A stretch of 64,000 nucleotides of DNA. Origin: Caldilineales bacterium (lineage in GTDB: Bacteria; Chloroflexota; Anaerolineae; JAAEKA01). The notes under the pieces were generated by a model. That model had not been told where the DNA came from. It searched no databases and worked only from the letters and a program-made list of their open reading frames with translations. Of this stretch, positions 1-64,000 are shown piece by piece (positions within the stretch are counted from its first letter, which is position 1; each line of letters begins with the position of its first letter). Position numbers and translations under genes: made by a program. The stretch is taken from contig JANWYQ010000007.1 in NCBI GenBank assembly GCA_025055015.1, positions 1,440 through 65,439 of the forward strand, written 5' to 3'.

Positions 1-960
1 GTGGACTTCGCCATCACCATCGGCTACGACGAGGTGGAGCCGGAGGACCTGGAGATGCTGCAGGGCATCCTCAACCTCAGCGAGCCGCAGATGGGCGCCA
101 TCTACGCGCTGCGCCGCCGCCTGGGCCCGGCCTGGCTCTCCCGCTTCTTGGACGACGACTGGATCGAGCAGCAGGGCATCGAGGACCCGGAGACGGGCAG
201 GAGCGAGAGCGGGCTGAAGGTGCTGGCCGACAGCATGGGCCAGACCTACCAGACTCTAGCCGCGCTGCACCGCCGGCTGGAGCGCTTCCGCCGCTATGGG
301 TTCCTCACCCCCGGCCGGGGGAACGACGCGGTAGACCGCATCCTGCGCTACCTGGACGCCCAGAAGAACGTGGTGCTCGAGTTCGGCCGCTACGGCAACC
401 AGCTGGACGCCTACATCTTCGTGGCCAACTTCCTCACCCGCCGCATCCACCAGCGGTACGTGGAGAAGAAAGAAGCGGCCTTCGGCAACCGCAGCGCCGA
501 GCCTCAGCCGCTGGTGATCACCATCGAGGAGGCGCACAAGTTCCTGGACCCGTCCATCGCCGGCCACACCATCTTCGGCACCATCGCGCGCGAGCTGCGC
601 AAGTACAACGTCACCCTGCTGGTGGTGGACCAGCGCCCCAGCCAGATTGACCCGGAGGTGATGAGCCAGATCGGCACCCGCGTGACCGCTTTGCTGGACA
701 ACGAGGAGGACATCCGCGCCGTGTTGATGGGCGTGAGCGGCGCGGCCGGGCTGCGAGAGGTATTGGCGCGGCTGGACACCCGCCAGCAGGCGCTGATCCT
801 GGGCCACGCGGTGCCCATGCCGGTGGTAGTGCGCACGCGCGCCTACGACGCGGCCTTCTTCAGGGAGATGGGCTTCACGGACGAGGAGGAGCTCCCCCGA
901 CGGCTGGAGGAGAACCGCCGACGGATGCGCGGGGATGAGGGGTTCGAGGGGTTTGATTAG
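1..960 (+). CDS. HerA/DUF87-type P-loop ATPase, C-terminal part (5' end outside window)
   Basis: ORF is open to the window edge. 'ITIEEAHKFLD' and 'LLVVDQRPSQIDPEVMSQIGTRV' resemble the Walker-B/C-terminal region of HerA/DUF87 ATPases. Confidence 0.55.
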   Translation: MDFAITIGYDEVEPEDLEMLQGILNLSEPQMGAIYALRRRLGPAWLSRFLDDDWIEQQGIEDPETGRSESGLKVLADSMGQTYQTLAALHRRLERFRRYGFLTPGRGNDAVDRILRYLDAQKNVVLEFGRYGNQLDAYIFVANFLTRRIHQRYVEKKEAAFGNRSAEPQPLVITIEEAHKFLDPSIAGHTIFGTIARELRKYNVTLLVVDQRPSQIDPEVMSQIGTRVTALLDNEEDIRAVLMGVSGAAGLREVLARLDTRQQALILGHAVPMPVVVRTRAYDAAFFREMGFTDEEELPRRLEENRRRMRGDEGFEGFD

Positions 961-1147
961 CGCAGTGCGCGACGAACAGGGGGCAGTCGCTGCGCAGCGG
1001 CGCTGAGATTTGGCCTGTGGCCCGCCTAAGGGCCTGCGTCCGGCATGCCTGGGGGCGCCGGCGGCTCCGGCCAGCCGTTCGGAGCTCTAGCCCAACGGGA
1101 CTAAGATTGTGCCTCTCCCTGACCCGCCTAAGGCTTGTTATGCGTTC

Positions 1148-1345
1148 GCGGTCGAGACTTTGGCCGATGGTCCTGGTTATGAGCCCGGCGTCGAGGCTTG
1201 AGCCGGTGGATCTGGGAGGGCGGGCGTGCCCGAATGACCGGCTGAAGCCCCCAGTCCATGTCGGGAGGACGAGGAATGACCGGAGGGTCGAGGCCTTGGC
1301 TGGTGTTTCGGCTATGTGCGGCGTCGAGGCTTGAACCGATGGATA
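1148..1345. repeat. four copies of a ~25-nt degenerate motif GTCGAGRCTTGRNCCGRTGG arranged as two ~133-nt units
   Basis: Copies start near 1148, 1188, 1283 and 1319. Copies 2 and 4 are 22/25 identical. Confidence 0.7.
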
Positions 1346-1374
1346 AGGTGATGGAAACTTGGCGCCATTGAGCC

Positions 1375-2256
1375 TTAGCCGGCGGGTTCGCCTGACGCGC
1401 CCGCCTGACAGGCGCTGGACGGGCGGTGGGCGGACTCGGCCAGGGAGCGGGCCAGGGAGGCCACCGCCGCCGCGGGATCGGCCTCGGCCGCGGCCGCCAG
1501 CTTCACCAGCGCGCTGCCCACGATCACGCCGTCGGCCAGCGCCGCCACCTGCGCAGCCTGGGCCGGCGTGCTGATGCCAAAGCCCACGGCCAAGGGCAGC
1601 GGATCAGCCGGCGACTGGCGCAACGCCTCGGCCCGCACGCGCGCCACGAACTCCGCCAGGTCGGCCGGCAGCGCGTCCCGCGCGCCGGTGATGCCGGTCA
1701 CGCTCACCAGGTAGACGAAGCCCTGGCTGCGGGCCAGGGCCAGGGCAATGCGGCCCGGCGTGCTGGTGGGAGCCAGGAGGAAGACCGGCGCGAGGCCATG
1801 TCGCCGGCAGAGGGCGATCAGCTCGTCCGCCTCCGGCTCGTCGGGCGGCAGGTCGGGCACGATGAGGCCGTCGGCGCCGGCCGCAACGGCGTCGGCCACG
1901 AAGCGCTCCAGGCCGTAGGCCAGCAGGGGGTTGACGTAGCCCATCAGGCAGAAGGGCGGATCGGGCAGCTCGGCGCGCAGCTCGGCCACCATCTCCAGGC
2001 AGCGGGCCACGGTCATGCCGTTGTCCAGGGCCCGCTGCGCCGCGGCCTGGATCACCGGCCCATCGGCCAGGGGGTCGGAGAAGGGCACACCCAGCTCGAA
2101 GAGGTCGGCGCCCGCCAGGGCCAGGCTGCGGACGATGCGCAGGGACTGCTCCGGCGTGGGGTGGCCCAGCATCTGGTAGGGCATGAAGGCCGCGCGGCCC
2201 TCGGCTCGCGCGCGGGCGAAGGCGGCTCGAATGCGCTCAGCGCCGGTCGGTTTCAA
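1375..2256 (-). CDS. trpA: tryptophan synthase alpha chain
   Basis: '[10 protein letters not shown]...[23 protein letters not shown]' is the typical TrpA N-terminal signature. Full-length ORF of 293 aa. Confidence 0.9.
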
Positions 2257-2277
2257 GGCAACTCCTGAGCAGAGGGG

Positions 2278-2834
<557 letters not shown>

Positions 2835-2838
<4 letters not shown>

Positions 2839-3188
2839 GGGGTTGTGCTCTTGGCCCAGCGGTTCATGTGGCGCCAGCTCAACACCAGCCCCGGCACGAA
2901 GACGACGGCGAACGCCACCAACACGGCCCACGCGTAGGCGTCTACGCTCAGCTTGGCCGGGTAGAGGGCGACGGCTGCCAGCACGGTAGCCGCGCCGCTG
3001 GCCAGCAGCCACCTGCCGAAATAGGCGTTCACCTCGTACCAGAGGGCGGGGTTGTTGAGAGTCTGGGGCACCCGAAAGCCGTAGAGGACGTTGGGCTTGG
3101 CCTTGCGTTTGATCAGGGGGAGGGCCAGGAGCACCAGCCCCAGGCCGGCTACCACGTAGAACACCGTCAAGAAGAGCATCGGGGCCAC
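2835..3188 (-). CDS. SdpI/YhfL-like small membrane protein
   Basis: 117 aa with 4 hydrophobic segments. The 'NVLYGFRVPQTLNNPALW' loop resembles the SdpI/DUF1648 family. Its stop overlaps the macro-domain GTG (GTGA). Confidence 0.5.
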
Positions 3189-3239
3189 CTCCTGACATGC
3201 TCGAGGTACATAGGTTCGACCGGCCGAGGGATGACAGCT

Positions 3240-4283
3240 TTACATGGAGCGCCTGACCACGTAGTCGGCCAGATCGGCCAGCGCCTGGCGATAGATGTTG
3301 TCCGGCATGATCCGCAGCGCGTCCTTGGCTGCAGCGACAAAGGCCAGCGCGTCCTCGCGGGTGGCCTCGATGGCAGGTGAGCGGCCGATGTCGCGGATCA
3401 GCTGGTTCAGCGCCTCGTCGGCGCCGTTGCCGCGGCCGGCGGCACGCATGATCTGGATTGCCTCAGGGTGGGCCTGCAGATAGTGGAAGACGGGCAGGGT
3501 GACCGTGCCCTGGCGCAGGTCGCTGCCCACGGGCTTGCCCAACACCACCTCGTCGCCCACGAAGTCCAGGATGTCGTCCATGATCTGGAAGGCCATGCCC
3601 AGGTTGTAACCGTAGTCGCGCATGGCCGAGATGACGGCCTCGTCGTCGGTGCCCAGCACCGCCGCGGACTCGGTGGCAGCGGCAAAGAGGGCGGCCGTCT
3701 TGCCGTAGATGCGCCGGAAATAGGCCTCCTTGGGCTGGTCCCAGTTGCGCAGGTCGTAGAGCTGGCGCAGTTCCCCTTCGCAGATGGTCATCAGCGTCTG
3801 AGCGAAGATGCGCATGACGCGCACGTTGTCGGTCTCGGCGGCGAAATAGGCGGCGCGGGCAAAGACGAAGTCGCCGGCCAACACAGTAGCGCCGGTGCTC
3901 CAAGTGGCGTTCAGGGTGGGATGCCCGCGGCGCATCAGGGAGCCGTCCACCAGGTCGTCGTGCACCAGGGTGGCGGTGTGCAGGGTCTCGATGGCGGCCG
4001 CCAGGGACACCAGGCGCTCCTTGTCGATGTTGGGGAAGAACTTGCCCACCAACATGGCCGTGGCCGGCCGCAGCCGCTTGCCGCCGCTCTTCAACAGGAG
4101 GTCAATGGCGCCGGCCAGCGGCTGGAACACCTCGTTGGGCGCCTGCATCTTCGCCTCGACCAGCTTGAGGTCGTCGCTGATCAGGTCAAGAAACGCGTGA
4201 GGGTGGCTGCTCAAGGGGCTTTCTCCTGTGGCGACCGGTGGGTCGGCCAACATCGCGATTTTGTTTTCGTACACAGAAAACAC
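3240..4283 (-). CDS. polyprenyl diphosphate synthase (hepta/octaprenyl type)
   Basis: Both Asp-rich motifs are present: 'LVHDDLVDGSLMRRG' and 'FQIMDDILDF'. Confidence 0.85.
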   Translation of the reverse strand: MFSVYENKIAMLADPPVATGESPLSSHPHAFLDLISDDLKLVEAKMQAPNEVFQPLAGAIDLLLKSGGKRLRPATAMLVGKFFPNIDKERLVSLAAAIETLHTATLVHDDLVDGSLMRRGHPTLNATWSTGATVLAGDFVFARAAYFAAETDNVRVMRIFAQTLMTICEGELRQLYDLRNWDQPKEAYFRRIYGKTAALFAAATESAAVLGTDDEAVISAMRDYGYNLGMAFQIMDDILDFVGDEVVLGKPVGSDLRQGTVTLPVFHYLQAHPEAIQIMRAAGRGNGADEALNQLIRDIGRSPAIEATREDALAFVAAAKDALRIMPDNIYRQALADLADYVVRRSM

Positions 4284-4285
4284 GT

Positions 4286-5128
4286 TTAGCTCTCAATCGG
4301 CGGCGGCGCCAAGGCCGCGCCTGGAATGTTTTGGCCTGCTAGCTTGTAAAAAACCCGCCGGGCAAGGGCGGTCGTCTGCTCTGCTACCTCGGCTGGCGAC
4401 ACGCGCTGGAGCGCTGCCATGCTTTCAGCTATCAACACCAGGTAGGCAGGCTCGTTGCGCTGGCCCCGGTGGGGATGCGGCGCCAGGTAGGGCGCGTCGG
4501 TCTCCAGCAACAAGCGCTCCAAGGGCAACCTGGCCACCAGGCTGTGCAGCCCCTTGGCGTTGCGGAAGGTCACCGGGCCGCCCAAGGACAGCACCATGTT
4601 CCAGCCGAAGGCTTCCTCTGCCAGCGCCAAGTCGCCCGAATAGGCGTGTAGCACGCCCAGAATAGCATCACTTCCCCGGCGCTTCTGTGCGCCAGGCACC
4701 CATTTGCGCAGGACGTCACGGAGGTCGGCGTGCGCGTCTCGGCAGTGGATCACCACCGGCAAGTCCAGCTCGGCGGCCAGCTCCAGCTGCGCCTCGAAGG
4801 CGGCGTGTTGCTGACCGTGCGGCACCCGCTCCCAGTAGTAGTCCAGGCCGATCTCGCCGATGGCCACCACCTTGGGATGGGCGGCCAGGCGGCGCAGCTC
4901 CTCCAAAGTCTGGGCGTCGAAGTCGGCGCTGTCGTTGGGATGCACCCCCACCTGGGCGTAGACGCCGGGGTAACGCTCGGCGAGAGCGATAGCGCGGCGG
5001 CTGCTGGCCAGGTCCGTAGCCGGGTTGACGATCACCGCCACCCCAGCCCCAGCCGCTCGGCGCACCACCTCGTCGCGGTCTGTGTCGAAGTGGTGGAAGT
5101 CCAGGTGGCAGTGGGTGTCAACGAGCAT
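4286..5128 (-). CDS. TatD family metal-dependent hydrolase
   Basis: 'MLVDTHCHLDFHHF' N-terminus and 'LETDAPYLAPHPHRGQRNEP' C-terminal motif. Confidence 0.85.
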   Translation of the reverse strand: MLVDTHCHLDFHHFDTDRDEVVRRAAGAGVAVIVNPATDLASSRRAIALAERYPGVYAQVGVHPNDSADFDAQTLEELRRLAAHPKVVAIGEIGLDYYWERVPHGQQHAAFEAQLELAAELDLPVVIHCRDAHADLRDVLRKWVPGAQKRRGSDAILGVLHAYSGDLALAEEAFGWNMVLSLGGPVTFRNAKGLHSLVARLPLERLLLETDAPYLAPHPHRGQRNEPAYLVLIAESMAALQRVSPAEVAEQTTALARRVFYKLAGQNIPGAALAPPPIES

Positions 5129-5139
5129 GGCGGCGCGGC

Positions 5140-6576
5140 CTACTCCTTGAGCCCGGCCAGCTCCAGCCCGGCGTCCAGGTTGGCCTGCACCTGCTCCGGC
5201 CGGGTGGTCTCGGTGTAGACGCGGATGATGGGCTCGGTGCCGCTGAAGCGGATCAACAGAAAGCCGCCGTCCGCCAGGTTGTACTTGTAGCCGTCCATGC
5301 CGTTGAAGCTGACCACCGGCACGCCGGCGATCTCGGCTGGCCGGGCGGCGTCCAAGCGGGCCTTGGCCTCCGGCCGCTTCTCCGGCGGGAAGCGGGTGTC
5401 CACCCGGTGGTAGTAGTAGCGGCTGCCCACCTCTTCGAACAGCATCTCCACCAGCTCGCTGGGCCGCTTGCCGGTCTTGACCATGAAGTCGAGGAAGTTC
5501 AGGCCGGCCAGGATGCCATCGCGCTCCGGCACGTGGCCGCCGAAGGCGTAGCCGCCGCTCTCCTCGCCGCCGATCATGGCGCCGGTCTCCAGCATCTTCG
5601 GGGCCACGAACTTGAAGCCGACGCCCACCTCGTGGACGGCCACGCCGTAGCGTTGGCCCAGCTTCTCCAGCATGGAGGTGGTGGAGAGGGCCTTGACGAT
5701 GGGCGCGCGCAGCCCGCGCACCTTGAGCAGGTAAAGCGCCATCAGGCCGTAGGCGCGCAGCTGGTCAATGAACTCGCCGTGCTCGTCGGCCAGGCCGATG
5801 CGGTCGGCGTCCCCGTCGGTGATGATGGCCACGTCCGCGCCCACCTCCCGCACCTTGGCCAGGCAGGCGTCCACGTTGGGGCGAATGGGCTCCGGCCGCT
5901 GCATCTCCGGGAAGAGAGGGTTGCGGCCGGCGTGGATGGCGACCACCCGCGTCCGGCCGCCGGCCAGCAGCTCGTCGAACCAGCCGGCGCCGTTGCCCCA
6001 CATGGCGTCGTAGACCACGGTCAGGCCGGCCTGCCGGATGGCCTCCACGTCCACCAGCTCGCGGATGCGGGCCAGGTAGGCGGGCTTAGGGTCGAAGCGG
6101 CGAATGAGTCCCTCCCGCTCGGCGCGGTCCAGGGACATGCGGCGCACGTCGGCCACCGAGGCAGGGATGGCGGCCTCGATGCGCTGCAGGCCTTCGGGGT
6201 CAATGGCGCCGCCCTGGGGGGTGCGCACCTTGAAGCCGTTGTCCCACGGTGGGTTGTGACTGGCGGTGATGTTCACCGCGCCCAGCGCACGGCGGTGCAC
6301 CACCTGGTAGGAGATGGCCGGCGTAGGGGTGGGGCCGTCGCACAGGTGCACGGGGATGCCGTTGCCGGCCAACACCTCCGCCACGGCCAGGGCGAAGTCC
6401 TCGGCCAGGAAGCGCTTGTCGTGGCCCACCACCACCCCACGGCCGATCTCAGGCGCCGGAAAGGTGGTCAGGATGTAGGAGGCGAAGCCCTGGGTGCAGC
6501 GGCGCAGGTTGTCGAAGGTGTAGTCCTCGGCGATCTTGCCGCGCCAACCGTCGGTACCAAAGCGGATCTCGGTCAT
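5140..6576 (-). CDS. phosphomannomutase/phosphoglucomutase (alpha-D-phosphohexomutase)
   Basis: 'FGTDGWRG' and active-site loop '[14 protein letters not shown]'. Metal loop 'ITDGDADR'. Confidence 0.85.
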
Positions 6577-6636
6577 TGGGGGATCCTCGGGGGGGAGTGA
6601 TGCGTAACGAGCACGGCGTAATGCTCGATCGCTTGG

Positions 6637-8019
6637 CTACGCAGTGCGCACGATGCTCTCCACCACTGTCTCGGCAATGCGCCGGGCCTCGCGGCGCAGG
6701 TCGTCCACCGAGTGGCCCGCGCCCTGGATCATCACCCGCACCACCGGCTCGGTGCCGGAGTAGCGCACGTTGATCAGCGTGTCCGGGCCTAGGGTTTGGC
6801 GCGCGCGCTCGATCTGCGCCTGCACGGCGGGCAGGGTCTCCAGGGGAGGCTTGGCGGGCACGGCGGCCTTCTCCAGCACCTGGGGGACCTTGGTCAGCAC
6901 GCCGGCGGCCAGCTGCGAGAAGGGGGTGGGGCGATGGCGCAGCAGGAGCTGGCTCATGCGCAGGGCCGTGTAGAGGCCGTCGCCGGTGGTCAGGCCGTGC
7001 TCGAACAGGATGATGTGGCCCGACTGCTCGCCGCCGAGGGCGTAGCCGCCCTCGCGCATGCGCTGCGACACCCACTTGTCGCCCACCTGGGTGCGCTCCA
7101 GCCGCGCGCCGATCTGGCGCAGGGAGAGGTCCAGCCCCAGGTTGGCCATGTGGGTGGTGACCACGGTGTTGCCGGACAGCCCACCGTTGGCCTGCAGGTC
7201 GCGGGCCAGGATGGCCAGGATGTAGTCGCCGTCCCGCTCGACGCCGGTCTCGTCCAAGAACTTGCAGCGGTCCGCGTCGCCGTCGAACACGAAGCCGACG
7301 TCGGCCATGGCGGCCAGCACCGCCTGGCCGGCCCGCTGGGGGCCGTCGCCTTCGGTGCCGCAGTGGACGTTGATGTTGACGCCGTTGGGCCACACGTTCA
7401 GGGCCACGACTTCGGCCCCTAGACGACGGAACACCTCCGGCGCCAGCATCGAGGCCGCGCCGTTGGCGCAGTCCAACACCACCCGCAGGCCGCTCAGCGC
7501 GCCCTCGCCGCCGAAGACGTTGATCAAGTGGTTCACGTAGCGCTGGCCCAGGTTGGGCACCAGGCGCACTGTGCCGGGCAGGCCGTTGGTGTTCCAGCTC
7601 TGGTCCTCGTCCAGGGCTAGGGCCTCGATCTGCAGTTCCAGCTCGTCGCTGGCCTTGAAGCCATGGCCCTCGAAGACCTTGATGCCGTTGTCCCAGTAGG
7701 GGTTGTGGGACGCGGAGACCACCACGCCGAAGGTGGCGCCGGTCTGGGCCGTCAGGTAGGCGATGCCGGGGGTGGTGAACTGGTCCAACAGCATGGCGTC
7801 CACGCCCTGGGCCAGCAGGCCGGCCAGCAGCGCGCTCTCCAGCATGTAGCCGGAGCGCCGGGTGTCGCGGCCTACCAGGACCACAGGCCGCTCGCTGCGC
7901 TGCTGCGCTAGGTGGCCGATGGCCCGGCCCAGGCGCAGGGTGAACTCGGGCGTCAGGGGCCACTCGCCGGCCTTGGCGCGGATGCCGTCGGTGCCGAAGA
8001 GACGGGGATGCGATGCCAT
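6637..8019 (-). CDS. glmM: phosphoglucosamine mutase
   Basis: 'LFGTDGIRAKAGEWPLTPE', 'SASHNPYWDNGIKVF', 'FDGDADR', 'GGEQSGHII' are GlmM-type motifs. Confidence 0.85.
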   Translation of the reverse strand: MASHPRLFGTDGIRAKAGEWPLTPEFTLRLGRAIGHLAQQRSERPVVLVGRDTRRSGYMLESALLAGLLAQGVDAMLLDQFTTPGIAYLTAQTGATFGVVVSASHNPYWDNGIKVFEGHGFKASDELELQIEALALDEDQSWNTNGLPGTVRLVPNLGQRYVNHLINVFGGEGALSGLRVVLDCANGAASMLAPEVFRRLGAEVVALNVWPNGVNINVHCGTEGDGPQRAGQAVLAAMADVGFVFDGDADRCKFLDETGVERDGDYILAILARDLQANGGLSGNTVVTTHMANLGLDLSLRQIGARLERTQVGDKWVSQRMREGGYALGGEQSGHIILFEHGLTTGDGLYTALRMSQLLLRHRPTPFSQLAAGVLTKVPQVLEKAAVPAKPPLETLPAVQAQIERARQTLGPDTLINVRYSGTEPVVRVMIQGAGHSVDDLRREARRIAETVVESIVRTA

Positions 8020-8061
8020 AGCAGTTGCGTTGGGAGCTGGGCCTGGCGCAGTTCGGCCGGC

Positions 8062-9060
<999 letters not shown>

Positions 9061-9125
9061 CTATGGTCTTTCCGCCGCACCTGCGCTGACGCCACAGGTG
9101 CGAGAGCAACGAAGCTTGCCCTTCA

Positions 9126-10121
9126 TCACCGGCGGGCCTGTAGCTCCAGTGGGGTAGGGTCGGCAGCGCCGCTGCGCACTTGCTCGCGCCAGTAGTCCAG
9201 CACGTCGCGCACGCTCTGCTCGAAGGGGATCTCCGTGCGCCAGCCTGTCTGCCGGTATAGGCGGGTGCAGTCGGCCGCCATGACGGGAACCTCCACCGGA
9301 CGGGCGCGCTGGGCGTCCTGGACCACCTCTACGGGGATGGCAACGGCTGCCAGCAACACGTCTAGCAGCTCGGCCACTGTGTGAGCCTGGCCGCTGCCCA
9401 GGTTGTAGACCTCGCCGGGCTGGCCCTGGGTGAGGGCGAGGGTGTAGCCGCGCACGATGTCCCGCACGTCGCTGAAGTCGCGGGCCACGTGGAGCACGCC
9501 GACGTGAATGCGCGGCGGCCGCAGGCCGGCTTCGATCTCCGCCAGCTGCGAGGCGAAGTCGGCGGCCACGAAGCCCCGGCGCTGCCGCGGGCCGATGTGG
9601 TTGAAGGGCCGCACCCGCACCGCCTCCACCCGATGGCTGAGCCAGTACTGCAGCCCCAGGAAGTCCTGCGCGATCTTGCTGACCGCATAGGGAGACAGGG
9701 GCCGCAGGGGGGTGTCCTCGGCGATGGGCAGCTCGTGGGGCTCAACCGCGCCGTACTCCTCGCTGGAACCCACCACCAGCACGCGGCAGCGCAGCCGCAT
9801 CTGCGCCACGGCCTCGAGCACGTTGACCTGTGCCCGGATGTTGTTCTCCAGGGTGAACCAGGGATCTTGGTGGGACAGGGAGGGAATAGGCTGGGCCGCC
9901 AGGTGGAAGATGTAGTCGGGCTGCGTCTCCTCCAGGATAAAGCGCACCACCTCCAGCCGGGAGAGCTCCGCGGGAAAAAGCTGGAGGCGATCTCTCAGGT
10001 GGGCGATGTTGTCCAGCCGGCCGTACACCGTGCCCGCCACCTGCCAATCGGTGTGGCGCAGCAAGTACTCGGCCAGGTGGCTGCCGACGAAGCCTGAGAT
10101 GCCGGTGATGAGGGCCCGCAT
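9126..10121 (-). CDS. rmd: GDP-4-dehydro-6-deoxy-D-mannose reductase-like SDR (Rmd-like)
   Basis: 'MRALITGISGFVGSHLAEYLL', 'SPYAVSKIAQD'. Sits directly downstream of gmd. Internal ATG at 10121 chosen (Rossmann motif starts at residue 2). Confidence 0.7.
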   Translation of the reverse strand: MRALITGISGFVGSHLAEYLLRHTDWQVAGTVYGRLDNIAHLRDRLQLFPAELSRLEVVRFILEETQPDYIFHLAAQPIPSLSHQDPWFTLENNIRAQVNVLEAVAQMRLRCRVLVVGSSEEYGAVEPHELPIAEDTPLRPLSPYAVSKIAQDFLGLQYWLSHRVEAVRVRPFNHIGPRQRRGFVAADFASQLAEIEAGLRPPRIHVGVLHVARDFSDVRDIVRGYTLALTQGQPGEVYNLGSGQAHTVAELLDVLLAAVAIPVEVVQDAQRARPVEVPVMAADCTRLYRQTGWRTEIPFEQSVRDVLDYWREQVRSGAADPTPLELQARR

Positions 10122-10130
10122 GGGAAGAGC

Positions 10131-10172
10131 ATGCGTAACGAGCAATGCGCAACGAGCAATGTGCAACGAGCA
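10131..10172. repeat. 3 tandem 14-nt units ATGYGYAACGAGCA
   Basis: ATGCGTAACGAGCA / ATGCGCAACGAGCA / ATGTGCAACGAGCA lie head to tail. Further single copies are at 6600-6613 and 14005-14017. An inverted partner is at 10254-10267. Confidence 0.85.
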
Positions 10173-10272
10173 GGAGAACGCGCAACTCGCAACGCTCGCT
10201 ACGTTCGCAACGGTGGCTATGCGTTGCCGGTCACGGGTTACACGTCACGCAATGCGCATTGCTCGTTCGTCC

Positions 10273-11487
10273 CTAGTCCAACCCCGCCTCGTGCCGCAAG
10301 ATTTTCGCCTTGTCGGTGCGCTCCCAGGGCGCGTCGATGTCGGTGCGGCCGAAGTGGCCGTAGGTGGCCGTGGGGCGATAGATGGGCCGGCGCAGGTTCA
10401 GGTCGCGGATGATGGCGGCCGGCCGCAGGTCGAAGTGCTCGCGGATCAGCTCGATGATGCGCTCGTCGGACACGCGGCCGGTGCCGAAGGTCTCCACGCT
10501 GATGGACAGGGGCCGGGCCACGCCGATGGCATAGCTGATCTGCAGCTCCAGGCGGTCGGCCAGGCCGGCGGCGACGCAGTTCTTGGCGATGTAGCGGGCC
10601 ATGTAGGCGCCGGAGCGGTCCACCTTGGTCGGGTCCTTGCCGCTGAACGCGCCGCCGCCGTGTCGCGCCATGCCGCCGTAGGTGTCCACGATGATCTTGC
10701 GGCCGGTAAGGCCGGCGTCGCCCATGGGGCCGCCGATCACGAAGCGGCCGGTGGGGTTCACGTAGATCTTGGTGCGCTCGTCCAGCAGGCCGTTGGGCAC
10801 CACGTACTTGATCACCCGCTCGATCAGGTCGGCCTTGATCTTGTGCTGCGAGACATCCGGCGAGTGTTGGCAGGAGATGAGGATGGTGTCGACGCGCTTG
10901 GGCTTGCCGTGGGAGTACTCCACCGTCACCTGGCTCTTGCCGTCGGGGCGCAGGTAGGGCAGGGTGCCGTCCTTGCGCACGTGGGCCAGCCGCTTGCACA
11001 GGCCATGGGCCAGGGAGATGGGCAGGGGCATCAGCTCCGGGGTCTCGTCGCAGGCGAAGCCCACCATCATGCCCTGGTCGCCGGCGCCGATGGCCTCGAT
11101 CTGGTCGTCGGTCATCTCGCCCAGCTTGTGCTCTAGGGCCTCGTCCACGCCCAGGGCGATGTCGGCCGACTGTTCCTTGATGGAGACGATGACGCCGCAG
11201 GTCTCGGCGTCGAAGCCGTACTTGCCGCGGGTGTAGCCGATGTCGGTGACCACCTGCCGCACCAGGGCGCCGATGTCTACGTAGGTGCTGGTGGTGATCT
11301 CGCCCATCACCAGCACCAGGCCGGTGGTGACAGCGGTCTCGCAGGCCACGCGCGCGTCGGGATCGTCGGCGATGATCGCGTCCAACACCGCGTCGCTGAT
11401 CTGGTCACACATCTTGTCGGGATGGCCTTCGGTCACCGACTCCGATGTGAAGAAAAGCTGCGGTGAGGTCATGAAGGTCGTACTCAT
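10273..11487 (-). CDS. metK: S-adenosylmethionine synthetase
   Basis: '[25 protein letters not shown]', '[12 protein letters not shown]', '[19 protein letters not shown]'. ATG at 11487. Confidence 0.95.
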
Positions 11488-11531
11488 GGGGTATCGGATC
11501 TCCTTTGGGTGGGAGTTGGGTTCGGGGAGCG

Positions 11532-12842
<1,311 letters not shown>

Positions 12843-12922
12843 TCACCGGAAACGAGAGATGCGTCGTGCGTAACCGGGGAATGGGATGGGCGTCCGCCAG
12901 ATTGCTCGGCACCTAGCCCTTG

Positions 12923-13013
12923 CATCGAAGATCGAGTTCCTCCGAGTTCCTCTGAGCTCCTCCAAGCCTGAGCTCCTCCGAGTTTCTCCAAGCTCGAGCT
13001 CCTCCAAGCTCCT
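12923..13013. repeat. degenerate tandem decamers GAGYTCCTCC (GGAGGARCTC on the minus strand)
   Basis: About 8 units in the adoK-ahcY spacer. Confidence 0.8.
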
Positions 13014-13994
13014 CTACTTTCCCTCACCTCCCCGCCGCAGCAGATCCTCCAGCTCCGGCGCGTCGCCGAAGTTCTCGCGATAGCGCTGGACGAACTCAGG
13101 CAGGGTGTAGTGGTGGCTCATGGTGCCGGGGTGCTCGATCACGTAGACCGCAGCGAGGTTGGCCAGGCGACAGGTGACCTCCCAGGGATAGCCGCGCGTC
13201 AGGCCGGTGAGCAAGCCCGCGCGGAAGGCGTCGCCCACGCCGGTGGGCTCGACCACGCGGCGGGCCGCAGCAGCCGGCGCCTCTACCACCCGGCCGTCGC
13301 GGTTTAGGACGCGTGAGCCGCGCGGGCCCAGAGTGACCACGATAGACTCCACCAGCTCCAACATGCCCGCTTCGTTCAGCCCGCTCTTGGCCTTGGCCAT
13401 TTCCAGCTCGTACTCGTTGACCGTGAGCACCCGCGCGCCGCGCATGGACTCCACCAGCTCCTCGCCGGTCATGCGGGCCAGCTGCTGGCTGGGGTCGTAG
13501 ACGAAGGGGATGCCCATCTGGCGACACTCCTCGGCCAGCTGGCGCATGGCCACCGGGTCGTTGGGGGAGATGATCACCACGTCAATGGGCGTGTCGTTCA
13601 GCCGGGCCAGGGAGAGCTCGCGGGCGCGGGCCATGGCGCCTGTGTGGAAGCCGGCGATCTGGTTGTGGTCCAGGTCGGTGATGACGGTGAAGGTGGCGGT
13701 GAACTCGTCCTCGAAGATGCCCATGGGCGACGTGTCCACGCCGTGGGCCTCCAGCCATTGGCGGAACTCGCCGAAGTCGCGGCCGGCCGCGGCCAGCAGC
13801 TTGGGCCGGTTGCCCAGCAGCGCCAAGCTGTAGGCGATGTTGGGACCGCATCCCCCGCGGAAGGTCTGCTTGCTGTCCACCAAGAAGCTCACGCTGAGCT
13901 TGTCCAGGTGCTCGGGCAGGATGTGCTCGCGAAAGCGTCCGGGAAAGCTCAGCAGATAGTCGTAGGCAACGGAACCGGTGACGACGATGGACAT
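13014..13994 (-). CDS. PfkB-family carbohydrate kinase, adenosine-kinase-like
   Basis: 'VVTGSVAYDYLLSFPG...GGCGPNIAYSLALLG' and 'VVEPTGVGDAFRAGLL' are PfkB motifs. Methyl-cycle gene context. Confidence 0.7.
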   Translation of the reverse strand: MSIVVTGSVAYDYLLSFPGRFREHILPEHLDKLSVSFLVDSKQTFRGGCGPNIAYSLALLGNRPKLLAAAGRDFGEFRQWLEAHGVDTSPMGIFEDEFTATFTVITDLDHNQIAGFHTGAMARARELSLARLNDTPIDVVIISPNDPVAMRQLAEECRQMGIPFVYDPSQQLARMTGEELVESMRGARVLTVNEYELEMAKAKSGLNEAGMLELVESIVVTLGPRGSRVLNRDGRVVEAPAAAARRVVEPTGVGDAFRAGLLTGLTRGYPWEVTCRLANLAAVYVIEHPGTMSHHYTLPEFVQRYRENFGDAPELEDLLRRGGEGK

Positions 13995-14076
13995 GGGGTG
14001 TGGAATGCGCAACGAGCCGTGCGTAGGCCTTAGCCGAGACAGTGCAACTCCTCAGCTACGGGCTACGACCTGCGTG

Positions 14077-15135
<1,059 letters not shown>

Positions 15136-15181
15136 AGTTCTCCTGCTCCTGCTTCGGGTCGCTGCGGTCGGCGCCGGTAGC

Positions 15182-15207
15182 AAAAAAAACACGCTCCGAG
15201 GAGCGCG
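15182..15207 (-). terminator. short hairpin plus U8, terminator-like
   Basis: Minus strand CGCTC-CTCG-GAGCG TG TTTTTTTT, located 46 nt upstream of the mtnA ATG and downstream of the promoter-like element. Confidence 0.5.
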
Positions 15208-15219
15208 CTCGCGGCGCTG

Positions 15220-15248
15220 ACTGTAACACAAAGCAGGGGATTTGTCAA
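15220..15248 (-). promoter_or_regulatory. sigma70-type promoter-like element between ruvA and mtnA
   Basis: On the minus strand: TTGACA-17 nt-TACAGT. Confidence 0.45.
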
Positions 15249-15256
15249 AAGGACGG

Positions 15257-15835
15257 CTACTTGCCGAAGCTGGCCAGGGCCAGGCGCAGCCGTTCCTCAA
15301 CCGCGGTGACGTCGCGGGGCAGGGCCTGGACCGCGCGCTGCGCCTCGACGATGCTGTAGCCCAGGGCAGTCAGGGCGTCAATCACCTCGGCGTCGGCCTC
15401 GGTGAGCGCAACCAGCTCCGCCGGGATGCCCTCGACCACAGCCACCTTGTCCTTCAGCTCCAGCACGATCTTCTCTGCCGTCTTGCGGCCGATGCCGGGC
15501 ACGCGCGCCAGCACCCCCGGCTGCTCCTGGCTGATGGCCAGCCGCAGCGCGTCCACCGCCATGGCCGACAGCAGCGCCATGGCCGACCGCGGGCCCACCC
15601 CCGGCACGCCTAGCAGCGCCTCGAACAGCGCCAGCTCCTGTGCCTCGCCGAAGCCGAAGAGAGCCAGCTCCTGTTCTCTCACGTGCAGGTAGGTGTGGAG
15701 GAAAATGGGTTCGCCGGGCTGCGCCTGGGCCAGCAGGGGCGTCGGCGCAAACACCTTGACGCCCAGGCCGCCGAGACCGACGATCAGATGGTCCTTGCCG
15801 CGGGCGAGCACCCGACCCTCAACGCTGGCGATCAT
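15257..15835 (-). CDS. ruvA: Holliday junction DNA helicase RuvA
   Basis: 'MIASVEGRV...[17 protein letters not shown]...[17 protein letters not shown]...[17 protein letters not shown]'. Only the last 192 codons of the 465-aa ORF are RuvA. Confidence 0.9.
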
Positions 15836-16590
15836 GCTGACGTTGCCGGCGGCTGAAACTTGTAGCCCACACCCCGCACGGTGACGATGTGCTCCGGCCG
15901 CGAGGGATTGCGCTCGATCTTCTCGCGCAGGCGGTGCACCGTGACCTCCACCAGGTTGGTGCCGCCCACGAAGTCGTAGCCCCACACCTCCCGCATGAGC
16001 TGTTCGCGCGAGAAGGCCTTCCCCGGCTGCGCCATCAACGTGTAGAGCAGCCGAAACTCGATGGGCGTGAGGGGGATGACGTGGCCGTTGGTGGCCGCCG
16101 TGTGGGCATCCAGGTCCACCGTGAGCCGTCCCACCCGCACCACCGACGGAGTCCACTTGGTCTGCAGCCAGCGGAGGCGGCGCAGGATGGCGGCAATGCG
16201 CGCCTGCACCTCCCGAAACTGGAACGGCTTGGTGATGTAGTCGTCCGCGCCCAAGTTGAAGCCCTGCACCACCGCGTCGGGGTCGCTCAGTGCGGTGAGC
16301 ATGATGATAGGCACATCGGAGCGACGGCGGATCTCCGCGCAGACCTCGAAGCCGTCCATATCGGGCATCATCACGTCCAGGATCACCAGGTCGAAGTTGC
16401 CCTGCTCGAACAAGCGCAACGCCTGCCGGCCGTCGTGGGCTAACGTCACCTGATGGCCGGCCGCCTCCAGCGACAAGCGCAGCAGGTCGGCCAGGGGCGC
16501 CTCGTCCTCGGCCACCAAGATGTGCGCAGAGAAGGCCGGCTGGTCGCCGGTGGCGGGAGAATGGATCGCGTCGGAAGGTGGTGGGTTCAT
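15832..16590 (-). CDS. OmpR-family response regulator (receiver + winged-helix)
   Basis: 'ILVAEDEAPL...DLVILDVMMPDMDGFEVC...LTALSD' receiver domain. 'LTPIEFRLLYTLM...VWGYDF...NLVEVTVHRLREKIE' winged helix. ATGA overlaps at both ends. Confidence 0.85.
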   Translation of the reverse strand: MNPPPSDAIHSPATGDQPAFSAHILVAEDEAPLADLLRLSLEAAGHQVTLAHDGRQALRLFEQGNFDLVILDVMMPDMDGFEVCAEIRRRSDVPIIMLTALSDPDAVVQGFNLGADDYITKPFQFREVQARIAAILRRLRWLQTKWTPSVVRVGRLTVDLDAHTAATNGHVIPLTPIEFRLLYTLMAQPGKAFSREQLMREVWGYDFVGGTNLVEVTVHRLREKIERNPSRPEHIVTVRGVGYKFQPPATSA

Positions 16591-17078
16591 AGCTCAGCCG
16601 TGAGGCGTCGCCAGGCAGCTTGCTGCAGGTGACACAGGGCGATGGCCAAGGCATCGGCTGCGTCGTCGGGCTGGGGGACTGCGTCCAGGCCCAACAGCAG
16701 GCGCACCATCTCCTGCATCTGACTCTTGTCTGCGCCGCCGTAGCCGGTGACAGCCTGTTTTACCTCGCCTGGCTTGTACTCCACAATCGGGATGCCGGCC
16801 TGGGCCACGGTCAACAGCACCACCCCGCGGGCCTGGCTGACGCTGATGGCGGTGCGCACGTTCTTGCTGAAGAACAGCTCCTCCACCGCCACCGCTTGGG
16901 GCCGATGTTGGGCCAGCAGCGCCGCCAACCGCCCATGGATCGCCAGCAGCCGCTCCGGCAGGGGCATGCCCGCCGGAGTCGAGATGACGCCGCAGTCCAC
17001 CAGGCGCAGCCCGTCGGCCTGGGCCACCACGCCGTAGCCGGTGGTGGCGGTGCCGGGGTCAATCCCCATCACCACCAC
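16587..17078 (-). CDS. ruvC: crossover junction endodeoxyribonuclease RuvC
   Basis: 'VVMGIDPGTATTGYGVV ... AVEELFFSKNVRTA ... DAADALAIALCH'. Confidence 0.9.
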   Translation of the reverse strand: MVVMGIDPGTATTGYGVVAQADGLRLVDCGVISTPAGMPLPERLLAIHGRLAALLAQHRPQAVAVEELFFSKNVRTAISVSQARGVVLLTVAQAGIPIVEYKPGEVKQAVTGYGGADKSQMQEMVRLLLGLDAVPQPDDAADALAIALCHLQQAAWRRLTAEL

Positions 17079-17081
17079 CGG

Positions 17082-17828
17082 TCACGCCTCCATGCCTGCC
17101 AGCATGGCCTCGGGGATCTCCAGGTTGTAGTACACGTTGGTGACGTCGTCCAGCTCCTCCAGGTTCTCGATGAGCTGCATGGCGGCTTCGGTGGTCTTCT
17201 CGTCCAGGGTGATCAGGGTCTTGGGCTTCATGGTGAGCTCGGCGGTCTCGATGGTTAGCCCGCGCAGGCGGAAGGCCTCCCGCACCGTCTTGAGGTCGCT
17301 GGGGTCGGTGTAGACCTCGGCCTGGCCGTCGCCGAACTGGATGTCCTCGGCGCCGGCGTCAATGGCGGCCTCGAAGATCTCGTCCTGGGTGTGGCCGTCC
17401 ATGTCCACCACGATGTAGCCCTTGGGCTCGAACTGCCAGGCCACCGCGCCGCTCTCGGCCAGGGTGCCGTTGCCGCGGGTGAAGGCGCGACGGATCTCCG
17501 ACACGGTGCGGTTGCGGTTGTCGGTGAGCACCTCCACCAGCACCGCCACGCCGCCCGGCGCGTAGCCCTCGTACATGGCCTCCTCCAGGGCCTCGCCCTG
17601 CTCCAGGCCGGCCCCACGGCGGATGGCGCGCTCGATGTTCTCCTTGGGCATGCTGTTGGCCTTGGCCTTCTCTACGGCCAACCGCAGGCGAAAGTTGTAC
17701 TCCGGGTCGGCGCCCTCGCGCGCAGCGATCTGGATCTCCCGCGCCAGCTTGGTGAACAGCGCCCCGCGCTTGGCGTCCGCCGCCCCCTTCTTGCGCTTGA
17801 TGGTTGACCACTTTGAGTGACCCGACAT
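17082..17828 (-). CDS. yebC: YebC/PmpR family transcriptional regulator
   Basis: 'MSGHSKWSTIKRKKGAADAKRG' is the canonical N-terminus. Good SD (AAGGAGA) upstream of the ATG at 17828. Confidence 0.9.
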   Translation of the reverse strand: MSGHSKWSTIKRKKGAADAKRGALFTKLAREIQIAAREGADPEYNFRLRLAVEKAKANSMPKENIERAIRRGAGLEQGEALEEAMYEGYAPGGVAVLVEVLTDNRNRTVSEIRRAFTRGNGTLAESGAVAWQFEPKGYIVVDMDGHTQDEIFEAAIDAGAEDIQFGDGQAEVYTDPSDLKTVREAFRLRGLTIETAELTMKPKTLITLDEKTTEAAMQLIENLEELDDVTNVYYNLEIPEAMLAGMEA

Positions 17829-17851
17829 CGCTCGATCTCCTTCGGGCACAA

Positions 17852-17882
17852 GAGACCGGGTTTTGCCTCAAAACCCGGTCTC
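17852..17882 (-). terminator. 14-bp perfect hairpin between pyrG and yebC
   Basis: GAGACCGGGTTTTG-CCT-CAAAACCCGGTCTC. Weak T-tract (TTGTG) on the minus strand. Confidence 0.35.
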
Positions 17883-17984
17883 AGGACCACTGTTGTCAGA
17901 GTGTGTTTTGTTTTGGGTGGACCGGCGCCCGGATGTGGCCCGTTGCCGCTGCGTCACCGGATCGCCAGTACGCAGATTATACAC

Positions 17985-18008
17985 CACAAAGGCACAAAGG
18001 CACAAAGG
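17985..18008. repeat. 3 x 8-nt tandem CACAAAGG
   Basis: Perfect triple repeat just downstream of the pyrG stop. Confidence 0.8.
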
Positions 18009-18027
18009 GGACAGAGGGCGGCTGGCC

Positions 18028-19833
<1,806 letters not shown>

Positions 19834-19893
19834 CTACATGGTAGCACAGGTGGAGCCGTTTGCGCAAGAAATCGCCCTGAAAATCACCGCAGG

Positions 19894-19920
19894 TAGCGCA
19901 ACTCCGCAGGAGTTGCGCTA
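19894..19920 (-). terminator. 12-bp perfect hairpin downstream of the DUF4129 gene
   Basis: TAGCGCAACTCC-GCA-GGAGTTGCGCTA. No adjacent U-tract. Confidence 0.35.
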
Positions 19921-19942
19921 GAGCGCAGCCGGTCAACGCCGC

Positions 19943-21400
19943 TCACCGGCTCTCGGCCAGCCGCTCGAAGGCAGCCCGCAGCGCAGCCACCTCCTGGCGC
20001 GTGGCCGGCCGCTCGCCGTAGTGCACCGCCACGTAGGCGTCGGTGATCAAGCGCACCTCCGCCTCGCGGCCGGGAAAGGCCGCCAGCAGGGCAGGCAGGT
20101 GTTCGTAGGGGGTGCGGGCGGGCGGCCGCGGGTAGCCCCGCGCGGCGGCCAGGCGAACGGTGTTGGCATAGATGGCGCGCACCGAGACGGCCGCCAGCAG
20201 GTCCGGCCCAGAGCGTAGGCTGCGCAGCGCGGCCAGGGCCGAGCGCAGCCGGTCCTGCCCGGCGGCCAGCAGGTCCTGCAGCGTGTCGGCCGGGCCGCGC
20301 TCGACCGCCTCGTAGTCGGCCATTGGTTGCGCCCGCTGCTCCTGGCGCTGCCGGAGGAGCCACGCGCCGGCCAGCGCCAGCGCCAGCAGTAGGCTCGCGC
20401 CGCACAGCAGCCGAAGCGCCACGCCAGCGGCCGCCAGGTAGACCGCTAAGGGGGATGTCGTCTGGTCGGGGGGTTCCTGCGCCAGGCCGGCCAGGGCCTG
20501 GGCCAGCTCCGGGCTGAGCAGGGCACGCCAGAGGCCGCTGAGGGCGGCGGCCAGCCGCTCCAGCAGCGGCTCGAAGGGGGCCAGCAGCAGGGTGACGAGG
20601 GCCAGGACCGCCACCAGCAGCGCGTTGCCGATGGGCGCCCACAGCCGACCGACCAGCTCTCGCCCGGCGGGGCTGGCCAGCGCCGCCCACAGGCTGCCCA
20701 GCGCTACCAGCGCTGCCGCGCCCACCGCCACCAGCGCAGTCCAAAAGGCCTCGAAGGAACGGCCGTGCGGCCCGCCTCCCACGCCCACCTCCTCCATGCG
20801 GGCCAGGGCCACTGCCGCCAGGCCGCAGAGGAAGAACAGGTAGATAAGGAAGTGCACCTGCCGACCCACCAGCAGCTCCAGCACCGCTGCGCCCACGGCC
20901 AGCGCCAGCACACCACCCCGAAACGCCAGAGCCACCGGCTGAAATCCCAGGCTGCGCCGGCTCAGGCTGATCCCGCGCCACCACAGCACCAGCACGCTGA
21001 GCGCCGCCATCCAGTGGCCGCCGCCCCCGCCCAGCAGTAGGCCGGCCAGCGCCTCCCGCAGCCAGGCCGGGTTCCCCAGGCCATGCGCCGACGGCAGGAA
21101 GGCCCGCCAGGCGGCTAGGATCGCGGCCAACAAGGCAGCGCCCAGGACCAGCCGCACGCGCCACGGATGCTCCTCCCACCGGTCGGCCAGCCGCGCCAGG
21201 TAGAAGAAAAGCAGCAACAGCCCGGCCAGCACCAGGGCCGTGCGCAGCAGCGGCATCGCCCGCGCCGGCCCCACCGCCAGCAGGAACAGCGGTGTCAGCC
21301 AGCACACCTCCATCACGCCGCAGGCCAGGTACAGCGCCTCGCGGCGCCACCCCACCGCAGCAGCCGGAGGGCCGGCCCACGGCCAGGCGGCGTTGGTCAT
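19943..21400 (-). CDS. polytopic membrane protein with C-terminal DUF4129-like domain
   Basis: About 10 hydrophobic segments, then 'ARTPYEHLPALLAAFPG...DAYVAVHYGERPATRQEV', typical of DUF4129 tails found in MoxR/DUF58 operons. Confidence 0.6.
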   Translation of the reverse strand: MTNAAWPWAGPPAAAVGWRREALYLACGVMEVCWLTPLFLLAVGPARAMPLLRTALVLAGLLLLFFYLARLADRWEEHPWRVRLVLGAALLAAILAAWRAFLPSAHGLGNPAWLREALAGLLLGGGGGHWMAALSVLVLWWRGISLSRRSLGFQPVALAFRGGVLALAVGAAVLELLVGRQVHFLIYLFFLCGLAAVALARMEEVGVGGGPHGRSFEAFWTALVAVGAAALVALGSLWAALASPAGRELVGRLWAPIGNALLVAVLALVTLLLAPFEPLLERLAAALSGLWRALLSPELAQALAGLAQEPPDQTTSPLAVYLAAAGVALRLLCGASLLLALALAGAWLLRQRQEQRAQPMADYEAVERGPADTLQDLLAAGQDRLRSALAALRSLRSGPDLLAAVSVRAIYANTVRLAAARGYPRPPARTPYEHLPALLAAFPGREAEVRLITDAYVAVHYGERPATRQEVAALRAAFERLAESR

Positions 21401-22665
21401 GGCCTACCCTCCTGCCCATCGGCCGGCCAGGCCACCGCCTCGCCCTCCGGCAGCTCCCCATGCACGGTGCGCACGACCACCTGGCGCAGCAGGGGATCGT
21501 CGCCGTCCACCGGCTCCAGGCTGACCAGCACCACCCGCCGCCCCGCCGCCGCCAGGTCGGCCAGGGTTGCGCGCAGGGCCAGGGGCACGGTGGCGCTCAC
21601 CACCACCAGCGTGCAGCCCCACGGCAGCTTCGGGCTTTCGATCTGCAGCAGCTCCTCTACGTCGCGGGTGGCCACGGGCGACACGGCCGCCAGCGCCTCC
21701 AGGATGTGCATGAGCTGGCCAGGGCTGCGGCCGGGCAGCACCTTCAGCGCCTGGTCCGACTCCGGCAGCGCGCCGTTGACGATCAACCCCACGGGCCAGC
21801 GCTGCTCTGCGGCGTAGGCGGCGATGGACGCGGCCACGCTCACCACCCGCTCTAGCCGCTCCGGGATGTAGCCCTGCCAGTGCCGGGCCAGGGTGGCGAC
21901 GTTGAGCACGACGGCCAAGCTGTGGCCGGTGGAGGGCTCGTAGACGCGGCTCTGCAGCTGCTGGCGACGGGCGGTGGCCTTCCAGTGGACCCGGCGCGTG
22001 CCGTCCTCCGGCCGATGGTCGCGCACGCCCACGGTGCGGATGGGGTCCTCCCACACCGGCTGCAGCGCCTTGGCCAGACCCAGGGGGTCCTTGGGGGGCA
22101 GACCCAGGTCGGCCAGCGGCTCCACGCGCGGGTAGACGATGAGCCACCGGCGCTGAGGGAGGCGGCGCTTGCGGCTGAACAGCCCGAAGGGGTCCCCCGC
22201 CTCCAGCTCCGTGGGGCCGAAGGGGTAGAAGCCGCGCTGCACGCACTGCACCCGATACCGCCGCACAGCGCGCTCGTACCAGCGCAGGGCTACCACCAGC
22301 CGCACCTCGCCCACCGTCGGGATGCTGGTGGGCGTCACTTCGATCCCTTCGATCGGCAGGGCCATCGAGACCCGATCGGCCACCCGCAGCCAGCTCACCG
22401 GCAGCGGCTTGGGGTTTACCACGGTGAGGGCGACCTCCACCGTCTCGCCCACGAAGGCGCGGCGCTCGCTGAAGGTGCGCTCGAAGGTCACGCCGTGCAG
22501 CGCCCAGCGGTCCCACAGCCAGCCTGCGCCGGCCGCGAACAGCAGCAAGCCGCCCACCAGGGTCAGGCTGCTCACGCCCGTGATCAGCCCCAGGACGATC
22601 AGCAGCAGGCTGAGGGTGCCCCAGGCCTCGCTGAACTGCGTCTCCTTCTCGGCGTCCACGGTCAT
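21397..22665 (-). CDS. DUF58 domain protein (vWA-like partner of MoxR)
   Basis: 'VGVRDHRPEDGTRRVHWKATARRQQLQSRVYE' is the DUF58 signature. N-terminal TM pair. Start uncertain: ATG at 22665 was chosen, and the ORF extends to 22812. Confidence 0.7.
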   Translation of the reverse strand: MTVDAEKETQFSEAWGTLSLLLIVLGLITGVSSLTLVGGLLLFAAGAGWLWDRWALHGVTFERTFSERRAFVGETVEVALTVVNPKPLPVSWLRVADRVSMALPIEGIEVTPTSIPTVGEVRLVVALRWYERAVRRYRVQCVQRGFYPFGPTELEAGDPFGLFSRKRRLPQRRWLIVYPRVEPLADLGLPPKDPLGLAKALQPVWEDPIRTVGVRDHRPEDGTRRVHWKATARRQQLQSRVYEPSTGHSLAVVLNVATLARHWQGYIPERLERVVSVAASIAAYAAEQRWPVGLIVNGALPESDQALKVLPGRSPGQLMHILEALAAVSPVATRDVEELLQIESPKLPWGCTLVVVSATVPLALRATLADLAAAGRRVVLVSLEPVDGDDPLLRQVVVRTVHGELPEGEAVAWPADGQEGRP

Positions 22666-22777
22666 CCCGCGGCGCCGGGCCCCGGCCGCGGGCAACGGCG
22701 CTACGGCGTCGCCGCCAGGAGCGGCCTCAGGCCAGGGGCCGACCGAGGGAGCGTCGCGCGGGACCACGCCGACCTCC

Positions 22778-23745
22778 TTAGGCCGCCACCGGCGCCGGCA
22801 CCTCGGCCGCAATCTGGGCCACCACCTCCTGAGGCGTGCGGCCGCGCAGCCGGACCTGCGGGCTGATGTGAATGCGGTGGGTGAGCACGTAGGGCGCCAG
22901 GGCCTTCACGTCGTCGGGGATGACGAAGGCGCGGCCCCGCACCGCAGCCAGGGCCTGACACGCCCGGAAGAGGGCCAGGGTGCCGCGCGGGCTGACCCCC
23001 AGCTCCACCGATGGCCGCTCGCGCGTGGCCCGCACCACCCGTACCAGGTAGCCCCGCACCGACTCCTCCACGTGGACGCCGCGCACTGCGGCCTGCATGG
23101 CCAGCAGCTCCTCGGCCGAGAGCACCGGCTGCAGGGTCGGCAAGGGGTCCGCCTGCTGGTAGCGCAGCAGCAGGTCGTTCTCCTGGGCCTCGCTGGGATA
23201 GCCCAGGCTCACCTGCATCAGGAAGCGGTCCAGCTGCGCCTCGGGCAAGGGGAAGGTGCCCTCCAGCTCGATGGGGTTCTGGGTGGCCAGCACCAGGAAA
23301 GGCCGCGGCAGGGGATAGGTGTCGCGGTCCACCGTCACCTGGCGCTCCTGCATGGCCTCCAGCAGGGCCGACTGGGTGCGCGGGGTGGCCCGGTTGATCT
23401 CGTCCGCCAGCACGATCTGGCTCATCACCGGCCCCGGCCGAAACTCGAAGGCCTGGGTGCGCTGGTTGAAGAAGTTGATGCCGGTCACGTCGGAGGGCAG
23501 CAGGTCGGGGGTGAACTGGATGCGGCTGAAGGAGAGGCCCAGGGACCGCGCCAGAGCCTTGGCCAGGGTGGTCTTGCCGATGCCGGGCACGTCCTCGATC
23601 AGCACGTGGCCATCGCTGAGCAGCGCCACCAGCAACAGCTCGGTGACCTGCTCCTTGCCCACCACGGCGCGGGCCACGTTGGCGACCACGGCCGCAGCCT
23701 TGTCCGCCACCCAGCGGGCGTCGGCGTCGGAGAAGGGAGGAGGGT

Positions 23746-23749
<4 letters not shown>
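22778..23749 (-). CDS. MoxR-family AAA+ ATPase
   Basis: 'HVLIEDVPGIGKTTLAKALA', 'VLADEINRATPRTQSALLEAMQERQVTV', 'VLATQNPIELEGTFPLPEAQLDRF'. Confidence 0.9.
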
Positions 23750-25947
<2,198 letters not shown>

Positions 25948-25983
25948 GGCGGCCGGGGCCTGACCGAGGCCCCGAGGAAAGGG

Positions 25984-26910
25984 CTACTGTTTGCGCCAGC
26001 GGGGGAAGAACTCCCGCACCTCGCCCTGGACGTTGAAGGTGTAGGCCTCGCCCACCTGGTTGCCGCCCATGTCCACGGGGTAGACGCGGTAGGAGCCCGT
26101 GGGCGCGCCGGGCACCTCGGTCTTGCAGTTGAAGATAAACTTGCTGGACTCGTCGGGCCCGCCGCCGAAGAGCACGGCCGGCTCGCAGCGTCCCTCGAAG
26201 ACGCCGGCCGGGGACTCGACGCGCAGCTTGTGGTCGCCCACCGCGCCCTTCAGGTCCGGGGTGTAGAGCAGGCCGAAGAAGGTGACCCACGGGTTAGTGC
26301 TGGTGCGGGGGGGCGGGCCATCGGCCTTGGCAAAGGCGTAGGCAGGCGCGGGCGGCGGGGCCGGGGGCGGCGGCGTAGGCGTGGGCCGCGGGGCCACCGG
26401 CCGCCGGGTGGGGGGCGGCGGGACGTTGGCGGCCTCCGGCACGCCCTCGGCGTTGCGCGCAGTCACCAGGCGCGCCACGATCCACACGGTCTGGCCGTTG
26501 ACGCAGCACACCTGCCACCAATCGCCGGCCCGGTTGCGCGCCACGATCTCCAGCTCAGCGCCGCGCGGCACGCTGCCCACCTGGGGATAGGCGGTGCCGG
26601 GCCCGCTGCGCACGTTGACGGCAGCCGAGCCGGTGACCACGACCACGGGCTTGGCCGGCGGGGTGGGGGTGGGCGGCTCCGGCGTCGGCGTGGGCGGCTC
26701 GGTGGGCGTGTCGGTGGGGACGGGGGTGGGGGTGGGCGGCTCCGGCGTGGGCGTGTCGGTCGGCCGGGGTGTGGGGGTGAAGGTGGGACGCAGGGGCCGG
26801 GTCGGCGTGGGCACAGGCGTCGGCTCGGCCGCGGGACCGCAGGCTGCCGCGACCAACGCCGCCAGCAGCAGGGCGCCCAGAAGCCGGTGGTGCGTTCGAC
26901 GAGAGGTCAT
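25984..26910 (-). CDS. secreted lipoprotein: Pro/Thr linker - SH3b domain - Pro linker - unknown C-terminal domain
   Basis: Lipobox-like 'LLLAALVAAACG'. 'VNVRSGPGTAYPQVGSVPRGAELEIV...GDWWQV' is the bacterial SH3 signature. Only the last 308 codons of the 672-aa ORF are credible. Confidence 0.7.
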   Translation of the reverse strand: MTSRRTHHRLLGALLLAALVAAACGPAAEPTPVPTPTRPLRPTFTPTPRPTDTPTPEPPTPTPVPTDTPTEPPTPTPEPPTPTPPAKPVVVVTGSAAVNVRSGPGTAYPQVGSVPRGAELEIVARNRAGDWWQVCCVNGQTVWIVARLVTARNAEGVPEAANVPPPPTRRPVAPRPTPTPPPPAPPPAPAYAFAKADGPPPRTSTNPWVTFFGLLYTPDLKGAVGDHKLRVESPAGVFEGRCEPAVLFGGGPDESSKFIFNCKTEVPGAPTGSYRVYPVDMGGNQVGEAYTFNVQGEVREFFPRWRKQ

Positions 26911-26931
26911 AGCATCTCCTGAGCACAACTT

Positions 26932-26960
26932 GTAGGACAACTCGTGCGGAGTTGTCCTAC
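26932..26960. promoter_or_regulatory. perfect 12-bp palindrome GTAGGACAACTC-N5-GAGTTGTCCTAC
   Basis: Lies 22 nt upstream of the SH3b lipoprotein start, in the divergent promoter region. Confidence 0.4.
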
Positions 26961-27051
26961 CTTCACCGTGAACAAGCACAAGCGGTCCGTATTGTAACAC
27001 ATGGACGGCGGAAGAGCCACTTCGGTTCGACGATGCTGGCGTTTTCAGGGA

Positions 27052-27079
27052 TTGACGAAAAATAAACTTATGGTAAAAT
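27052..27079 (+). promoter_or_regulatory. sigma70-type promoter of the LysM gene
   Basis: TTGACG-16 nt-TAAAAT, 54 nt upstream of the ATG. Confidence 0.65.
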
Positions 27080-27132
27080 AGCGGCAGACGCCTGCAACTT
27101 TTCCGGCTTGAAAACAGACAAGGAGTCCGCTC

Positions 27133-27894
27133 ATGAAACGACCCGCACTCATCGGCCTGCTGCTGGCGCTGGCGATCCTGGTGGCGCCGATGGCGCTGTT
27201 GGCTCAGCCGGCCGAGGCCGGCAGCGCCGGCGGCAGCCACTGCGTATACCACACGGTGCAGCGCGGCCAGACCCTTTCCGGCATCGCCCGTTACTATGGG
27301 GTGAACATGTGGACGCTGGCGCGGCAGAACGGCATCCACAACCCCAATCGAATCTACGTGGGCCAGCGGCTGTTGATCTACTGCCGGCCGGCCCCTCCGC
27401 CGCAGAAGCCCGTCCCGCCCATCCAGCCGCCCCCCTGCCACCCCCTGCCGCCGGGACATCCTCCCTGCCCGCCTATCTATCCGCCTGGACCGCCGCCACC
27501 GCCGCCGCCACCACCCTGCGCCATCATGCCGCAGCTGGGCTTTGGCCGCGTCTGGAGCACCTACCCGGCGGTGCGCCATGCGCTGGGCTGCCCTCTGGCG
27601 GCGGAGCAGGGGATGAACGGGTGGGAGCAGAGCTTTGCCGGGGGCTATGCGCTGGCGGACCTGAACACCCGAGTGATGTACCTGTTGTACGACAACGGTC
27701 GGTGGACGGCCACCGCCACCAACTTCGACCCCAACGCGCCGTCGCCGTGGCTGGTGCCGCCGCCCAGCGGCCACTACGTGCCGCGGCCGGTGTCGGCCTC
27801 GTTCCAGCAGTTCCAGGGCGGCACCATGCTGTGGAGCGGCAGCCGGGGCATCTTCGTCCTGTACCCCAATGGGACGTTTCAGCGGTACAACTGA
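27133..27894 (+). CDS. secreted LysM-domain protein with Pro-rich linker
   Basis: Signal peptide 'LIGLLLALAILVAPMALLAQPAEA'. LysM 'YHTVQRGQTLSGIARYYGVNMWTLARQNGIHNPNRIYVGQRLLI'. AAGGAG SD. Promoter and terminator flank it. Confidence 0.75.
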   Translation: MKRPALIGLLLALAILVAPMALLAQPAEAGSAGGSHCVYHTVQRGQTLSGIARYYGVNMWTLARQNGIHNPNRIYVGQRLLIYCRPAPPPQKPVPPIQPPPCHPLPPGHPPCPPIYPPGPPPPPPPPPCAIMPQLGFGRVWSTYPAVRHALGCPLAAEQGMNGWEQSFAGGYALADLNTRVMYLLYDNGRWTATATNFDPNAPSPWLVPPPSGHYVPRPVSASFQQFQGGTMLWSGSRGIFVLYPNGTFQRYN

Positions 27895-27915
27895 GCGCAG
27901 TGGGTGAGCGCTAGA

Positions 27916-27950
27916 GGAGCCCGGCGGCTGAGGCCGTCGGGCTCTTTTGT
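27916..27950 (+). terminator. intrinsic terminator after the LysM gene
   Basis: GAGCCCGGCGG-(6 nt)-CCGTCGGGCTC followed by TTTTGTT. Confidence 0.8.
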
Positions 27951-28227
27951 TGGAGGCCGTCGCACGGCAGGACCAGGAGCGACGGGGGGCGCGCCGGCTC
28001 ATGGCGGGCCCATGGAAACACCGGCGACAGGCGGGCTAGCGCAAGCGGGTAGGTCGGGCCGGCGGGGCCAGGGCGGGCAACGGCCACGGCGCCCCAGGCA
28101 ACGCCGGAGCGCCGCGGTTTCGTTGCGCATGGGTTCTATGCTATAATCTCAGCAGCCGTTGGCGAGCAGGCCGGCTTGATCGCGGGCGCAGCGCAGGCCG
28201 TCCTGTCAAGCTTCCCGAGGTGTGACC

Positions 28228-28902
28228 ATGTTCTTTGACCCTCTTTACTGTCTGTTTGCCATTCCCGGATTGCTGTTGGCGCTGTGGGCGCAGGCCCAAG
28301 TCAAGGGGGCCTACGCCCGCTACACCCAGGTGCGCAACGCTCGCGGCGTCACCGGCTTACAGGCCGCCGAGTACCTGATGGCTCGGCAGGGCCTGAGCCT
28401 CAACGTCGAGGGCACGCCGGGCCAGCTCACCGACCACTACGACCCCCGCAGCAAGACCATCCGCCTCTCCCAGGGGGTGGCGATGCAGCCGTCGGTGGCG
28501 TCGGTCGCCATCGTGGCCCACGAGCTGGGCCACGCCATGCAGGACAAGACCGGCTACATGCCGCTCAAGCTGCGCGGGGCCCTGGTGCCGGCGGTGCAGC
28601 TCAGCCCCATGGTCTCCTACGCGCTGTTCATGCTGGGCCTCCTGTTCCAGATGCCGAACCTGGTCAACCTGGGCATCCTGGTGTTCGGCTTCAGCGTCCT
28701 GTTCTCCCTGGTCACCCTGCCGGTGGAGTTCGACGCCAGCCGTCGCGCGCTGCGGATGCTGCAGGACAACCAGCTGCTCACCGGCCAGGAGATGGAGGGC
28801 GCGCGCAAGGTGCTGCGCGCGGCAGCGTTGACCTACGTGGCCGCGGCCGTGCAGTCGTTGATGACGCTGTTGTACCTGCTGAGCCGCGCGCGGCGCAGCT
28901 GA
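28228..28902 (+). CDS. YugP-like membrane zinc metallopeptidase
   Basis: 'MFFDPLY' N-terminus, 'VAHELGHAMQ' HExxH motif, C-terminal TM segments. The GTG at 28222 is an alternative start. Confidence 0.75.
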   Translation: MFFDPLYCLFAIPGLLLALWAQAQVKGAYARYTQVRNARGVTGLQAAEYLMARQGLSLNVEGTPGQLTDHYDPRSKTIRLSQGVAMQPSVASVAIVAHELGHAMQDKTGYMPLKLRGALVPAVQLSPMVSYALFMLGLLFQMPNLVNLGILVFGFSVLFSLVTLPVEFDASRRALRMLQDNQLLTGQEMEGARKVLRAAALTYVAAAVQSLMTLLYLLSRARRS

Positions 28903-28960
28903 GGCGCGTCCAGCAACCCTTGTCTATGATCGTCGTCGTCGTGTGCGTGAGGATTGAGGC

Positions 28961-30262
28961 ATGAGCTCCAACCGTGGACCTGTCGTCGTGTTCGTCGCCA
29001 TGTTTGCGGCGATCTTCCTTTGCCTGTGCGCAGTGGCTGCCGGCGCCTTGGCCTTCCGCCTGACCCAGGACCGCGCTCCGGCCATCGAGCTGCCGTCGCT
29101 GCTGCCCACTCCTGCGCTGCAGCCGCGGCTTCAGCCGGCCACGCCGGCGGCCAGGCCGACGCGCACGCCTGCCGCGGCGCCGACTGCGCCGGCCCCCGTC
29201 ACCATCACCATCCCGCCTGGCGCCGACGTGGAGTCTGAGATCCTGCGCGCGGTCTACAAGAAGGTGAACCCGTCGGTGGTGAAGGTGGTCAACCTGGACG
29301 TGGTGGAGATGGGCGACACCACCGGCGAGCTCCCCCAGGGCCAGGGCTCCGGCTTCGTGTGGGACACCGAGGGTCACATCGTGACCAACGCGCATGTGGT
29401 GGAGGGCGCTCGTCGGGTGCAGGTGGTGTTCTACGACGACGTGACGGTCACGGGCGAGGTGATCGGCAGCGATCCCAACAGCGACTTGGCGGTGATCGAG
29501 ATTGACCCCACCGGGCTGAACCTGGTGCCGGTGGAGCGCGGCAACATAGACGAGGTACAAGTGGGGGATCGCGCCATCGCCATCGGCGCGCCCTTCGACT
29601 TCGCCGGCTCCATGACCAGCGGCATCGTCAGCGGCCTGGGCCGCAGCATCCGCTCCCTGAACGTCAACTTCACCATCCCCGAGGTGATCCAGACCGACGC
29701 GCCCATCAACCCAGGCAACTCTGGCGGGCCCCTGCTGGACGGCCAGGGGCGGGTCATCGGCGTCAACGCGCAGATCCGCACCGAGGGCAACGTGCGCGCC
29801 AACTCCGGCGTGGGCTTCGCCATCCCCATCTACATCGTGGAGCGGGTGGTGCCGGCGCTGATCGAGAACGGCCGCTACGACCATCCCTTCATCGGCATCT
29901 CGGGCCAAACCTACTCGCCGGAGTGGGCCGAGGCGCTGGGCTTTCCGCCGGACGCGCGCGGGGCCTACGTGATCGAGGTGCTGGCGGGCCAGCCGGCGGA
30001 GCGGGCCGGCCTGCGGGGGGCCACGCGGGACACCAACGTGGTGGTGGGCGTGAACCCCCTGACGGGCGAGCCGACCTACCTGCGCGCCGGCGGCGACCTG
30101 ATCATCGGCATCAACGATCAGCCGGTGCGGCGCTTCGACGACCTGCTGATCTACCTGTTCCGCTACGCCTCGCCGGGCGACACGGTGCAGCTGCGCGTGT
30201 TGCGCGCCGACGGCAGCGAGGAGGTCATTCCGCTGACGTTGGGGGTGCGGCCCACCCGTTGA
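28961..30262 (+). CDS. HtrA/DegP-family S1C serine protease with PDZ domain
   Basis: 'GSGFVWDTEGHIVTNAHVV', 'DLAVI', 'TDAPINPGNSGGPLLD' catalytic triad context. C-terminal PDZ 'GAYVIEVLAGQPAERAGL'. Confidence 0.85.
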   Translation: MSSNRGPVVVFVAMFAAIFLCLCAVAAGALAFRLTQDRAPAIELPSLLPTPALQPRLQPATPAARPTRTPAAAPTAPAPVTITIPPGADVESEILRAVYKKVNPSVVKVVNLDVVEMGDTTGELPQGQGSGFVWDTEGHIVTNAHVVEGARRVQVVFYDDVTVTGEVIGSDPNSDLAVIEIDPTGLNLVPVERGNIDEVQVGDRAIAIGAPFDFAGSMTSGIVSGLGRSIRSLNVNFTIPEVIQTDAPINPGNSGGPLLDGQGRVIGVNAQIRTEGNVRANSGVGFAIPIYIVERVVPALIENGRYDHPFIGISGQTYSPEWAEALGFPPDARGAYVIEVLAGQPAERAGLRGATRDTNVVVGVNPLTGEPTYLRAGGDLIIGINDQPVRRFDDLLIYLFRYASPGDTVQLRVLRADGSEEVIPLTLGVRPTR

Positions 30263-30327
30263 GGCAGGCCGCCGCAAGGGCGCAGCCCCGCCGGCCGTGC
30301 CTCGGCCAGCCCCACCTCGTTGGGAAC

Positions 30328-30371
30328 AAAAAAACGAGCAGCCCCCTGGGAGCGATCCAGGGGGCTGCTCG
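30328..30371 (-). terminator. intrinsic terminator after the tatA/Trm112-like operon
   Basis: 14-bp perfect stem GAGCAGCCCCCTGG/CCAGGGGGCTGCTC, followed on the minus strand by GTTTTTTTG. Confidence 0.8.
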
Positions 30372-30388
30372 CGCGGGAGGGCTAGCAG

Positions 30389-30751
30389 TTAGGCGGCTGC
30401 TGCCTCGATCAGGCTGGTGTCCTGGTACTTGCGGCCCTCTTCCACCAGCATCACCGGAATGCCGCGGCGGATGGGATAGCGATAGCCGTTGCGGGGGTTG
30501 ATCAACCATTTGCCGTCCTCGGAAAGCTTGAGGGGGCCGCGGTCCAGCGGGCAGACCAGGATCTTCAGGAGCTCCGGGTCCAGCGCGCCGCCGAGCTCGC
30601 TTTCGTCGAGGCTCTTGTCGGCCGGGGGAGGCGCCTTCTCCTCCACGGGCGGAGGCACCGGCGCCGACTTCTCCTCCAGCAACTTCTTCACCACCAAGCC
30701 GACCAATACCAGCGCTGCGACAGCCGCCAGCAGCTTGAACAGTGTTTTCAT
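30389..30751 (-). CDS. Trm112-like domain protein with N-terminal membrane anchor
   Basis: 'LLKILVCPLDRGPLKLSEDGKWLINPRNGYRYPIRRGIPVMLVEE' resembles the Trm112/DUF343 fold. N-terminal TM helix. Confidence 0.55.
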   Translation of the reverse strand: MKTLFKLLAAVAALVLVGLVVKKLLEEKSAPVPPPVEEKAPPPADKSLDESELGGALDPELLKILVCPLDRGPLKLSEDGKWLINPRNGYRYPIRRGIPVMLVEEGRKYQDTSLIEAAAA

Positions 30752-30782
30752 AGGATCTCCTTGTGCCGGCGAGGGTCAGTCC

Positions 30783-30974
30783 TTAGCCCTGCGAAGCCGG
30801 CTTGTCGGGCTGTTCGGCCGCAGGTTTGTCTTCGTCTTGCACTGCCTTCCGGAACTCGCGAATACCTCGGCCCAGGGAGCCGCCGATGTCGGCCAGCTTG
30901 CTGGCGCCGAAGAGCAACAGGATGATCAACACGATCAACAGCAGTTCCGTTGGGCCCAGTCCACCGATGCGCAT
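30783..30974 (-). CDS. tatA: twin-arginine translocase TatA/E
   Basis: 'GGLGPTELLLIVLIILLLFGASKLADIGGSLGRGIREFRKA' is the canonical TatA TM plus amphipathic helix. Confidence 0.85.
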   Translation of the reverse strand: MRIGGLGPTELLLIVLIILLLFGASKLADIGGSLGRGIREFRKAVQDEDKPAAEQPDKPASQG

Positions 30975-31062
30975 GGTGTTGTCCTCCGTCCTCTGGCGTG
31001 AGAAGCCGCTGCCAACGCAGGGGCTGTAAACATCTGCCTTGTGAGGCTAGTTGCCTGATGGC

Positions 31063-31091
31063 ATCATACTCTCTCCGGGCCCAACTGTCAA
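31063..31091 (-). promoter_or_regulatory. sigma70-type promoter of tatA
   Basis: On the minus strand: TTGACA-17 nt-TATGAT. Confidence 0.7.
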
Positions 31092-31177
31092 GCCTCCGCC
31101 GCAACGCGCCCGCGCCCACAGGTCTGAGCCGGCGCAGGCCCACCGAACGGGCACGGGCCAGGAAAGGACGCCGGGGA

Positions 31178-31906
31178 TCAAATCCCAAAAGGCCCCAGAT
31201 ACTCCTCCGGCGTCCACGCCTCCGGCAGCGGGCTGAGGTGACCGTTGCCGGAGGTGTGCAGGCTGCGCAGCTCGGCGATCTCCCGCTCCAGCACCTTAAT
31301 GCGCTCGGCGAAGGCGCGCAGCGCCTCGGCGGTGGCGTCGGGCAGGACGTGGTGTTGCAGGTCGCGGTCGGGGTCGGGCGGCTGCAGCGCGCCGTCGCGA
31401 TGGCGAACCCGCCCCGGCACCCCCACTACCACGGAGTTGGGCGGGACGTCCTTGACCACCACCGAGTTGGCGCCGATGCGGGTGTGGTCGCCCACGGTGA
31501 TGGGGCCCAGCACCTTGGCGCCGGCGCCGATCACCACCGAGTCGCCGATGGTGGGATGGCGCTTGCCCTTCTGCCAGCTCACCCCGCCCAGGGTGACGCC
31601 GTGGTAGAGCGTGACGTTGGCGCCGACCTCCGCAGTCTCGCCGATCACCACCCCCATGCCGTGGTCAATAAAGAACCCCGGGCCGATTCGGGCGCCGGGG
31701 TGGATCTCGATGCCGGTGAGGAAGCGCACCAGGTGCGACAGCCAGCGGGCCAGCAGCTTAAGGCGATGGGTCCACAGCCAGTGCGCCACCCGATGGAACC
31801 AGATGGCGTGGAGCCCGGGGTAACACAAGAGCACCTCCAGGGTGGTGCGCGCGGCCGGGTCGCGATCGAAAACGGCTTGTATGTCGCGACGGAGAGTGGT
31901 GAACAT
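31178..31906 (-). CDS. cysE: serine O-acetyltransferase
   Basis: '[30 protein letters not shown]' and hexapeptide repeats '[31 protein letters not shown]'. ATG at 31906. Confidence 0.85.
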
Positions 31907-32013
31907 AGCTTCTTCCTCACGCGGCCAGTGGAGCGACGCCGCGCGACGGCAGCGATCCACTGGGCCTTGCTGTGTTGTTGCCGGCTGGCGGCTAAACACG
32001 CTCGTAACTGCTC

Positions 32014-32075
32014 AGGCGCCGGGCACTTGCAACCGAATTGCGGCCTGCGTCGTCTTGCTCAAGTGCCCGGCGCCT
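32014..32075. other. 16-bp perfect long-stem hairpin between the carbonic anhydrase gene and cysE
   Basis: AGGCGCCGGGCACTTG ...30 nt... CAAGTGCCCGGCGCCT. Confidence 0.6.
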
Positions 32076-32087
32076 CTGGCAGGGTGT

Positions 32088-32588
32088 TTACACGCGCGCG
32101 ACTTCGGTCAACCGGCCGCTGCGCACATCGTAGATCGCGCCCACGATGGTGACGTCGGCAGGGATCAGCGGCGACGAGCGCAAGATGTTGAGGTCGTCGC
32201 GGACGCTTTGCTCCAGATCGGTGAAGGGGAGAAAGTCGCGGTCCCCAACGTCTACGCCCAGCTCAGCCTTGATCTTGGCCGCCAACTGCTCGTTGGTGAA
32301 GTGCGCCATGCCGCAGTCGGTGTGGTGGATGACCACGATCTCGTTGGTGCCCAGCAGGCGCTGCGAGATGACCAGGGACCGGATGGCATCGTCGGAGGCG
32401 CGGCCGCCCGCGTTGCGAATCATGTGGGCGTCGCCCACGGCTAGGCCCAGAAAACTCTCCGGATGCAAGCGGGCATCCATGCAGGTCAGCACAGCCACGC
32501 GTCTCTTGGGCGGCGAAGCGAGATGTCCTTGGTCGAAGCCCTCGGCATAGCGGGCATTCGCTTGCATAAGTTCGTCGAAAACTGCCAT
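32088..32588 (-). CDS. beta-class carbonic anhydrase
   Basis: 'VAVLTCMDARL' and 'VVIHHTDCGM' zinc-ligand motifs. ATG at 32588. Confidence 0.8.
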   Translation of the reverse strand: MAVFDELMQANARYAEGFDQGHLASPPKRRVAVLTCMDARLHPESFLGLAVGDAHMIRNAGGRASDDAIRSLVISQRLLGTNEIVVIHHTDCGMAHFTNEQLAAKIKAELGVDVGDRDFLPFTDLEQSVRDDLNILRSSPLIPADVTIVGAIYDVRSGRLTEVARV

Positions 32589-32754
32589 AGGTATGTTCCT
32601 TTCGTGCGTAGATTGATTTGATCGCTCGGGCCGGTCTTGCAACCGAGCCCACCCAGTAGTGACATGGTCAGAAGACCCGCCACGGCAATTCCCGAAGTGG
32701 GCCGACGGAGCCCCGTCGTGGCGCGGTCAGGAGACCGGCCACAGCAAATACGCC

Positions 32755-33693
<939 letters not shown>

Positions 33694-33709
33694 GAGGGGC
33701 GCCTCACTC

Positions 33710-34672
33710 TCATCCAAACAGCCCCAGGCTCAGATACTTGGTGCCGCTGTCCGGCAGCACGGTGACCACCACGCCGTGGCTGAGCTCACGGGCCACCTGT
33801 GCAGCGGCGTGGACGGCGGCGGCAGCGCTGAAGCCCACCAGCAGGCCGGCGGCGCGGGCCAGCCGGCGGGCCATCGCCCAGGCGTCCCCCGCCTCCACCG
33901 GCAAGTGGCGATCGGCCAGCGCGGGGTCGTAGATGCCGGGCACGATGGAGGTGGCCATGTGCTTGAGCCCCTCGATCACCTGCAGCTCGTCGGCCGGCTG
34001 AACGGCGATGAGCTGGATGGCGGGGTTGACCTCCTTCAGCCGCCGGCCGACGCCCATGAAGGTGCCGGTGGTGCCCAGGCCGGCCACGAAGTGCGTCACC
34101 CGGCCGTTGGTCTGGCAGAGGATCTCCGGGCCGGTGCCGTCGTAGTGGGCGCGCCAGTTGCTGTCGTTGTTGTACTGGTCGGGGTAGAAGTAAGCCTCGG
34201 GCTCGGCGGCCACGATCTGGCGCACCAGGCGGATGGCGCCGTCGGTGCCCTCCAGGGGGTCGCTCTCGATGACGTGCGCGCCGTAGGCCTTGGCCAGCGC
34301 CTTGCGCTCCACGGTCACGTTGGCCGGCATCACCAGGTGCACGGCGTAGCCCTTGGCCGCGCCGATCAGGGCGTAGCCGATGCCGGTGTTGCCACTGGTG
34401 GCGTCAATGATGATCTGGCCGGGGCGCAGACGGCCGCTGCGTTCCGCGTCCTCGATCATGCGCAGGGCCGCGCGGTCCTTCACCGAGCCGCCGGGGTTGA
34501 ACCACTCAGCCTTGGCGTACAGCTCCACGCCCGGCTTGTCCACCAGAAAGCTCAGGTCCAGCAGCGGGGTGTTGCCGATCTGCTCCAGGATCGAGGCCGG
34601 CCGATAAGGCCGCTCCGGCGCCACGGCCCAGACGATGTCAGGACTACGGGTCAAGACCAAGGGTAGGGTCAT
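33710..34672 (-). CDS. cysM: CysM-type cysteine synthase, probably sulfur-carrier (CysO) dependent
   Basis: PLP-enzyme motifs 'IGNTPLLDL', '[12 protein letters not shown]', '[12 protein letters not shown]'. Sits directly downstream of a ThiS-like carrier and its E1. Confidence 0.7.
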
Positions 34673-34708
34673 GGTGCGACCTCCGTCAACCTCCTCCACC
34701 GCCTCTCC

Positions 34709-35929
34709 TCACTCCCGCGCCGGCATGCCGCAGAACTGCTCGTAGTCAATCAGCTGCGTCACGGTCGGGTTCTCGCCGCACAGGGGGCAGGCCGGGTTAC
34801 GACGCACGGTCAGCGTGCGGAAGCTCATGTCCATGGCGTCGAACATCAACATGCGGCCGATCAGCGGCTGGCCCTTGCGCAGGATCAGCTTGATGGCCTC
34901 CACCGCCTGGATGGAGCCTACGATGCCGGGCAGCACGCCCAGCACGCCGGCCTCGGCGCAGCTGGGCACCTCGCCGGGCGGCGGCGGGTCGGGGTAGAGG
35001 CAGCGATAGCAGGGCCCGGCCTCGATGCCTTCCTCCGGCGCGCCGGGGTGGTACACCGTCACCTGGCCCTCGAACATGAAGATGCTGGCGTCCACCAGCG
35101 GCTTGCGCAGCAGGTGGCAGGCATCGTTGATCAGGTAGCGGGTGGGGAAGTTGTCCGAGCCGTTGAGCACGATGTCGTAGTCGCGGATGATCTCCAGGGC
35201 GTTGGCGCTGGTGATGGGCTCGTTGTAGGGGCGAACCGTCACGTCGGGGTTCAGGTCGCGCAGGCGAGCCGCCGCGGACTCCACCTTGGGCTTGCCCAGC
35301 CAGCTCTCGCCGTGCAACACCTGGCGCTGCAGGTTGCTCAGGTCCACCGTGTCGTAGTCCACGATGCCCAGGGTGCCCACGCCGGCCGCGGCCAGGTAGA
35401 GCGCCGCCGGGGAGCCCAGGCCACCGGCGCCGATGAGCAGCACCTTGGCGTCCAGCAGCTTGATCTGCCCCTCTTCGCCCACGTCGGGCAGCAGGAGGTG
35501 GCGGCTGTAGCGCGCCTGCTGCTCCGGCGTCAGGATGCGCGGCACGGTGATGGGGTAGTCGGCGTCCAGCCAGCCGTTGAAGCCGCCGCTCAGGGACTCC
35601 ACCTGGGTATAGCCCATCTCCCGCAGGTTGCGCGCCGCCAGCAGGGAGCGCACGCCGCCGGCGCAGTAGAGCACGATGGGCGTGTCGGGGTCGTAGGCGT
35701 GTTGCTCGATGCGCAGCTCCAAGAAGCCGCGCGGGATGAAGATCGCGCCGGGGATGTGTCCCTGTTCGTACTCCTCCCGCTCGCGAATGTCAATCACCAA
35801 GGGCGCGGTGCCGTTGCGCAGCCGCTGGTACAGCGCCCGGGCGGTCGTCTCAGGCACCTGGCTGCGGGCCAGGGCCAGCAGCTGATCGCGGTTCAGACGG
35901 GTCATGGCGGTGTGCTCCAAACGTGACAT
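34709..35929 (-). CDS. moeZ: MoeZ/ThiF-type sulfur-carrier adenylyltransferase with N-terminal rhodanese domain
   Basis: Rhodanese 'VIDIREREEYEQGHIPGAIFIP...LYCAGGVRS'. ThiF 'YSRHLLLPDVGEEGQIKLLDAKVLLIGAGGLGSPAALYLAAAGVG...DLSNLQRQ'. Zn motifs 'CYRC' and 'CPLCG'. The TAATG junction overlaps the cysO stop by 1 nt. Confidence 0.8.
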   Translation of the reverse strand: MSRLEHTAMTRLNRDQLLALARSQVPETTARALYQRLRNGTAPLVIDIREREEYEQGHIPGAIFIPRGFLELRIEQHAYDPDTPIVLYCAGGVRSLLAARNLREMGYTQVESLSGGFNGWLDADYPITVPRILTPEQQARYSRHLLLPDVGEEGQIKLLDAKVLLIGAGGLGSPAALYLAAAGVGTLGIVDYDTVDLSNLQRQVLHGESWLGKPKVESAAARLRDLNPDVTVRPYNEPITSANALEIIRDYDIVLNGSDNFPTRYLINDACHLLRKPLVDASIFMFEGQVTVYHPGAPEEGIEAGPCYRCLYPDPPPPGEVPSCAEAGVLGVLPGIVGSIQAVEAIKLILRKGQPLIGRMLMFDAMDMSFRTLTVRRNPACPLCGENPTVTQLIDYEQFCGMPARE

Positions 35930-36204
35930 TACCGTCCCCCGGCCATGGCCGGCACGATGGACACCTGGTCCTTGGCGGCCACGGGGGTGTTGAGGCCCTG
36001 CAGCGTGCGAATCTCCTCGCTGTTGACGAAGATGTTGATGAAGCGCTTGACCTGGCCATCGCCGTCCAGCAGGCGCTCCCCGATGCCGGGGTAGGCGGCC
36101 TCCAGGTTGGCCAGCAGCTGGCCCACGGTCTCGCCGGGGATCTCCACTTTCGAGTGGTTCGCGGTCAGACGGCGAAGAGGGGTCGGGATCAGAATGGTCG
36201 CCAT
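35929..36204 (-). CDS. cysO: ThiS/MoaD/CysO-family sulfur carrier protein ending in ...AMAGGR
   Basis: 91 aa beta-grasp-like: 'ILIPTPLRRLT...VEIPGETVGQLL...FINIFVNSE...VSIVPAMAGG' plus one extra Arg. Strong SD (AAGGAG). Confidence 0.7.
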   Translation of the reverse strand: MATILIPTPLRRLTANHSKVEIPGETVGQLLANLEAAYPGIGERLLDGDGQVKRFINIFVNSEEIRTLQGLNTPVAAKDQVSIVPAMAGGR

Positions 36205-36232
36205 ACGAGCTCCTTTCCTTTCGTTGCCGATG

Positions 36233-36273
36233 AAATAAAAAAGCTCATCGCAGCGGTCAACCGTGCGATGAGC
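36233..36273 (-). terminator. intrinsic terminator inside the cysO leader
   Basis: On the minus strand: GCTCATCGCA-(11 nt loop)-TGCGATGAGC followed by TTTTTTATTT. It ends 28 nt before the cysO start codon. Confidence 0.7.
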
Positions 36274-36380
36274 TCATGGTGTCGTAGACGGCTCGGCGCC
36301 AAGACCGAAAAGGGTGGCCGGGCGCCGGTCAGCTATGAAGTTGTTGCCAAAAGCACTGCTTCCTGAGGTCTCATCGCACG
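36262..36380 (-). promoter_or_regulatory. putative antiterminator helix of the cysO leader
   Basis: 36370-36380 is perfectly complementary (11 bp) to 36262-36272, which is also the 5' arm of the terminator stem. The two helices are mutually exclusive. Confidence 0.5.
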
Positions 36381-36426
36381 CGTGTCGAGAGGCGAGAGCC
36401 ACCGGCACACGTGGCCGGCGCTCCCG

Positions 36427-36468
36427 CTACAGACAGATGCAGGTGCAGACCGAGACGACAGGAAGCAT
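36427..36468 (-). CDS. candidate leader mini-ORF MLPVVSVCTCICL (speculative)
   Basis: ATG...TAG, 13 codons, with 3 Cys codons among the last 6. No clear SD. Lies in the cysO leader upstream of alternative helices. Confidence 0.2.
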   Translation of the reverse strand: MLPVVSVCTCICL

Positions 36469-36526
36469 AGATCACAACAAACCTGAACGAAGTGTCCTCT
36501 AGTGCTTTTGCACTATTGGCCCAAGT

Positions 36527-37120
36527 CTATTCGGGCGACGGCAGTTTGTCAAGTATGCGCACTTCCTCTGAGACGACCACCGGCACCTCGACCACCCACA
36601 CGCGCAGCCAGCGCTCGCGCTGGCCCGGCTCGGCGATAGCCAGCTCGTAGCGGCTGCCGGCGGCGTCCGCGCGAAAGGCGGCCAGGAAGGCCGGGTTGCC
36701 GCGCACAGGCCGCAGGCCCTCCGGCCGTTGGCCCAGCTCCTCCTGGATCAGCCGGAACCCGCGGACCACCGGCCGGTCAGGCCGCAGCAGCGAGCAGATC
36801 AGGTAGACGGCGTCCGGGTAGAAGGCGTTGCGGGCGTCGGTGGCCGACGGAAAGGCCTCGTCCACCGGGTGGGAGTGGTAGATGGCGATCATCTCCTCGC
36901 CCCGGTCCTCGAACTCGAACTGCTTGAGCAGCGTCTGGCCGTCCACCCAGTAGTCCATGATCGGGTTGGCGGCTTCGTTGCGGCCGCGCACCAGCTCCGT
37001 AGCCACGCCTGCGCGGCCGGCCAGGATGCCGCACACCTCCTCCGGCGCGCCGGCCCGCGCGTGGGCGATGATCTCGTGGTAGATCTGGGGCGGCAGTACG
37101 ATAGCGGTTGGCTCGCTCAT
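36527..37120 (-). CDS. mec: JAMM/MPN+ (Mov34) metalloprotease, Mec-like
   Basis: 'EEVCGILAG' and '[16 protein letters not shown]' JAMM motif (HxH...S..D). Sits upstream of the cysO-like carrier. Confidence 0.75.
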
Positions 37121-37131
37121 GGCGCGTCGTC

Positions 37132-37788
37132 TCAGCTCTCGAACAGGTACTCCATGCCCGGCTGCAGGTAGGGGTTGCGGCGGCGCTCGCGGCCCACGGT
37201 GGTGGCCGGCCCGTGGCCGGGATAGACGATGTAGTCGTCGGGCAGGGTCAAGATCTGCTCGCGGATAGAGCGCAGCAGGGTGGGACCGTGGCTGCCGGGG
37301 AAGTCGAAGCGGCCCACCCCGCCCGCGAACAACACGTCGCCGCTGAACACCTGCTTGGTGGGGTGGTGGATGTAGATCACGGAGCCAGGAGAGTGGCCCG
37401 GCGCGTGGCGCACCTCCAGCTCTTGGCGGCCGAAGCGCACGACGTCGCCGTGGGCCACGTGGCCGTCAACCGTGGGCATGGGGCCGGGGTCGTAGCCCAG
37501 CCACAGCCGCACCATCTCCCGGCCGCGCGCTAACACCGGCTCGTCCGCCTGGTGCAGCCAGAAGGGCGCGGCGGTGGCCGCGCGCACGGCGTTCACCGCC
37601 AGCACGTGGTCGAAGTGGGCGTGGGTGTTGGGGATGGCCACGATGCGCAGCTCCAGGCGCCTCACCGTGTCCAGGATGCGCTGCGCGTGGTCGCCGGGGT
37701 CAATGACCACAGCCTCGCCCGTCTCCTCGCAGCCCAAGATGTAGCAGTTCACCTCCAACATGCCGACCAGGACGCTCTCGACGATCAT
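37132..37788 (-). CDS. MBL-fold metallo-hydrolase (glyoxalase II-like)
   Basis: '[19 protein letters not shown]', 'NTHAHFDHV', 'HAPGHSPGS'. Confidence 0.8.
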
Positions 37789-37813
37789 AGTCTGTTCCTC
37801 TCGCAGCCGCTGC

Positions 37814-40345
37814 TCAGCGGCTGATCACCACCGTGCCCAGGTTCACCCGGTCAATCACCGCCTCGGGGTTGCCGGTGTGCAGGAAGAGCTGAAGCTGGTA
37901 ACGGCCGGGCTGCAGGTAGGCCGGCAGCAGCAGGTCGTGCTCCCCGCGCACGATCTCGCCCTCGCTCCAGCTCAGGGTAGGATACTGCTCGCTGACCAGC
38001 GGCCCGCTGACCGCGGCCACCTCCCGGCCCGAGGGCGTCACCAGCCGCGCCGTGAACCACCAGGCGGCCGTGGGCTTCACGTCCGCCCGCCAGTAGAAGG
38101 TGAGGTGCAGCAGGTCGTTGGCCCGCAGCGGCTCGGCCGGGTTGTGGCGGAAGCCGCGCTTGTAGCGATCGTGGCCCAGCAGGGTGATCTCGTCGAAGCG
38201 AAACGAGGCGGCGTTCTGCATGCCCAGGGCCTCGGGCAGGGGCGGGCTCGCCGGCCGATTGACCCGCACCGTGCCCAGCCTCACGTAGTCGGCGGCGGGG
38301 CTGGCCAGGCGGCGGCCGGTGGCCGGATCGTAGAGGCCTACGATCAGAAGGTAGTCGCCGGGGGCCGTGGCCGGCAACACCAGCAGGCCGTGGTTGTCCA
38401 CCACCAAGTCTCCCGACTGCCAGCCGCTGGTCGGGCGGTCGCCGCTGACCGGCGGCGCGTCTCGCTGCGCCGCCACCTGGTTGCGCTGGTCCAGGAGCTG
38501 CACGAACACGGTGTAGTCCGCGTCGGGCTGCCGCTCGGCCTGCCACACCAGCTGCAGCTGCAGCACCTCGCCCGACGTGATCTCCTGGGCCGACAGCGCG
38601 TAGCGCACCAGGCGGATCTGCTCCCCCAGCACCACGTCCGCCGTCTGCACCGGCCAGCTCTCCGTGGGCCGCTGGGTGGCGTGCATGGTCAGCCGCACGT
38701 TGCCGCGCCAGGTGTCTATGGCCTTGTAGGCGTGGGTGTCCAGCCACCCCTCCACGATGCGCTGCGGGTCGCTCTCCTCGGTGGCCCAGAAGAGGCCGTA
38801 CAGGTGGGGATGGCGGCCGGCCAGCTCCTCCAGGCGGGCCACGGTGGCCGCCGGATCGGGCGGCCGCTGCTCCGGCAGGCCGTAGACTGGCCACTCCCCG
38901 CGGTAGTAGTAGCCGAACACCTCCGCCTGGCCCGGCGCGTTGAGGATGATGGCGTCCTCCGGCTGCGCCACCGCCTGGATGTAGCGCACCATGCCGCGGT
39001 AGTCGTCTCGAGCCACGGTGGGGTCGAAGTAGTACGCCACCAGGGTGAGCGCCGAGGGCACGGTCACCAGGGCCAACGCGGCGGCCGTCCACCCCAAGCT
39101 CAGCCACCGCCCGGCGCTTTGCCCAGGCTGGGCCGCCGTTGCCGAGGAGGCAGCGGGGCGCGGATTGCCCGGCGCGCCCCGGCGGCTCGCCCTGGCCCCC
39201 GCTTTGGCGGCCTGCGCCTCGGCCGGTGTTGCCGCCTGGGGCCGCAGGCCGCGGGCCAAGGCTTCGGCGAAGCCGGTAACCCCGCGCGCCATCAGCAGGC
39301 ACAAGGGCGCCGCGGCCACCACCAGGAACTTGAGGTAGGCCGGCTTGTACAGCCCGGCGCCCAACACCAAAGCCACCGGGGCAGCCAGCCACAGCAGCGG
39401 CAGCGCCCAGCTCAGCCAGTGGGCGCGTCGGCGGTTGGCGCGCACCCACGGCCACAGGCCTAGGATGAACAGGCCCAAGAACACCGCCGTCCAGCCGCTG
39501 GAGGCCTCGACCTGAGCCACCGGCCCCAAGGCCAAAGTGAGCAACAACGTGTTCAGCGCCTGGCCAAGGTCAACCGACGGCTGGGGAGCGGGCCAGGTGG
39601 TCAGCTGGCGAAAGGCGGTAGGAAGCCAGGGCAGGAAGAGGAAGGCCGCGGCCATCATCAGCAGCGCCCAGTGCAGCAGCCGCACCTTGGCGAAGCCGCG
39701 GCGCCGGGAGTTGATGACCCATCCCACGTAGAGCAGGGTTGCCACCGCCATCAGGGCAGGGAAGGTGTAGTGGGTGTAGAGGCCGGCCACGGTGGCCAGC
39801 AGCACGGTGGCGGTAGCCGGCGCCGAGAAGGAGATGCGCCGGCCGCTGCCGTCGGCCGGCAACACCACCGACTCGTGCAGGATGAAGCGCACCAGGCCGT
39901 AGAAGAGCAGCGCGGCCAGGGCCGCCAGCTGCGCGTACATGCGCGCCTCCTGGCTGTAGTAGACCAGGAAGGGGTTCACGGCCGCGAAGAAGGCGGCGAT
40001 CAGGCCGGTGCGCCGGTCGTGCAGCCGGCTGCCGATCTGGAACACCAGCCAGACCAGCGCCACGCCCCACACGGCGGACAACGAGCGCAGGGCTGCCTCG
40101 CTGTCCCCGAACAGGCGCGCCCAGAGGTGGACAAGCCAGTAGTAGAGGGGAGGGTGAATGTCGGCGGCCGCGCGGGCGGATATGTCGGCCAGCGACCGCC
40201 CGGCCATGGCGGCGGTGTTGCCCTCGTCGGCCCACAGGCTCTGGTGGCCGATGCGGAAGAAGCGCAGCCCGGCCGCCAGCAGCAGGATCAGCGGCAGAGC
40301 GGTGGAGGTGGCTTGGCTGCGCGCGCGGGCGGTGGGCTTGTCCAT
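37814..40345 (-). CDS. GT39/ArnT-like polytopic glycosyltransferase with large C-terminal extracytoplasmic domain
   Basis: 'LWADEGNTAAMA...IHPPLYYWLVHLW...SEAALRSLSA' is the N-terminal loop typical of the PMT_2/ArnT family. About 12 TM segments. ATG at 40345. Confidence 0.7.
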   Translation of the reverse strand: MDKPTARARSQATSTALPLILLLAAGLRFFRIGHQSLWADEGNTAAMAGRSLADISARAAADIHPPLYYWLVHLWARLFGDSEAALRSLSAVWGVALVWLVFQIGSRLHDRRTGLIAAFFAAVNPFLVYYSQEARMYAQLAALAALLFYGLVRFILHESVVLPADGSGRRISFSAPATATVLLATVAGLYTHYTFPALMAVATLLYVGWVINSRRRGFAKVRLLHWALLMMAAAFLFLPWLPTAFRQLTTWPAPQPSVDLGQALNTLLLTLALGPVAQVEASSGWTAVFLGLFILGLWPWVRANRRRAHWLSWALPLLWLAAPVALVLGAGLYKPAYLKFLVVAAAPLCLLMARGVTGFAEALARGLRPQAATPAEAQAAKAGARASRRGAPGNPRPAASSATAAQPGQSAGRWLSLGWTAAALALVTVPSALTLVAYYFDPTVARDDYRGMVRYIQAVAQPEDAIILNAPGQAEVFGYYYRGEWPVYGLPEQRPPDPAATVARLEELAGRHPHLYGLFWATEESDPQRIVEGWLDTHAYKAIDTWRGNVRLTMHATQRPTESWPVQTADVVLGEQIRLVRYALSAQEITSGEVLQLQLVWQAERQPDADYTVFVQLLDQRNQVAAQRDAPPVSGDRPTSGWQSGDLVVDNHGLLVLPATAPGDYLLIVGLYDPATGRRLASPAADYVRLGTVRVNRPASPPLPEALGMQNAASFRFDEITLLGHDRYKRGFRHNPAEPLRANDLLHLTFYWRADVKPTAAWWFTARLVTPSGREVAAVSGPLVSEQYPTLSWSEGEIVRGEHDLLLPAYLQPGRYQLQLFLHTGNPEAVIDRVNLGTVVISR

Positions 40346-40395
40346 AGCGGGTGCAGTGTAAGGTATCGGCCGGACGGTGTCAAGTTCGCCCGCCG

Positions 40396-42216
40396 TTACT
40401 CTTGCCACCCGGCCTGTTGCGGGATCCCCCGCTTGCTGGCCTGCCACAAGGAGAAGATGAAGCCCGCTGCTATCAGGAAGACCAGCGTCACCCCGCAGTA
40501 CAGCGCGTTGACCAAGGCCATGTTGCGGTTCTGCACGATCAGGGCATCCACGGCCACCGGCCCCACCACCTGACCTCGGTCATCGAGCTCCGGTCGCAGC
40601 ACCACCGTGCGCGGCCGACGGTTGGACATGCTGCCCACCACGGGCAGGAGCTGGGCCGGCTGCGCGGTCCGCGCCCGCAGGTCCACCCGGCCGCGCGGGC
40701 GGCCGTCCACCTCCACCGTCCAGCGCCCCAGGTCGGGGCCGCGCGGGGCCACCAGGACCAGGTCGCTGCCCTGCACGGTGAAGGTCAACCGGGCGTTGGG
40801 GTCCGACGTGCGACGCAGGCTGCCCAGCCGCGCCGCAGGGTCGGCCACGGTCTCCCACTCCCCGCTGTACTGGAGCGCCCAGTGGTCCTCCTGGTGCTGG
40901 CCTCGGTAGAGGGTGGGGGTGAGGCCATCGGTGTAGGCTTGCATGGCCCGGTACACCGGCAAGGGCTGGAAGTCAGGGGTGAGCAGGCGGAAGTAGGCCT
41001 CCGGCTGGCCGTTCTGCTCCCAGACGTCGGTGGCCCGCTTCAGGTACCACACGTTGGCCACGCCCAGCCAGGGCCACTCCCGCTGCAAGCGCTCATAAGC
41101 CATCACCAGGTACTCCGCCTGCTGCTCCAGGGTCACCTGGCCGTAGCGCTTGTCGGGGATCTCGTCCGGCACGGCGTTCCAGTTCATCTCGCTGATCCAG
41201 ATGGCCTTGCCCCCGTCGCCGTTGCGCACCATCACGTCGCGCACGAAGCGCGGCCGGCTGAAGTTGATCACCCGTGGGTGCATGCGGCGGTCGGTGGGAC
41301 CGGACCACAGGCCGTAGCCCTGCATGGCCAGCACGTCGAAGTAGGGCGCGGCGCCGGCGTCGTACATGCGCTGCAGGAAGGTCAGGTCGTTGAAGTTGTG
41401 GCCGGGCACGTGGATGCCGTCCAGGTCAATGGTGCTGGCCAGCGCGCCGGAGATGATCACCACGTTGGGGTCGGCCGCGCGCGCCCGCTCGGCGCCCACC
41501 TTGAGCAGCGCCACGTAGCCCTCGGGGTCAATGGTGGCCTCCCCCCACTCCGGGTAGATGTTGGGCTCGTTCCAGATCTGATAGTAGCGCACCCGGCCCT
41601 TGTACCGCTCCACCACAGCGGCCACGAAGTCACCGAAGTCCTCCAGGTTGTCGGGGGGCGCGTAGGGGCCGGCCGCGTTGCCGGCGGCCCGGCTCCAGGC
41701 CGGCGGGTTGCTCAGCCGCACGATGAGCTCCATGTCGTACTGCTCGGCCAGGGCCACGATGTGGTCGTACTTCTCCCAGGCGGAGCGGTAGGGCTCGTGC
41801 CGGCGGTCCTCGAAGTCCCCTTTGCCGTGGATCTCGATGTCCTCCCAGGGGAACTCCTGGCGCAGCCAGCGGAAGCCGGCCTCCCTGGCCATGCGCACCG
41901 CCAGCTCCCGCTTGTCCGGCTCCACCTCCTGCTCCAGGAAGACGTTGACGCCGAAGGGGTTGACGCCGGCGTGGGCCACGGCGGCCAGGTCGTCGGTGCG
42001 CACCGACGGCCGCAGCGCGTCGGCCGTCAGGTCGGACAGCCCCTTGAGCTGGGGCAGCAGGGCCTCCTCGCCGGTGAGGTTGAAGAGGAGCGAGCGGCTG
42101 CGGCCGGCGACCTCCCCCTGGGACAGGGCCGGCCCGGCAAAAACAGCCAGCCCACTCGCCAGGAGCAGGCTGGCTGCCACAGCGACGGCGATCTGCCAAA
42201 GAGCTTTGCGAGCCAC
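40396..42216 (-). CDS. secreted clan GH-A (TIM-barrel) glycoside-hydrolase-like protein with C-terminal TM anchor
   Basis: Signal anchor 'IAVAVAASLLLASGLAVFA'. 'YYQIWNEPNIYPEWG' (NEP acid/base motif). C-terminal 'VTLVFLIAAGFIFSLW'. Confidence 0.55.
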   Translation of the reverse strand: MARKALWQIAVAVAASLLLASGLAVFAGPALSQGEVAGRSRSLLFNLTGEEALLPQLKGLSDLTADALRPSVRTDDLAAVAHAGVNPFGVNVFLEQEVEPDKRELAVRMAREAGFRWLRQEFPWEDIEIHGKGDFEDRRHEPYRSAWEKYDHIVALAEQYDMELIVRLSNPPAWSRAAGNAAGPYAPPDNLEDFGDFVAAVVERYKGRVRYYQIWNEPNIYPEWGEATIDPEGYVALLKVGAERARAADPNVVIISGALASTIDLDGIHVPGHNFNDLTFLQRMYDAGAAPYFDVLAMQGYGLWSGPTDRRMHPRVINFSRPRFVRDVMVRNGDGGKAIWISEMNWNAVPDEIPDKRYGQVTLEQQAEYLVMAYERLQREWPWLGVANVWYLKRATDVWEQNGQPEAYFRLLTPDFQPLPVYRAMQAYTDGLTPTLYRGQHQEDHWALQYSGEWETVADPAARLGSLRRTSDPNARLTFTVQGSDLVLVAPRGPDLGRWTVEVDGRPRGRVDLRARTAQPAQLLPVVGSMSNRRPRTVVLRPELDDRGQVVGPVAVDALIVQNRNMALVNALYCGVTLVFLIAAGFIFSLWQASKRGIPQQAGWQE

Positions 42217-42298
42217 GGGACCGGACGGGCCGTTGGGTGCTAGAGCCGGGCGAGGCGCTCGGAGGGTGGCTGTGCAGCCGCGCCAGCCGAGCCGCGGC

Positions 42299-43288
42299 TC
42301 ACTGGGTCGCCGAGACGAAGGTGATGCCGGTGCACTGCTCGCTCTGGTTCATGGTGCGCACCCACTTGTCCGACAGCGGCGTGAGGTCGCCGAAGCCGGT
42401 GTCCAGCGTCTGGCCGCCGGGCGGCATGGAGGGCGGGCACTTCACCACGAAGATCTCCACGGTGGTGCCAGGGGGCGGCGGGTTGTTGCCGAAGGGCGCA
42501 AAGCCCCACACGCCGTCGCCGACGCCGTCGCACCCGGAGCACTTGGTGTTGCGCGGGCCGTAGAAGGCGATGTGCACGCACACGCCGTTCATCGGCGAGT
42601 TGTTGCGGTAGCGCACGAAGCCGTTGAAGTAGGTGACGCCGGGGTTCGGCTCGCACCGCTCCACGCCCTTGAGGAGGAAGAAGGGAGTGGTGGGCGCGGG
42701 CGGCTGGGTCGGCTGGGGCACCGGAGTGGGGGTGGGCTGGGGCCGGGCCACGGGCGGCCGGGTGGGCGCCGGAGGGGGCGGCGCCGCGGCCACGGGCACG
42801 CCGCCGGGGTTGCCCTCCAGGGCCACGTACTGGCCGGACACCCAGCCGGCCTGGCCGTTGAAGTTGATCTGCCACCAGGTGCCGGCCTCGTTCCGGCCGG
42901 TGACGTCGTAGCGGTCGCCGTTGCGCGCAGTGCCGATGGCGGGGTAGTTCGTCCCCGGGCCGCTGCGCACGTTCAGGGTGGGGTTGTTGATCACCAGCCG
43001 CGCGGTCTCCGGCGTCGGCGTCGCCTCCGGGGTGGGCGTGGCCTCAGGCGTCGGCGTGGCCTCCGGGGTCGGTGTGGCCTCCGGCGTGTTCGTGGGCGTG
43101 GGGGTGGGCGGCTCCACCGGCGTCATGGTGATGGGCGGCGTGGGGGTGAAAGTGGGCCGTGGAGTGAAGGTGGGTGTGGGCGGCGGACCAGCCTCGCGAG
43201 GAGCAATCAAGTCGCCTAAGGCGCAGGCGGGCGCCACCGCCAGCACCAGCGCGGCGACGATCAGCAGCAAGGTTCGGTTGCGACGCAT
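42299..43288 (-). CDS. secreted lipoprotein: Pro/Thr linker - SH3b domain - Pro linker - Cys-rich C-terminal domain
   Basis: 'LLLIVAALVLAVAPACA' lipobox. (EATPTP)x4 repeat. 'LNVRSGPGTNYPAIGTARNGDRYDV...GTWWQI' SH3b signature. Same architecture as 25984-26910. Confidence 0.7.
   Translation of the reverse strand: MRRNRTLLLIVAALVLAVAPACALGDLIAPREAGPPPTPTFTPRPTFTPTPPITMTPVEPPTPTPTNTPEATPTPEATPTPEATPTPEATPTPETARLVINNPTLNVRSGPGTNYPAIGTARNGDRYDVTGRNEAGTWWQINFNGQAGWVSGQYVALEGNPGGVPVAAAPPPPAPTRPPVARPQPTPTPVPQPTQPPAPTTPFFLLKGVERCEPNPGVTYFNGFVRYRNNSPMNGVCVHIAFYGPRNTKCSGCDGVGDGVWGFAPFGNNPPPPGTTVEIFVVKCPPSMPPGGQTLDTGFGDLTPLSDKWVRTMNQSEQCTGITFVSATQ
43003..43092. repeat. 5 tandem 18-nt units encoding (P)EATPTP linker repeats
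   Basis: Units GGYCTCNGGNGTNGGNGT repeat head-to-tail inside the CDS 42299-43288. Confidence 0.8.
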
Positions 43289-43535
43289 AGCGAGTTACCT
43301 CAGAAGGTGGTTGGAGCTGCTGCCGAGGAGAGACAGAGCGCAGGCCGCGCGGCTGCAGCCACGCCTGCGCGCCGCCTCTGCCCAGGCCAGCTCAGGTCGG
43401 CAGCGCCAGCATCGCGCTGCTGGCTGCCGGCCCGTTACACGGCGGCCAGTATAGCATAGGTTCACGCCGAGGGAGAAACCGCACGCCCCAAGCAGTCCGA
43501 CAGCGACGCCTGATCCCGGCGCCGGCCAGCGCCCG

Positions 43536-44948
43536 TCAACGGCTGCGCTCGCCGCGCTTCTTCTGGCGCTGCGCCTTGCTCCCCCGATAGCTTGGCGCCA
43601 GGATCACCACCACCGTGCAGCGGCTGCTGTCCAACATGCGGCTGGCAATGCGCTCGTCCATCTCCTCCACCGGCTTGCTGCTGGTGATGACCGTGGGCAG
43701 GCGGGCCACGTAGCGGTAGTTGAGGAGCTGGAAGAGCTTCTCGCGGGCCCAGGGGGTGGCGCTCTCGGTGCCCAGGTCGTCGAGGATCAGCAGCGCCGCG
43801 CGGCGCACCTCCTCGAAGCGCACGTCCAGCGAGGCAGCGCTGTTGGGGTTGAAGGCCGCGCGCAGGTAGTCCAACAGGTCGGGCACCACCACGAACATGG
43901 GCCGCTCGTGGAAGCGCTCCACGCGGTGGTTGGCGATGGCCGCGGCCAGGTGGGTCTTGCCGCAGCCGTAGGGGCCCACCAACACCAGCCAGCCGTGGGG
44001 GTCGGCGGCGAAGGCCTCGGCCAGGGCCTTGGCGTGGGCCAGGCTGCGCGCCGCCTCCGGCTCCAGCTCCCCCTGGCGCAGCTCAAAGCTCTCGAAGGTC
44101 TGGTCTGCGTGCAGGCCCAGCACGCTGAGCTCCGGCGCGGTGGGGTCGCCGCTGCCGCGAAAGTCGGGCGCGGTGATGGGCACGATCTGGGTCACGTCGG
44201 GGTCGGCCAGCCGAGAGCGCAGCCGCGGCTCGATCTCCGGCAGGCGCAGGTTGGTGGTGATCACCGTGGGCAGGCGGGCGGTGTAGCGGTAGTTGAGGAG
44301 CTGGAAGAGCTTCTCCTGGGCCCAGGGGGTGGTGTTCTGGCTGCCCAGGTCGTCCAGGATTAACAGCGGCGCGGTGCGCACCCGCTCGAAGCGCTCGTCG
44401 AAACTGACCTCAGAGCTAGGGCCGAAGGTGGCCCGCAGGTAGTCCAGTAGGTCGGGCACCACCACGAACACCACCGGCTCCCCGCGCAGGAGCACCTCGT
44501 GGGCGATGGCCGCGGCCAGGTGGGTCTTGCCGCAGCCGTAGGTGCCGGTGAAGAGCAGCCAGCCGCTGGGCTGGGCGGCGTACTGGCGGGCGATGGCGTA
44601 GGCGGTGCGCAGGTTCTGGCGCTTGTCCTCCGGCAGGCCGATGCCCTCGGGATAGAAGGTGGCGAAGGTCATGTGGCGCAGGTGGCCCAGGTTGCTGATG
44701 CGCAGCAGCTCCGCGTGGCGCTGCGCGGTGAGCTGGTTCACCCGGCAGGAGCAGGGCACGGCGCGGCCGAAGTCGGGGTGGCCCACGGGCACATCGCGCA
44801 CCACGAAGCCCTGCCCGCCGCAGATGGGGCAGGCCTCGCCGGCCGCGCTGCTAGTGTTCGATGAGGTCCTCGAAGCCGCTGGGGAGGTATCGTCGTTTGA
44901 GGGCTTCGTAGGAGTCGTCCGCCGCAAGATCTCGCTGATCGGTTCCAC
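43536..44948 (-). CDS. DnaC/DnaI-like helicase loader with N-terminal zinc motif and two tandem AAA+ modules
   Basis: 'CPICGGQG...PCSC' zinc motif. Module 1: 'GTYGCGKTHLA', 'LLILDDLG', 'VITTN'. Module 2: 'GPYGCGKTHLA', 'LLILDDLG', 'VITSS'. The GTG at 44948 has an AAGGA SD, but the start is uncertain (98-nt overlap with the upstream gene). Confidence 0.65.
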   Translation of the reverse strand: MEPISEILRRTTPTKPSNDDTSPAASRTSSNTSSAAGEACPICGGQGFVVRDVPVGHPDFGRAVPCSCRVNQLTAQRHAELLRISNLGHLRHMTFATFYPEGIGLPEDKRQNLRTAYAIARQYAAQPSGWLLFTGTYGCGKTHLAAAIAHEVLLRGEPVVFVVVPDLLDYLRATFGPSSEVSFDERFERVRTAPLLILDDLGSQNTTPWAQEKLFQLLNYRYTARLPTVITTNLRLPEIEPRLRSRLADPDVTQIVPITAPDFRGSGDPTAPELSVLGLHADQTFESFELRQGELEPEAARSLAHAKALAEAFAADPHGWLVLVGPYGCGKTHLAAAIANHRVERFHERPMFVVVPDLLDYLRAAFNPNSAASLDVRFEEVRRAALLILDDLGTESATPWAREKLFQLLNYRYVARLPTVITSSKPVEEMDERIASRMLDSSRCTVVVILAPSYRGSKAQRQKKRGERSR

Positions 44949-45579
44949 TGTCTTTTCCTTGCGCTGCCCAGCGCTCCAGGATGGCGCGGATGTACTTCCA
45001 GTTGCGGACGTTGAGCTCGGCGGCAATGCGGAACGCGTCCTCGATCCAGCTCTGGGGGAAGGTGCGCTCCGCATCCCGTAGCTCCTCGGCCAGCATGGGC
45101 TGGATCAGGCCGATGTTCTGCTCGTAGAGGGCGTAGATGTGCGGCCGTTGGGCCTGCAGGGTGATCGGCTCCGGCAGGGGTTCGGCCAGGGTGTGGAGCT
45201 CGCCGCGGCGGATGCGCTCCACGGCAGCCCGGCCGTGCTCGCTGTTTAGAAAGTACCAGTCCTCGCTGCCCGAGGAATGTCGCACCTTGACCCGCAGCAG
45301 GGTGCCGCGGGCCTCGGCCCGCTCCAGGCCGCGACGCAGCGCGTCCAGGCCGTCCTCGTCCTCGCCGGCCAGCCCCGCCATCAGCCGATCGTCCGCAGCC
45401 AGCTCCTCCAGCCGCGTGTAGCGCAGGTCGCCCTGCTTGTGGCTCAGGAGCCACAGGCAGTACAGGGTGACCTTGAGCTCGGCCAGGTCGTCCACAATGG
45501 GCAGCAGCTCGGTGAAGAAGGCGTTGGGCACCTTCACCACCGCCTGCCGGCCGGCGGGGAAGCCAGAGAAGGGTTGCAT
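44851..45579 (-). CDS. DnaD/DnaB_2-domain replication initiation/primosome protein
   Basis: C-terminal 'IYALYEQNIGLIQPMLAEELRDAERTFPQSWIEDAFRIAAELNVRNWKYIRAILERW' matches the DnaD-type repeat. Lies between dnaB and the loader. Confidence 0.65.
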   Translation of the reverse strand: MQPFSGFPAGRQAVVKVPNAFFTELLPIVDDLAELKVTLYCLWLLSHKQGDLRYTRLEELAADDRLMAGLAGEDEDGLDALRRGLERAEARGTLLRVKVRHSSGSEDWYFLNSEHGRAAVERIRRGELHTLAEPLPEPITLQAQRPHIYALYEQNIGLIQPMLAEELRDAERTFPQSWIEDAFRIAAELNVRNWKYIRAILERWAAQGKDSGTDQRDLAADDSYEALKRRYLPSGFEDLIEH

Positions 45580-45585
45580 GGGAGG

Positions 45586-46965
<1,380 letters not shown>

Positions 46966-46998
46966 CGCTTCCTCTCCAAAACGGGAATGACCGTGCCA

Positions 46999-47027
46999 AT
47001 TTTAGCACAAAAGTTCTAGAAGTTCAA
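46999..47027 (-). promoter_or_regulatory. sigma70-type promoter for dnaB
   Basis: On the minus strand: TTGAAC-17 nt-TAAAAT, about 35 nt upstream of the dnaB start. Confidence 0.55.
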
Positions 47028-47110
47028 ACGGCTGCGACCGACGCCCGTGGCCGACCTGCGGCCTGGGTGCCCAAACGGGGCCAAGCCACGGCGGGGAGCA
47101 GGCCTCCTGC

Positions 47111-47139
47111 AAAAAGACGGCGAGGCTGTAGCCTCGCCG
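47111..47139 (-). terminator. intrinsic terminator after the BFN nuclease gene
   Basis: Minus strand CGGCGAGGC-TACA-GCCTCGCCG followed by TCTTTTT. Confidence 0.6.
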
Positions 47140-47203
47140 CGTAGATCGTCGGTCATGCGGTTTTTCCGGAGGCGCGGCCGGGAACGACGTGCGAGGAACG
47201 CCC

Positions 47204-47713
47204 TTAGTCGCCGAGGCCTTCGAGGTCCAGCCCCTCTAGGAAGTCGCTGAAGGCGCCGAGATCGTCCTCGCTCTTGGCCTCCGTCTTGCGCTCCGCCTCT
47301 TGGCGGACATCCTCCTCCGGCACAATGCCCGCCCGCGCCATGACGTGGTCCGCCACCAGCACCGGCGCCGAACAGCGCACCGCCAAGGCGATGGCGTCGC
47401 TGGGCCGGGAGTCCACCTCGGTCAGCTCGCCGTCCACGTCCAGCACGATGCGGGCGTAGAAGGTGTCGTTGTTCAAGTCGTTGATCACCACCCGCACCAC
47501 CTCGGCGCCCAAGAGGGTGACGATGGACTTGAGCAGGTCGTGGGTGAGGGGTCGGGCCACCTCCACCCCTTGCAGCTCAATGGTGATGGCGTCGGCCTCG
47601 AAGGGCCCGATCCAAATGGGCAGGTAGCGGTCTCCGTCCACCTCCTTGAGCACCACCACCCGGTGCTGGGACATCAGGCTAACGCGGACGCTATCTATTG
47701 ACACTTCGACCAT
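47204..47713 (-). CDS. bifunctional nuclease (BFN/DUF151) family protein
   Basis: '[43 protein letters not shown]' is the DUF151 signature. Only the last 169 codons of the 540-aa ORF are credible. Confidence 0.75.
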
Positions 47714-47816
47714 ATTGAAGGTGCTCCTGTGGCGTCTTGGCTGGGAGGCGTTGGCGTTGGCTAGGGCAACAGTGCCGCGATTATACCACAGGCCGCAAGA
47801 GCACGCCAAACAAGAG

Positions 47817-47844
47817 TTGTGCGGGGCCCGTCGCTGGATATAAT
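47817..47844 (+). promoter_or_regulatory. sigma70-type promoter placing the TSS about 2-4 nt before the GT2 start codon
   Basis: TTGTGC-16 nt-TATAAT. The -10 ends 10 nt before the ATG at 47855. Confidence 0.45.
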
Positions 47845-47854
47845 CGAAAGCACT

Positions 47855-48880
47855 ATGCGCGTCTCTGTCATCTGCACAGTGCTCAACGAGAAGGAGGCCA
47901 TCGGCCGGCTGCTGGACAGCCTGGCGGCGCAGACGCGGCCGCCGGACGAGGTGGTGATCGTGGACGGCGGCAGCACCGACGGCACCCAGGCGGCCATCCT
48001 TGGCTACGCCGGCCGCCTGCCGCTGAAGCTCTCCGAGGCGCGGGGCGCCAACATCAGCCGGGGGCGCAACCTGGCCGTGCGCCGCTCCACCGGGGAGGTG
48101 ATCGCCAGCACCGACGCCGGCGTGTGGCTGGAGCCGCAGTGGCTGGAGCACCTCTTGGAGCCCCTGGCCGCCCTGCCGGCGGAGGAGCGAAGGCGCAGCT
48201 GCCGCGCGGTGGCCGGCTTCTTCCAGGCCGACCCGCGCACCACCTTCGAGCTGGCCCTCGGCGCCACCACCCTGCCCATGGCCGACGAGATCAAGCCCGA
48301 TCGCTTCCTGCCCAGCAGCCGCTCGGTGGCCTTCACCCGCGTCGCGTTCGAGGCCAGCGGCGGCTACCCGGAGTGGCTGGACTACTGCGAGGACCTGATC
48401 TTCGACTTCCGTGTCCTCGACCGCTGCGGCCCCTTCGCCTGGGCGCCGCAGGCCGTGGCCCACTTCCGGCCGCGGCCCACCCTGGGCAGCTTCTTCAAGC
48501 AATACTACCGCTACGCGCGTGGGGACGGCAAAGCGGACCTCTGGCGCAAACGCCACGCCATCCGCTACGGCACCTATCTGGTGGCCCTGCCTCTGCTCCT
48601 GCTGCTGACCCTGCTCCACCACCCGGCCTGGAGCCTGGCGCTGCTGGCCGGCATGGCCGCCTACTGCCGCCGGCCTGTCCTGCGCCTGCGCCGCCAGTGG
48701 GCGGGCTACGGCTGGCCCCAGCGGCTGGCCGCGCTGCTGCTGATCCCGGTGATCCGGGCCACCGGCGACGTGGCCAAGATGCTGGGGTATCCGGCCGGCT
48801 GGCGCTGGCGGCTGGCCAACCGCCATCGGCCGGAGCTACGCTGGCGCGAGGAGCTTGACAGGGGTGGGGAGTATGGCTAG
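47855..48880 (+). CDS. family 2 glycosyltransferase with C-terminal membrane segments
   Basis: '[42 protein letters not shown]' GT2 N-terminus. ATG at 47855. Confidence 0.75.
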
Positions 48881-48891
48881 ACTTGTGAACG

Positions 48892-49821
48892 ATGTCTCGC
48901 CTTGACCTGGCCGTCATCATCCTGAACTACAACACCCGCGACCTGCTGCGGCGGTGCCTGCAGACGGTGTTCGCCAGCCAGGGCGACCTGCGCTTCAGCG
49001 TGTGCGTGGTGGACAACGCATCCGGCGACGGCAGCGCCGACATGGTGCGCCAGGAGTTCCCCCAGGCCGTGTTGATCGCCAGCCCGGTGAACGGCGGCTT
49101 CTCCTACGGCAACAACCTGGGCCTGCGCCACTACGGCTTCACCGACCGGCCCGGCGCCGGCGACCCCACAGCTACCCCCCGCTACGCCCTGCTGCTCAAC
49201 CCGGACACCGAGGTGCCGCCCACCGCCCTGGCCGACATGGTGGCCTTCATGGACGCCACCCCGGCCTGCGGCGTGGCCGGGCCAAAGCTGGTGCGGCTGG
49301 ACGGCAGCCTGGACCTGGCCTGTCGGCGCTCCTTCCCCACGCCGGAGGTCTCCCTCTACCGCATGCTGGGGCTCAGCAAGCTGTTCCCCCGCAGCCGCCG
49401 CTTTGGCCGCTACAACCTGACCTACCTAGACCCCGACCAGATGGCCGAGGTGGACTCGGTGGTGGGCGCGTTCATGATGGTGCGGGGCGAGGCCATTCAC
49501 CAGGTAGGCCTGTTGGACGAGACCTTCTTCATGTACGGCGAGGACCTGGACTGGGCCTATCGCATCAAGCAGCAAGGGTGGCAGGTGTGGTACCAGCCGG
49601 CGGTGACGGTCCTCCACGTCAAGGAGGCCGCCAGCAAGACCAGCAGCAAGGCCCGGTACGAGTTCTACCGCGCCATGCTCATCTTCTACCGGAAACACTA
49701 CCAGGCGACCACCCCCCGCTGGCTGCACTGGCTGATCGTGGGCGGCATCGGCTTGCGCGGGGGCATTGACGTGGCCGGCCGTCGGCTCTCCCTGCTGATG
49801 CACGGAGGCAGCAAGGCATGA
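48892..49821 (+). CDS. family 2 glycosyltransferase (rhamnosyltransferase-like)
   Basis: 'LAVIILNYNTRDLLRRCL...VVDNASGDGS...NGGFSYGNN...FFMYGEDLDWAYR'. Confidence 0.8.
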   Translation: MSRLDLAVIILNYNTRDLLRRCLQTVFASQGDLRFSVCVVDNASGDGSADMVRQEFPQAVLIASPVNGGFSYGNNLGLRHYGFTDRPGAGDPTATPRYALLLNPDTEVPPTALADMVAFMDATPACGVAGPKLVRLDGSLDLACRRSFPTPEVSLYRMLGLSKLFPRSRRFGRYNLTYLDPDQMAEVDSVVGAFMMVRGEAIHQVGLLDETFFMYGEDLDWAYRIKQQGWQVWYQPAVTVLHVKEAASKTSSKARYEFYRAMLIFYRKHYQATTPRWLHWLIVGGIGLRGGIDVAGRRLSLLMHGGSKA

Positions 49822-51200
49822 AGCGCTCCCACGTACTGCTGGTCATCCTCCAGTTTATCACCGACGCGGTGATGGCCGGCGTGGCCTTTCTGCTGGCCTA
49901 TTGGGTCAACCTGCGCATAGATCCCTCGGTGGGCAGCTTCCGGCCCTACCTGCCCATGGCGGTGATCTTCGTGGCCACGCTGTTGATCGTGCTCTTCTTC
50001 AACCAGCTGTATCGGCGGCGTCGCGGCCAGCCCACCTACGACGAGTTCGTGAAGGTGATGGGCGGCGTGACGGTGGGCACCTTGATCGCCGTCGCCGTGA
50101 TCTCCTTCCTGTTCAAGAACGTCCAGGACTACCGCCGGCCCATGGTCGTGCTGGCCTGGCTGTTCGCCCTGGCGCTGCTGCTGCTCAGCCGGGCGGTCAA
50201 CATCCAGCTCCAGCGCAGCCTGATGCGCCGCGGCATCGGCGCCTACAACATCGTCATCGTGGGCACCGAGGAGGTGGCGCGCCTGGTGTTGCAGAAGATG
50301 CTCCACGCGCCGCAGCTGGGCTACAAGCCGGTGGGGCTGGTGGACGTCAAGGACGGCCCGTCCACCGTCCTGGGGGTGCCGGTGCTGGGCCAGCCGCCCG
50401 ACCTGCCCCGCATCATCGAGGAGCACGACGTAGATGAGGTGATCATCTGTCTGCCGGAGGCCTCGGACGCCGAGCTGATCCGCATCGTCTCCTGGTGCGA
50501 GCGAGAGCGGGTGAGCATCCGCGTCTACCCCGACGTGTTCCAGATCATGGCTTCGCAGGTGAGCATCAGCGACCTGGCCGGCCTGCCGCTGCTCACCATG
50601 CGCGACGTGGCGCTGCGCGGCTGGCACCTGGCCCTCAAGCGGCTGATGGACGTGGTGTTCAGCGCGGTGGGGCTGGTGTTGCTCTCGCCGCTGATGATGC
50701 TCACGGCGCTGCTGATCAAGCTGGAGTCGCCTGGGCCGGTGTTCTACATCCAAGAGCGCATGGGCCTGGACGCCAAGCCCTTCCCCATGATCAAGTTCCG
50801 CTCCATGCGGGTGGACGCGGAGCAGAACGGGCCCGGCTGGACGACGCCCGGCGACCCGCGGCGCACCCGCTTCGGCGCTATCATCCGCCGCTTCTCCTTG
50901 GACGAGCTGCCGCAGCTCATCAACGTGCTGGTAGGGGACATGAGCCTGGTGGGCCCGCGGCCGGAGCGGCCGGTCTACGTGGAGCAGTTCCGCCAGAGCA
51001 TCCCCCGCTACATGGATCGCCACCGCGAGAAGGCCGGCATCACCGGCTGGGCCCAGGTCAACGGACTGCGCGGCGACACCTCCATCGCCGAGCGCACCAA
51101 GTACGACCTGTGGTACATCGAGAACTGGTCGTTGGGGCTGGACCTGCGCATCCTCCTGCGCACGGTGCTGCGCATCTTCACCGACCGCCAGGCCTACTGA
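49818..51200 (+). CDS. polyprenyl-phosphate sugar phosphotransferase (WbaP/EpsB-like initiating enzyme)
   Basis: N-terminal TM bundle. C-terminal 'RMGLDAKPFPMIKFRSMRVDAE...DELPQLINVLVGDMSLVGPRPERP...KAGITGWAQVNG'. Confidence 0.85.
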   Translation: MKRSHVLLVILQFITDAVMAGVAFLLAYWVNLRIDPSVGSFRPYLPMAVIFVATLLIVLFFNQLYRRRRGQPTYDEFVKVMGGVTVGTLIAVAVISFLFKNVQDYRRPMVVLAWLFALALLLLSRAVNIQLQRSLMRRGIGAYNIVIVGTEEVARLVLQKMLHAPQLGYKPVGLVDVKDGPSTVLGVPVLGQPPDLPRIIEEHDVDEVIICLPEASDAELIRIVSWCERERVSIRVYPDVFQIMASQVSISDLAGLPLLTMRDVALRGWHLALKRLMDVVFSAVGLVLLSPLMMLTALLIKLESPGPVFYIQERMGLDAKPFPMIKFRSMRVDAEQNGPGWTTPGDPRRTRFGAIIRRFSLDELPQLINVLVGDMSLVGPRPERPVYVEQFRQSIPRYMDRHREKAGITGWAQVNGLRGDTSIAERTKYDLWYIENWSLGLDLRILLRTVLRIFTDRQAY

Positions 51201-51213
51201 TCTGGAGCACCCT

Positions 51214-51399
51214 ATGGTCACTCAAGCCGCCCGGGAGCTCTTTGCCCTTCTCAACCTGCTGGCTGGCGCCGGCCTGTTTCTGATCCTGGTAGCCTATGTG
51301 CTCTTCGCGCGGCCGGTCCGGGCGGCGTTTGCCCTCCTGTTGTTGCTGGTGGTCCTCCTGTGCGCGGTGAACGCTGCCGTGGTCTACTTCCTGGTCTAG
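51214..51399 (+). CDS. small hydrophobic protein (2 TM), hypothetical
   Basis: 61 aa, two clear hydrophobic helices, sits 13 nt after the sugar transferase. No family recognised. Confidence 0.3.
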   Translation: MVTQAARELFALLNLLAGAGLFLILVAYVLFARPVRAAFALLLLLVVLLCAVNAAVVYFLV

Positions 51400-51495
51400 T
51401 TCGGGGGGCGGCTCGGTAGCGCAGGCGGGGGCACAGGCCGTCGGGGCCCACGGCGAGGCTTGTAGTCTTGCCGACCGTGGCTTCCCAGGCCTGTT

Positions 51496-51524
51496 TTGAC
51501 TTCTGCTCCGGTTCGTGGTATCAT
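51496..51524 (+). promoter_or_regulatory. sigma70-type promoter of the hrcA-grpE-dnaK operon
   Basis: TTGACT-17 nt-TATCAT, immediately upstream of CIRCE. Confidence 0.7.
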
Positions 51525-51537
51525 GTGGGCGCAGCAG

Positions 51538-51564
51538 TTAGCACTCTCAAGCCGAGAGTGCTAA
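51538..51564 (+). promoter_or_regulatory. CIRCE operator (HrcA binding site)
   Basis: TTAGCACTC-N9-GAGTGCTAA is a perfect match to the CIRCE consensus inverted repeat. Confidence 0.95.
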
Positions 51565-51635
51565 AAACCGGGTTACATCGCCGATGTAGCACCCCGGCAA
51601 GCCGTTGTGCTACACGACGTGGCAAGCAAGAGACC

Positions 51636-52658
51636 GTGGCCGAGCTCAGTCCTCGCACCCGGGCCGTGCTGGCCTTGGTGGTGCAAGAATACATCAGCAC
51701 AGCCCAGCCCGTGGGCTCCAAGACCATCGTGGAGGCCTACGGGCTCAAGGTCAGCCCAGCCACCATCCGCAACGAGATGAAGCTGCTGGAGGAGCTGGGC
51801 TACCTGACGCATCCCCACACCTCGGCCGGCCGCGTGCCCACCCAGGAGGGCTATCGCTACTTCGTCGAGCACCTGCTGCCCGATCAGCCGCTGTCGGTGG
51901 ACGACCAGCTCATGATCCAGCACCAGTTCTACCAGGTGCGGCAGGAGTTCGACCAGTGGGCGCAGCTGGCGGCCGCGGTGCTGGCCCACACCTCGCGCAT
52001 GGCCGGCCTGGCGACCCCCCTGCGCATTGACACCTCTCGCTTCAAGCACGTGGAGCTGGTGGAGGTGCGCGAGGGGCTGGTGCTGATGGTGTTGGTGCTC
52101 TACCAGGGCGTGGTGCGGCAGCAGCTCATCCACCTGGACCGCTCCATGAGCCAGGAGGAGCTCAGCCAGCTCTCCAACCAGCTCAACGCGCTGCTGGGCG
52201 GCAAGACCGCAGCCGAGATCGAGGCGATGGTCCTGCCGCTCTCCGCCTTTGGCCAGCGGGTGCAGCGCATGATCAGCGCGCTGATGAGCCGCGAGGACCA
52301 GGCCGGCACCGAGATGGTCTACCGCGAGGGGCTGAGCCACATCTTGGCCCAGCCGGAGTTCGCCAACGCCGACGAGGTCCACCAGGTGGTGGCGGTGCTG
52401 GAGCAGCCGCCGCTGCTGGGCTCCATCTTCGAGGACGTGCGGCGGAACCCCGGCGTCCAGGTGATGATCAGCGGCGGCGGCCAGTACCAGGCCCTGCGCG
52501 ACCTGAGCCTGGTGCTCTCTCGGTACGGCATGGACGAGAGCATGGCCGGCGTGCTGGGCGTGGTGGGCCCGGTGCGCATGCCCTACGGCCGGGTGATCGC
52601 CCTCGTCCGCTACGTGGCCAAGCTGATGAGCGACATGGTGAGCGAGTGGTACGCTTGA
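51636..52658 (+). CDS. hrcA: heat-inducible transcription repressor HrcA
   Basis: 'LSPRTRAVLALVVQEYISTAQPVGSKTIVE...VSPATIRNEMKLLEELGYLTHPHTSAGRVPT'. GTG start at 51636, downstream of CIRCE. Confidence 0.85.
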   Translation: MAELSPRTRAVLALVVQEYISTAQPVGSKTIVEAYGLKVSPATIRNEMKLLEELGYLTHPHTSAGRVPTQEGYRYFVEHLLPDQPLSVDDQLMIQHQFYQVRQEFDQWAQLAAAVLAHTSRMAGLATPLRIDTSRFKHVELVEVREGLVLMVLVLYQGVVRQQLIHLDRSMSQEELSQLSNQLNALLGGKTAAEIEAMVLPLSAFGQRVQRMISALMSREDQAGTEMVYREGLSHILAQPEFANADEVHQVVAVLEQPPLLGSIFEDVRRNPGVQVMISGGGQYQALRDLSLVLSRYGMDESMAGVLGVVGPVRMPYGRVIALVRYVAKLMSDMVSEWYA

Positions 52659-52726
52659 CCGCCCTAAGCGGTCAGCGGCCCGGTTTGAACGGCTGAAAAG
52701 AGAAACCCCAAAGCAGCGAGACACGT

Positions 52727-53359
52727 ATGAACGATCACAAGGACACAACCTTTGAGGCGGTGCAGGCGCCCCAGGCGACACCGGTCGAGGAGGCTAGCCC
52801 TCAACCGGAAGCCGCGCCGGGGGATGCAGCCCCTGCGCCGGCCTGGCAAGCGCTGATACAAGCCGCTGAGGAAGGCGCCGCCGACCTGAGCGACCCGGTG
52901 GTGCAGCTGGTCCAGGAGTACAAGGAGGCTGTCAAGGCGCGCGACGCGTGGGAGGACAAGTACCTGCGGGCGGCCGCGGACTTCGCCAACGCCAAGCGCC
53001 GGGCCGAGATGCGGGCCGACAGCCAGATCCTGGCCGCGCGCGAGCGCATCCTGGCTGCCATCCTTCCGGTGCTGGACGACTTCGAGCGGGCCTTCAAGGC
53101 GGTGCCCGCCGAGGCGCAGCAGTCCCCCTGGGTGGAGGGCTTCGCGCTGATCCAGCGCAAGCTGCGGGCCACCCTGGAGCGGGAGGGCGTGACGGAGATC
53201 CAGGCCGAGGGCCAGCCCTTCGATCCCGTGCTGCACCAGGCCGTGGTCAGCGAGCCGGCGGCCGGGGTCGAGCCGGGCACCGTGATCGAGGTCCTGCAAA
53301 AGGGCTACACCCTGGAGGGTCGCGTCCTGCGCCCCAGCATGGTGAAAGTCGCACAGTAA
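52727..53359 (+). CDS. grpE: nucleotide exchange factor GrpE
   Basis: '[18 protein letters not shown]...[11 protein letters not shown]...FDPVLHQAV...[23 protein letters not shown]'. Confidence 0.9.
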
Positions 53360-53426
53360 AATCCATCGCCAACAGCAGACATCCCGACCAACGGACTCTT
53401 TCGCTCGGCAAGGAGAACAGACGACC

Positions 53427-55310
<1,884 letters not shown>

Positions 55311-55328
55311 TTGGTGCGGACTACCGCA

Positions 55329-55364
55329 AACGCCCTGCAGCGGCCTAGCCCTGCAGGGCGTTTT
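55329..55364 (+). terminator. intrinsic terminator after dnaK
   Basis: AACGCCCTGCAG-(10 nt)-CTGCAGGGCGTT followed by TT. Confidence 0.6.
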
Positions 55365-55382
55365 ACACCCAGGAGGACACGC

Positions 55383-55793
55383 ATGGACGAACAGAGAGAG
55401 GCCCACGAGGGCGGTTTCGCCCAGTTTCGGGCGGAGTGGGAGGCGGAGTGGGCGCAGCTCAGCGCGGGGCTGGCCGAGCTCGGCCGCCGCATCGCCGAGC
55501 AGGTCGCGCAGGCGATGGCCGGGATCAACTTCGAGGCCATCGGCCGAGAGGCGGCTGAGGCCGCCCGGCGGGCCGCCGAGGCCAGCTGGACCTCAACGGT
55601 CGGTTGGAGGCACAGCCGAGCCTGGCGCGGGCCCATGCACGTCCACGTGGACATCGGCGCTCGCGCCGGCCAAGAGGAGCCGGCCGCGCCGTCCGACAGC
55701 CGCGCCCAAGAGCGCATGATGGTGCTGAACATGGTGGCCGAGGGCAAGATCACCGCCGAGGAAGGCGCCCGCCTGCTGGAAGCTCTGGGGTGA
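55383..55793 (+). CDS. hypothetical protein with C-terminal 'ERMMVLNMVAEGKITAEEGARLLEAL' helix motif (SHOCT-like/YvlB-N-like)
   Basis: AGGAGG SD 7 nt upstream of the ATG at 55383. The C-terminal motif is shared with the ORF at 56922. Confidence 0.5.
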   Translation: MDEQREAHEGGFAQFRAEWEAEWAQLSAGLAELGRRIAEQVAQAMAGINFEAIGREAAEAARRAAEASWTSTVGWRHSRAWRGPMHVHVDIGARAGQEEPAAPSDSRAQERMMVLNMVAEGKITAEEGARLLEALG

Positions 55794-55887
55794 GGCCTAG
55801 TCGCTGTGATTTGCCAATTGAGCCGGGTTGCGCGATGATAGGGAAACACTATCAGCCCTTCCCCTGCCTGACCTGACTTTCTGCGCC

Positions 55888-56892
55888 ATGAACGCTCAGC
55901 TCATCGCCGACACCGCGGCCGTCGTGGACGGCATTCGGCCTCTCAACCCGCAGCGCGACCTGCGCCAGGTGGCCGATCTGATCGAGGAGGCCTTCGCCGG
56001 CGAGCTGGAGGCGGGGGGCCTGGCGGCGCTGCGCGACATGCGCCTGCTGTCGCACATGGGGCCGCTGGTGGGGTTGATGGCGCGCTCCGATCCCCTGGTG
56101 GAGGACGTGTTGGGCGGCTTTGTATGGGTGAGCGGCGGCCAGGTGGTGGGCAACGTGACCCTGCAGCGCATCGACTCCGCCGGCTCCCGCTGGCAGATCG
56201 CCAACGTGGCCGTGGCCAGGTCCCACCGCGGGCAGGGTATCGGCAGGGCGCTGATGGAGGCTGCGCTGGAGCGCATCGCCGAGCGCCGGGGCTCTTGGGC
56301 GGTGCTGCAGGTGCGGGCTGACAACGCAGTGGCCCTCCAGCTCTACCAGAGCCTGGGCTTCGAGGTGGTCACCCACGAGGTGGTGATGCAGCTGGAGCGC
56401 GTGCGCCAGGTGCCGGAGGTCCAGGAGCCCCCGGCCGAGCTGCGCCCCTATCACCACTCGGAGTGGCAGGCCCGCTACGAGCTGGAGTGCGCCGCCCACA
56501 CCAGCCTGGACCAGTGGTGGCGGCCAGTGCGTCCCCACCAGTTCTGGGAGAGCACAGAGAGCCGCCTGGCCGCTCGGCTTTGGGAGCTGTTGGGCCGCAA
56601 CCGGGTGCGACGCTGGGTGGTGCCGGGGCGCCATGGCCTCCAGGCCTGGCTCAGCGTGGACGCCCGGCGCTGGGATGGCATCCATCGCCTGCAGATCACC
56701 GTCCATCCCGCCCATCGCGGGGAGCTGGAAGAAGGGCTCACCGCCTTTGCCCTGCGCTTCCTGGCCGCCTACCCTCGTTGGCCGGTGCGCATCGAGCAAC
56801 ATGGACACCACCCGGAGCTGGTGGCCGCGCTCCAGCGCTGGGGGTTCGCCACCGTTCGCCACCACTTGGCTATGCGCCGGCGCGTGGACTGA
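55888..56892 (+). CDS. GNAT-family N-acetyltransferase with C-terminal extension
   Basis: 'VVGNVTLQRI...IANVAVARSHRGQGIGRALMEAALERI...AVLQVRADNAVALQLYQSLGFEV' acetyl-CoA binding motif. Start is ATG 55888 or TTG 55828. Confidence 0.65.
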   Translation: MNAQLIADTAAVVDGIRPLNPQRDLRQVADLIEEAFAGELEAGGLAALRDMRLLSHMGPLVGLMARSDPLVEDVLGGFVWVSGGQVVGNVTLQRIDSAGSRWQIANVAVARSHRGQGIGRALMEAALERIAERRGSWAVLQVRADNAVALQLYQSLGFEVVTHEVVMQLERVRQVPEVQEPPAELRPYHHSEWQARYELECAAHTSLDQWWRPVRPHQFWESTESRLAARLWELLGRNRVRRWVVPGRHGLQAWLSVDARRWDGIHRLQITVHPAHRGELEEGLTAFALRFLAAYPRWPVRIEQHGHHPELVAALQRWGFATVRHHLAMRRRVD

Positions 56893-56921
56893 AAAGACCG
56901 CTGGCGGGAGCAAGAGCACCG

Positions 56922-57296
56922 ATGGCTGCCTCCGAGGAGCGCCTGCGCATCTTGCAGATGGTGGAGCAGGGACGGCTAACCGCCGAGGAGGGCCTGCGCC
57001 TGCTGGAGGCGTTGGCAGCCGGCCGCCGCGAGCGTCGAGAGGACACGACGGCAGAGGCCAGCGCCTCTCCGCGCTGGCTCCGGGTACGAGTGACCGACCT
57101 GCGGACCGGCAAGCAGAAGGTCAACGTCAACATCCCCCTGCGCCTGGTCAACGTGGGCGTGAAGATGGGGGCCCGCTTCGCCCCCGAGCTGGCGGAGATG
57201 GACGTGCTCGAGGTGGCGCGCTCCGGCGTCAGCGGAAAGCTGCTGGACGTGGAGAACGTCGAGGAAGGGGAACGGGTGGAGATCTTCGTGGACTAA
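56922..57296 (+). CDS. small protein with N-terminal 'EERLRILQMVEQGRLTAEEGLRLLEAL' helix motif plus beta-rich C-terminal domain
   Basis: In-frame ATG at 56922 within a junk-extended ORF. The motif is shared with 55383-55793. A terminator follows. Confidence 0.55.
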   Translation: MAASEERLRILQMVEQGRLTAEEGLRLLEALAAGRRERREDTTAEASASPRWLRVRVTDLRTGKQKVNVNIPLRLVNVGVKMGARFAPELAEMDVLEVARSGVSGKLLDVENVEEGERVEIFVD

Positions 57297-57342
57297 CGCC
57301 GCAGCACAGCTCCCTGAGAGCTGCGCTGCGGCTTCCTAGCAA

Positions 57343-57380
57343 ACGAGGCCAGCGCGGTCGGCGCTGGCCTCGTCGTTTTT
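57343..57380 (+). terminator. intrinsic terminator
   Basis: ACGAGGCCAGCGC-GGTCG-GCGCTGGCCTCGT followed by CGTTTTT. Confidence 0.7.
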
Positions 57381-57424
57381 GCGCGTTAGCCGGACGCCCT
57401 TCGGCGCTCCGGGCTAGGTGTGGC

Positions 57425-57838
57425 TCAGGCGGCGCGGGCCTGGCGCTGGAGCTGGGGGCGGAACTTGTAGTTGTAGATGATCACGCCCTCCTCCCCCTGC
57501 TCCTGGATCTTGCGGGTGACCATCTCCACCGGCATGCCGATGGTCACCTCCTCCGGGGACACGTCGGTGAGCTGGGCGGTCACCATCGGGCCCTCCTCCA
57601 GCTTGACCAAGGCCACCGGGTAGGGCGCGAACTCGCCGAAGCCGGCCGGCGCATCGTACACCGTGGTGTAGGAGTACACGGTGCCGCGGCCGCTGAGGGC
57701 CATCTGCGTCTGCGCCGGCTCAGCGCAGTAGGGGCAGACGTCCCGCGGGGGGAAGATCGCGTTGTGGCAGTGATCGCAGCGCTCACCCACCAGGCTGTAG
57801 CGCTGTCGTCGGGTTCGCCAGGTTCTTGCAACAGTCAT
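57425..57838 (-). CDS. DUF35 OB-fold/zinc-ribbon protein (thiolase/HMG-CoA synthase scaffold type)
   Basis: 'LVGERCDHCHNAIFPPRDVCPYC' rubredoxin-like zinc ribbon, then OB-fold 'GTVYSYTTVY...PYPVALVKLEEGPMVTAQL'. Confidence 0.75.
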   Translation of the reverse strand: MTVARTWRTRRQRYSLVGERCDHCHNAIFPPRDVCPYCAEPAQTQMALSGRGTVYSYTTVYDAPAGFGEFAPYPVALVKLEEGPMVTAQLTDVSPEEVTIGMPVEMVTRKIQEQGEEGVIIYNYKFRPQLQRQARAA

Positions 57839-58094
57839 GGAACAAATCTCCTTGTCTTCTGGGTGTTTTCGGCTCTCTTTCGGACGTCGACTCGGGCGGC
57901 GCCGGTGGTTCACACGCCCACGCGCAAACCGCCCTGCTTGCTGGCCAAGATTGGGACCGGCTCCATGCGGTCGGGCACCATTCTAGCACGCTGACCTTGT
58001 CAAAACCTATCAACCTATGGTGCGACAGCTCTCAAAGTGGCCGTTGATAGCTTTTGACAGCTTTTGTTAACGCCTTCACATCCCTCGGCCGCCG

Positions 58095-59255
58095 TCACTC
58101 GCCCACCAGGATGTGGGTGATGATGGTGGCGCCGCTGCCGCCGATGTTTTGCGTCATGCCGATGTTGGCGTCGTGGACCTGGTTGCGGCCGGCCAGGCCC
58201 TGGAGCTGCTGCACCGCCTCCACCACCTGGTACACGCCGGTCGCGCCCACCGGATGGCCGCGCGCCTTGAGGCCGCCCATGGTGGCGATGGGGATGCGCC
58301 CCTCGATGGTGATCTCGCCCTCCTCGGCCAGGCGCACCCCGCGGCCGCGCTCGGCGAAGCCGTTGGCCTCCAGCGAGAGGGCCGCCATGATGGTGAACGC
58401 GTCGTGGAGCTCGAAGAAGTCCACGTCGGCCGGGCTGATCCCCGCCTGGCTGTAGGCCTTCTGGCTGCTGAGCCAAGCCGCCTCCAGCCAGAGAGGGTCG
58501 CGGCGGTCGTGGATGGCCAGGCTGTCGGTGGCTACGGCCGAGGCTGCGATGCGCACCCGCCGGCGGCCGTTGTGGAAGGCGCGGGCCATGGGCTCCGAGG
58601 CCAGCACCACCGCAGCTGCGCCGTCACAGATGGGCGAGCTATCCATCAGGTTGATGGGGTCGGCGATCATCGCCGCCTTGCGGTAGGTGTCCAGCGTGAT
58701 GGGCTCCGGGAACATGGCGTAGGGGTTGCCGGCGGCGTTGTGGTGCGCGTTGACGGCGAAGTAGCCGAAGGCCGCGTGGGGCACGTTGTACTCGTACATG
58801 TAGCGCCGCATGAGCAGGGCGTTGAGGGCCACGAAGGAGACGCCCTCGGCCGCCTCGTACTCCTGGTCGGCCGCCATGGCCAGGCCGGCCGTGGTCACGC
58901 TGCCCACGGTGTCGGTCATCTTCTCCACGCCGGCCACGATCACCACGTCGTGGATGCCGCCGGCCACGGCGATGTATCCCATACGCAGAGCCGCCGCGCC
59001 GGAGCCACAGGCCGCCTCCACCTTCATGGCCTCGATGCCGCGCAGGCCCACGAAGTCGGCGATCAGCGCGCCCAGGTGCTCCTGGCCGGTGAGCTCGCCG
59101 GAGAGCATGTTCCCTACGTACAGCGCGTCGGCCCGCTCGATCTGGGCGTCGCGCATGGCGGGGATGATGGCGTCGTGGGCGATGTGGCGCAGGGAGCGTT
59201 CCCACTGCTCGCCCACCACAGTCTGTCCAATGCCGATGATGTAAACGGGTCTCAC
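58095..59255 (-). CDS. thiolase (acetyl-CoA C-acetyltransferase, archaeal/SCP-x-like type)
   Basis: 'VYIIGIGQT', 'VEAACGSGAAALR' (active-site Cys), 'NIGGSGAT'. 386 aa. Confidence 0.85.
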   Translation of the reverse strand: MRPVYIIGIGQTVVGEQWERSLRHIAHDAIIPAMRDAQIERADALYVGNMLSGELTGQEHLGALIADFVGLRGIEAMKVEAACGSGAAALRMGYIAVAGGIHDVVIVAGVEKMTDTVGSVTTAGLAMAADQEYEAAEGVSFVALNALLMRRYMYEYNVPHAAFGYFAVNAHHNAAGNPYAMFPEPITLDTYRKAAMIADPINLMDSSPICDGAAAVVLASEPMARAFHNGRRRVRIAASAVATDSLAIHDRRDPLWLEAAWLSSQKAYSQAGISPADVDFFELHDAFTIMAALSLEANGFAERGRGVRLAEEGEITIEGRIPIATMGGLKARGHPVGATGVYQVVEAVQQLQGLAGRNQVHDANIGMTQNIGGSGATIITHILVGE

Positions 59256-59268
59256 GATGGTCTCTTCC

Positions 59269-60342
<1,074 letters not shown>

Positions 60343-60363
60343 AGCGTCTCAACTCCACAAAAG

Positions 60364-61668
60364 TTACGCACGCTCCAAGACCTCGGATACCAGCTCGGCG
60401 GCGCGCGCCGGGCGGATCTGCCCCTCCGCCACCAGCCGGGCCGCAATCTGGTCCACCAGATGGGGCGGCGCGCCCGCGGCCAGGGCCACCTGCCGCGCGT
60501 GCAAGGCCATGTGGCCGCGCTGGATGCCCTCGGCGGCCAACGCGCGCAGCGCGCTCAGGTTCTGGGCCAGCCCCACCGCCGCCATCACCGCCGCCAGCTC
60601 CTGCGCGCTCTCCACGCCCAGGATCTTCAGCGCCACTTGGGCTGTCGGGTGGACCCGGGTGGCGCCGCCGACGATGCCCACAGCCAGGGGCAGCTCGATG
60701 CGGCCGGCCAGCTGCAGCCCGTTCTCGGTGTACACCACGTGCCAATCGGTGAGGCTGCGATACTGGCCGCTGCGGGCGGCGTAGGCGTGGGCGCCGGCCT
60801 CGATGGCCCGCCAGTCGTTGCCCGTGGCGATGGCCACCGGGTCAATGCCGTTCATGATCCCTTTGTTGTGGGTGGCGGCGCGGTAGGGGTCGGCCCAGGC
60901 GAAGGCGTTGGCCTCGGCGATGCCCTGCACCACGTCGTCCCCAGCCAAGCCGTCGGCGTCGAAGGCCGACGCCGGGATGCGGCACTCGGCCCAAGCTAGC
61001 CGCCGGTCGGTCAGGTTGCTTAGGATGCGCAGCCGGGCGCGGCCGCCGCTCAGCCGCTCCAGCAGGGGCGCTGCAGCTTCGGCCGCGGTGTTGACCGCAT
61101 TGGCGCCCATGGCGTCGCGGCAGTCCAACAGCAGATGCACCACCAGCATAGGGCCGGCCGGCGTGTCGAGCAAGGGGCGCACCTCCAACCCGCGAAAGCC
61201 TCCTCCACGATGCACGATGCCGGGGTGCAGGCTGTTCACCAGGCGGGCTAGCTCAGCCTCGGCCTCCTGGATCGCTTGAGCGGCGCGGGGGAAGTCGGGC
61301 ACGTCCAGAAGCTGCACCTGGCCGATCATGACCGGCTCGCTGCTGCCGGCGGCGAACCCGCCGCCGGCGCGGGCCAGCCGCGCCGCGTTGCTCACGGCCG
61401 CGATCACCGAGGGCTCCTCTACCGCCATGGGGATCAGGTAGTCGCGGCCGTTGATCAGGAAGTTGACGCCGACGCCTAGGGGCAGCGCGAACACACCGAC
61501 GACGTTCTCCACCATGCGGTCGGCCAGCTCGACGGTGAGCCCGGTGCGCAGCTGCTCGAGGTCGTGGTCGCTCAGGCCGGCCCACGCCGCCACAGCCTCC
61601 AGGCGCTCGGCAACGGGCTTTTGGTAGAAGCCAGGAAGCCGAGAGGTAGGTCGCGCGCTTTGGTCCAT
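60364..61668 (-). CDS. hydroxymethylglutaryl-CoA reductase, class II-like
   Basis: 'MVENVVGVFALPLGV...IPMAVEEPSVIAAVS', 'DAMGAN', 'ATGNDWRA', 'GTVGGATRVHP'-like 'GIVGGATRVHP'. Confidence 0.85.
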   Translation of the reverse strand: MDQSARPTSRLPGFYQKPVAERLEAVAAWAGLSDHDLEQLRTGLTVELADRMVENVVGVFALPLGVGVNFLINGRDYLIPMAVEEPSVIAAVSNAARLARAGGGFAAGSSEPVMIGQVQLLDVPDFPRAAQAIQEAEAELARLVNSLHPGIVHRGGGFRGLEVRPLLDTPAGPMLVVHLLLDCRDAMGANAVNTAAEAAAPLLERLSGGRARLRILSNLTDRRLAWAECRIPASAFDADGLAGDDVVQGIAEANAFAWADPYRAATHNKGIMNGIDPVAIATGNDWRAIEAGAHAYAARSGQYRSLTDWHVVYTENGLQLAGRIELPLAVGIVGGATRVHPTAQVALKILGVESAQELAAVMAAVGLAQNLSALRALAAEGIQRGHMALHARQVALAAGAPPHLVDQIAARLVAEGQIRPARAAELVSEVLERA

Positions 61669-61886
61669 AAGTGCAAAACGCCTGCCCTTGTGGGGCAGGT
61701 CCGTTGTCTTGGATGATTGCTACGCTATTATAGTCACAAGCGGCGCTGTCAAAAGCTATCAGCTTGGCTCCCAAGGACTGCCCAGGCAGGAAATTGGCAT
61801 CTAGCTGACACTGCGCCGGGGCGTCTTTCGGGCCTCCCCCCGCCGCCGCACCGCTCCCTTTCCGCGGCCTGGGCTTGACCTGACGG

Positions 61887-63314
61887 CTATGGCGCGGGCG
61901 CGGCGGTGTACGCGGCCACGGCGGCGCTGAGCACGTCGCCCCAAAGCTGGGGCCACAGCGCAGGCAGCACCACCGCCAACAGCCCCAGGCCTGCCAGCAG
62001 CACCGTCAGTGGCTCCTCTCGCTCGAGCATCAGGTTGTCCAGCCGGCCCAGCAACACCCGCTGGCTGCGCAGCAGGCCCAGCGCCAGCCCCAGCGCGCCG
62101 GCCAACACCACCACGGCCTGGAGCCAGTCCTGGTTGCCCAGGATCTGCACCAAGCTCCACTGGCCGGCGAAGCCCACGGTCAGCGGCAGGCCGGCCAGGC
62201 TGAGCGCGCCCAGCAGCAGGGCGGCCGAGGTCAGGGGAAGGCGGGTGCCCAGGCCGCGCACGGCGACGTAGTCCGTGCGGCCGGCCGCCCGCTGGCGCAC
62301 CACGGCCAGGCCAAAGCCGGAGACCATGAGCCCAACGGTGCGGCTGAGCAACAGGAGCCACACCAGGCCCCACGAGCTGCGGGCGCCCAGGCCCAGGGCG
62401 ATCATCACCAGGCTGTGGCTGAACAGCGCGGCGTAGCTCCACTGCCGGCTGAGGTTGCGCTGCACCAGCGCGCCAAGCCCGGCCCACGCGCAGCCGATCA
62501 ACCCGCCCCACACCAGCACCTCGGGCAGGCGAACGGTGAAGAGGCCGAAGGGCACCGTGGCGCCTTGCAGCCACTGGTAGCCCGTCAGGAGAGTCTGCAA
62601 CAGGGTGACGGACAGGGCGCTCAGGCTGACCAACAGCCAGGCCGCCACCATGGGCGGGGCCTCCTCGCCCAGGCTCAGGCTCGGCCCATGCAGGGGCCAA
62701 GGCGCCAGCAACAGCAGCAGGCCTAGGCTGGCCAGGACGCCGGCCTCGCGCAGCGGGGTGAGGTCCTCGGGGTCGAGGGGCAGCTGGTTCAGATGCCAGG
62801 CAGCTAGCAAGAAGAGGGGAACCGTCAGGGCAGGCCACCAGAGCAGGCGCAAGGCGCCGCGCGTCGAGCCCACGCGGCCGGCCTGCGCCACCAGCGCGGC
62901 CAAGCTGAAGGCGGCCAGCCACACGGCCGGGGCCAGCCAGGGCGGCCGGATCAACAGCACCGCGCTCAGCAGCGCCAACAACACCAGGCCGAAGGGAAAA
63001 AAGCTGCGGCCGGGCGACACACGCCACGCAGCGAGATAGGCGCCAGCCAAGGAGATCGCCAGAAAGCCGATCACCCACTGGGCAGCCGGGGTCATCTGGA
63101 GCCGCTGGCCGAACAGGAGTACCGGCTGCGACAAGCTAACCACGCGGCCCAGGAACAACACCGCGCCCTCGGCCGGCCACTGCCACAGCAACCACCCCAA
63201 CAGAAGAGCGGCAAGGCCGGCCACGGCCGTGGAGGGCAGCGGCCAACGGCGCAACAGGTAGACCACCGTGGCCGCCAACAGCGGCACCATGAAAACCAGG
63301 AGGACAACGGACAT
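61887..63314 (-). CDS. proton-conducting membrane transporter subunit (NuoL/M/N-Mrp antiporter-like family)
   Basis: About 14 TM segments. 'LSLAGLPLTVGFAGQWSLV' resembles the GxPPxxGFxGK motif. GAGGAGGG SD and TGATG overlap with the upstream ORF. Confidence 0.45.
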   Translation of the reverse strand: MSVVLLVFMVPLLAATVVYLLRRWPLPSTAVAGLAALLLGWLLWQWPAEGAVLFLGRVVSLSQPVLLFGQRLQMTPAAQWVIGFLAISLAGAYLAAWRVSPGRSFFPFGLVLLALLSAVLLIRPPWLAPAVWLAAFSLAALVAQAGRVGSTRGALRLLWWPALTVPLFLLAAWHLNQLPLDPEDLTPLREAGVLASLGLLLLLAPWPLHGPSLSLGEEAPPMVAAWLLVSLSALSVTLLQTLLTGYQWLQGATVPFGLFTVRLPEVLVWGGLIGCAWAGLGALVQRNLSRQWSYAALFSHSLVMIALGLGARSSWGLVWLLLLSRTVGLMVSGFGLAVVRQRAAGRTDYVAVRGLGTRLPLTSAALLLGALSLAGLPLTVGFAGQWSLVQILGNQDWLQAVVVLAGALGLALGLLRSQRVLLGRLDNLMLEREEPLTVLLAGLGLLAVVLPALWPQLWGDVLSAAVAAYTAAPAP

Positions 63315-63997
63315 CAGCTGCCCTCCTCGTAGACCCGGCGCGTCGCCGGCGACCCCCGCGCCACCATGAGATAGCCCGTCGCCAAGCCGACCAGCAGCTC
63401 GGCCGAGCTTACCAGCCAGAAGAGCCAAGGATCGAGCTCGAGGGCGCTCAAGACCAGCTGGGTCGCGCCCAGCCACATCAGCAGGGCTGCGCCGACCTGC
63501 AGGGCCTCGTCTCCCAGTCCTAGGCCGACCAGGGCGAAGACGGCGAGCCAGGTGGCGGCGATCTGGATGTCAGGTGGCACGGGCGGCAGCGGCAGCCGCA
63601 CGCGCAGCACCAGCAACAGGCCGGCCGCCGTCAGCGCCATCAGAGCGCGAAACCAGGTCAGGGAGGACAGCGGACGCGCGTTGACGCCGGTCTCGGAGCG
63701 GAAGGGCAGGAAGCGGCCGCCCCAGCCGGCGCGCTGAGCCGACAGATACCAGATGACCGCCACCAGCCCGCCCACGATCACCCGCAGCAACGCCCACTCC
63801 GCGGGCAGCAGGGTGGACATCAGCAGGGCCAGGCTGAAGGACAGCCCCATGAACGCAGCGACCACGATCCGCCAATCGCGCGGGGCCACCAACAGGAACA
63901 CGCTAAGGCCGACGGCCACTAGCGTCGGGAGCCCCCTCAAGGGGACAAGCGCCTGCCAGAGCTGGTCGGCGGTGGGCAGCGGGGGAATGGGCTCCAT
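63314..63997 (-). CDS. hypothetical polytopic membrane protein
   Basis: 227 aa, about 7 hydrophobic segments, no recognisable motif. The start lies near the window edge, so it may be incomplete. Confidence 0.35.
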   Translation of the reverse strand: MEPIPPLPTADQLWQALVPLRGLPTLVAVGLSVFLLVAPRDWRIVVAAFMGLSFSLALLMSTLLPAEWALLRVIVGGLVAVIWYLSAQRAGWGGRFLPFRSETGVNARPLSSLTWFRALMALTAAGLLLVLRVRLPLPPVPPDIQIAATWLAVFALVGLGLGDEALQVGAALLMWLGATQLVLSALELDPWLFWLVSSAELLVGLATGYLMVARGSPATRRVYEEGS

Positions 63998-64000
63998 GCT

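Follow-up and report, generated by a model that had tools for sequence, protein, structure and literature searches.

The 64,000-nt stretch of DNA from a Caldilineales bacterium that was analysed (the window) carries on its minus strand a series of genes for cysteine synthesis (CysO, MoeZ, CysM, CysK and CysE), which lie 3' of a structured leader. All features described here are on this strand. In the direction of transcription, the regulated operon (36220-31178) consists of the cysO Shine-Dalgarno sequence AAGGAAAGGAG (36220-36210), cysO (36204-35929, with its ATG at 36204), moeZ (35929-34709), cysM (34699-33710), cysK (33717-32755), a beta-carbonic-anhydrase-like gene (32642-32088) and cysE (31999-31178). 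Their spacing and common strand suggest that all of these genes are co-transcribed.

Elements of the leader

Upstream of the leader, a sigma-70-like promoter (TTGACA-17 nt-TAGACT, 36552-36524, 10 of 12 matches) overlaps the last codons of mec. A motif scan yielded three sites of this type in 10 kb against 0.4 expected, and transcription is predicted to start near 36517. The 5' untranslated region folds into a small hairpin, UAGUGC-AAAA-GCACUA (36515-36500); on reading the sequences, hairpins with a CAAA-type loop are seen at the matching place in other leaders of the same sub-type (group C, see below).

A mini-ORF of 13 codons, MLPVVSVCTCICL followed by a TAG stop codon, extends from the ATG at 36468 to 36427 and contains three Cys codons (36447-36445, 36441-36439 and 36435-36433). 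The preliminary description had pointed to this Cys-rich ORF, and it is unlikely to be a product of chance: at least three Cys codons among the last six are found in only one of the 355 ATG-started ORFs of 8 to 30 codons in the whole window, while Cys makes up 0.57% of the residues in neighbouring proteins. The caveat that the mini-ORF has no good Shine-Dalgarno sequence was correct as well. Its translation is a prediction from sequence, and the lack of a Shine-Dalgarno sequence, together with a 49-nt 5' untranslated region counted from the predicted start site, speaks against attenuation.

The other caveat, that no 1:2 pairing links the mini-ORF to the antiterminator, was mistaken. In the minimum free energy (MFE) fold, the mini-ORF pairs with 36389-36357 in a long hairpin, P1, the domain of which amounts to -63.8 kcal/mol. 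Its 5' strand, segment 1 (36467-36430), lies wholly within the mini-ORF, as indicated by MFE folds and by covariation in the lower helix, and its 3' strand, segment 2 (36389-36357), holds the antiterminator strand CGUGCGAUGAG (36380-36370). An apical hairpin, P2 (GCGGGAGCGCCGGC.../...GCCGGUGGCUCUCGC, 36427-36392, -25.4 kcal/mol), begins 5 nt past the last Cys codon, its first G being the G of the stop codon. The spacer between mec and cysO as a whole has a folding z-score of -5.0.

Close to cysO, an intrinsic terminator is formed by segment 3 (36275-36261), which is its 5' arm, and segment 4 (36256-36233), which comprises the 3' arm (36256-36241) and the U-tract. The hairpin, GAGCUCAUCGCA-CGG/uuga/CCG-c-UGCGAUGAGCUU (36275-36241), has a stem of 12+3 bp and a folding energy of -24.1 kcal/mol, and is followed by U6-A-U3 (36242-36233), which overlaps the last two bases of the arm. 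The terminator thus lies where it had been placed before, while the hairpin is slightly larger than the 10-bp stem then proposed. A simple terminator scan that allowed loops of 3 to 8 nt missed it, probably because the outer stem encloses more than such a loop. Likewise borne out is the alternative pairing of 11 bp: CGUGCGAUGAG is the exact complement of CUCAUCGCACG (36272-36262) within segment 3. When the upstream 250 nt were shuffled 2000 times, an equally long exact complement arose just once. The resulting antiterminator duplex (-21.7 kcal/mol) and the terminator are mutually exclusive.

The spacer between segments 2 and 3 (36356-36276), which becomes the antiterminator loop, contains local hairpins at 36355-36345 and 36326-36295. 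Its semi-conserved UCAUAGC (36338-36332) is able to pair just 5' of the start of the mini-ORF, and the spacer may provide a time delay and help to sequester the start codon. A second ORF, from the ATG inside GCGATGAG to the semi-conserved UAG, was considered and rejected; it fits the window and not the orthologous leader L117. The cysO ATG follows the U-run at a distance of only 32 nt. This leaves no room for a separate cysO promoter, and cysO must therefore be transcribed through the terminator.

Conservation and covariation among orthologous leaders

The comparative set consists of 44 distinct leaders from Chloroflexota (Anaerolineae and Caldilineales), each located 5' of cysO. Common to them are a promoter, an ORF with Cys codons, a GC-rich hairpin beginning 5 nt past the last Cys codon, an antiterminator strand and a terminator; they fall into three sub-types, A, B and C. 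The promoter stands at the matching relative position in 38 of the 40 fully modelled leaders and the antiterminator at a conserved position in nearly all. The frame of the mini-ORF, its start codon and the C-x-C codons are maintained throughout the 44 leaders, with an in-frame pair of Cys codons, TGY-NNN-TGT, and in total 2 to 4 Cys in 10 to 33 codons. Cys constitutes 14.2% of the leader peptides, compared to the 0.57% quoted above. Furthermore, no leader has fewer than 10 open codons 5' of the core in the Cys frame; the minima of the other two frames are 1 and 2 codons. In ten group-C leaders, an ATG at a constant distance from the Cys core gives rise to ORFs of 16 codons. In sub-type B (L001, L002, L007, L017 and L063 among them), the ATG is situated only 6 to 7 nt past the -10 box with respect to predicted starts, so that the ORF appears to be leaderless.

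The first conserved Cys codon shows synonymous TGC/TGT variation. The two conserved Cys codons also lie within helices P1c and P1d, and the second is always TGT; conservation at the nucleotide level could therefore be partly structural.

Compensatory changes are found in each of the helices 1:2, 2:3 and 3:4. The Cys-codon mini-ORF and the alternative pairing that had been picked out in the window are both conserved in orthologues. In the antiterminator, 6 of 13 pairs are altered on both sides, and the covariation score (0.267) exceeds that of shuffled controls (0.137 +/- 0.013, reached in none of 500) and that of slid registers (at most 0.127). The terminator scores 0.336, versus 0.231 when shuffled (again 0 of 500). 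In the lower helix of P1, 6 of 12 pairs have changed on both sides. The duplex between ORF and segment 2 is on average more stable for cognate than for non-cognate combinations (-19.1 versus -13.3 kcal/mol; none of 5000 permutations reaches the cognate mean). As the 1:2 pairing is present and covaries, the case for a leader peptide is strengthened. A point against is that much of the covariation occurs between the three sub-types and therefore reflects few independent events.

These scores were obtained on anchored windows of fixed length. A whole-leader MAFFT alignment mis-registers the 5' halves because the ORFs differ in length, and RNAalifold applied to it loses the middle of P1. From 14 group-C leaders a covariance model (R1) was derived, which retrieves only group C and L018 and misses sub-types A and B; it is too sequence-specific to yield a family-wide structural alignment, hence the use of anchored windows. 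The middle of P1 has no common register across the sequences (L121 and L140, for instance, pair differently), and scoring was possible for its lower helix only.

A predicted cysteine attenuator and its relation to known leaders

The four segments have the geometry of a trp-type attenuator, with the pairings 1:2, 2:3 and 3:4. The preferred reading, which we consider probable at roughly 0.7, is that of a ribosome-mediated (leader-peptide) attenuator of transcription with cysteinyl-tRNA(Cys) as the signal sensed. Of the two options offered in the preliminary description, a cysteine-sensing leader peptide is thus favoured, while a riboswitch platform finds no positive support.

According to this model, transcription would begin at the promoter overlapping the end of mec, and a ribosome would translate the 13-codon mini-ORF. 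With plentiful Cys-tRNA, it would clear the three Cys codons, end at the UAG at the foot of P2 and depart. Segment 1 would then re-pair with segment 2, P2 acting as the nucleus, and the strand CGUGCGAUGAG would be locked away; about 100 nt further on, segments 3 and 4 would form the terminator and transcription would halt 32 nt 5' of cysO. When Cys-tRNA is scarce, the ribosome would stall at Cys codon 8 or 10 and mask segment 1. Segment 2 would stay free to pair with the newly made segment 3 in the 11-bp antiterminator, the terminator would not form, and RNA polymerase would enter cysO-moeZ-cysM-cysK-(carbonic anhydrase gene)-cysE.

Folding under ribosome masks of transcripts that end just past segment 3 reproduces such a switch. 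In the window, the antiterminator has a probability of 0.00 in the free leader; a ribosome placed at Cys8 raises it to 1.00 and one at Cys10 to 0.89, and for a ribosome at Cys12 or at the stop codon it is again 0.00. The off/on/off pattern recurs in most of 15 group-C leaders upon constraint folding; for sub-type A the model yields a less clear-cut, partly resolved logic. Equilibrium folds of the whole leader, masked or not, contain the terminator in most leaders, including that of the window, and give no information on the switch. As the full-length leader always favours the terminator at equilibrium, which counts against the model, the switch would have to be kinetic; stalling at the Cys codons and the timing of the switch are postulated.

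Attenuation by leader peptides is textbook knowledge for Trp, His, Leu, Thr, Phe and Ile/Val, the classical examples being trpL, hisL, leuL, thrL, pheL and ilvL of E. coli and Salmonella, represented in Rfam by Trp_leader, His_leader and others. The leaders described here share with the trpL type a short ORF rich in codons for the end product, directly before the biosynthetic operon, as well as the 1:2 pairing, the 2:3 antiterminator and the 3:4 intrinsic terminator with its U-run. In both, segment 1 lies within the ORF, so that the position of the ribosome selects the fold. There are also differences. The present family concerns cysteine and Chloroflexota, and has no similarity to the trpL type in sequence or by covariance model. 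Its Cys codons are interspersed with other codons (C-x-C-x-C) and do not make up a run, a Shine-Dalgarno sequence is lacking, a 36-nt GC-rich hairpin (P2) is inserted between segments 1 and 2, and segments 2 and 3 stand about 100 nt apart. Segment 2, at 49 nt past the stop codon, is also too far away to be masked by a terminating ribosome.

In Firmicutes, Actinobacteria and some Chloroflexi, cysteine and methionine genes are under the control of S-box (SAM-I), SAM-IV and T-box leaders. These too have a choice between terminator and antiterminator as their output before genes for sulfur amino acids. In contrast to the leaders described here, in which the sensor is a predicted translated ORF, they sense by an aptamer or a tRNA-binding stem, and none of their models matches. 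For the CysO/MoeZ/CysM route in mycobacteria, control by transcription factors is known; the present leaders suggest a mode of control for this sulfur-carrier route to cysteine outside mycobacteria.

Cys-codon leaders have been described in two other contexts. In mycobacteria, polycysteine leaderless small ORFs act as translational attenuators: the Shine-Dalgarno sequence of the following gene is paired with the Cys tract, and no terminator takes part (Canestrari et al. 2020, bioRxiv 10.1101/834739 / Mol Microbiol 114:93). According to the proposal made there, a leader duplex of very high stability is remodelled when the ribosome stalls at the Cys codons (bioRxiv 10.1101/834739). The common features are a small upstream ORF before genes of cysteine synthesis or sulfur assimilation, with the Cys tract near its 3' end, and in sub-type B also the leaderless state. 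The mini-ORF of the window, in contrast, has a predicted 5' untranslated region of 49 nt and non-consecutive Cys codons, and its Cys region pairs with 36389-36370 and not with the cysO Shine-Dalgarno sequence (36220-36210). The latter lies outside the switch, the conserved output of the Chloroflexota leaders being an intrinsic terminator/antiterminator. In Actinobacteria, candidate leader peptides with Cys codons near the stop codon were recognised 5' of cys operons by comparative genomics (Seliverstov et al. 2005, PMC1262725). The resemblance extends to the short ORF, the position of the Cys codons and the downstream operon; these candidates have no terminators (PMC1262725), whereas the Chloroflexota family possesses a complete terminator/antiterminator set.

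The searchable literature, which does not include the paper of Lopatovskaya, Seliverstov and Lyubetsky on attenuators across phyla (2010, Mol Biol 44:128), yielded no earlier terminator-based Cys attenuator, and for cysteine holds only the terminator-less leader peptides of Actinobacteria (2005) and the translational attenuators of mycobacteria (2020). A complete terminator-based attenuator with Cys codons would fill this gap and add Chloroflexota to the phyla that use leader-peptide attenuation. Within the limits of Rfam 15 and this literature, the element may thus still be called an undescribed cis-regulator, albeit one with a classical mechanism; the understanding of attenuation itself would not change. 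The 44 distinct leaders, whose three architectures include a leaderless one, provide enough material for an Rfam-style model, and the family could improve the annotation of metagenomic Anaerolineae and Caldilineae.

Other readings and the role of P2

A switch controlled by a ligand or a protein deserves attention, even if we hold it to be rather unlikely. Binding of a protein or of a metabolite, be it cysteine, O-acetylserine, sulfide or a thiol, to the conserved P2/P1 domain would stabilise the anti-antiterminator, the mini-ORF being incidental or secondary. This would agree with the strongly structured leader (the z-score given above), with the missing Shine-Dalgarno sequence of the mini-ORF and with P2: its stem is invariant in 11 group-C leaders while the flanking P1a varies freely, and a GCGGG motif starts 5 nt after the TGT in every leader listed, across all three sub-types. 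This invariance exceeds what pairing requires, and the attenuator model leaves the surplus unaccounted for. However, conserved internal loops or junctions of the aptamer type are missing from P2, a plain hairpin that varies in its apical part. Moreover, a structural RNA needs no open frame, no start at a fixed distance, no 2 to 4 in-frame Cys codons and no ATG right after a -10 box, yet these coding features are conserved in three differently built sub-types. Finally, the whole window gave no matches to Rfam 15 at gathering thresholds, SAM-I, SAM-IV, SAH and T-box included. At E <= 10, region 36100-36700 gave two chance-level matches, both to the terminator hairpin (15.1 and 12.4 bits, with cut-offs of about 42). 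A known family, which by the preliminary description would have spoken against a new regulator, is thus not indicated.

It is much less probable still that the mini-ORF encodes a functional small Cys-rich peptide, metal- or redox-active for example, which would be co-expressed with the operon; such a role would be compatible with attenuation. The conserved C-x-C motif and recurring residues other than Cys (F-T-C-S-C-R in group C, K/R-R-A-R in group A) would fit a peptide, but where codons other than Cys are conserved they fall in RNA helices, KRAR being the translated P2 stem GCGGGCGCGG. In addition, from one sub-type to another the stop codon is displaced, by 7 and 13 nt, within an unchanged nucleotide sequence, and the N-terminal halves diverge freely except where they are paired.

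The hairpin could also be seen as a constitutive terminator of the upstream mec/MBL-hydrolase unit, with a functionless complementarity and mini-ORF, since there is no other terminator between mec and cysO and the hairpin with its U-tract would halt any upstream transcript. The comparative data already contradict this reading, which is very improbable: leaders that follow an unrelated gene instead of mec retain the terminator, the antiterminator and the mini-ORF, and in L128-L134 and L137 this gene even lies on the opposite strand, so the terminator is not simply the end of a mec transcript. A conserved promoter precedes the mini-ORF, segment 2 covaries with segment 3, and the 32 nt between U-run and ATG make cysO depend on read-through. 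Neither a simple mec terminator nor a separate cysO promoter, an arrangement that by the preliminary description would have spoken against a regulator, is therefore in keeping with the data. Equally hard to credit, and dropped, is a T-box-like leader in which uncharged tRNA(Cys) would read a UGC specifier and directly stabilise the antiterminator: conserved UGC/UGU triplets and a terminator/antiterminator pair 5' of a cysteine-synthesis operon are present, but there is no Rfam T-box match, T-box sequence and specifier-loop architecture are absent, the only UGGN near the antiterminator is, on reading the sequence, the UGGC in P2, which would suit a discriminator G and mismatch U73 of tRNA(Cys), and the Cys triplets, 2 to 4 in number and always in frame with an ATG, fit decoding and not a single specifier.

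Within the attenuator reading, P2 might be more than a passive clamp. We regard it as unlikely, yet conceivable, that it serves as a second sensor or a built-in ribosome roadblock; it does not vary within sub-types, and the 5-nt spacing between its foot and the last Cys codon resembles that of frameshift-stimulating structures. The leader would then integrate two inputs, Cys-tRNA via the codons, and a ligand, a protein or a mechanical slowing of the ribosome via P2. In that case the default states of the sub-types would differ, as the stop codon is found before P2, 7 nt into P2 or 13 nt into P2.

Architecture of the cysO leader

The leader under study occupies a 322-nt spacer on the minus strand, between a gene for a JAMM desampylase-like (mec-like) protein (36527-37120) and the ThiS/MoaD-like gene cysO (35929-36204), which encodes a SAMP/MoaD-like sulfur carrier. 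On the same strand follow genes for a rhodanese-ThiF adenylyltransferase of the MoeZ/MoeB type, a CysM-like cysteine synthase, the cysteine synthase CysK and the serine acetyltransferase CysE, with a beta-carbonic-anhydrase-like gene (32088-32642) between cysK and cysE. These identities are backed by NCBIfam scans, and the genes from JAMM to CysE are closely packed or overlapping. The related loci L130-L140 differ here: their PALP (cysM-like) gene is followed by a DUF952 gene, in place of the beta-carbonic-anhydrase-like arrangement. The final codons of the mec/JAMM ORF, which stops at 36527, contain a sigma-70-like promoter, TTGACA-17-TAGACT (36552-36524, minus strand), which predicts a leader RNA starting near 36517. 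There is no terminator after mec, and transcripts of the upstream MBL-hydrolase/mec genes would enter the putative attenuator too.

The leader ends in an intrinsic terminator (36275-36241, minus strand; -24.1 kcal/mol), GAGCUCAUCGCA-CGG/uuga/CCG-c-UGCGAUGAGCUU followed by U6AU3, with a somewhat bigger hairpin than given in the preliminary description. From the U-run to the cysO ATG there are only 32 nt, which the Shine-Dalgarno sequence of cysO takes up; therefore, the operon can be expressed only through terminator read-through. The alternative pairing claimed earlier is exact: an 11-nt strand, CGUGCGAUGAG (36380-36370), is fully complementary to the 5' arm of the terminator (36272-36262), and a complement that long arose in 1 of 2000 shuffles of the 250 nt upstream. 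The whole spacer folds with -140 kcal/mol (z = -5.0 against shuffled versions). In the MFE structure, a mini-ORF (36467-36430) forms the 5' strand of a long hairpin, P1, of which the 3' strand (36389-36357) holds the antiterminator strand. This P1 domain (-63.8 kcal/mol) carries a GC-rich hairpin, P2 (36427-36392), at its tip. The preliminary description had found no pairing between mini-ORF (segment 1) and antiterminator strand (segment 2), which is contradicted by P1; with this pairing, the leader comprises all four segments known from trp-type attenuators, segments 3 and 4 being the terminator arms. The spacer between segments 2 and 3 contains a semi-conserved (C)AUAG or UCAUAGC motif (36332-36338, minus strand) that can pair with CUAU(G) at the mini-ORF start (36472-36478, minus strand). 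With this pairing, P1 reaches across the initiation region, which might sequester the start codon once a first round of translation is over and so block further initiation.

No known RNA family matched the spacer: Rfam 15 gave no match in the whole window at gathering thresholds, and permissive settings applied to 36100-36700 yielded two chance-level matches only, both on the terminator hairpin. A T-box-like mechanism is unsupported by Rfam or by sequence.

Conservation and covariation in related leaders

CysO was searched in representative genomes and metagenomes, to which contigs encoding the closest homologues (70-90% identity) were added. The closest loci are from Chloroflexota MAGs (Caldilineales, Anaerolineae, Anaerolineales), a group to which the window probably belongs as well. 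Forty-four distinct leaders have in common a promoter, an in-frame core TGY-NNN-TGT with GCGGG 5 nt on, a hairpin at or across the ORF stop, a strand (A/G)CG(A/G)UGAG 46-64 nt beyond that stop, and a terminator CUCA(U/C)CG.../...CG(A/G)UGAG with its U-run. Both the Cys mini-ORF and the alternative pairing are conserved in orthologous spacers. The core motif was not seen at more distant CysO loci of Dehalococcoidia, Chloroflexia, Bacteroidota and Acidobacteriota.

The leaders fall into three sub-types: A (loci L003-L020 and L064-L102; peptides such as MASQLLISSKSCCTCIKRAR), B (L001, L002, L007, L017 and L063; such as MIRNAQRWMGFTCSCTGRA) and C, to which the window belongs (such as MNPSFPGFFICACSCR, MIKSLPSSAQFTCSCC and MSSLPAVLTCICL). 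In sub-type B, the ATG lies 6-7 nt past the -10 box and is itself the predicted transcription start, so that the ORF is leaderless. The sub-types, still alignable in nucleotide sequence, differ in the position of the mini-ORF stop codon: it precedes P2 in C, the window's type, and falls inside P2 in the other two, by 7 nt in B and by 13 nt in A.

For the antiterminator, 35 distinct leaders were compared in windows anchored at the invariant UGAG/CUCA. Changes on both sides occur in 6 of 13 pairs (for example AU 17 / GC 17; GC 15 / UA 12 / AU 4; AU 24 / GC 5 / GU 6), with 82% of cells paired overall. Covariation scores 0.267, compared with 0.137 +/- 0.013 for shuffles (0/500 as high) and at most 0.127 for a slid partner; the terminator, in the same test, is 97% paired and scores 0.336 against 0.231 (0/500). 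Segment 3 is tracked by segment 2 and by segment 4. P1 was assessed in 11 group-C leaders with 16-codon ORFs. Its lower helix, between ORF codons 3-6 and the 12 nt that follow ..GAUGAGNNNNN, is 86% paired and changes on both sides in 6 of 12 pairs; for P1/P2 as a whole the score is 0.230, compared with 0.165 +/- 0.011 (0/500) and at most 0.109 when slid. In an alignment-free comparison, the 5' part of each ORF pairs with its own downstream strand at a mean of -19.1 kcal/mol versus -13.3 with the strands of other leaders; 0 of 5000 random re-pairings attained the mean of the true pairs. Because many of the changes separate sub-types, the independent events behind the covariation are few. P2 is invariant in the 11 group-C leaders, next to a freely variable helix P1a, and base pairing alone is insufficient as a reason; its foot, GCGGG, stands 5 nt past the last Cys codon in all leaders listed.

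Predicted translation of the mini-ORF and choice of structure

The 13-codon mini-ORF (ATG 36468 to TAG 36427, minus strand) encodes MLPVVSVCTCICL. Its richness in Cys had been recognized before. The 64-kb window contains 355 ORFs of 8-30 codons with an ATG start, among which it is the only one with three Cys in the last six codons, and neighbouring proteins contain 0.57% Cys. Leader peptides have 2-4 Cys per 10-33 residues (14.2% overall). Upstream of the core, every leader keeps the Cys frame free of stops over 10 codons or more (median 26.5); in the other two frames the medians are 8.5 and 16, and the minima 1 and 2. Ten group-C leaders have the same ATG-to-core distance. Of the two conserved Cys codons, the first is TGC or TGT and the second always TGT; this conservation may be partly structural, since the codons are in helices too. 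Shine-Dalgarno-like sequences are rare upstream of type A and C mini-ORFs and absent in the window, as the preliminary description had cautioned.

Transcripts were folded from the predicted start to just beyond segment 3, with a ribosome represented by a mask of 29 nt around the A-site codon. In the window, the modelled antiterminator probability is 0.00 for free RNA; a ribosome mask raises it to 1.00 at Cys8 and to 0.89 at Cys10, and leaves it at 0.00 at both Cys12 and the stop codon. Likewise, it is at most 0.13 in free RNA in 13 of 15 group-C leaders, at least 0.66 with the ribosome on the first or penultimate Cys codon in 14 of 15, and at most 0.21 with the ribosome on the stop codon in 13 of 15. 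Among the leaderless type B members, L007 and L063 show the same switch in the model and L017 a weak one (0.34), whereas the model has L001 and L002 constitutively "on". Type A leaders often form the modelled antiterminator in untranslated RNA and lose it with a ribosome at the stop, 13 nt inside P2, which suggests a different default state. At equilibrium, most full-length leaders, that of the window among them, fold preferentially with the terminator; therefore, the choice must be kinetic, as in known attenuators.

Transcription attenuation in response to cysteinyl-tRNA seems to be the most likely mechanism, with a probability of about 0.7. P2 would stay folded in both states and act as a clamp for the fast re-formation of P1 after departure of the ribosome, and the spacer of ~100 nt from segment 2 to segment 3 would provide time for the decision. 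The invariance of P2 could also point to a ligand- or protein-operated switch centred on this hairpin; such a switch is improbable, as it would not explain why the frame, the start codons and the Cys codons are conserved. It is unlikely that the Cys-rich peptide is itself functional, since its conserved C-terminal residues are translated RNA stems and its stop codon shifts between sub-types.

In architecture, a cysteinyl-tRNA-sensing attenuator of this kind is like the enterobacterial trp, his, leu, thr and phe leaders, although these have no sequence or model similarity to the Chloroflexota leader. For cysteine, Seliverstov et al. (2005) reported candidate leader peptides of Actinobacteria, short ORFs before cys operons, without terminators. 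Canestrari et al. (2020; 10.1101/834739) stated that no uORF-mediated attenuation had been described for this amino acid until then; their mycobacterial polycysteine leaderless sORFs act translationally, via Shine-Dalgarno sequestration, and a transcriptional reporter was unaffected. Full-text searches of the literature yielded no Cys attenuator in Chloroflexi or before cysO. The element therefore probably represents a Chloroflexota family of leader-peptide attenuators that are specific to Cys and work through a terminator: a neat, well-supported addition to a known attenuator type and no new principle.

Genomic context and variants

The gene upstream of the leader is mec in some loci, as in the window, and unrelated in others; in L128-L134 and L137, it is unrelated and on the opposite strand. 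The leader goes with cysO whatever this gene is, so that a plain terminator for mec, the alternative weighed in the preliminary description, is contradicted by the comparative data.

A few close relatives are devoid of the element and have a promoter directly upstream of cysO. In two of these (L078:440-517 and L079:280-355; CysO identity 60-61%), a near-consensus TTGACA-17-TATAAT precedes cysO by ~30 nt; thus, the attenuator was lost or never gained in some lineages. In a Chloroflexota MAG (JBBITV010000100, L011:2448-2960), antiterminator strand and terminator are separated by a gene for an Rrf2-family transcription regulator (Pfam PF02082, E = 9e-33), which an in-frame TAG interrupts. Its ATG is supplied by GCGAUGAG of the antiterminator strand, and the antiterminator loop measures ~530 nt. 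Finally, in L128:2340-2500 and the same stretch of L129, an insertion separates the attenuator terminator from cysO. It is a large inverted repeat (GTCATTCCCGCGGAAGCGGGAATCC ... GGATTCCCGCTTCCGCGGGAATGAC) that resembles a small mobile or REP-like element and across which a 61-aa gene has been called.

Follow-up and report, generated by a model that had tools for sequence, protein, structure and literature searches.

The window analysed here is a 64,000-nucleotide stretch of DNA from a Caldilineales bacterium of the Chloroflexota, in which a cluster of three minus-strand genes runs in the order dnaB, dnaD-like gene and loader gene. The cluster opens with dnaB, encoding a replicative helicase of 459 amino acids (45586..46965; Pfam DnaB_C, 2.7e-111, and DnaB, 2.1e-34), followed by a DnaD-domain gene encoding 242 amino acids (44851..45579; Pfam DnaB_2, 1.9e-6; NCBIfam DnaD_dom, 40 bits against a cut-off of 24.95). 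The placement of the loader downstream of these two genes, as made in the original prediction, is thus confirmed by profile matches for both of the genes directly upstream. Downstream of the loader lies a gene for an SH3-like secreted protein, and glycosyltransferase genes are also found nearby.

The loader coding sequence (43536..44948, minus strand, as are the protein segments given below) is a single uninterrupted open reading frame of 470 amino acids plus stop, contained in a maximal open reading frame that spans 43536-45074. Near the conserved CPxC motif the only upstream start codons are GTG at 44948 and TTG at 44927. The GTG is preceded by AAGGA 8 nt upstream and yields the protein of 470 amino acids with the conserved N-terminal peptide MEPISEIL, a type of peptide that recurs among the homologues; the gene caller's protein (P0001, 421 aa) is truncated at its start. 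Counted from the GTG, the first 98 nt of the loader gene (77 nt from the TTG) are shared with the 3' end of the DnaD-like gene, and the loader is read in the +1 frame with respect to its neighbour, from its own Shine-Dalgarno sequence and start codon. A programmed frameshift that would join the two genes was considered and set aside. Of 60 related loci, 33 necessarily have such an overlap.

Along the polypeptide, the N-terminal peptide is followed by a Ser/Thr-rich spacer, a zinc-type motif, a helix, a first AAA+ module (M1), a short linker, a second AAA+ module (M2) and a basic tail. This layout is common to 119 of 120 close homologues. Residues 1-39 (44832..44948) comprise the MEPISEIL peptide and the Ser/Thr-rich segment and are predicted to be disordered (pLDDT below 50 for residues 1-37). 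The linker between the modules, GSGDPTAP (residues 266-273; 44130..44153), is short and flexible, with pLDDT below 50 at residues 266-271 and likewise at residues 180-187 of a truncated model. The Lys/Arg-rich C-terminal tail SKAQRQKKRGERSR (residues 459-470; 43539..43574; pLDDT below 50 at 462-470) always stands after an M2-type module; a basic tail is seen in nearly all aligned homologues as well as in a four-module variant.

Distribution of the tandem form and the number of modules

The claim that both ATPase modules reside in one polypeptide holds, as neither a stop codon nor a frameshift separates M1 from M2. The original prediction had also raised the concern that the doubling could be an assembly artefact, in which a repeat was collapsed or expanded; a sequencing error or the gene caller might likewise have joined two adjacent genes. 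The window seemingly comes from a metagenome-type assembly and the start called for P0001 is truncated, which would fit such an explanation; yet the same architecture recurs in all 80 of the best species loci and in no fewer than 119 close homologues. More than 100 independent protein clusters (NCBI, JGI, ENA, Logan) carry it, together with 80 species genomes that include contigs of 0.3-6.8 Mb, and assemblers would be unable to confuse two modules whose sequences have diverged by about 50%. We consider the probability of an artefact to be practically nil.

In 119 of 120 close homologues the two Walker A motifs lie 190-191 residues apart. The best 80 loci among GTDB species representatives are all from Chloroflexota, mostly Anaerolineae, and every one of the matches covers both modules. 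A dnaD-like gene lies directly upstream in 78 of these 80 loci, and in most of them dnaB is present upstream as well. The tandem architecture hence turned out to be common, but it is annotated as tandem nowhere among the database names met, which read only "DNA replication protein DnaC", "DnaC" or "ATP-binding protein".

The number of modules varies among relatives, from one in Dehalococcoidia-type relatives through two in most to four in one lineage. Among the tandem proteins there is also a second, divergent group, which may have arisen independently. Complete single-module forms of 278-281 amino acids with the same zinc motif occur on long contigs and in Dehalococcoidia metagenome-assembled genomes, and between single-module relatives and the zinc-plus-M1 part of the window protein the identity is about 50-57%. 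Those single-module relatives that have long disordered spacers carry a similar N-terminal peptide (MERMGDILAK). A fusion to DnaD, considered for the N-terminally extended single-module relatives (397-536 aa), was rejected, as the extensions are Ala/Pro-rich low-complexity spacers devoid of Pfam domains. The four-module variant, composed of three M1-type modules and one M2-type module, occupies the same operon slot with synteny kept; only the M1-type modules have been multiplied, and the M2-type module stays last and bears the basic tail.

The two AAA+ modules and the age of their duplication

Both modules are complete AAA+ modules of the DnaC/DnaI/IstB type, as had been predicted. Pfam PF01695 (IstB_IS21) matches in two separate stretches (E 2.4e-37, 129 bits against a cut-off of 24.1), as does Bac_DnaA, and all of the motifs originally listed are found: GTYGCGKTHLA and GPYGCGKTHLA, LLILDDLG twice, VITTN and VITSS. 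The general patterns GxxGxGK[ST] (Walker A) and hhhhDD (Walker B) are present in both modules. Module 1 (residues 91-265; 44154..44678) is complete by motif census, confident fold and Foldseek, with Walker A at G135-T142 (nt 44523-44546), Walker B at D199/D200, sensor I at N233, Box VII at R242/R244/R246 and sensor II at R264. Module 2 (residues 274-458; 43575..44129) is recognised as the second AAA+ module by the motif census and has Walker A at G325-T332 (nt 43953-43976), Walker B at D390/D391, an arginine finger at R437 and sensor II at R455. R246 and R437 are presumably the arginine fingers, by motif analogy with DnaA RLKSRF and DnaC R220. The segment VPDLLDxLR is common to M1 and M2.

To assess conservation quantitatively, the motif positions were counted over 216 aligned proteins of 400-520 amino acids, some of which are gapped in M2. 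In M1, K141 is retained in 214, D199 in all 216, N233 in 172, R246 in 210 and R264 in 176 of the sequences. The corresponding counts in M2 are 205 for K331, 204 for D390, 202 for R437 and 155 for R455. The modules differ at sensor I, at the end of strand beta4: in place of the asparagine that is N233 in M1 (172/216), M2 of the window protein has S424, and across the census this position holds Ser in 97, Ala in 33, Thr in 17 and Arg in 15 sequences and Asn in only 11. As far as conservation of motifs can tell, the census shows that M2 has systematically lost the sensor-I asparagine and has kept its P-loop, Walker B motif and arginine finger, and that M1 retains the full catalytic set.

The identical DNA runs shared by the modules had been taken to indicate a recent duplication or ongoing gene conversion. 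A 41-nt identity exists at an offset of 570 between 43932-43972 (M2 copy) and 44502-44542 (M1 copy), both encoding YGCGKTHLAAAIA; the second run, of 33 nt, which had been placed at the same offset, instead pairs 43710-43742 with 44283-44315 at an offset of 573, because a one-codon indel lies between the two runs, and encodes EKLFQLLNYRY in both modules. Extended repeats between the modules measure 170 nt (83% identity) and 115 nt (77%).

These runs and repeats would fit a reading in which the modules are alike because their tandem duplication is recent, or because gene conversion makes them evolve in concert throughout. The protein comparisons speak against it. M1 and M2 of the window are only 51% identical in protein sequence, and the average M1-M2 identity within proteins, 52%, is the same as that between species, whereas orthologous modules of different species are 66% (M1-M1) and 65% (M2-M2) identical; the M1|M2 bipartition is supported in 100/100 bootstrap replicates. 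The claim of a recent duplication has to be given up, since M1 is closer to M1 of other species than to M2 of its own protein. As judged from the aligned proteins, the comparison shows the internal duplication to be ancient, older than the diversification of the two-module family, and purifying selection to be equal on both modules; concerted evolution of whole modules is already refuted on this evidence.

Most of the DNA identity follows from composition, as conserved residues and the high GC3 of the loader gene (0.96) force the same codons in both modules. To estimate how much, we simulated run lengths by drawing codons from the window's own codon usage with both module protein sequences fixed. 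The longest identical run had a mean length of 21-25 nt, and 41 nt was reached in 0.3-1.2% of simulations (p 0.003-0.012). At identical residues the window has identical codons in 79 of 96 cases, against 59-68 expected (z = 2.6), and an excess with z above 2 is also found in 16 of 63 relatives. In some lineages the tracts far exceed expectation; one relative (L012) has a 59-nt identical tract despite a GC3 of 0.65. Within the 41-nt tract the Ala-Ala codons of M1 in the window, GCC GCG, equal those of M2, in contrast to the GCG GCC found in M1 of three close relatives. These relatives, 78-84% identical, were also used for a quartet comparison, in which synonymous patterns grouping paralogues and those grouping orthologues were equal in number (3 versus 3, 3 versus 3 and 2 versus 2) at sites that are saturated even between orthologues. 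The modest real excess suggests occasional short-tract gene conversion between the modules (p ~0.01, 2-3 informative sites). Of the proposed ongoing conversion, the codon-identity excess and the long tracts in some lineages stand, and conversion, if real, would be confined to short tracts in the invariant motifs. A recent duplication or pervasive conversion as the cause of the likeness of the modules is in our view quite improbable.

Family assignment and the N-terminal zinc motif

The closest described family is that of NCBIfam NF005992 (PRK08116), which the loader matches in two stretches with 233.6 bits against a cut-off of 189, although the model describes a single-module protein. The alignment runs from residue 29 to residue 257, i.e. 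over the zinc motif and M1, and covers profile positions 8-243 of 269. In PRK08116-type proteins, as in the window loader, a CxxC...CxC motif at the N-terminus precedes an AAA+ module of the DnaC type; these proteins contain only one such module, to which the window loader adds a subfunctionalised M2 without the sensor-I asparagine and a basic tail.

The cut-offs of three neighbouring families are not reached: the DnaI equivalog NF006505 scores 156.3 bits (cut-off 228), enterobacterial DnaC NF005931 115.1 bits (357) and the IS21 helper ATPase NF038214 (IS21_help_AAA) 146.8 bits (200). DnaI of B. subtilis and S. aureus nevertheless shares with the window loader a zinc-type N-terminal module, an AAA+ module (TM 0.68-0.74 to 5he8 and 2w58) and a DnaD-domain partner, and differs in being a single-module protomer with a much longer N-terminal domain. 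DnaC of E. coli and Aquifex aeolicus has the same AAA+ initiator-clade fold and motifs (6qel/6qem, 3ec2/3ecc) and forms an ATP-dependent spiral on the C-terminal face of DnaB, an activity that is presumed to be the same for the window loader, but its N-terminal domain is helical and lacks zinc, and it acts with one module per chain and six protomers per DnaB hexamer.

The zinc-type motif at the N-terminus, predicted as CPICGG...CSC, is present at residues 40-68 (44745..44831) and contains a histidine between the cysteine pairs, giving C40-x2-C43-x13-H57-x8-C66-x-C68. The census of the 216 proteins of 400-520 amino acids finds C40 in 178 (37 gaps), C43 in 179, C66 in 212 and C68 in 198, and His in 163 and Asp in 35 at position 57. 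In the AlphaFold2 model the motif includes two short strands (48-50 and 63-65). The Cys-x2-Cys-x13-His spacing equals that of the ligands C67, C70 and H84 in the zinc-dependent N-terminal module of DnaI (PMC2673437), which provides a lead to possible homology with that module. Searching residues 1-124 against Pfam with E up to 10 yielded no match to DnaI_N, and the one match obtained was a sub-threshold one to a zinc ribbon. By analogy with DnaI-N (PMC2673437), the motif is presumed to be a helicase-interaction module that would bind zinc and helicase.

The AAA+ core is similar to that of IS21 IstB (5bq5, 8q3w). With IstB_IS21 as its best Pfam family, the gene might serve an IS21-type element as an IstB-like helper ATPase, or belong to the replication module of a prophage, rather than being a host loader; single-module relatives occur in 680 phage records, and DnaC/DnaI genes are thought to be phage-derived (PMC5109545). 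Unlike IstB, however, the window loader has a zinc motif, stands next to dnaB and dnaD and has no partner transposase. Transposase or phage genes do not flank it, the IS21_help_AAA score remains below its cut-off, the synteny with dnaB is kept across the class, and the phage collection contains no tandem form, all 680 matches being single-module. That the gene belongs to a mobile element of this kind is very improbable. The association with helicase and co-loader genes that characterises replicative helicase loaders is seen in the window, as it is in 78 of the 80 related loci. We think it probable that the gene encodes the resident chromosomal DnaB loader, derived from a PRK08116-type single-module ancestor by ancient duplication of its AAA+ module, with conversion tracts playing a minor part. 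By analogy with known loaders, the protein is presumed to bind DnaB and to load or open it on single-stranded DNA in an ATP-dependent manner.

Predicted structure and loader stoichiometry

AlphaFold2 folds each module confidently, with pLDDT in module 1 mostly 85-96, both for the full-length protein (alignment of 112 sequences) and for residues 86-462 (92 sequences). For the latter the pLDDT is 87 and yet the pTM only 0.51, and the full-length model has a pTM of 0.49; in neither model is there a confident relative orientation of M1 and M2, and with pTM around 0.5 the modelled geometry between the modules is itself uncertain. Foldseek against the PDB returns single-module matches to DnaC (3ecc, 6qem), DnaI (5he8, 2w58) and IstB structures. 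p97/Cdc48, NSF and ClpB also have two AAA+ modules per chain, one of them often catalytically attenuated, but their AAA+ clade is a different one and their closed rings are stacked in pairs (TM about 0.25 and rmsd about 18 Å to the window loader). The two-domain Foldseek matches to p97, Cdc48 and NVL, considered as possible relatives, were rejected, since they agree in topology only (TM 0.22-0.27, rmsd 18-22 Å).

In the scenario that we propose, an ancestor with a zinc motif and one AAA+ module would have had its whole AAA+ unit duplicated, giving rise to the order of zinc motif, M1, M2 and basic tail. The zinc module and the N-terminal peptide may dock the loader on DnaB as DnaI-N does, and the AAA+ modules may stack head-to-tail with ATP at their interfaces, forming the ssDNA-binding spiral typical of DnaC and DnaI. 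As conservation extends to both P-loops and to both arginine fingers, all of the intra- and intermolecular interfaces are apparently used. Three polypeptides could then supply the six modules that are elsewhere given by six DnaC or DnaI protomers, which would correspond to a loader-to-DnaB stoichiometry of 3:6, with ATP sites alternating between hydrolysis-competent (M1) and attenuated (M2) ones, and each hexamer would have no more than three helicase-binding heads. The four-module variant does not divide evenly into six, and a simple rule of six modules per hexamer may be wrong for this reason. More generally, the loader of Anaerolineae may be a covalent string of one, two or four AAA+ modules with an attenuated M2 as cap and fewer chains per spiral, a reading that we offer tentatively, as a possibility rather than an expectation.

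Alternatively, M2 might be a regulatory or structural pseudo-ATPase appendage, and six polypeptides would bind each DnaB hexamer through six zinc heads. M1 would form the six-membered spiral, and M2 with the tail would serve as a second tier, a cis-acting autoinhibitor, a DNA clamp or a contact to DnaD or DnaA. Such a role would fit the loss of the sensor-I asparagine and the lower conservation of sensor II (R in 155/216), the terminal position of M2, which bears the basic tail also in the variant that multiplied M1-type modules alone, and the flexible linker with no fixed M1-M2 interface predicted by AlphaFold2. A degenerate appendage would, however, not be expected to keep its Walker A lysine (205), Walker B aspartate (204) and arginine finger (202 of 216) almost invariant, to share VPDLLDxLR with M1 and to evolve as slowly as M1, and the predicted structure is unlike that of p97 (TM 0.25) and similar AAA+ proteins with two stacked tiers. 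An appendage, in either of these forms, seems doubtful to us, though less so than the other alternatives considered above.

The original prediction knew of no description of a two-module loader, and none was found in the openly searchable full-text literature. A tandem loader is absent from Brezellec 2016 (text and supplement), from a 2022 preprint on DciA diversity and from Loscha 2009. For Anaerolinea thermophila and Chloroflexus a single resident dna[CI] gene was reported, with dciA absent; in A. thermophila UNI-1 this gene is E8N2B4_ANATU. A domestication event for dna[CI] in Chloroflexi has been described (Brezellec et al. 2016, PMC5109545). The two-module loader adds detail to this domestication in a phylum whose replication initiation has received very little study.

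If the protein merely acts as two tandem DnaI units, the gain is a modest one in annotation, in that these genes can be labelled as two-module loaders. Work on DnaC/DnaI-type loaders has dealt with single-module protomers, which assemble 6:6 on DnaB, and a division of labour among the ATP sites of the spiral is hard to dissect in a homo-oligomer. The natural, class-wide fusion of M1 and M2 fixes neighbour relationships, and an M2 without the sensor-I asparagine splits the symmetry into two types of site, so that the fusion would permit site-specific mutagenesis of alternating positions. That this operon slot is occupied by loaders of one, two and four modules suggests that the stoichiometry of the loader can evolve, and if the loader does act as a covalent string, the canonical 6:6 ratio of loader to helicase would not be required for DnaC/DnaI-type loading.

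The loader gene and its surroundings

The predicted helicase-loader gene (43536-44948, minus strand) lies within a maximal open reading frame of 43536-45074, in which the only start candidates near and upstream of the conserved CPxC motif are GTG 44948 and TTG 44927; since this motif must fall within the protein, the start is limited to these two codons. GTG 44948 has AAGGA 8 nt upstream and yields a 470-residue protein beginning with MEPISEIL, a peptide also found at the start of homologues. The translation contains all the motifs on which the original prediction of a tandem loader was built (CPICGG...CSC, GTYGCGKTHLA, GPYGCGKTHLA, LLILDDLG twice, VITTN and VITSS), and neither a stop nor a frameshift separates the first and second AAA+ modules (M1 and M2), so that a single polypeptide carries both. 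Pfam matches the loader with IstB_IS21 (2.4e-37) and Bac_DnaA, in two stretches apiece. The proposed position downstream of dnaB (45586-46965) and a DnaD-domain gene (dnaD-like, 44851-45579) likewise holds, both upstream genes being identified by profile matches.

Among solved structures, those closest in sequence are S. aureus DnaI (5he8), E. coli DnaC (6qel), Geobacillus DnaI (2w58), Aquifex DnaC (3ec2) and IstB (5bq5/8q3w). The fold of each module resembles DnaI/DnaC/IstB structures with a target-normalised TM of 0.55-0.74, whereas p97-type tandem ATPases give a nominal match only (TM about 0.25). The zinc motif and M1 match the single-module NCBIfam model PRK08116 (269 positions) above cut-off, and the loader belongs to the DnaC/DnaI/IstB clade and to this subfamily. 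Strict orthology to DnaI, DnaC or IstB was rejected, as the loader scores below cut-off for all three equivalog models and Pfam DnaI_N was not detected in it. The zinc ligands of DnaI, C67, C70 and H84, show the same Cys-x2-Cys-x13-His spacing (PMC2673437), a correspondence that may serve as a lead.

The loader gene begins within the dnaD-like gene, the two overlapping by 98 nt (44851-44948; 77 nt with TTG 44927) in the +1 frame. Of 60 related loci, 33 lack any start codon from the upstream stop to the CxxC motif, making an overlap of 11-98 nt obligatory there, and the frame offset is identical in 53 of the 60. It is unusual for overlaps of such length to be conserved, which suggests that translation of the two genes is tightly coupled. 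Directly downstream of the loader, 42299-43288 (minus strand) encodes a protein that looks secreted and contains a Pro/Thr-rich repeat (PTPEATPTPEATPTPEAT...), which also gives rise to long spurious ORFs on the other strand; in a relative, the gene at the same position (L083, 2326-3276) carries an SH3_3 annotation. Upstream of dnaB lies a small minus-strand gene (47204-47700, the C-terminal part of the listed ORF 47204-48826), whose product we take to resemble a bifunctional-nuclease (DUF151-type) protein. Inteins are present in dnaB of two relatives (L081, 1433-3259, and L082, 1-1960; Pfam Intein_splicing and LAGLIDADG_3) and absent from the window dnaB (459 aa).

Distribution and module number

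A search of 5.8 billion protein clusters, with matches from NCBI, JGI, ENA and Logan, returned at least 120 matches at E below 1e-173 (57-84% identical, 376-501 aa); among the matches listed, 119 of 120 carry two Walker A motifs spaced 190-191 residues. A GTDB scan with one genome per species found at least 585 stretches encoding relatives, and the best 80 of these all span both modules and all come from Chloroflexota (Anaerolineae, Anaerolineales, Caldilineales, Ardenticatenales, Promineifilaceae), some on contigs of up to 6.8 Mb. The dnaD-like gene precedes the loader in 78 of these best 80 loci, usually with dnaB before it. Scanned exhaustively with HMMER, 1.84 billion cluster representatives yielded 831 clusters at E up to 1e-30, the top 150 being mostly two-module proteins of 400-490 aa. 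The tandem form is absent from all 680 matching phage records, the two modules of the query both aligning to a single phage module. The two-module loader, whose spread among relatives the original prediction had raised as a question, is no artefact and is not rare.

Other module numbers also occur. Complete single-module proteins (278-281 aa) with the same zinc motif are found on long contigs and in Dehalococcoidia MAGs, and the homologue P0121 (827 aa; L081, 4001-6484) comprises the zinc motif, three M1-type modules, one terminal M2-type module and a basic tail, its gene following an intein-bearing dnaB and a dnaD-like gene on a 64-kb contig. Its M1-type modules are mutually only 52-62% identical in protein and 61-64% in DNA, a divergence that rules out repeat misassembly. 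For a further homologue, P0124 (792 aa), three Walker A motifs and four matched stretches indicate three or four modules. The one-, two- and four-module relatives show that module number is evolvable, with the M2 type acting as the module dedicated to the C-terminus.

Longer single-module relatives (P0227, P0238, P0241-P0243, P0247, P0259, P0262, P0263, P0265; 365-536 aa) retain the zinc motif and an N-terminal peptide, MERMGDILAK, the two being separated by an Ala/Pro-rich low-complexity spacer of 140-300 residues. This suggests that the peptide is a separate short binding motif.

Age of the duplication and gene conversion

M1 and M2 of the window loader share 51% protein identity. Across 116 proteins, mean M1-M2 identity is 52% both within the same protein and between different proteins, as against 66% for M1-M1 and 65% for M2-M2 between proteins, and the M1|M2 bipartition was recovered in 100/100 bootstrap replicates (neighbour-joining, 20 diverse family members). 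Together these values refute the recent duplication originally proposed: the duplication predates the radiation of the two-module family, and both modules have been under similar constraint since.

The 41-nt identity between 43932-43972 and 44502-44542 exists at offset 570 as described; the 33-nt run (43710-43742 and 44283-44315) is also present, at offset 573 instead of 570 on account of an extra codon between the two regions. The runs encode residues invariant in both modules (YGCGKTHLAAAIA and EKLFQLLNYRY), and the gene has a GC3 of 0.96. When codons were drawn at random from window codon usage with the two module protein sequences fixed, the longest identical run averaged 21-25 nt and reached 41 nt in 0.3-1.2% of trials; identical residues use identical codons at 79 of 96 positions, against 59-68 expected. 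Codon identity averages z = 1.18 over 63 loci and lies above z = 2 in 16 of them. The family's clearest gene-conversion candidate is a 59-nt run in locus L012 (GC3 only 0.65), which starts ~24 codons past Walker A and was attained in 0/400 simulations (mean run 14 nt); tracts of 40 nt in L056 and 38 nt in L062 also far exceed expectation. Two Ala codons within the window 41-nt tract read GCC GCG in M1, as in M2, and GCG GCC in M1 of three close relatives. Of the ongoing gene conversion originally proposed, what stands is occasional short-tract conversion superposed on strong codon bias, for which this evidence is suggestive but not conclusive.

Module asymmetry and a possible mechanism

Based on alignments of 25 and then 112 homologues and on AlphaFold2 (pLDDT 79 for the full-length loader, 87 for residues 86-462), the protein consists of a conserved N-terminal peptide (residues 1-10), a disordered Ser/Thr-rich spacer (11-39), a zinc-type motif C-x2-C-x13-H-x8-C-x-C (40-68), a helix (69-90), M1 (91-265), a low-confidence linker (266-273), M2 (274-458) and a Lys/Arg-rich tail (459-470). 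The duplicated unit takes in an "S-x-L...L...TF..F" lead-in ahead of each AAA+ core. Among 216 proteins of 400-520 aa, the Walker A Lys is present in 214 M1 and 205 M2 modules, the first Walker B Asp in 216 and 204, the Box VII arginine (R246 and R437) in 210 and 202, and the sensor II Arg in 176 and 155. Sensor I is Asn in 172 M1 modules (N233), and the M2 position 424 holds Ser (97), Ala (33), Thr (17), Arg (15) or Asn (11). These counts show M2 to be a systematically modified rather than a decaying module. Among divergent two-module relatives (33-46% identical), P0208, P0211, P0228, P0235, P0246, P0261 and P0269 keep the strict Walker A pattern in M2 only; P0125, P0133, P0142 and P0150, among others, keep it in M1 only. 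This may reflect independent degeneration of one module in some lineages or an overly strict pattern.

In DnaC/DnaI loaders the AAA+ modules line up head-to-tail to form a spiral that depends on ATP, with ATP at the interfaces, the arginine finger acting in trans and ssDNA running along the spiral, and the N-terminal domain holds the helicase. With the P-loop and arginine finger conserved in each module, it is simplest to suppose that intramolecular M1-M2 and intermolecular M2-M1 interfaces would both be used, giving a continuous spiral of alternating module types in which three chains supply six modules and three zinc heads; the M2 ATP sites, having lost sensor I in cis, would be slow or regulatory. 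This reading is weakened by the AlphaFold2 inter-module orientation, which is not confident (pTM about 0.5), and by the four-module variant, since four modules do not go evenly into six. In the main rival, each hexamer would carry six chains, and M2 would form a second tier or serve as an appendage, either cis-regulatory or DNA-binding.

Brezellec et al. (2016) report one resident dna[CI] gene, with dciA absent, in both Anaerolinea thermophila and Chloroflexus, and record that domestication took place once in Chloroflexi (PMC5109545); "tandem" and "duplicat" do not occur in their text. In keeping with the original prediction, by which such an architecture was not known to be described, our full-text literature search yielded no account of a DnaC/DnaI loader with two modules. 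That it might prove common and already annotated had also been considered: common it is, but the database names of its homologues are generic. The two-module loader is thus common in nature and unnoticed in the literature searched, and it may work as an alternating-module spiral of three chains.
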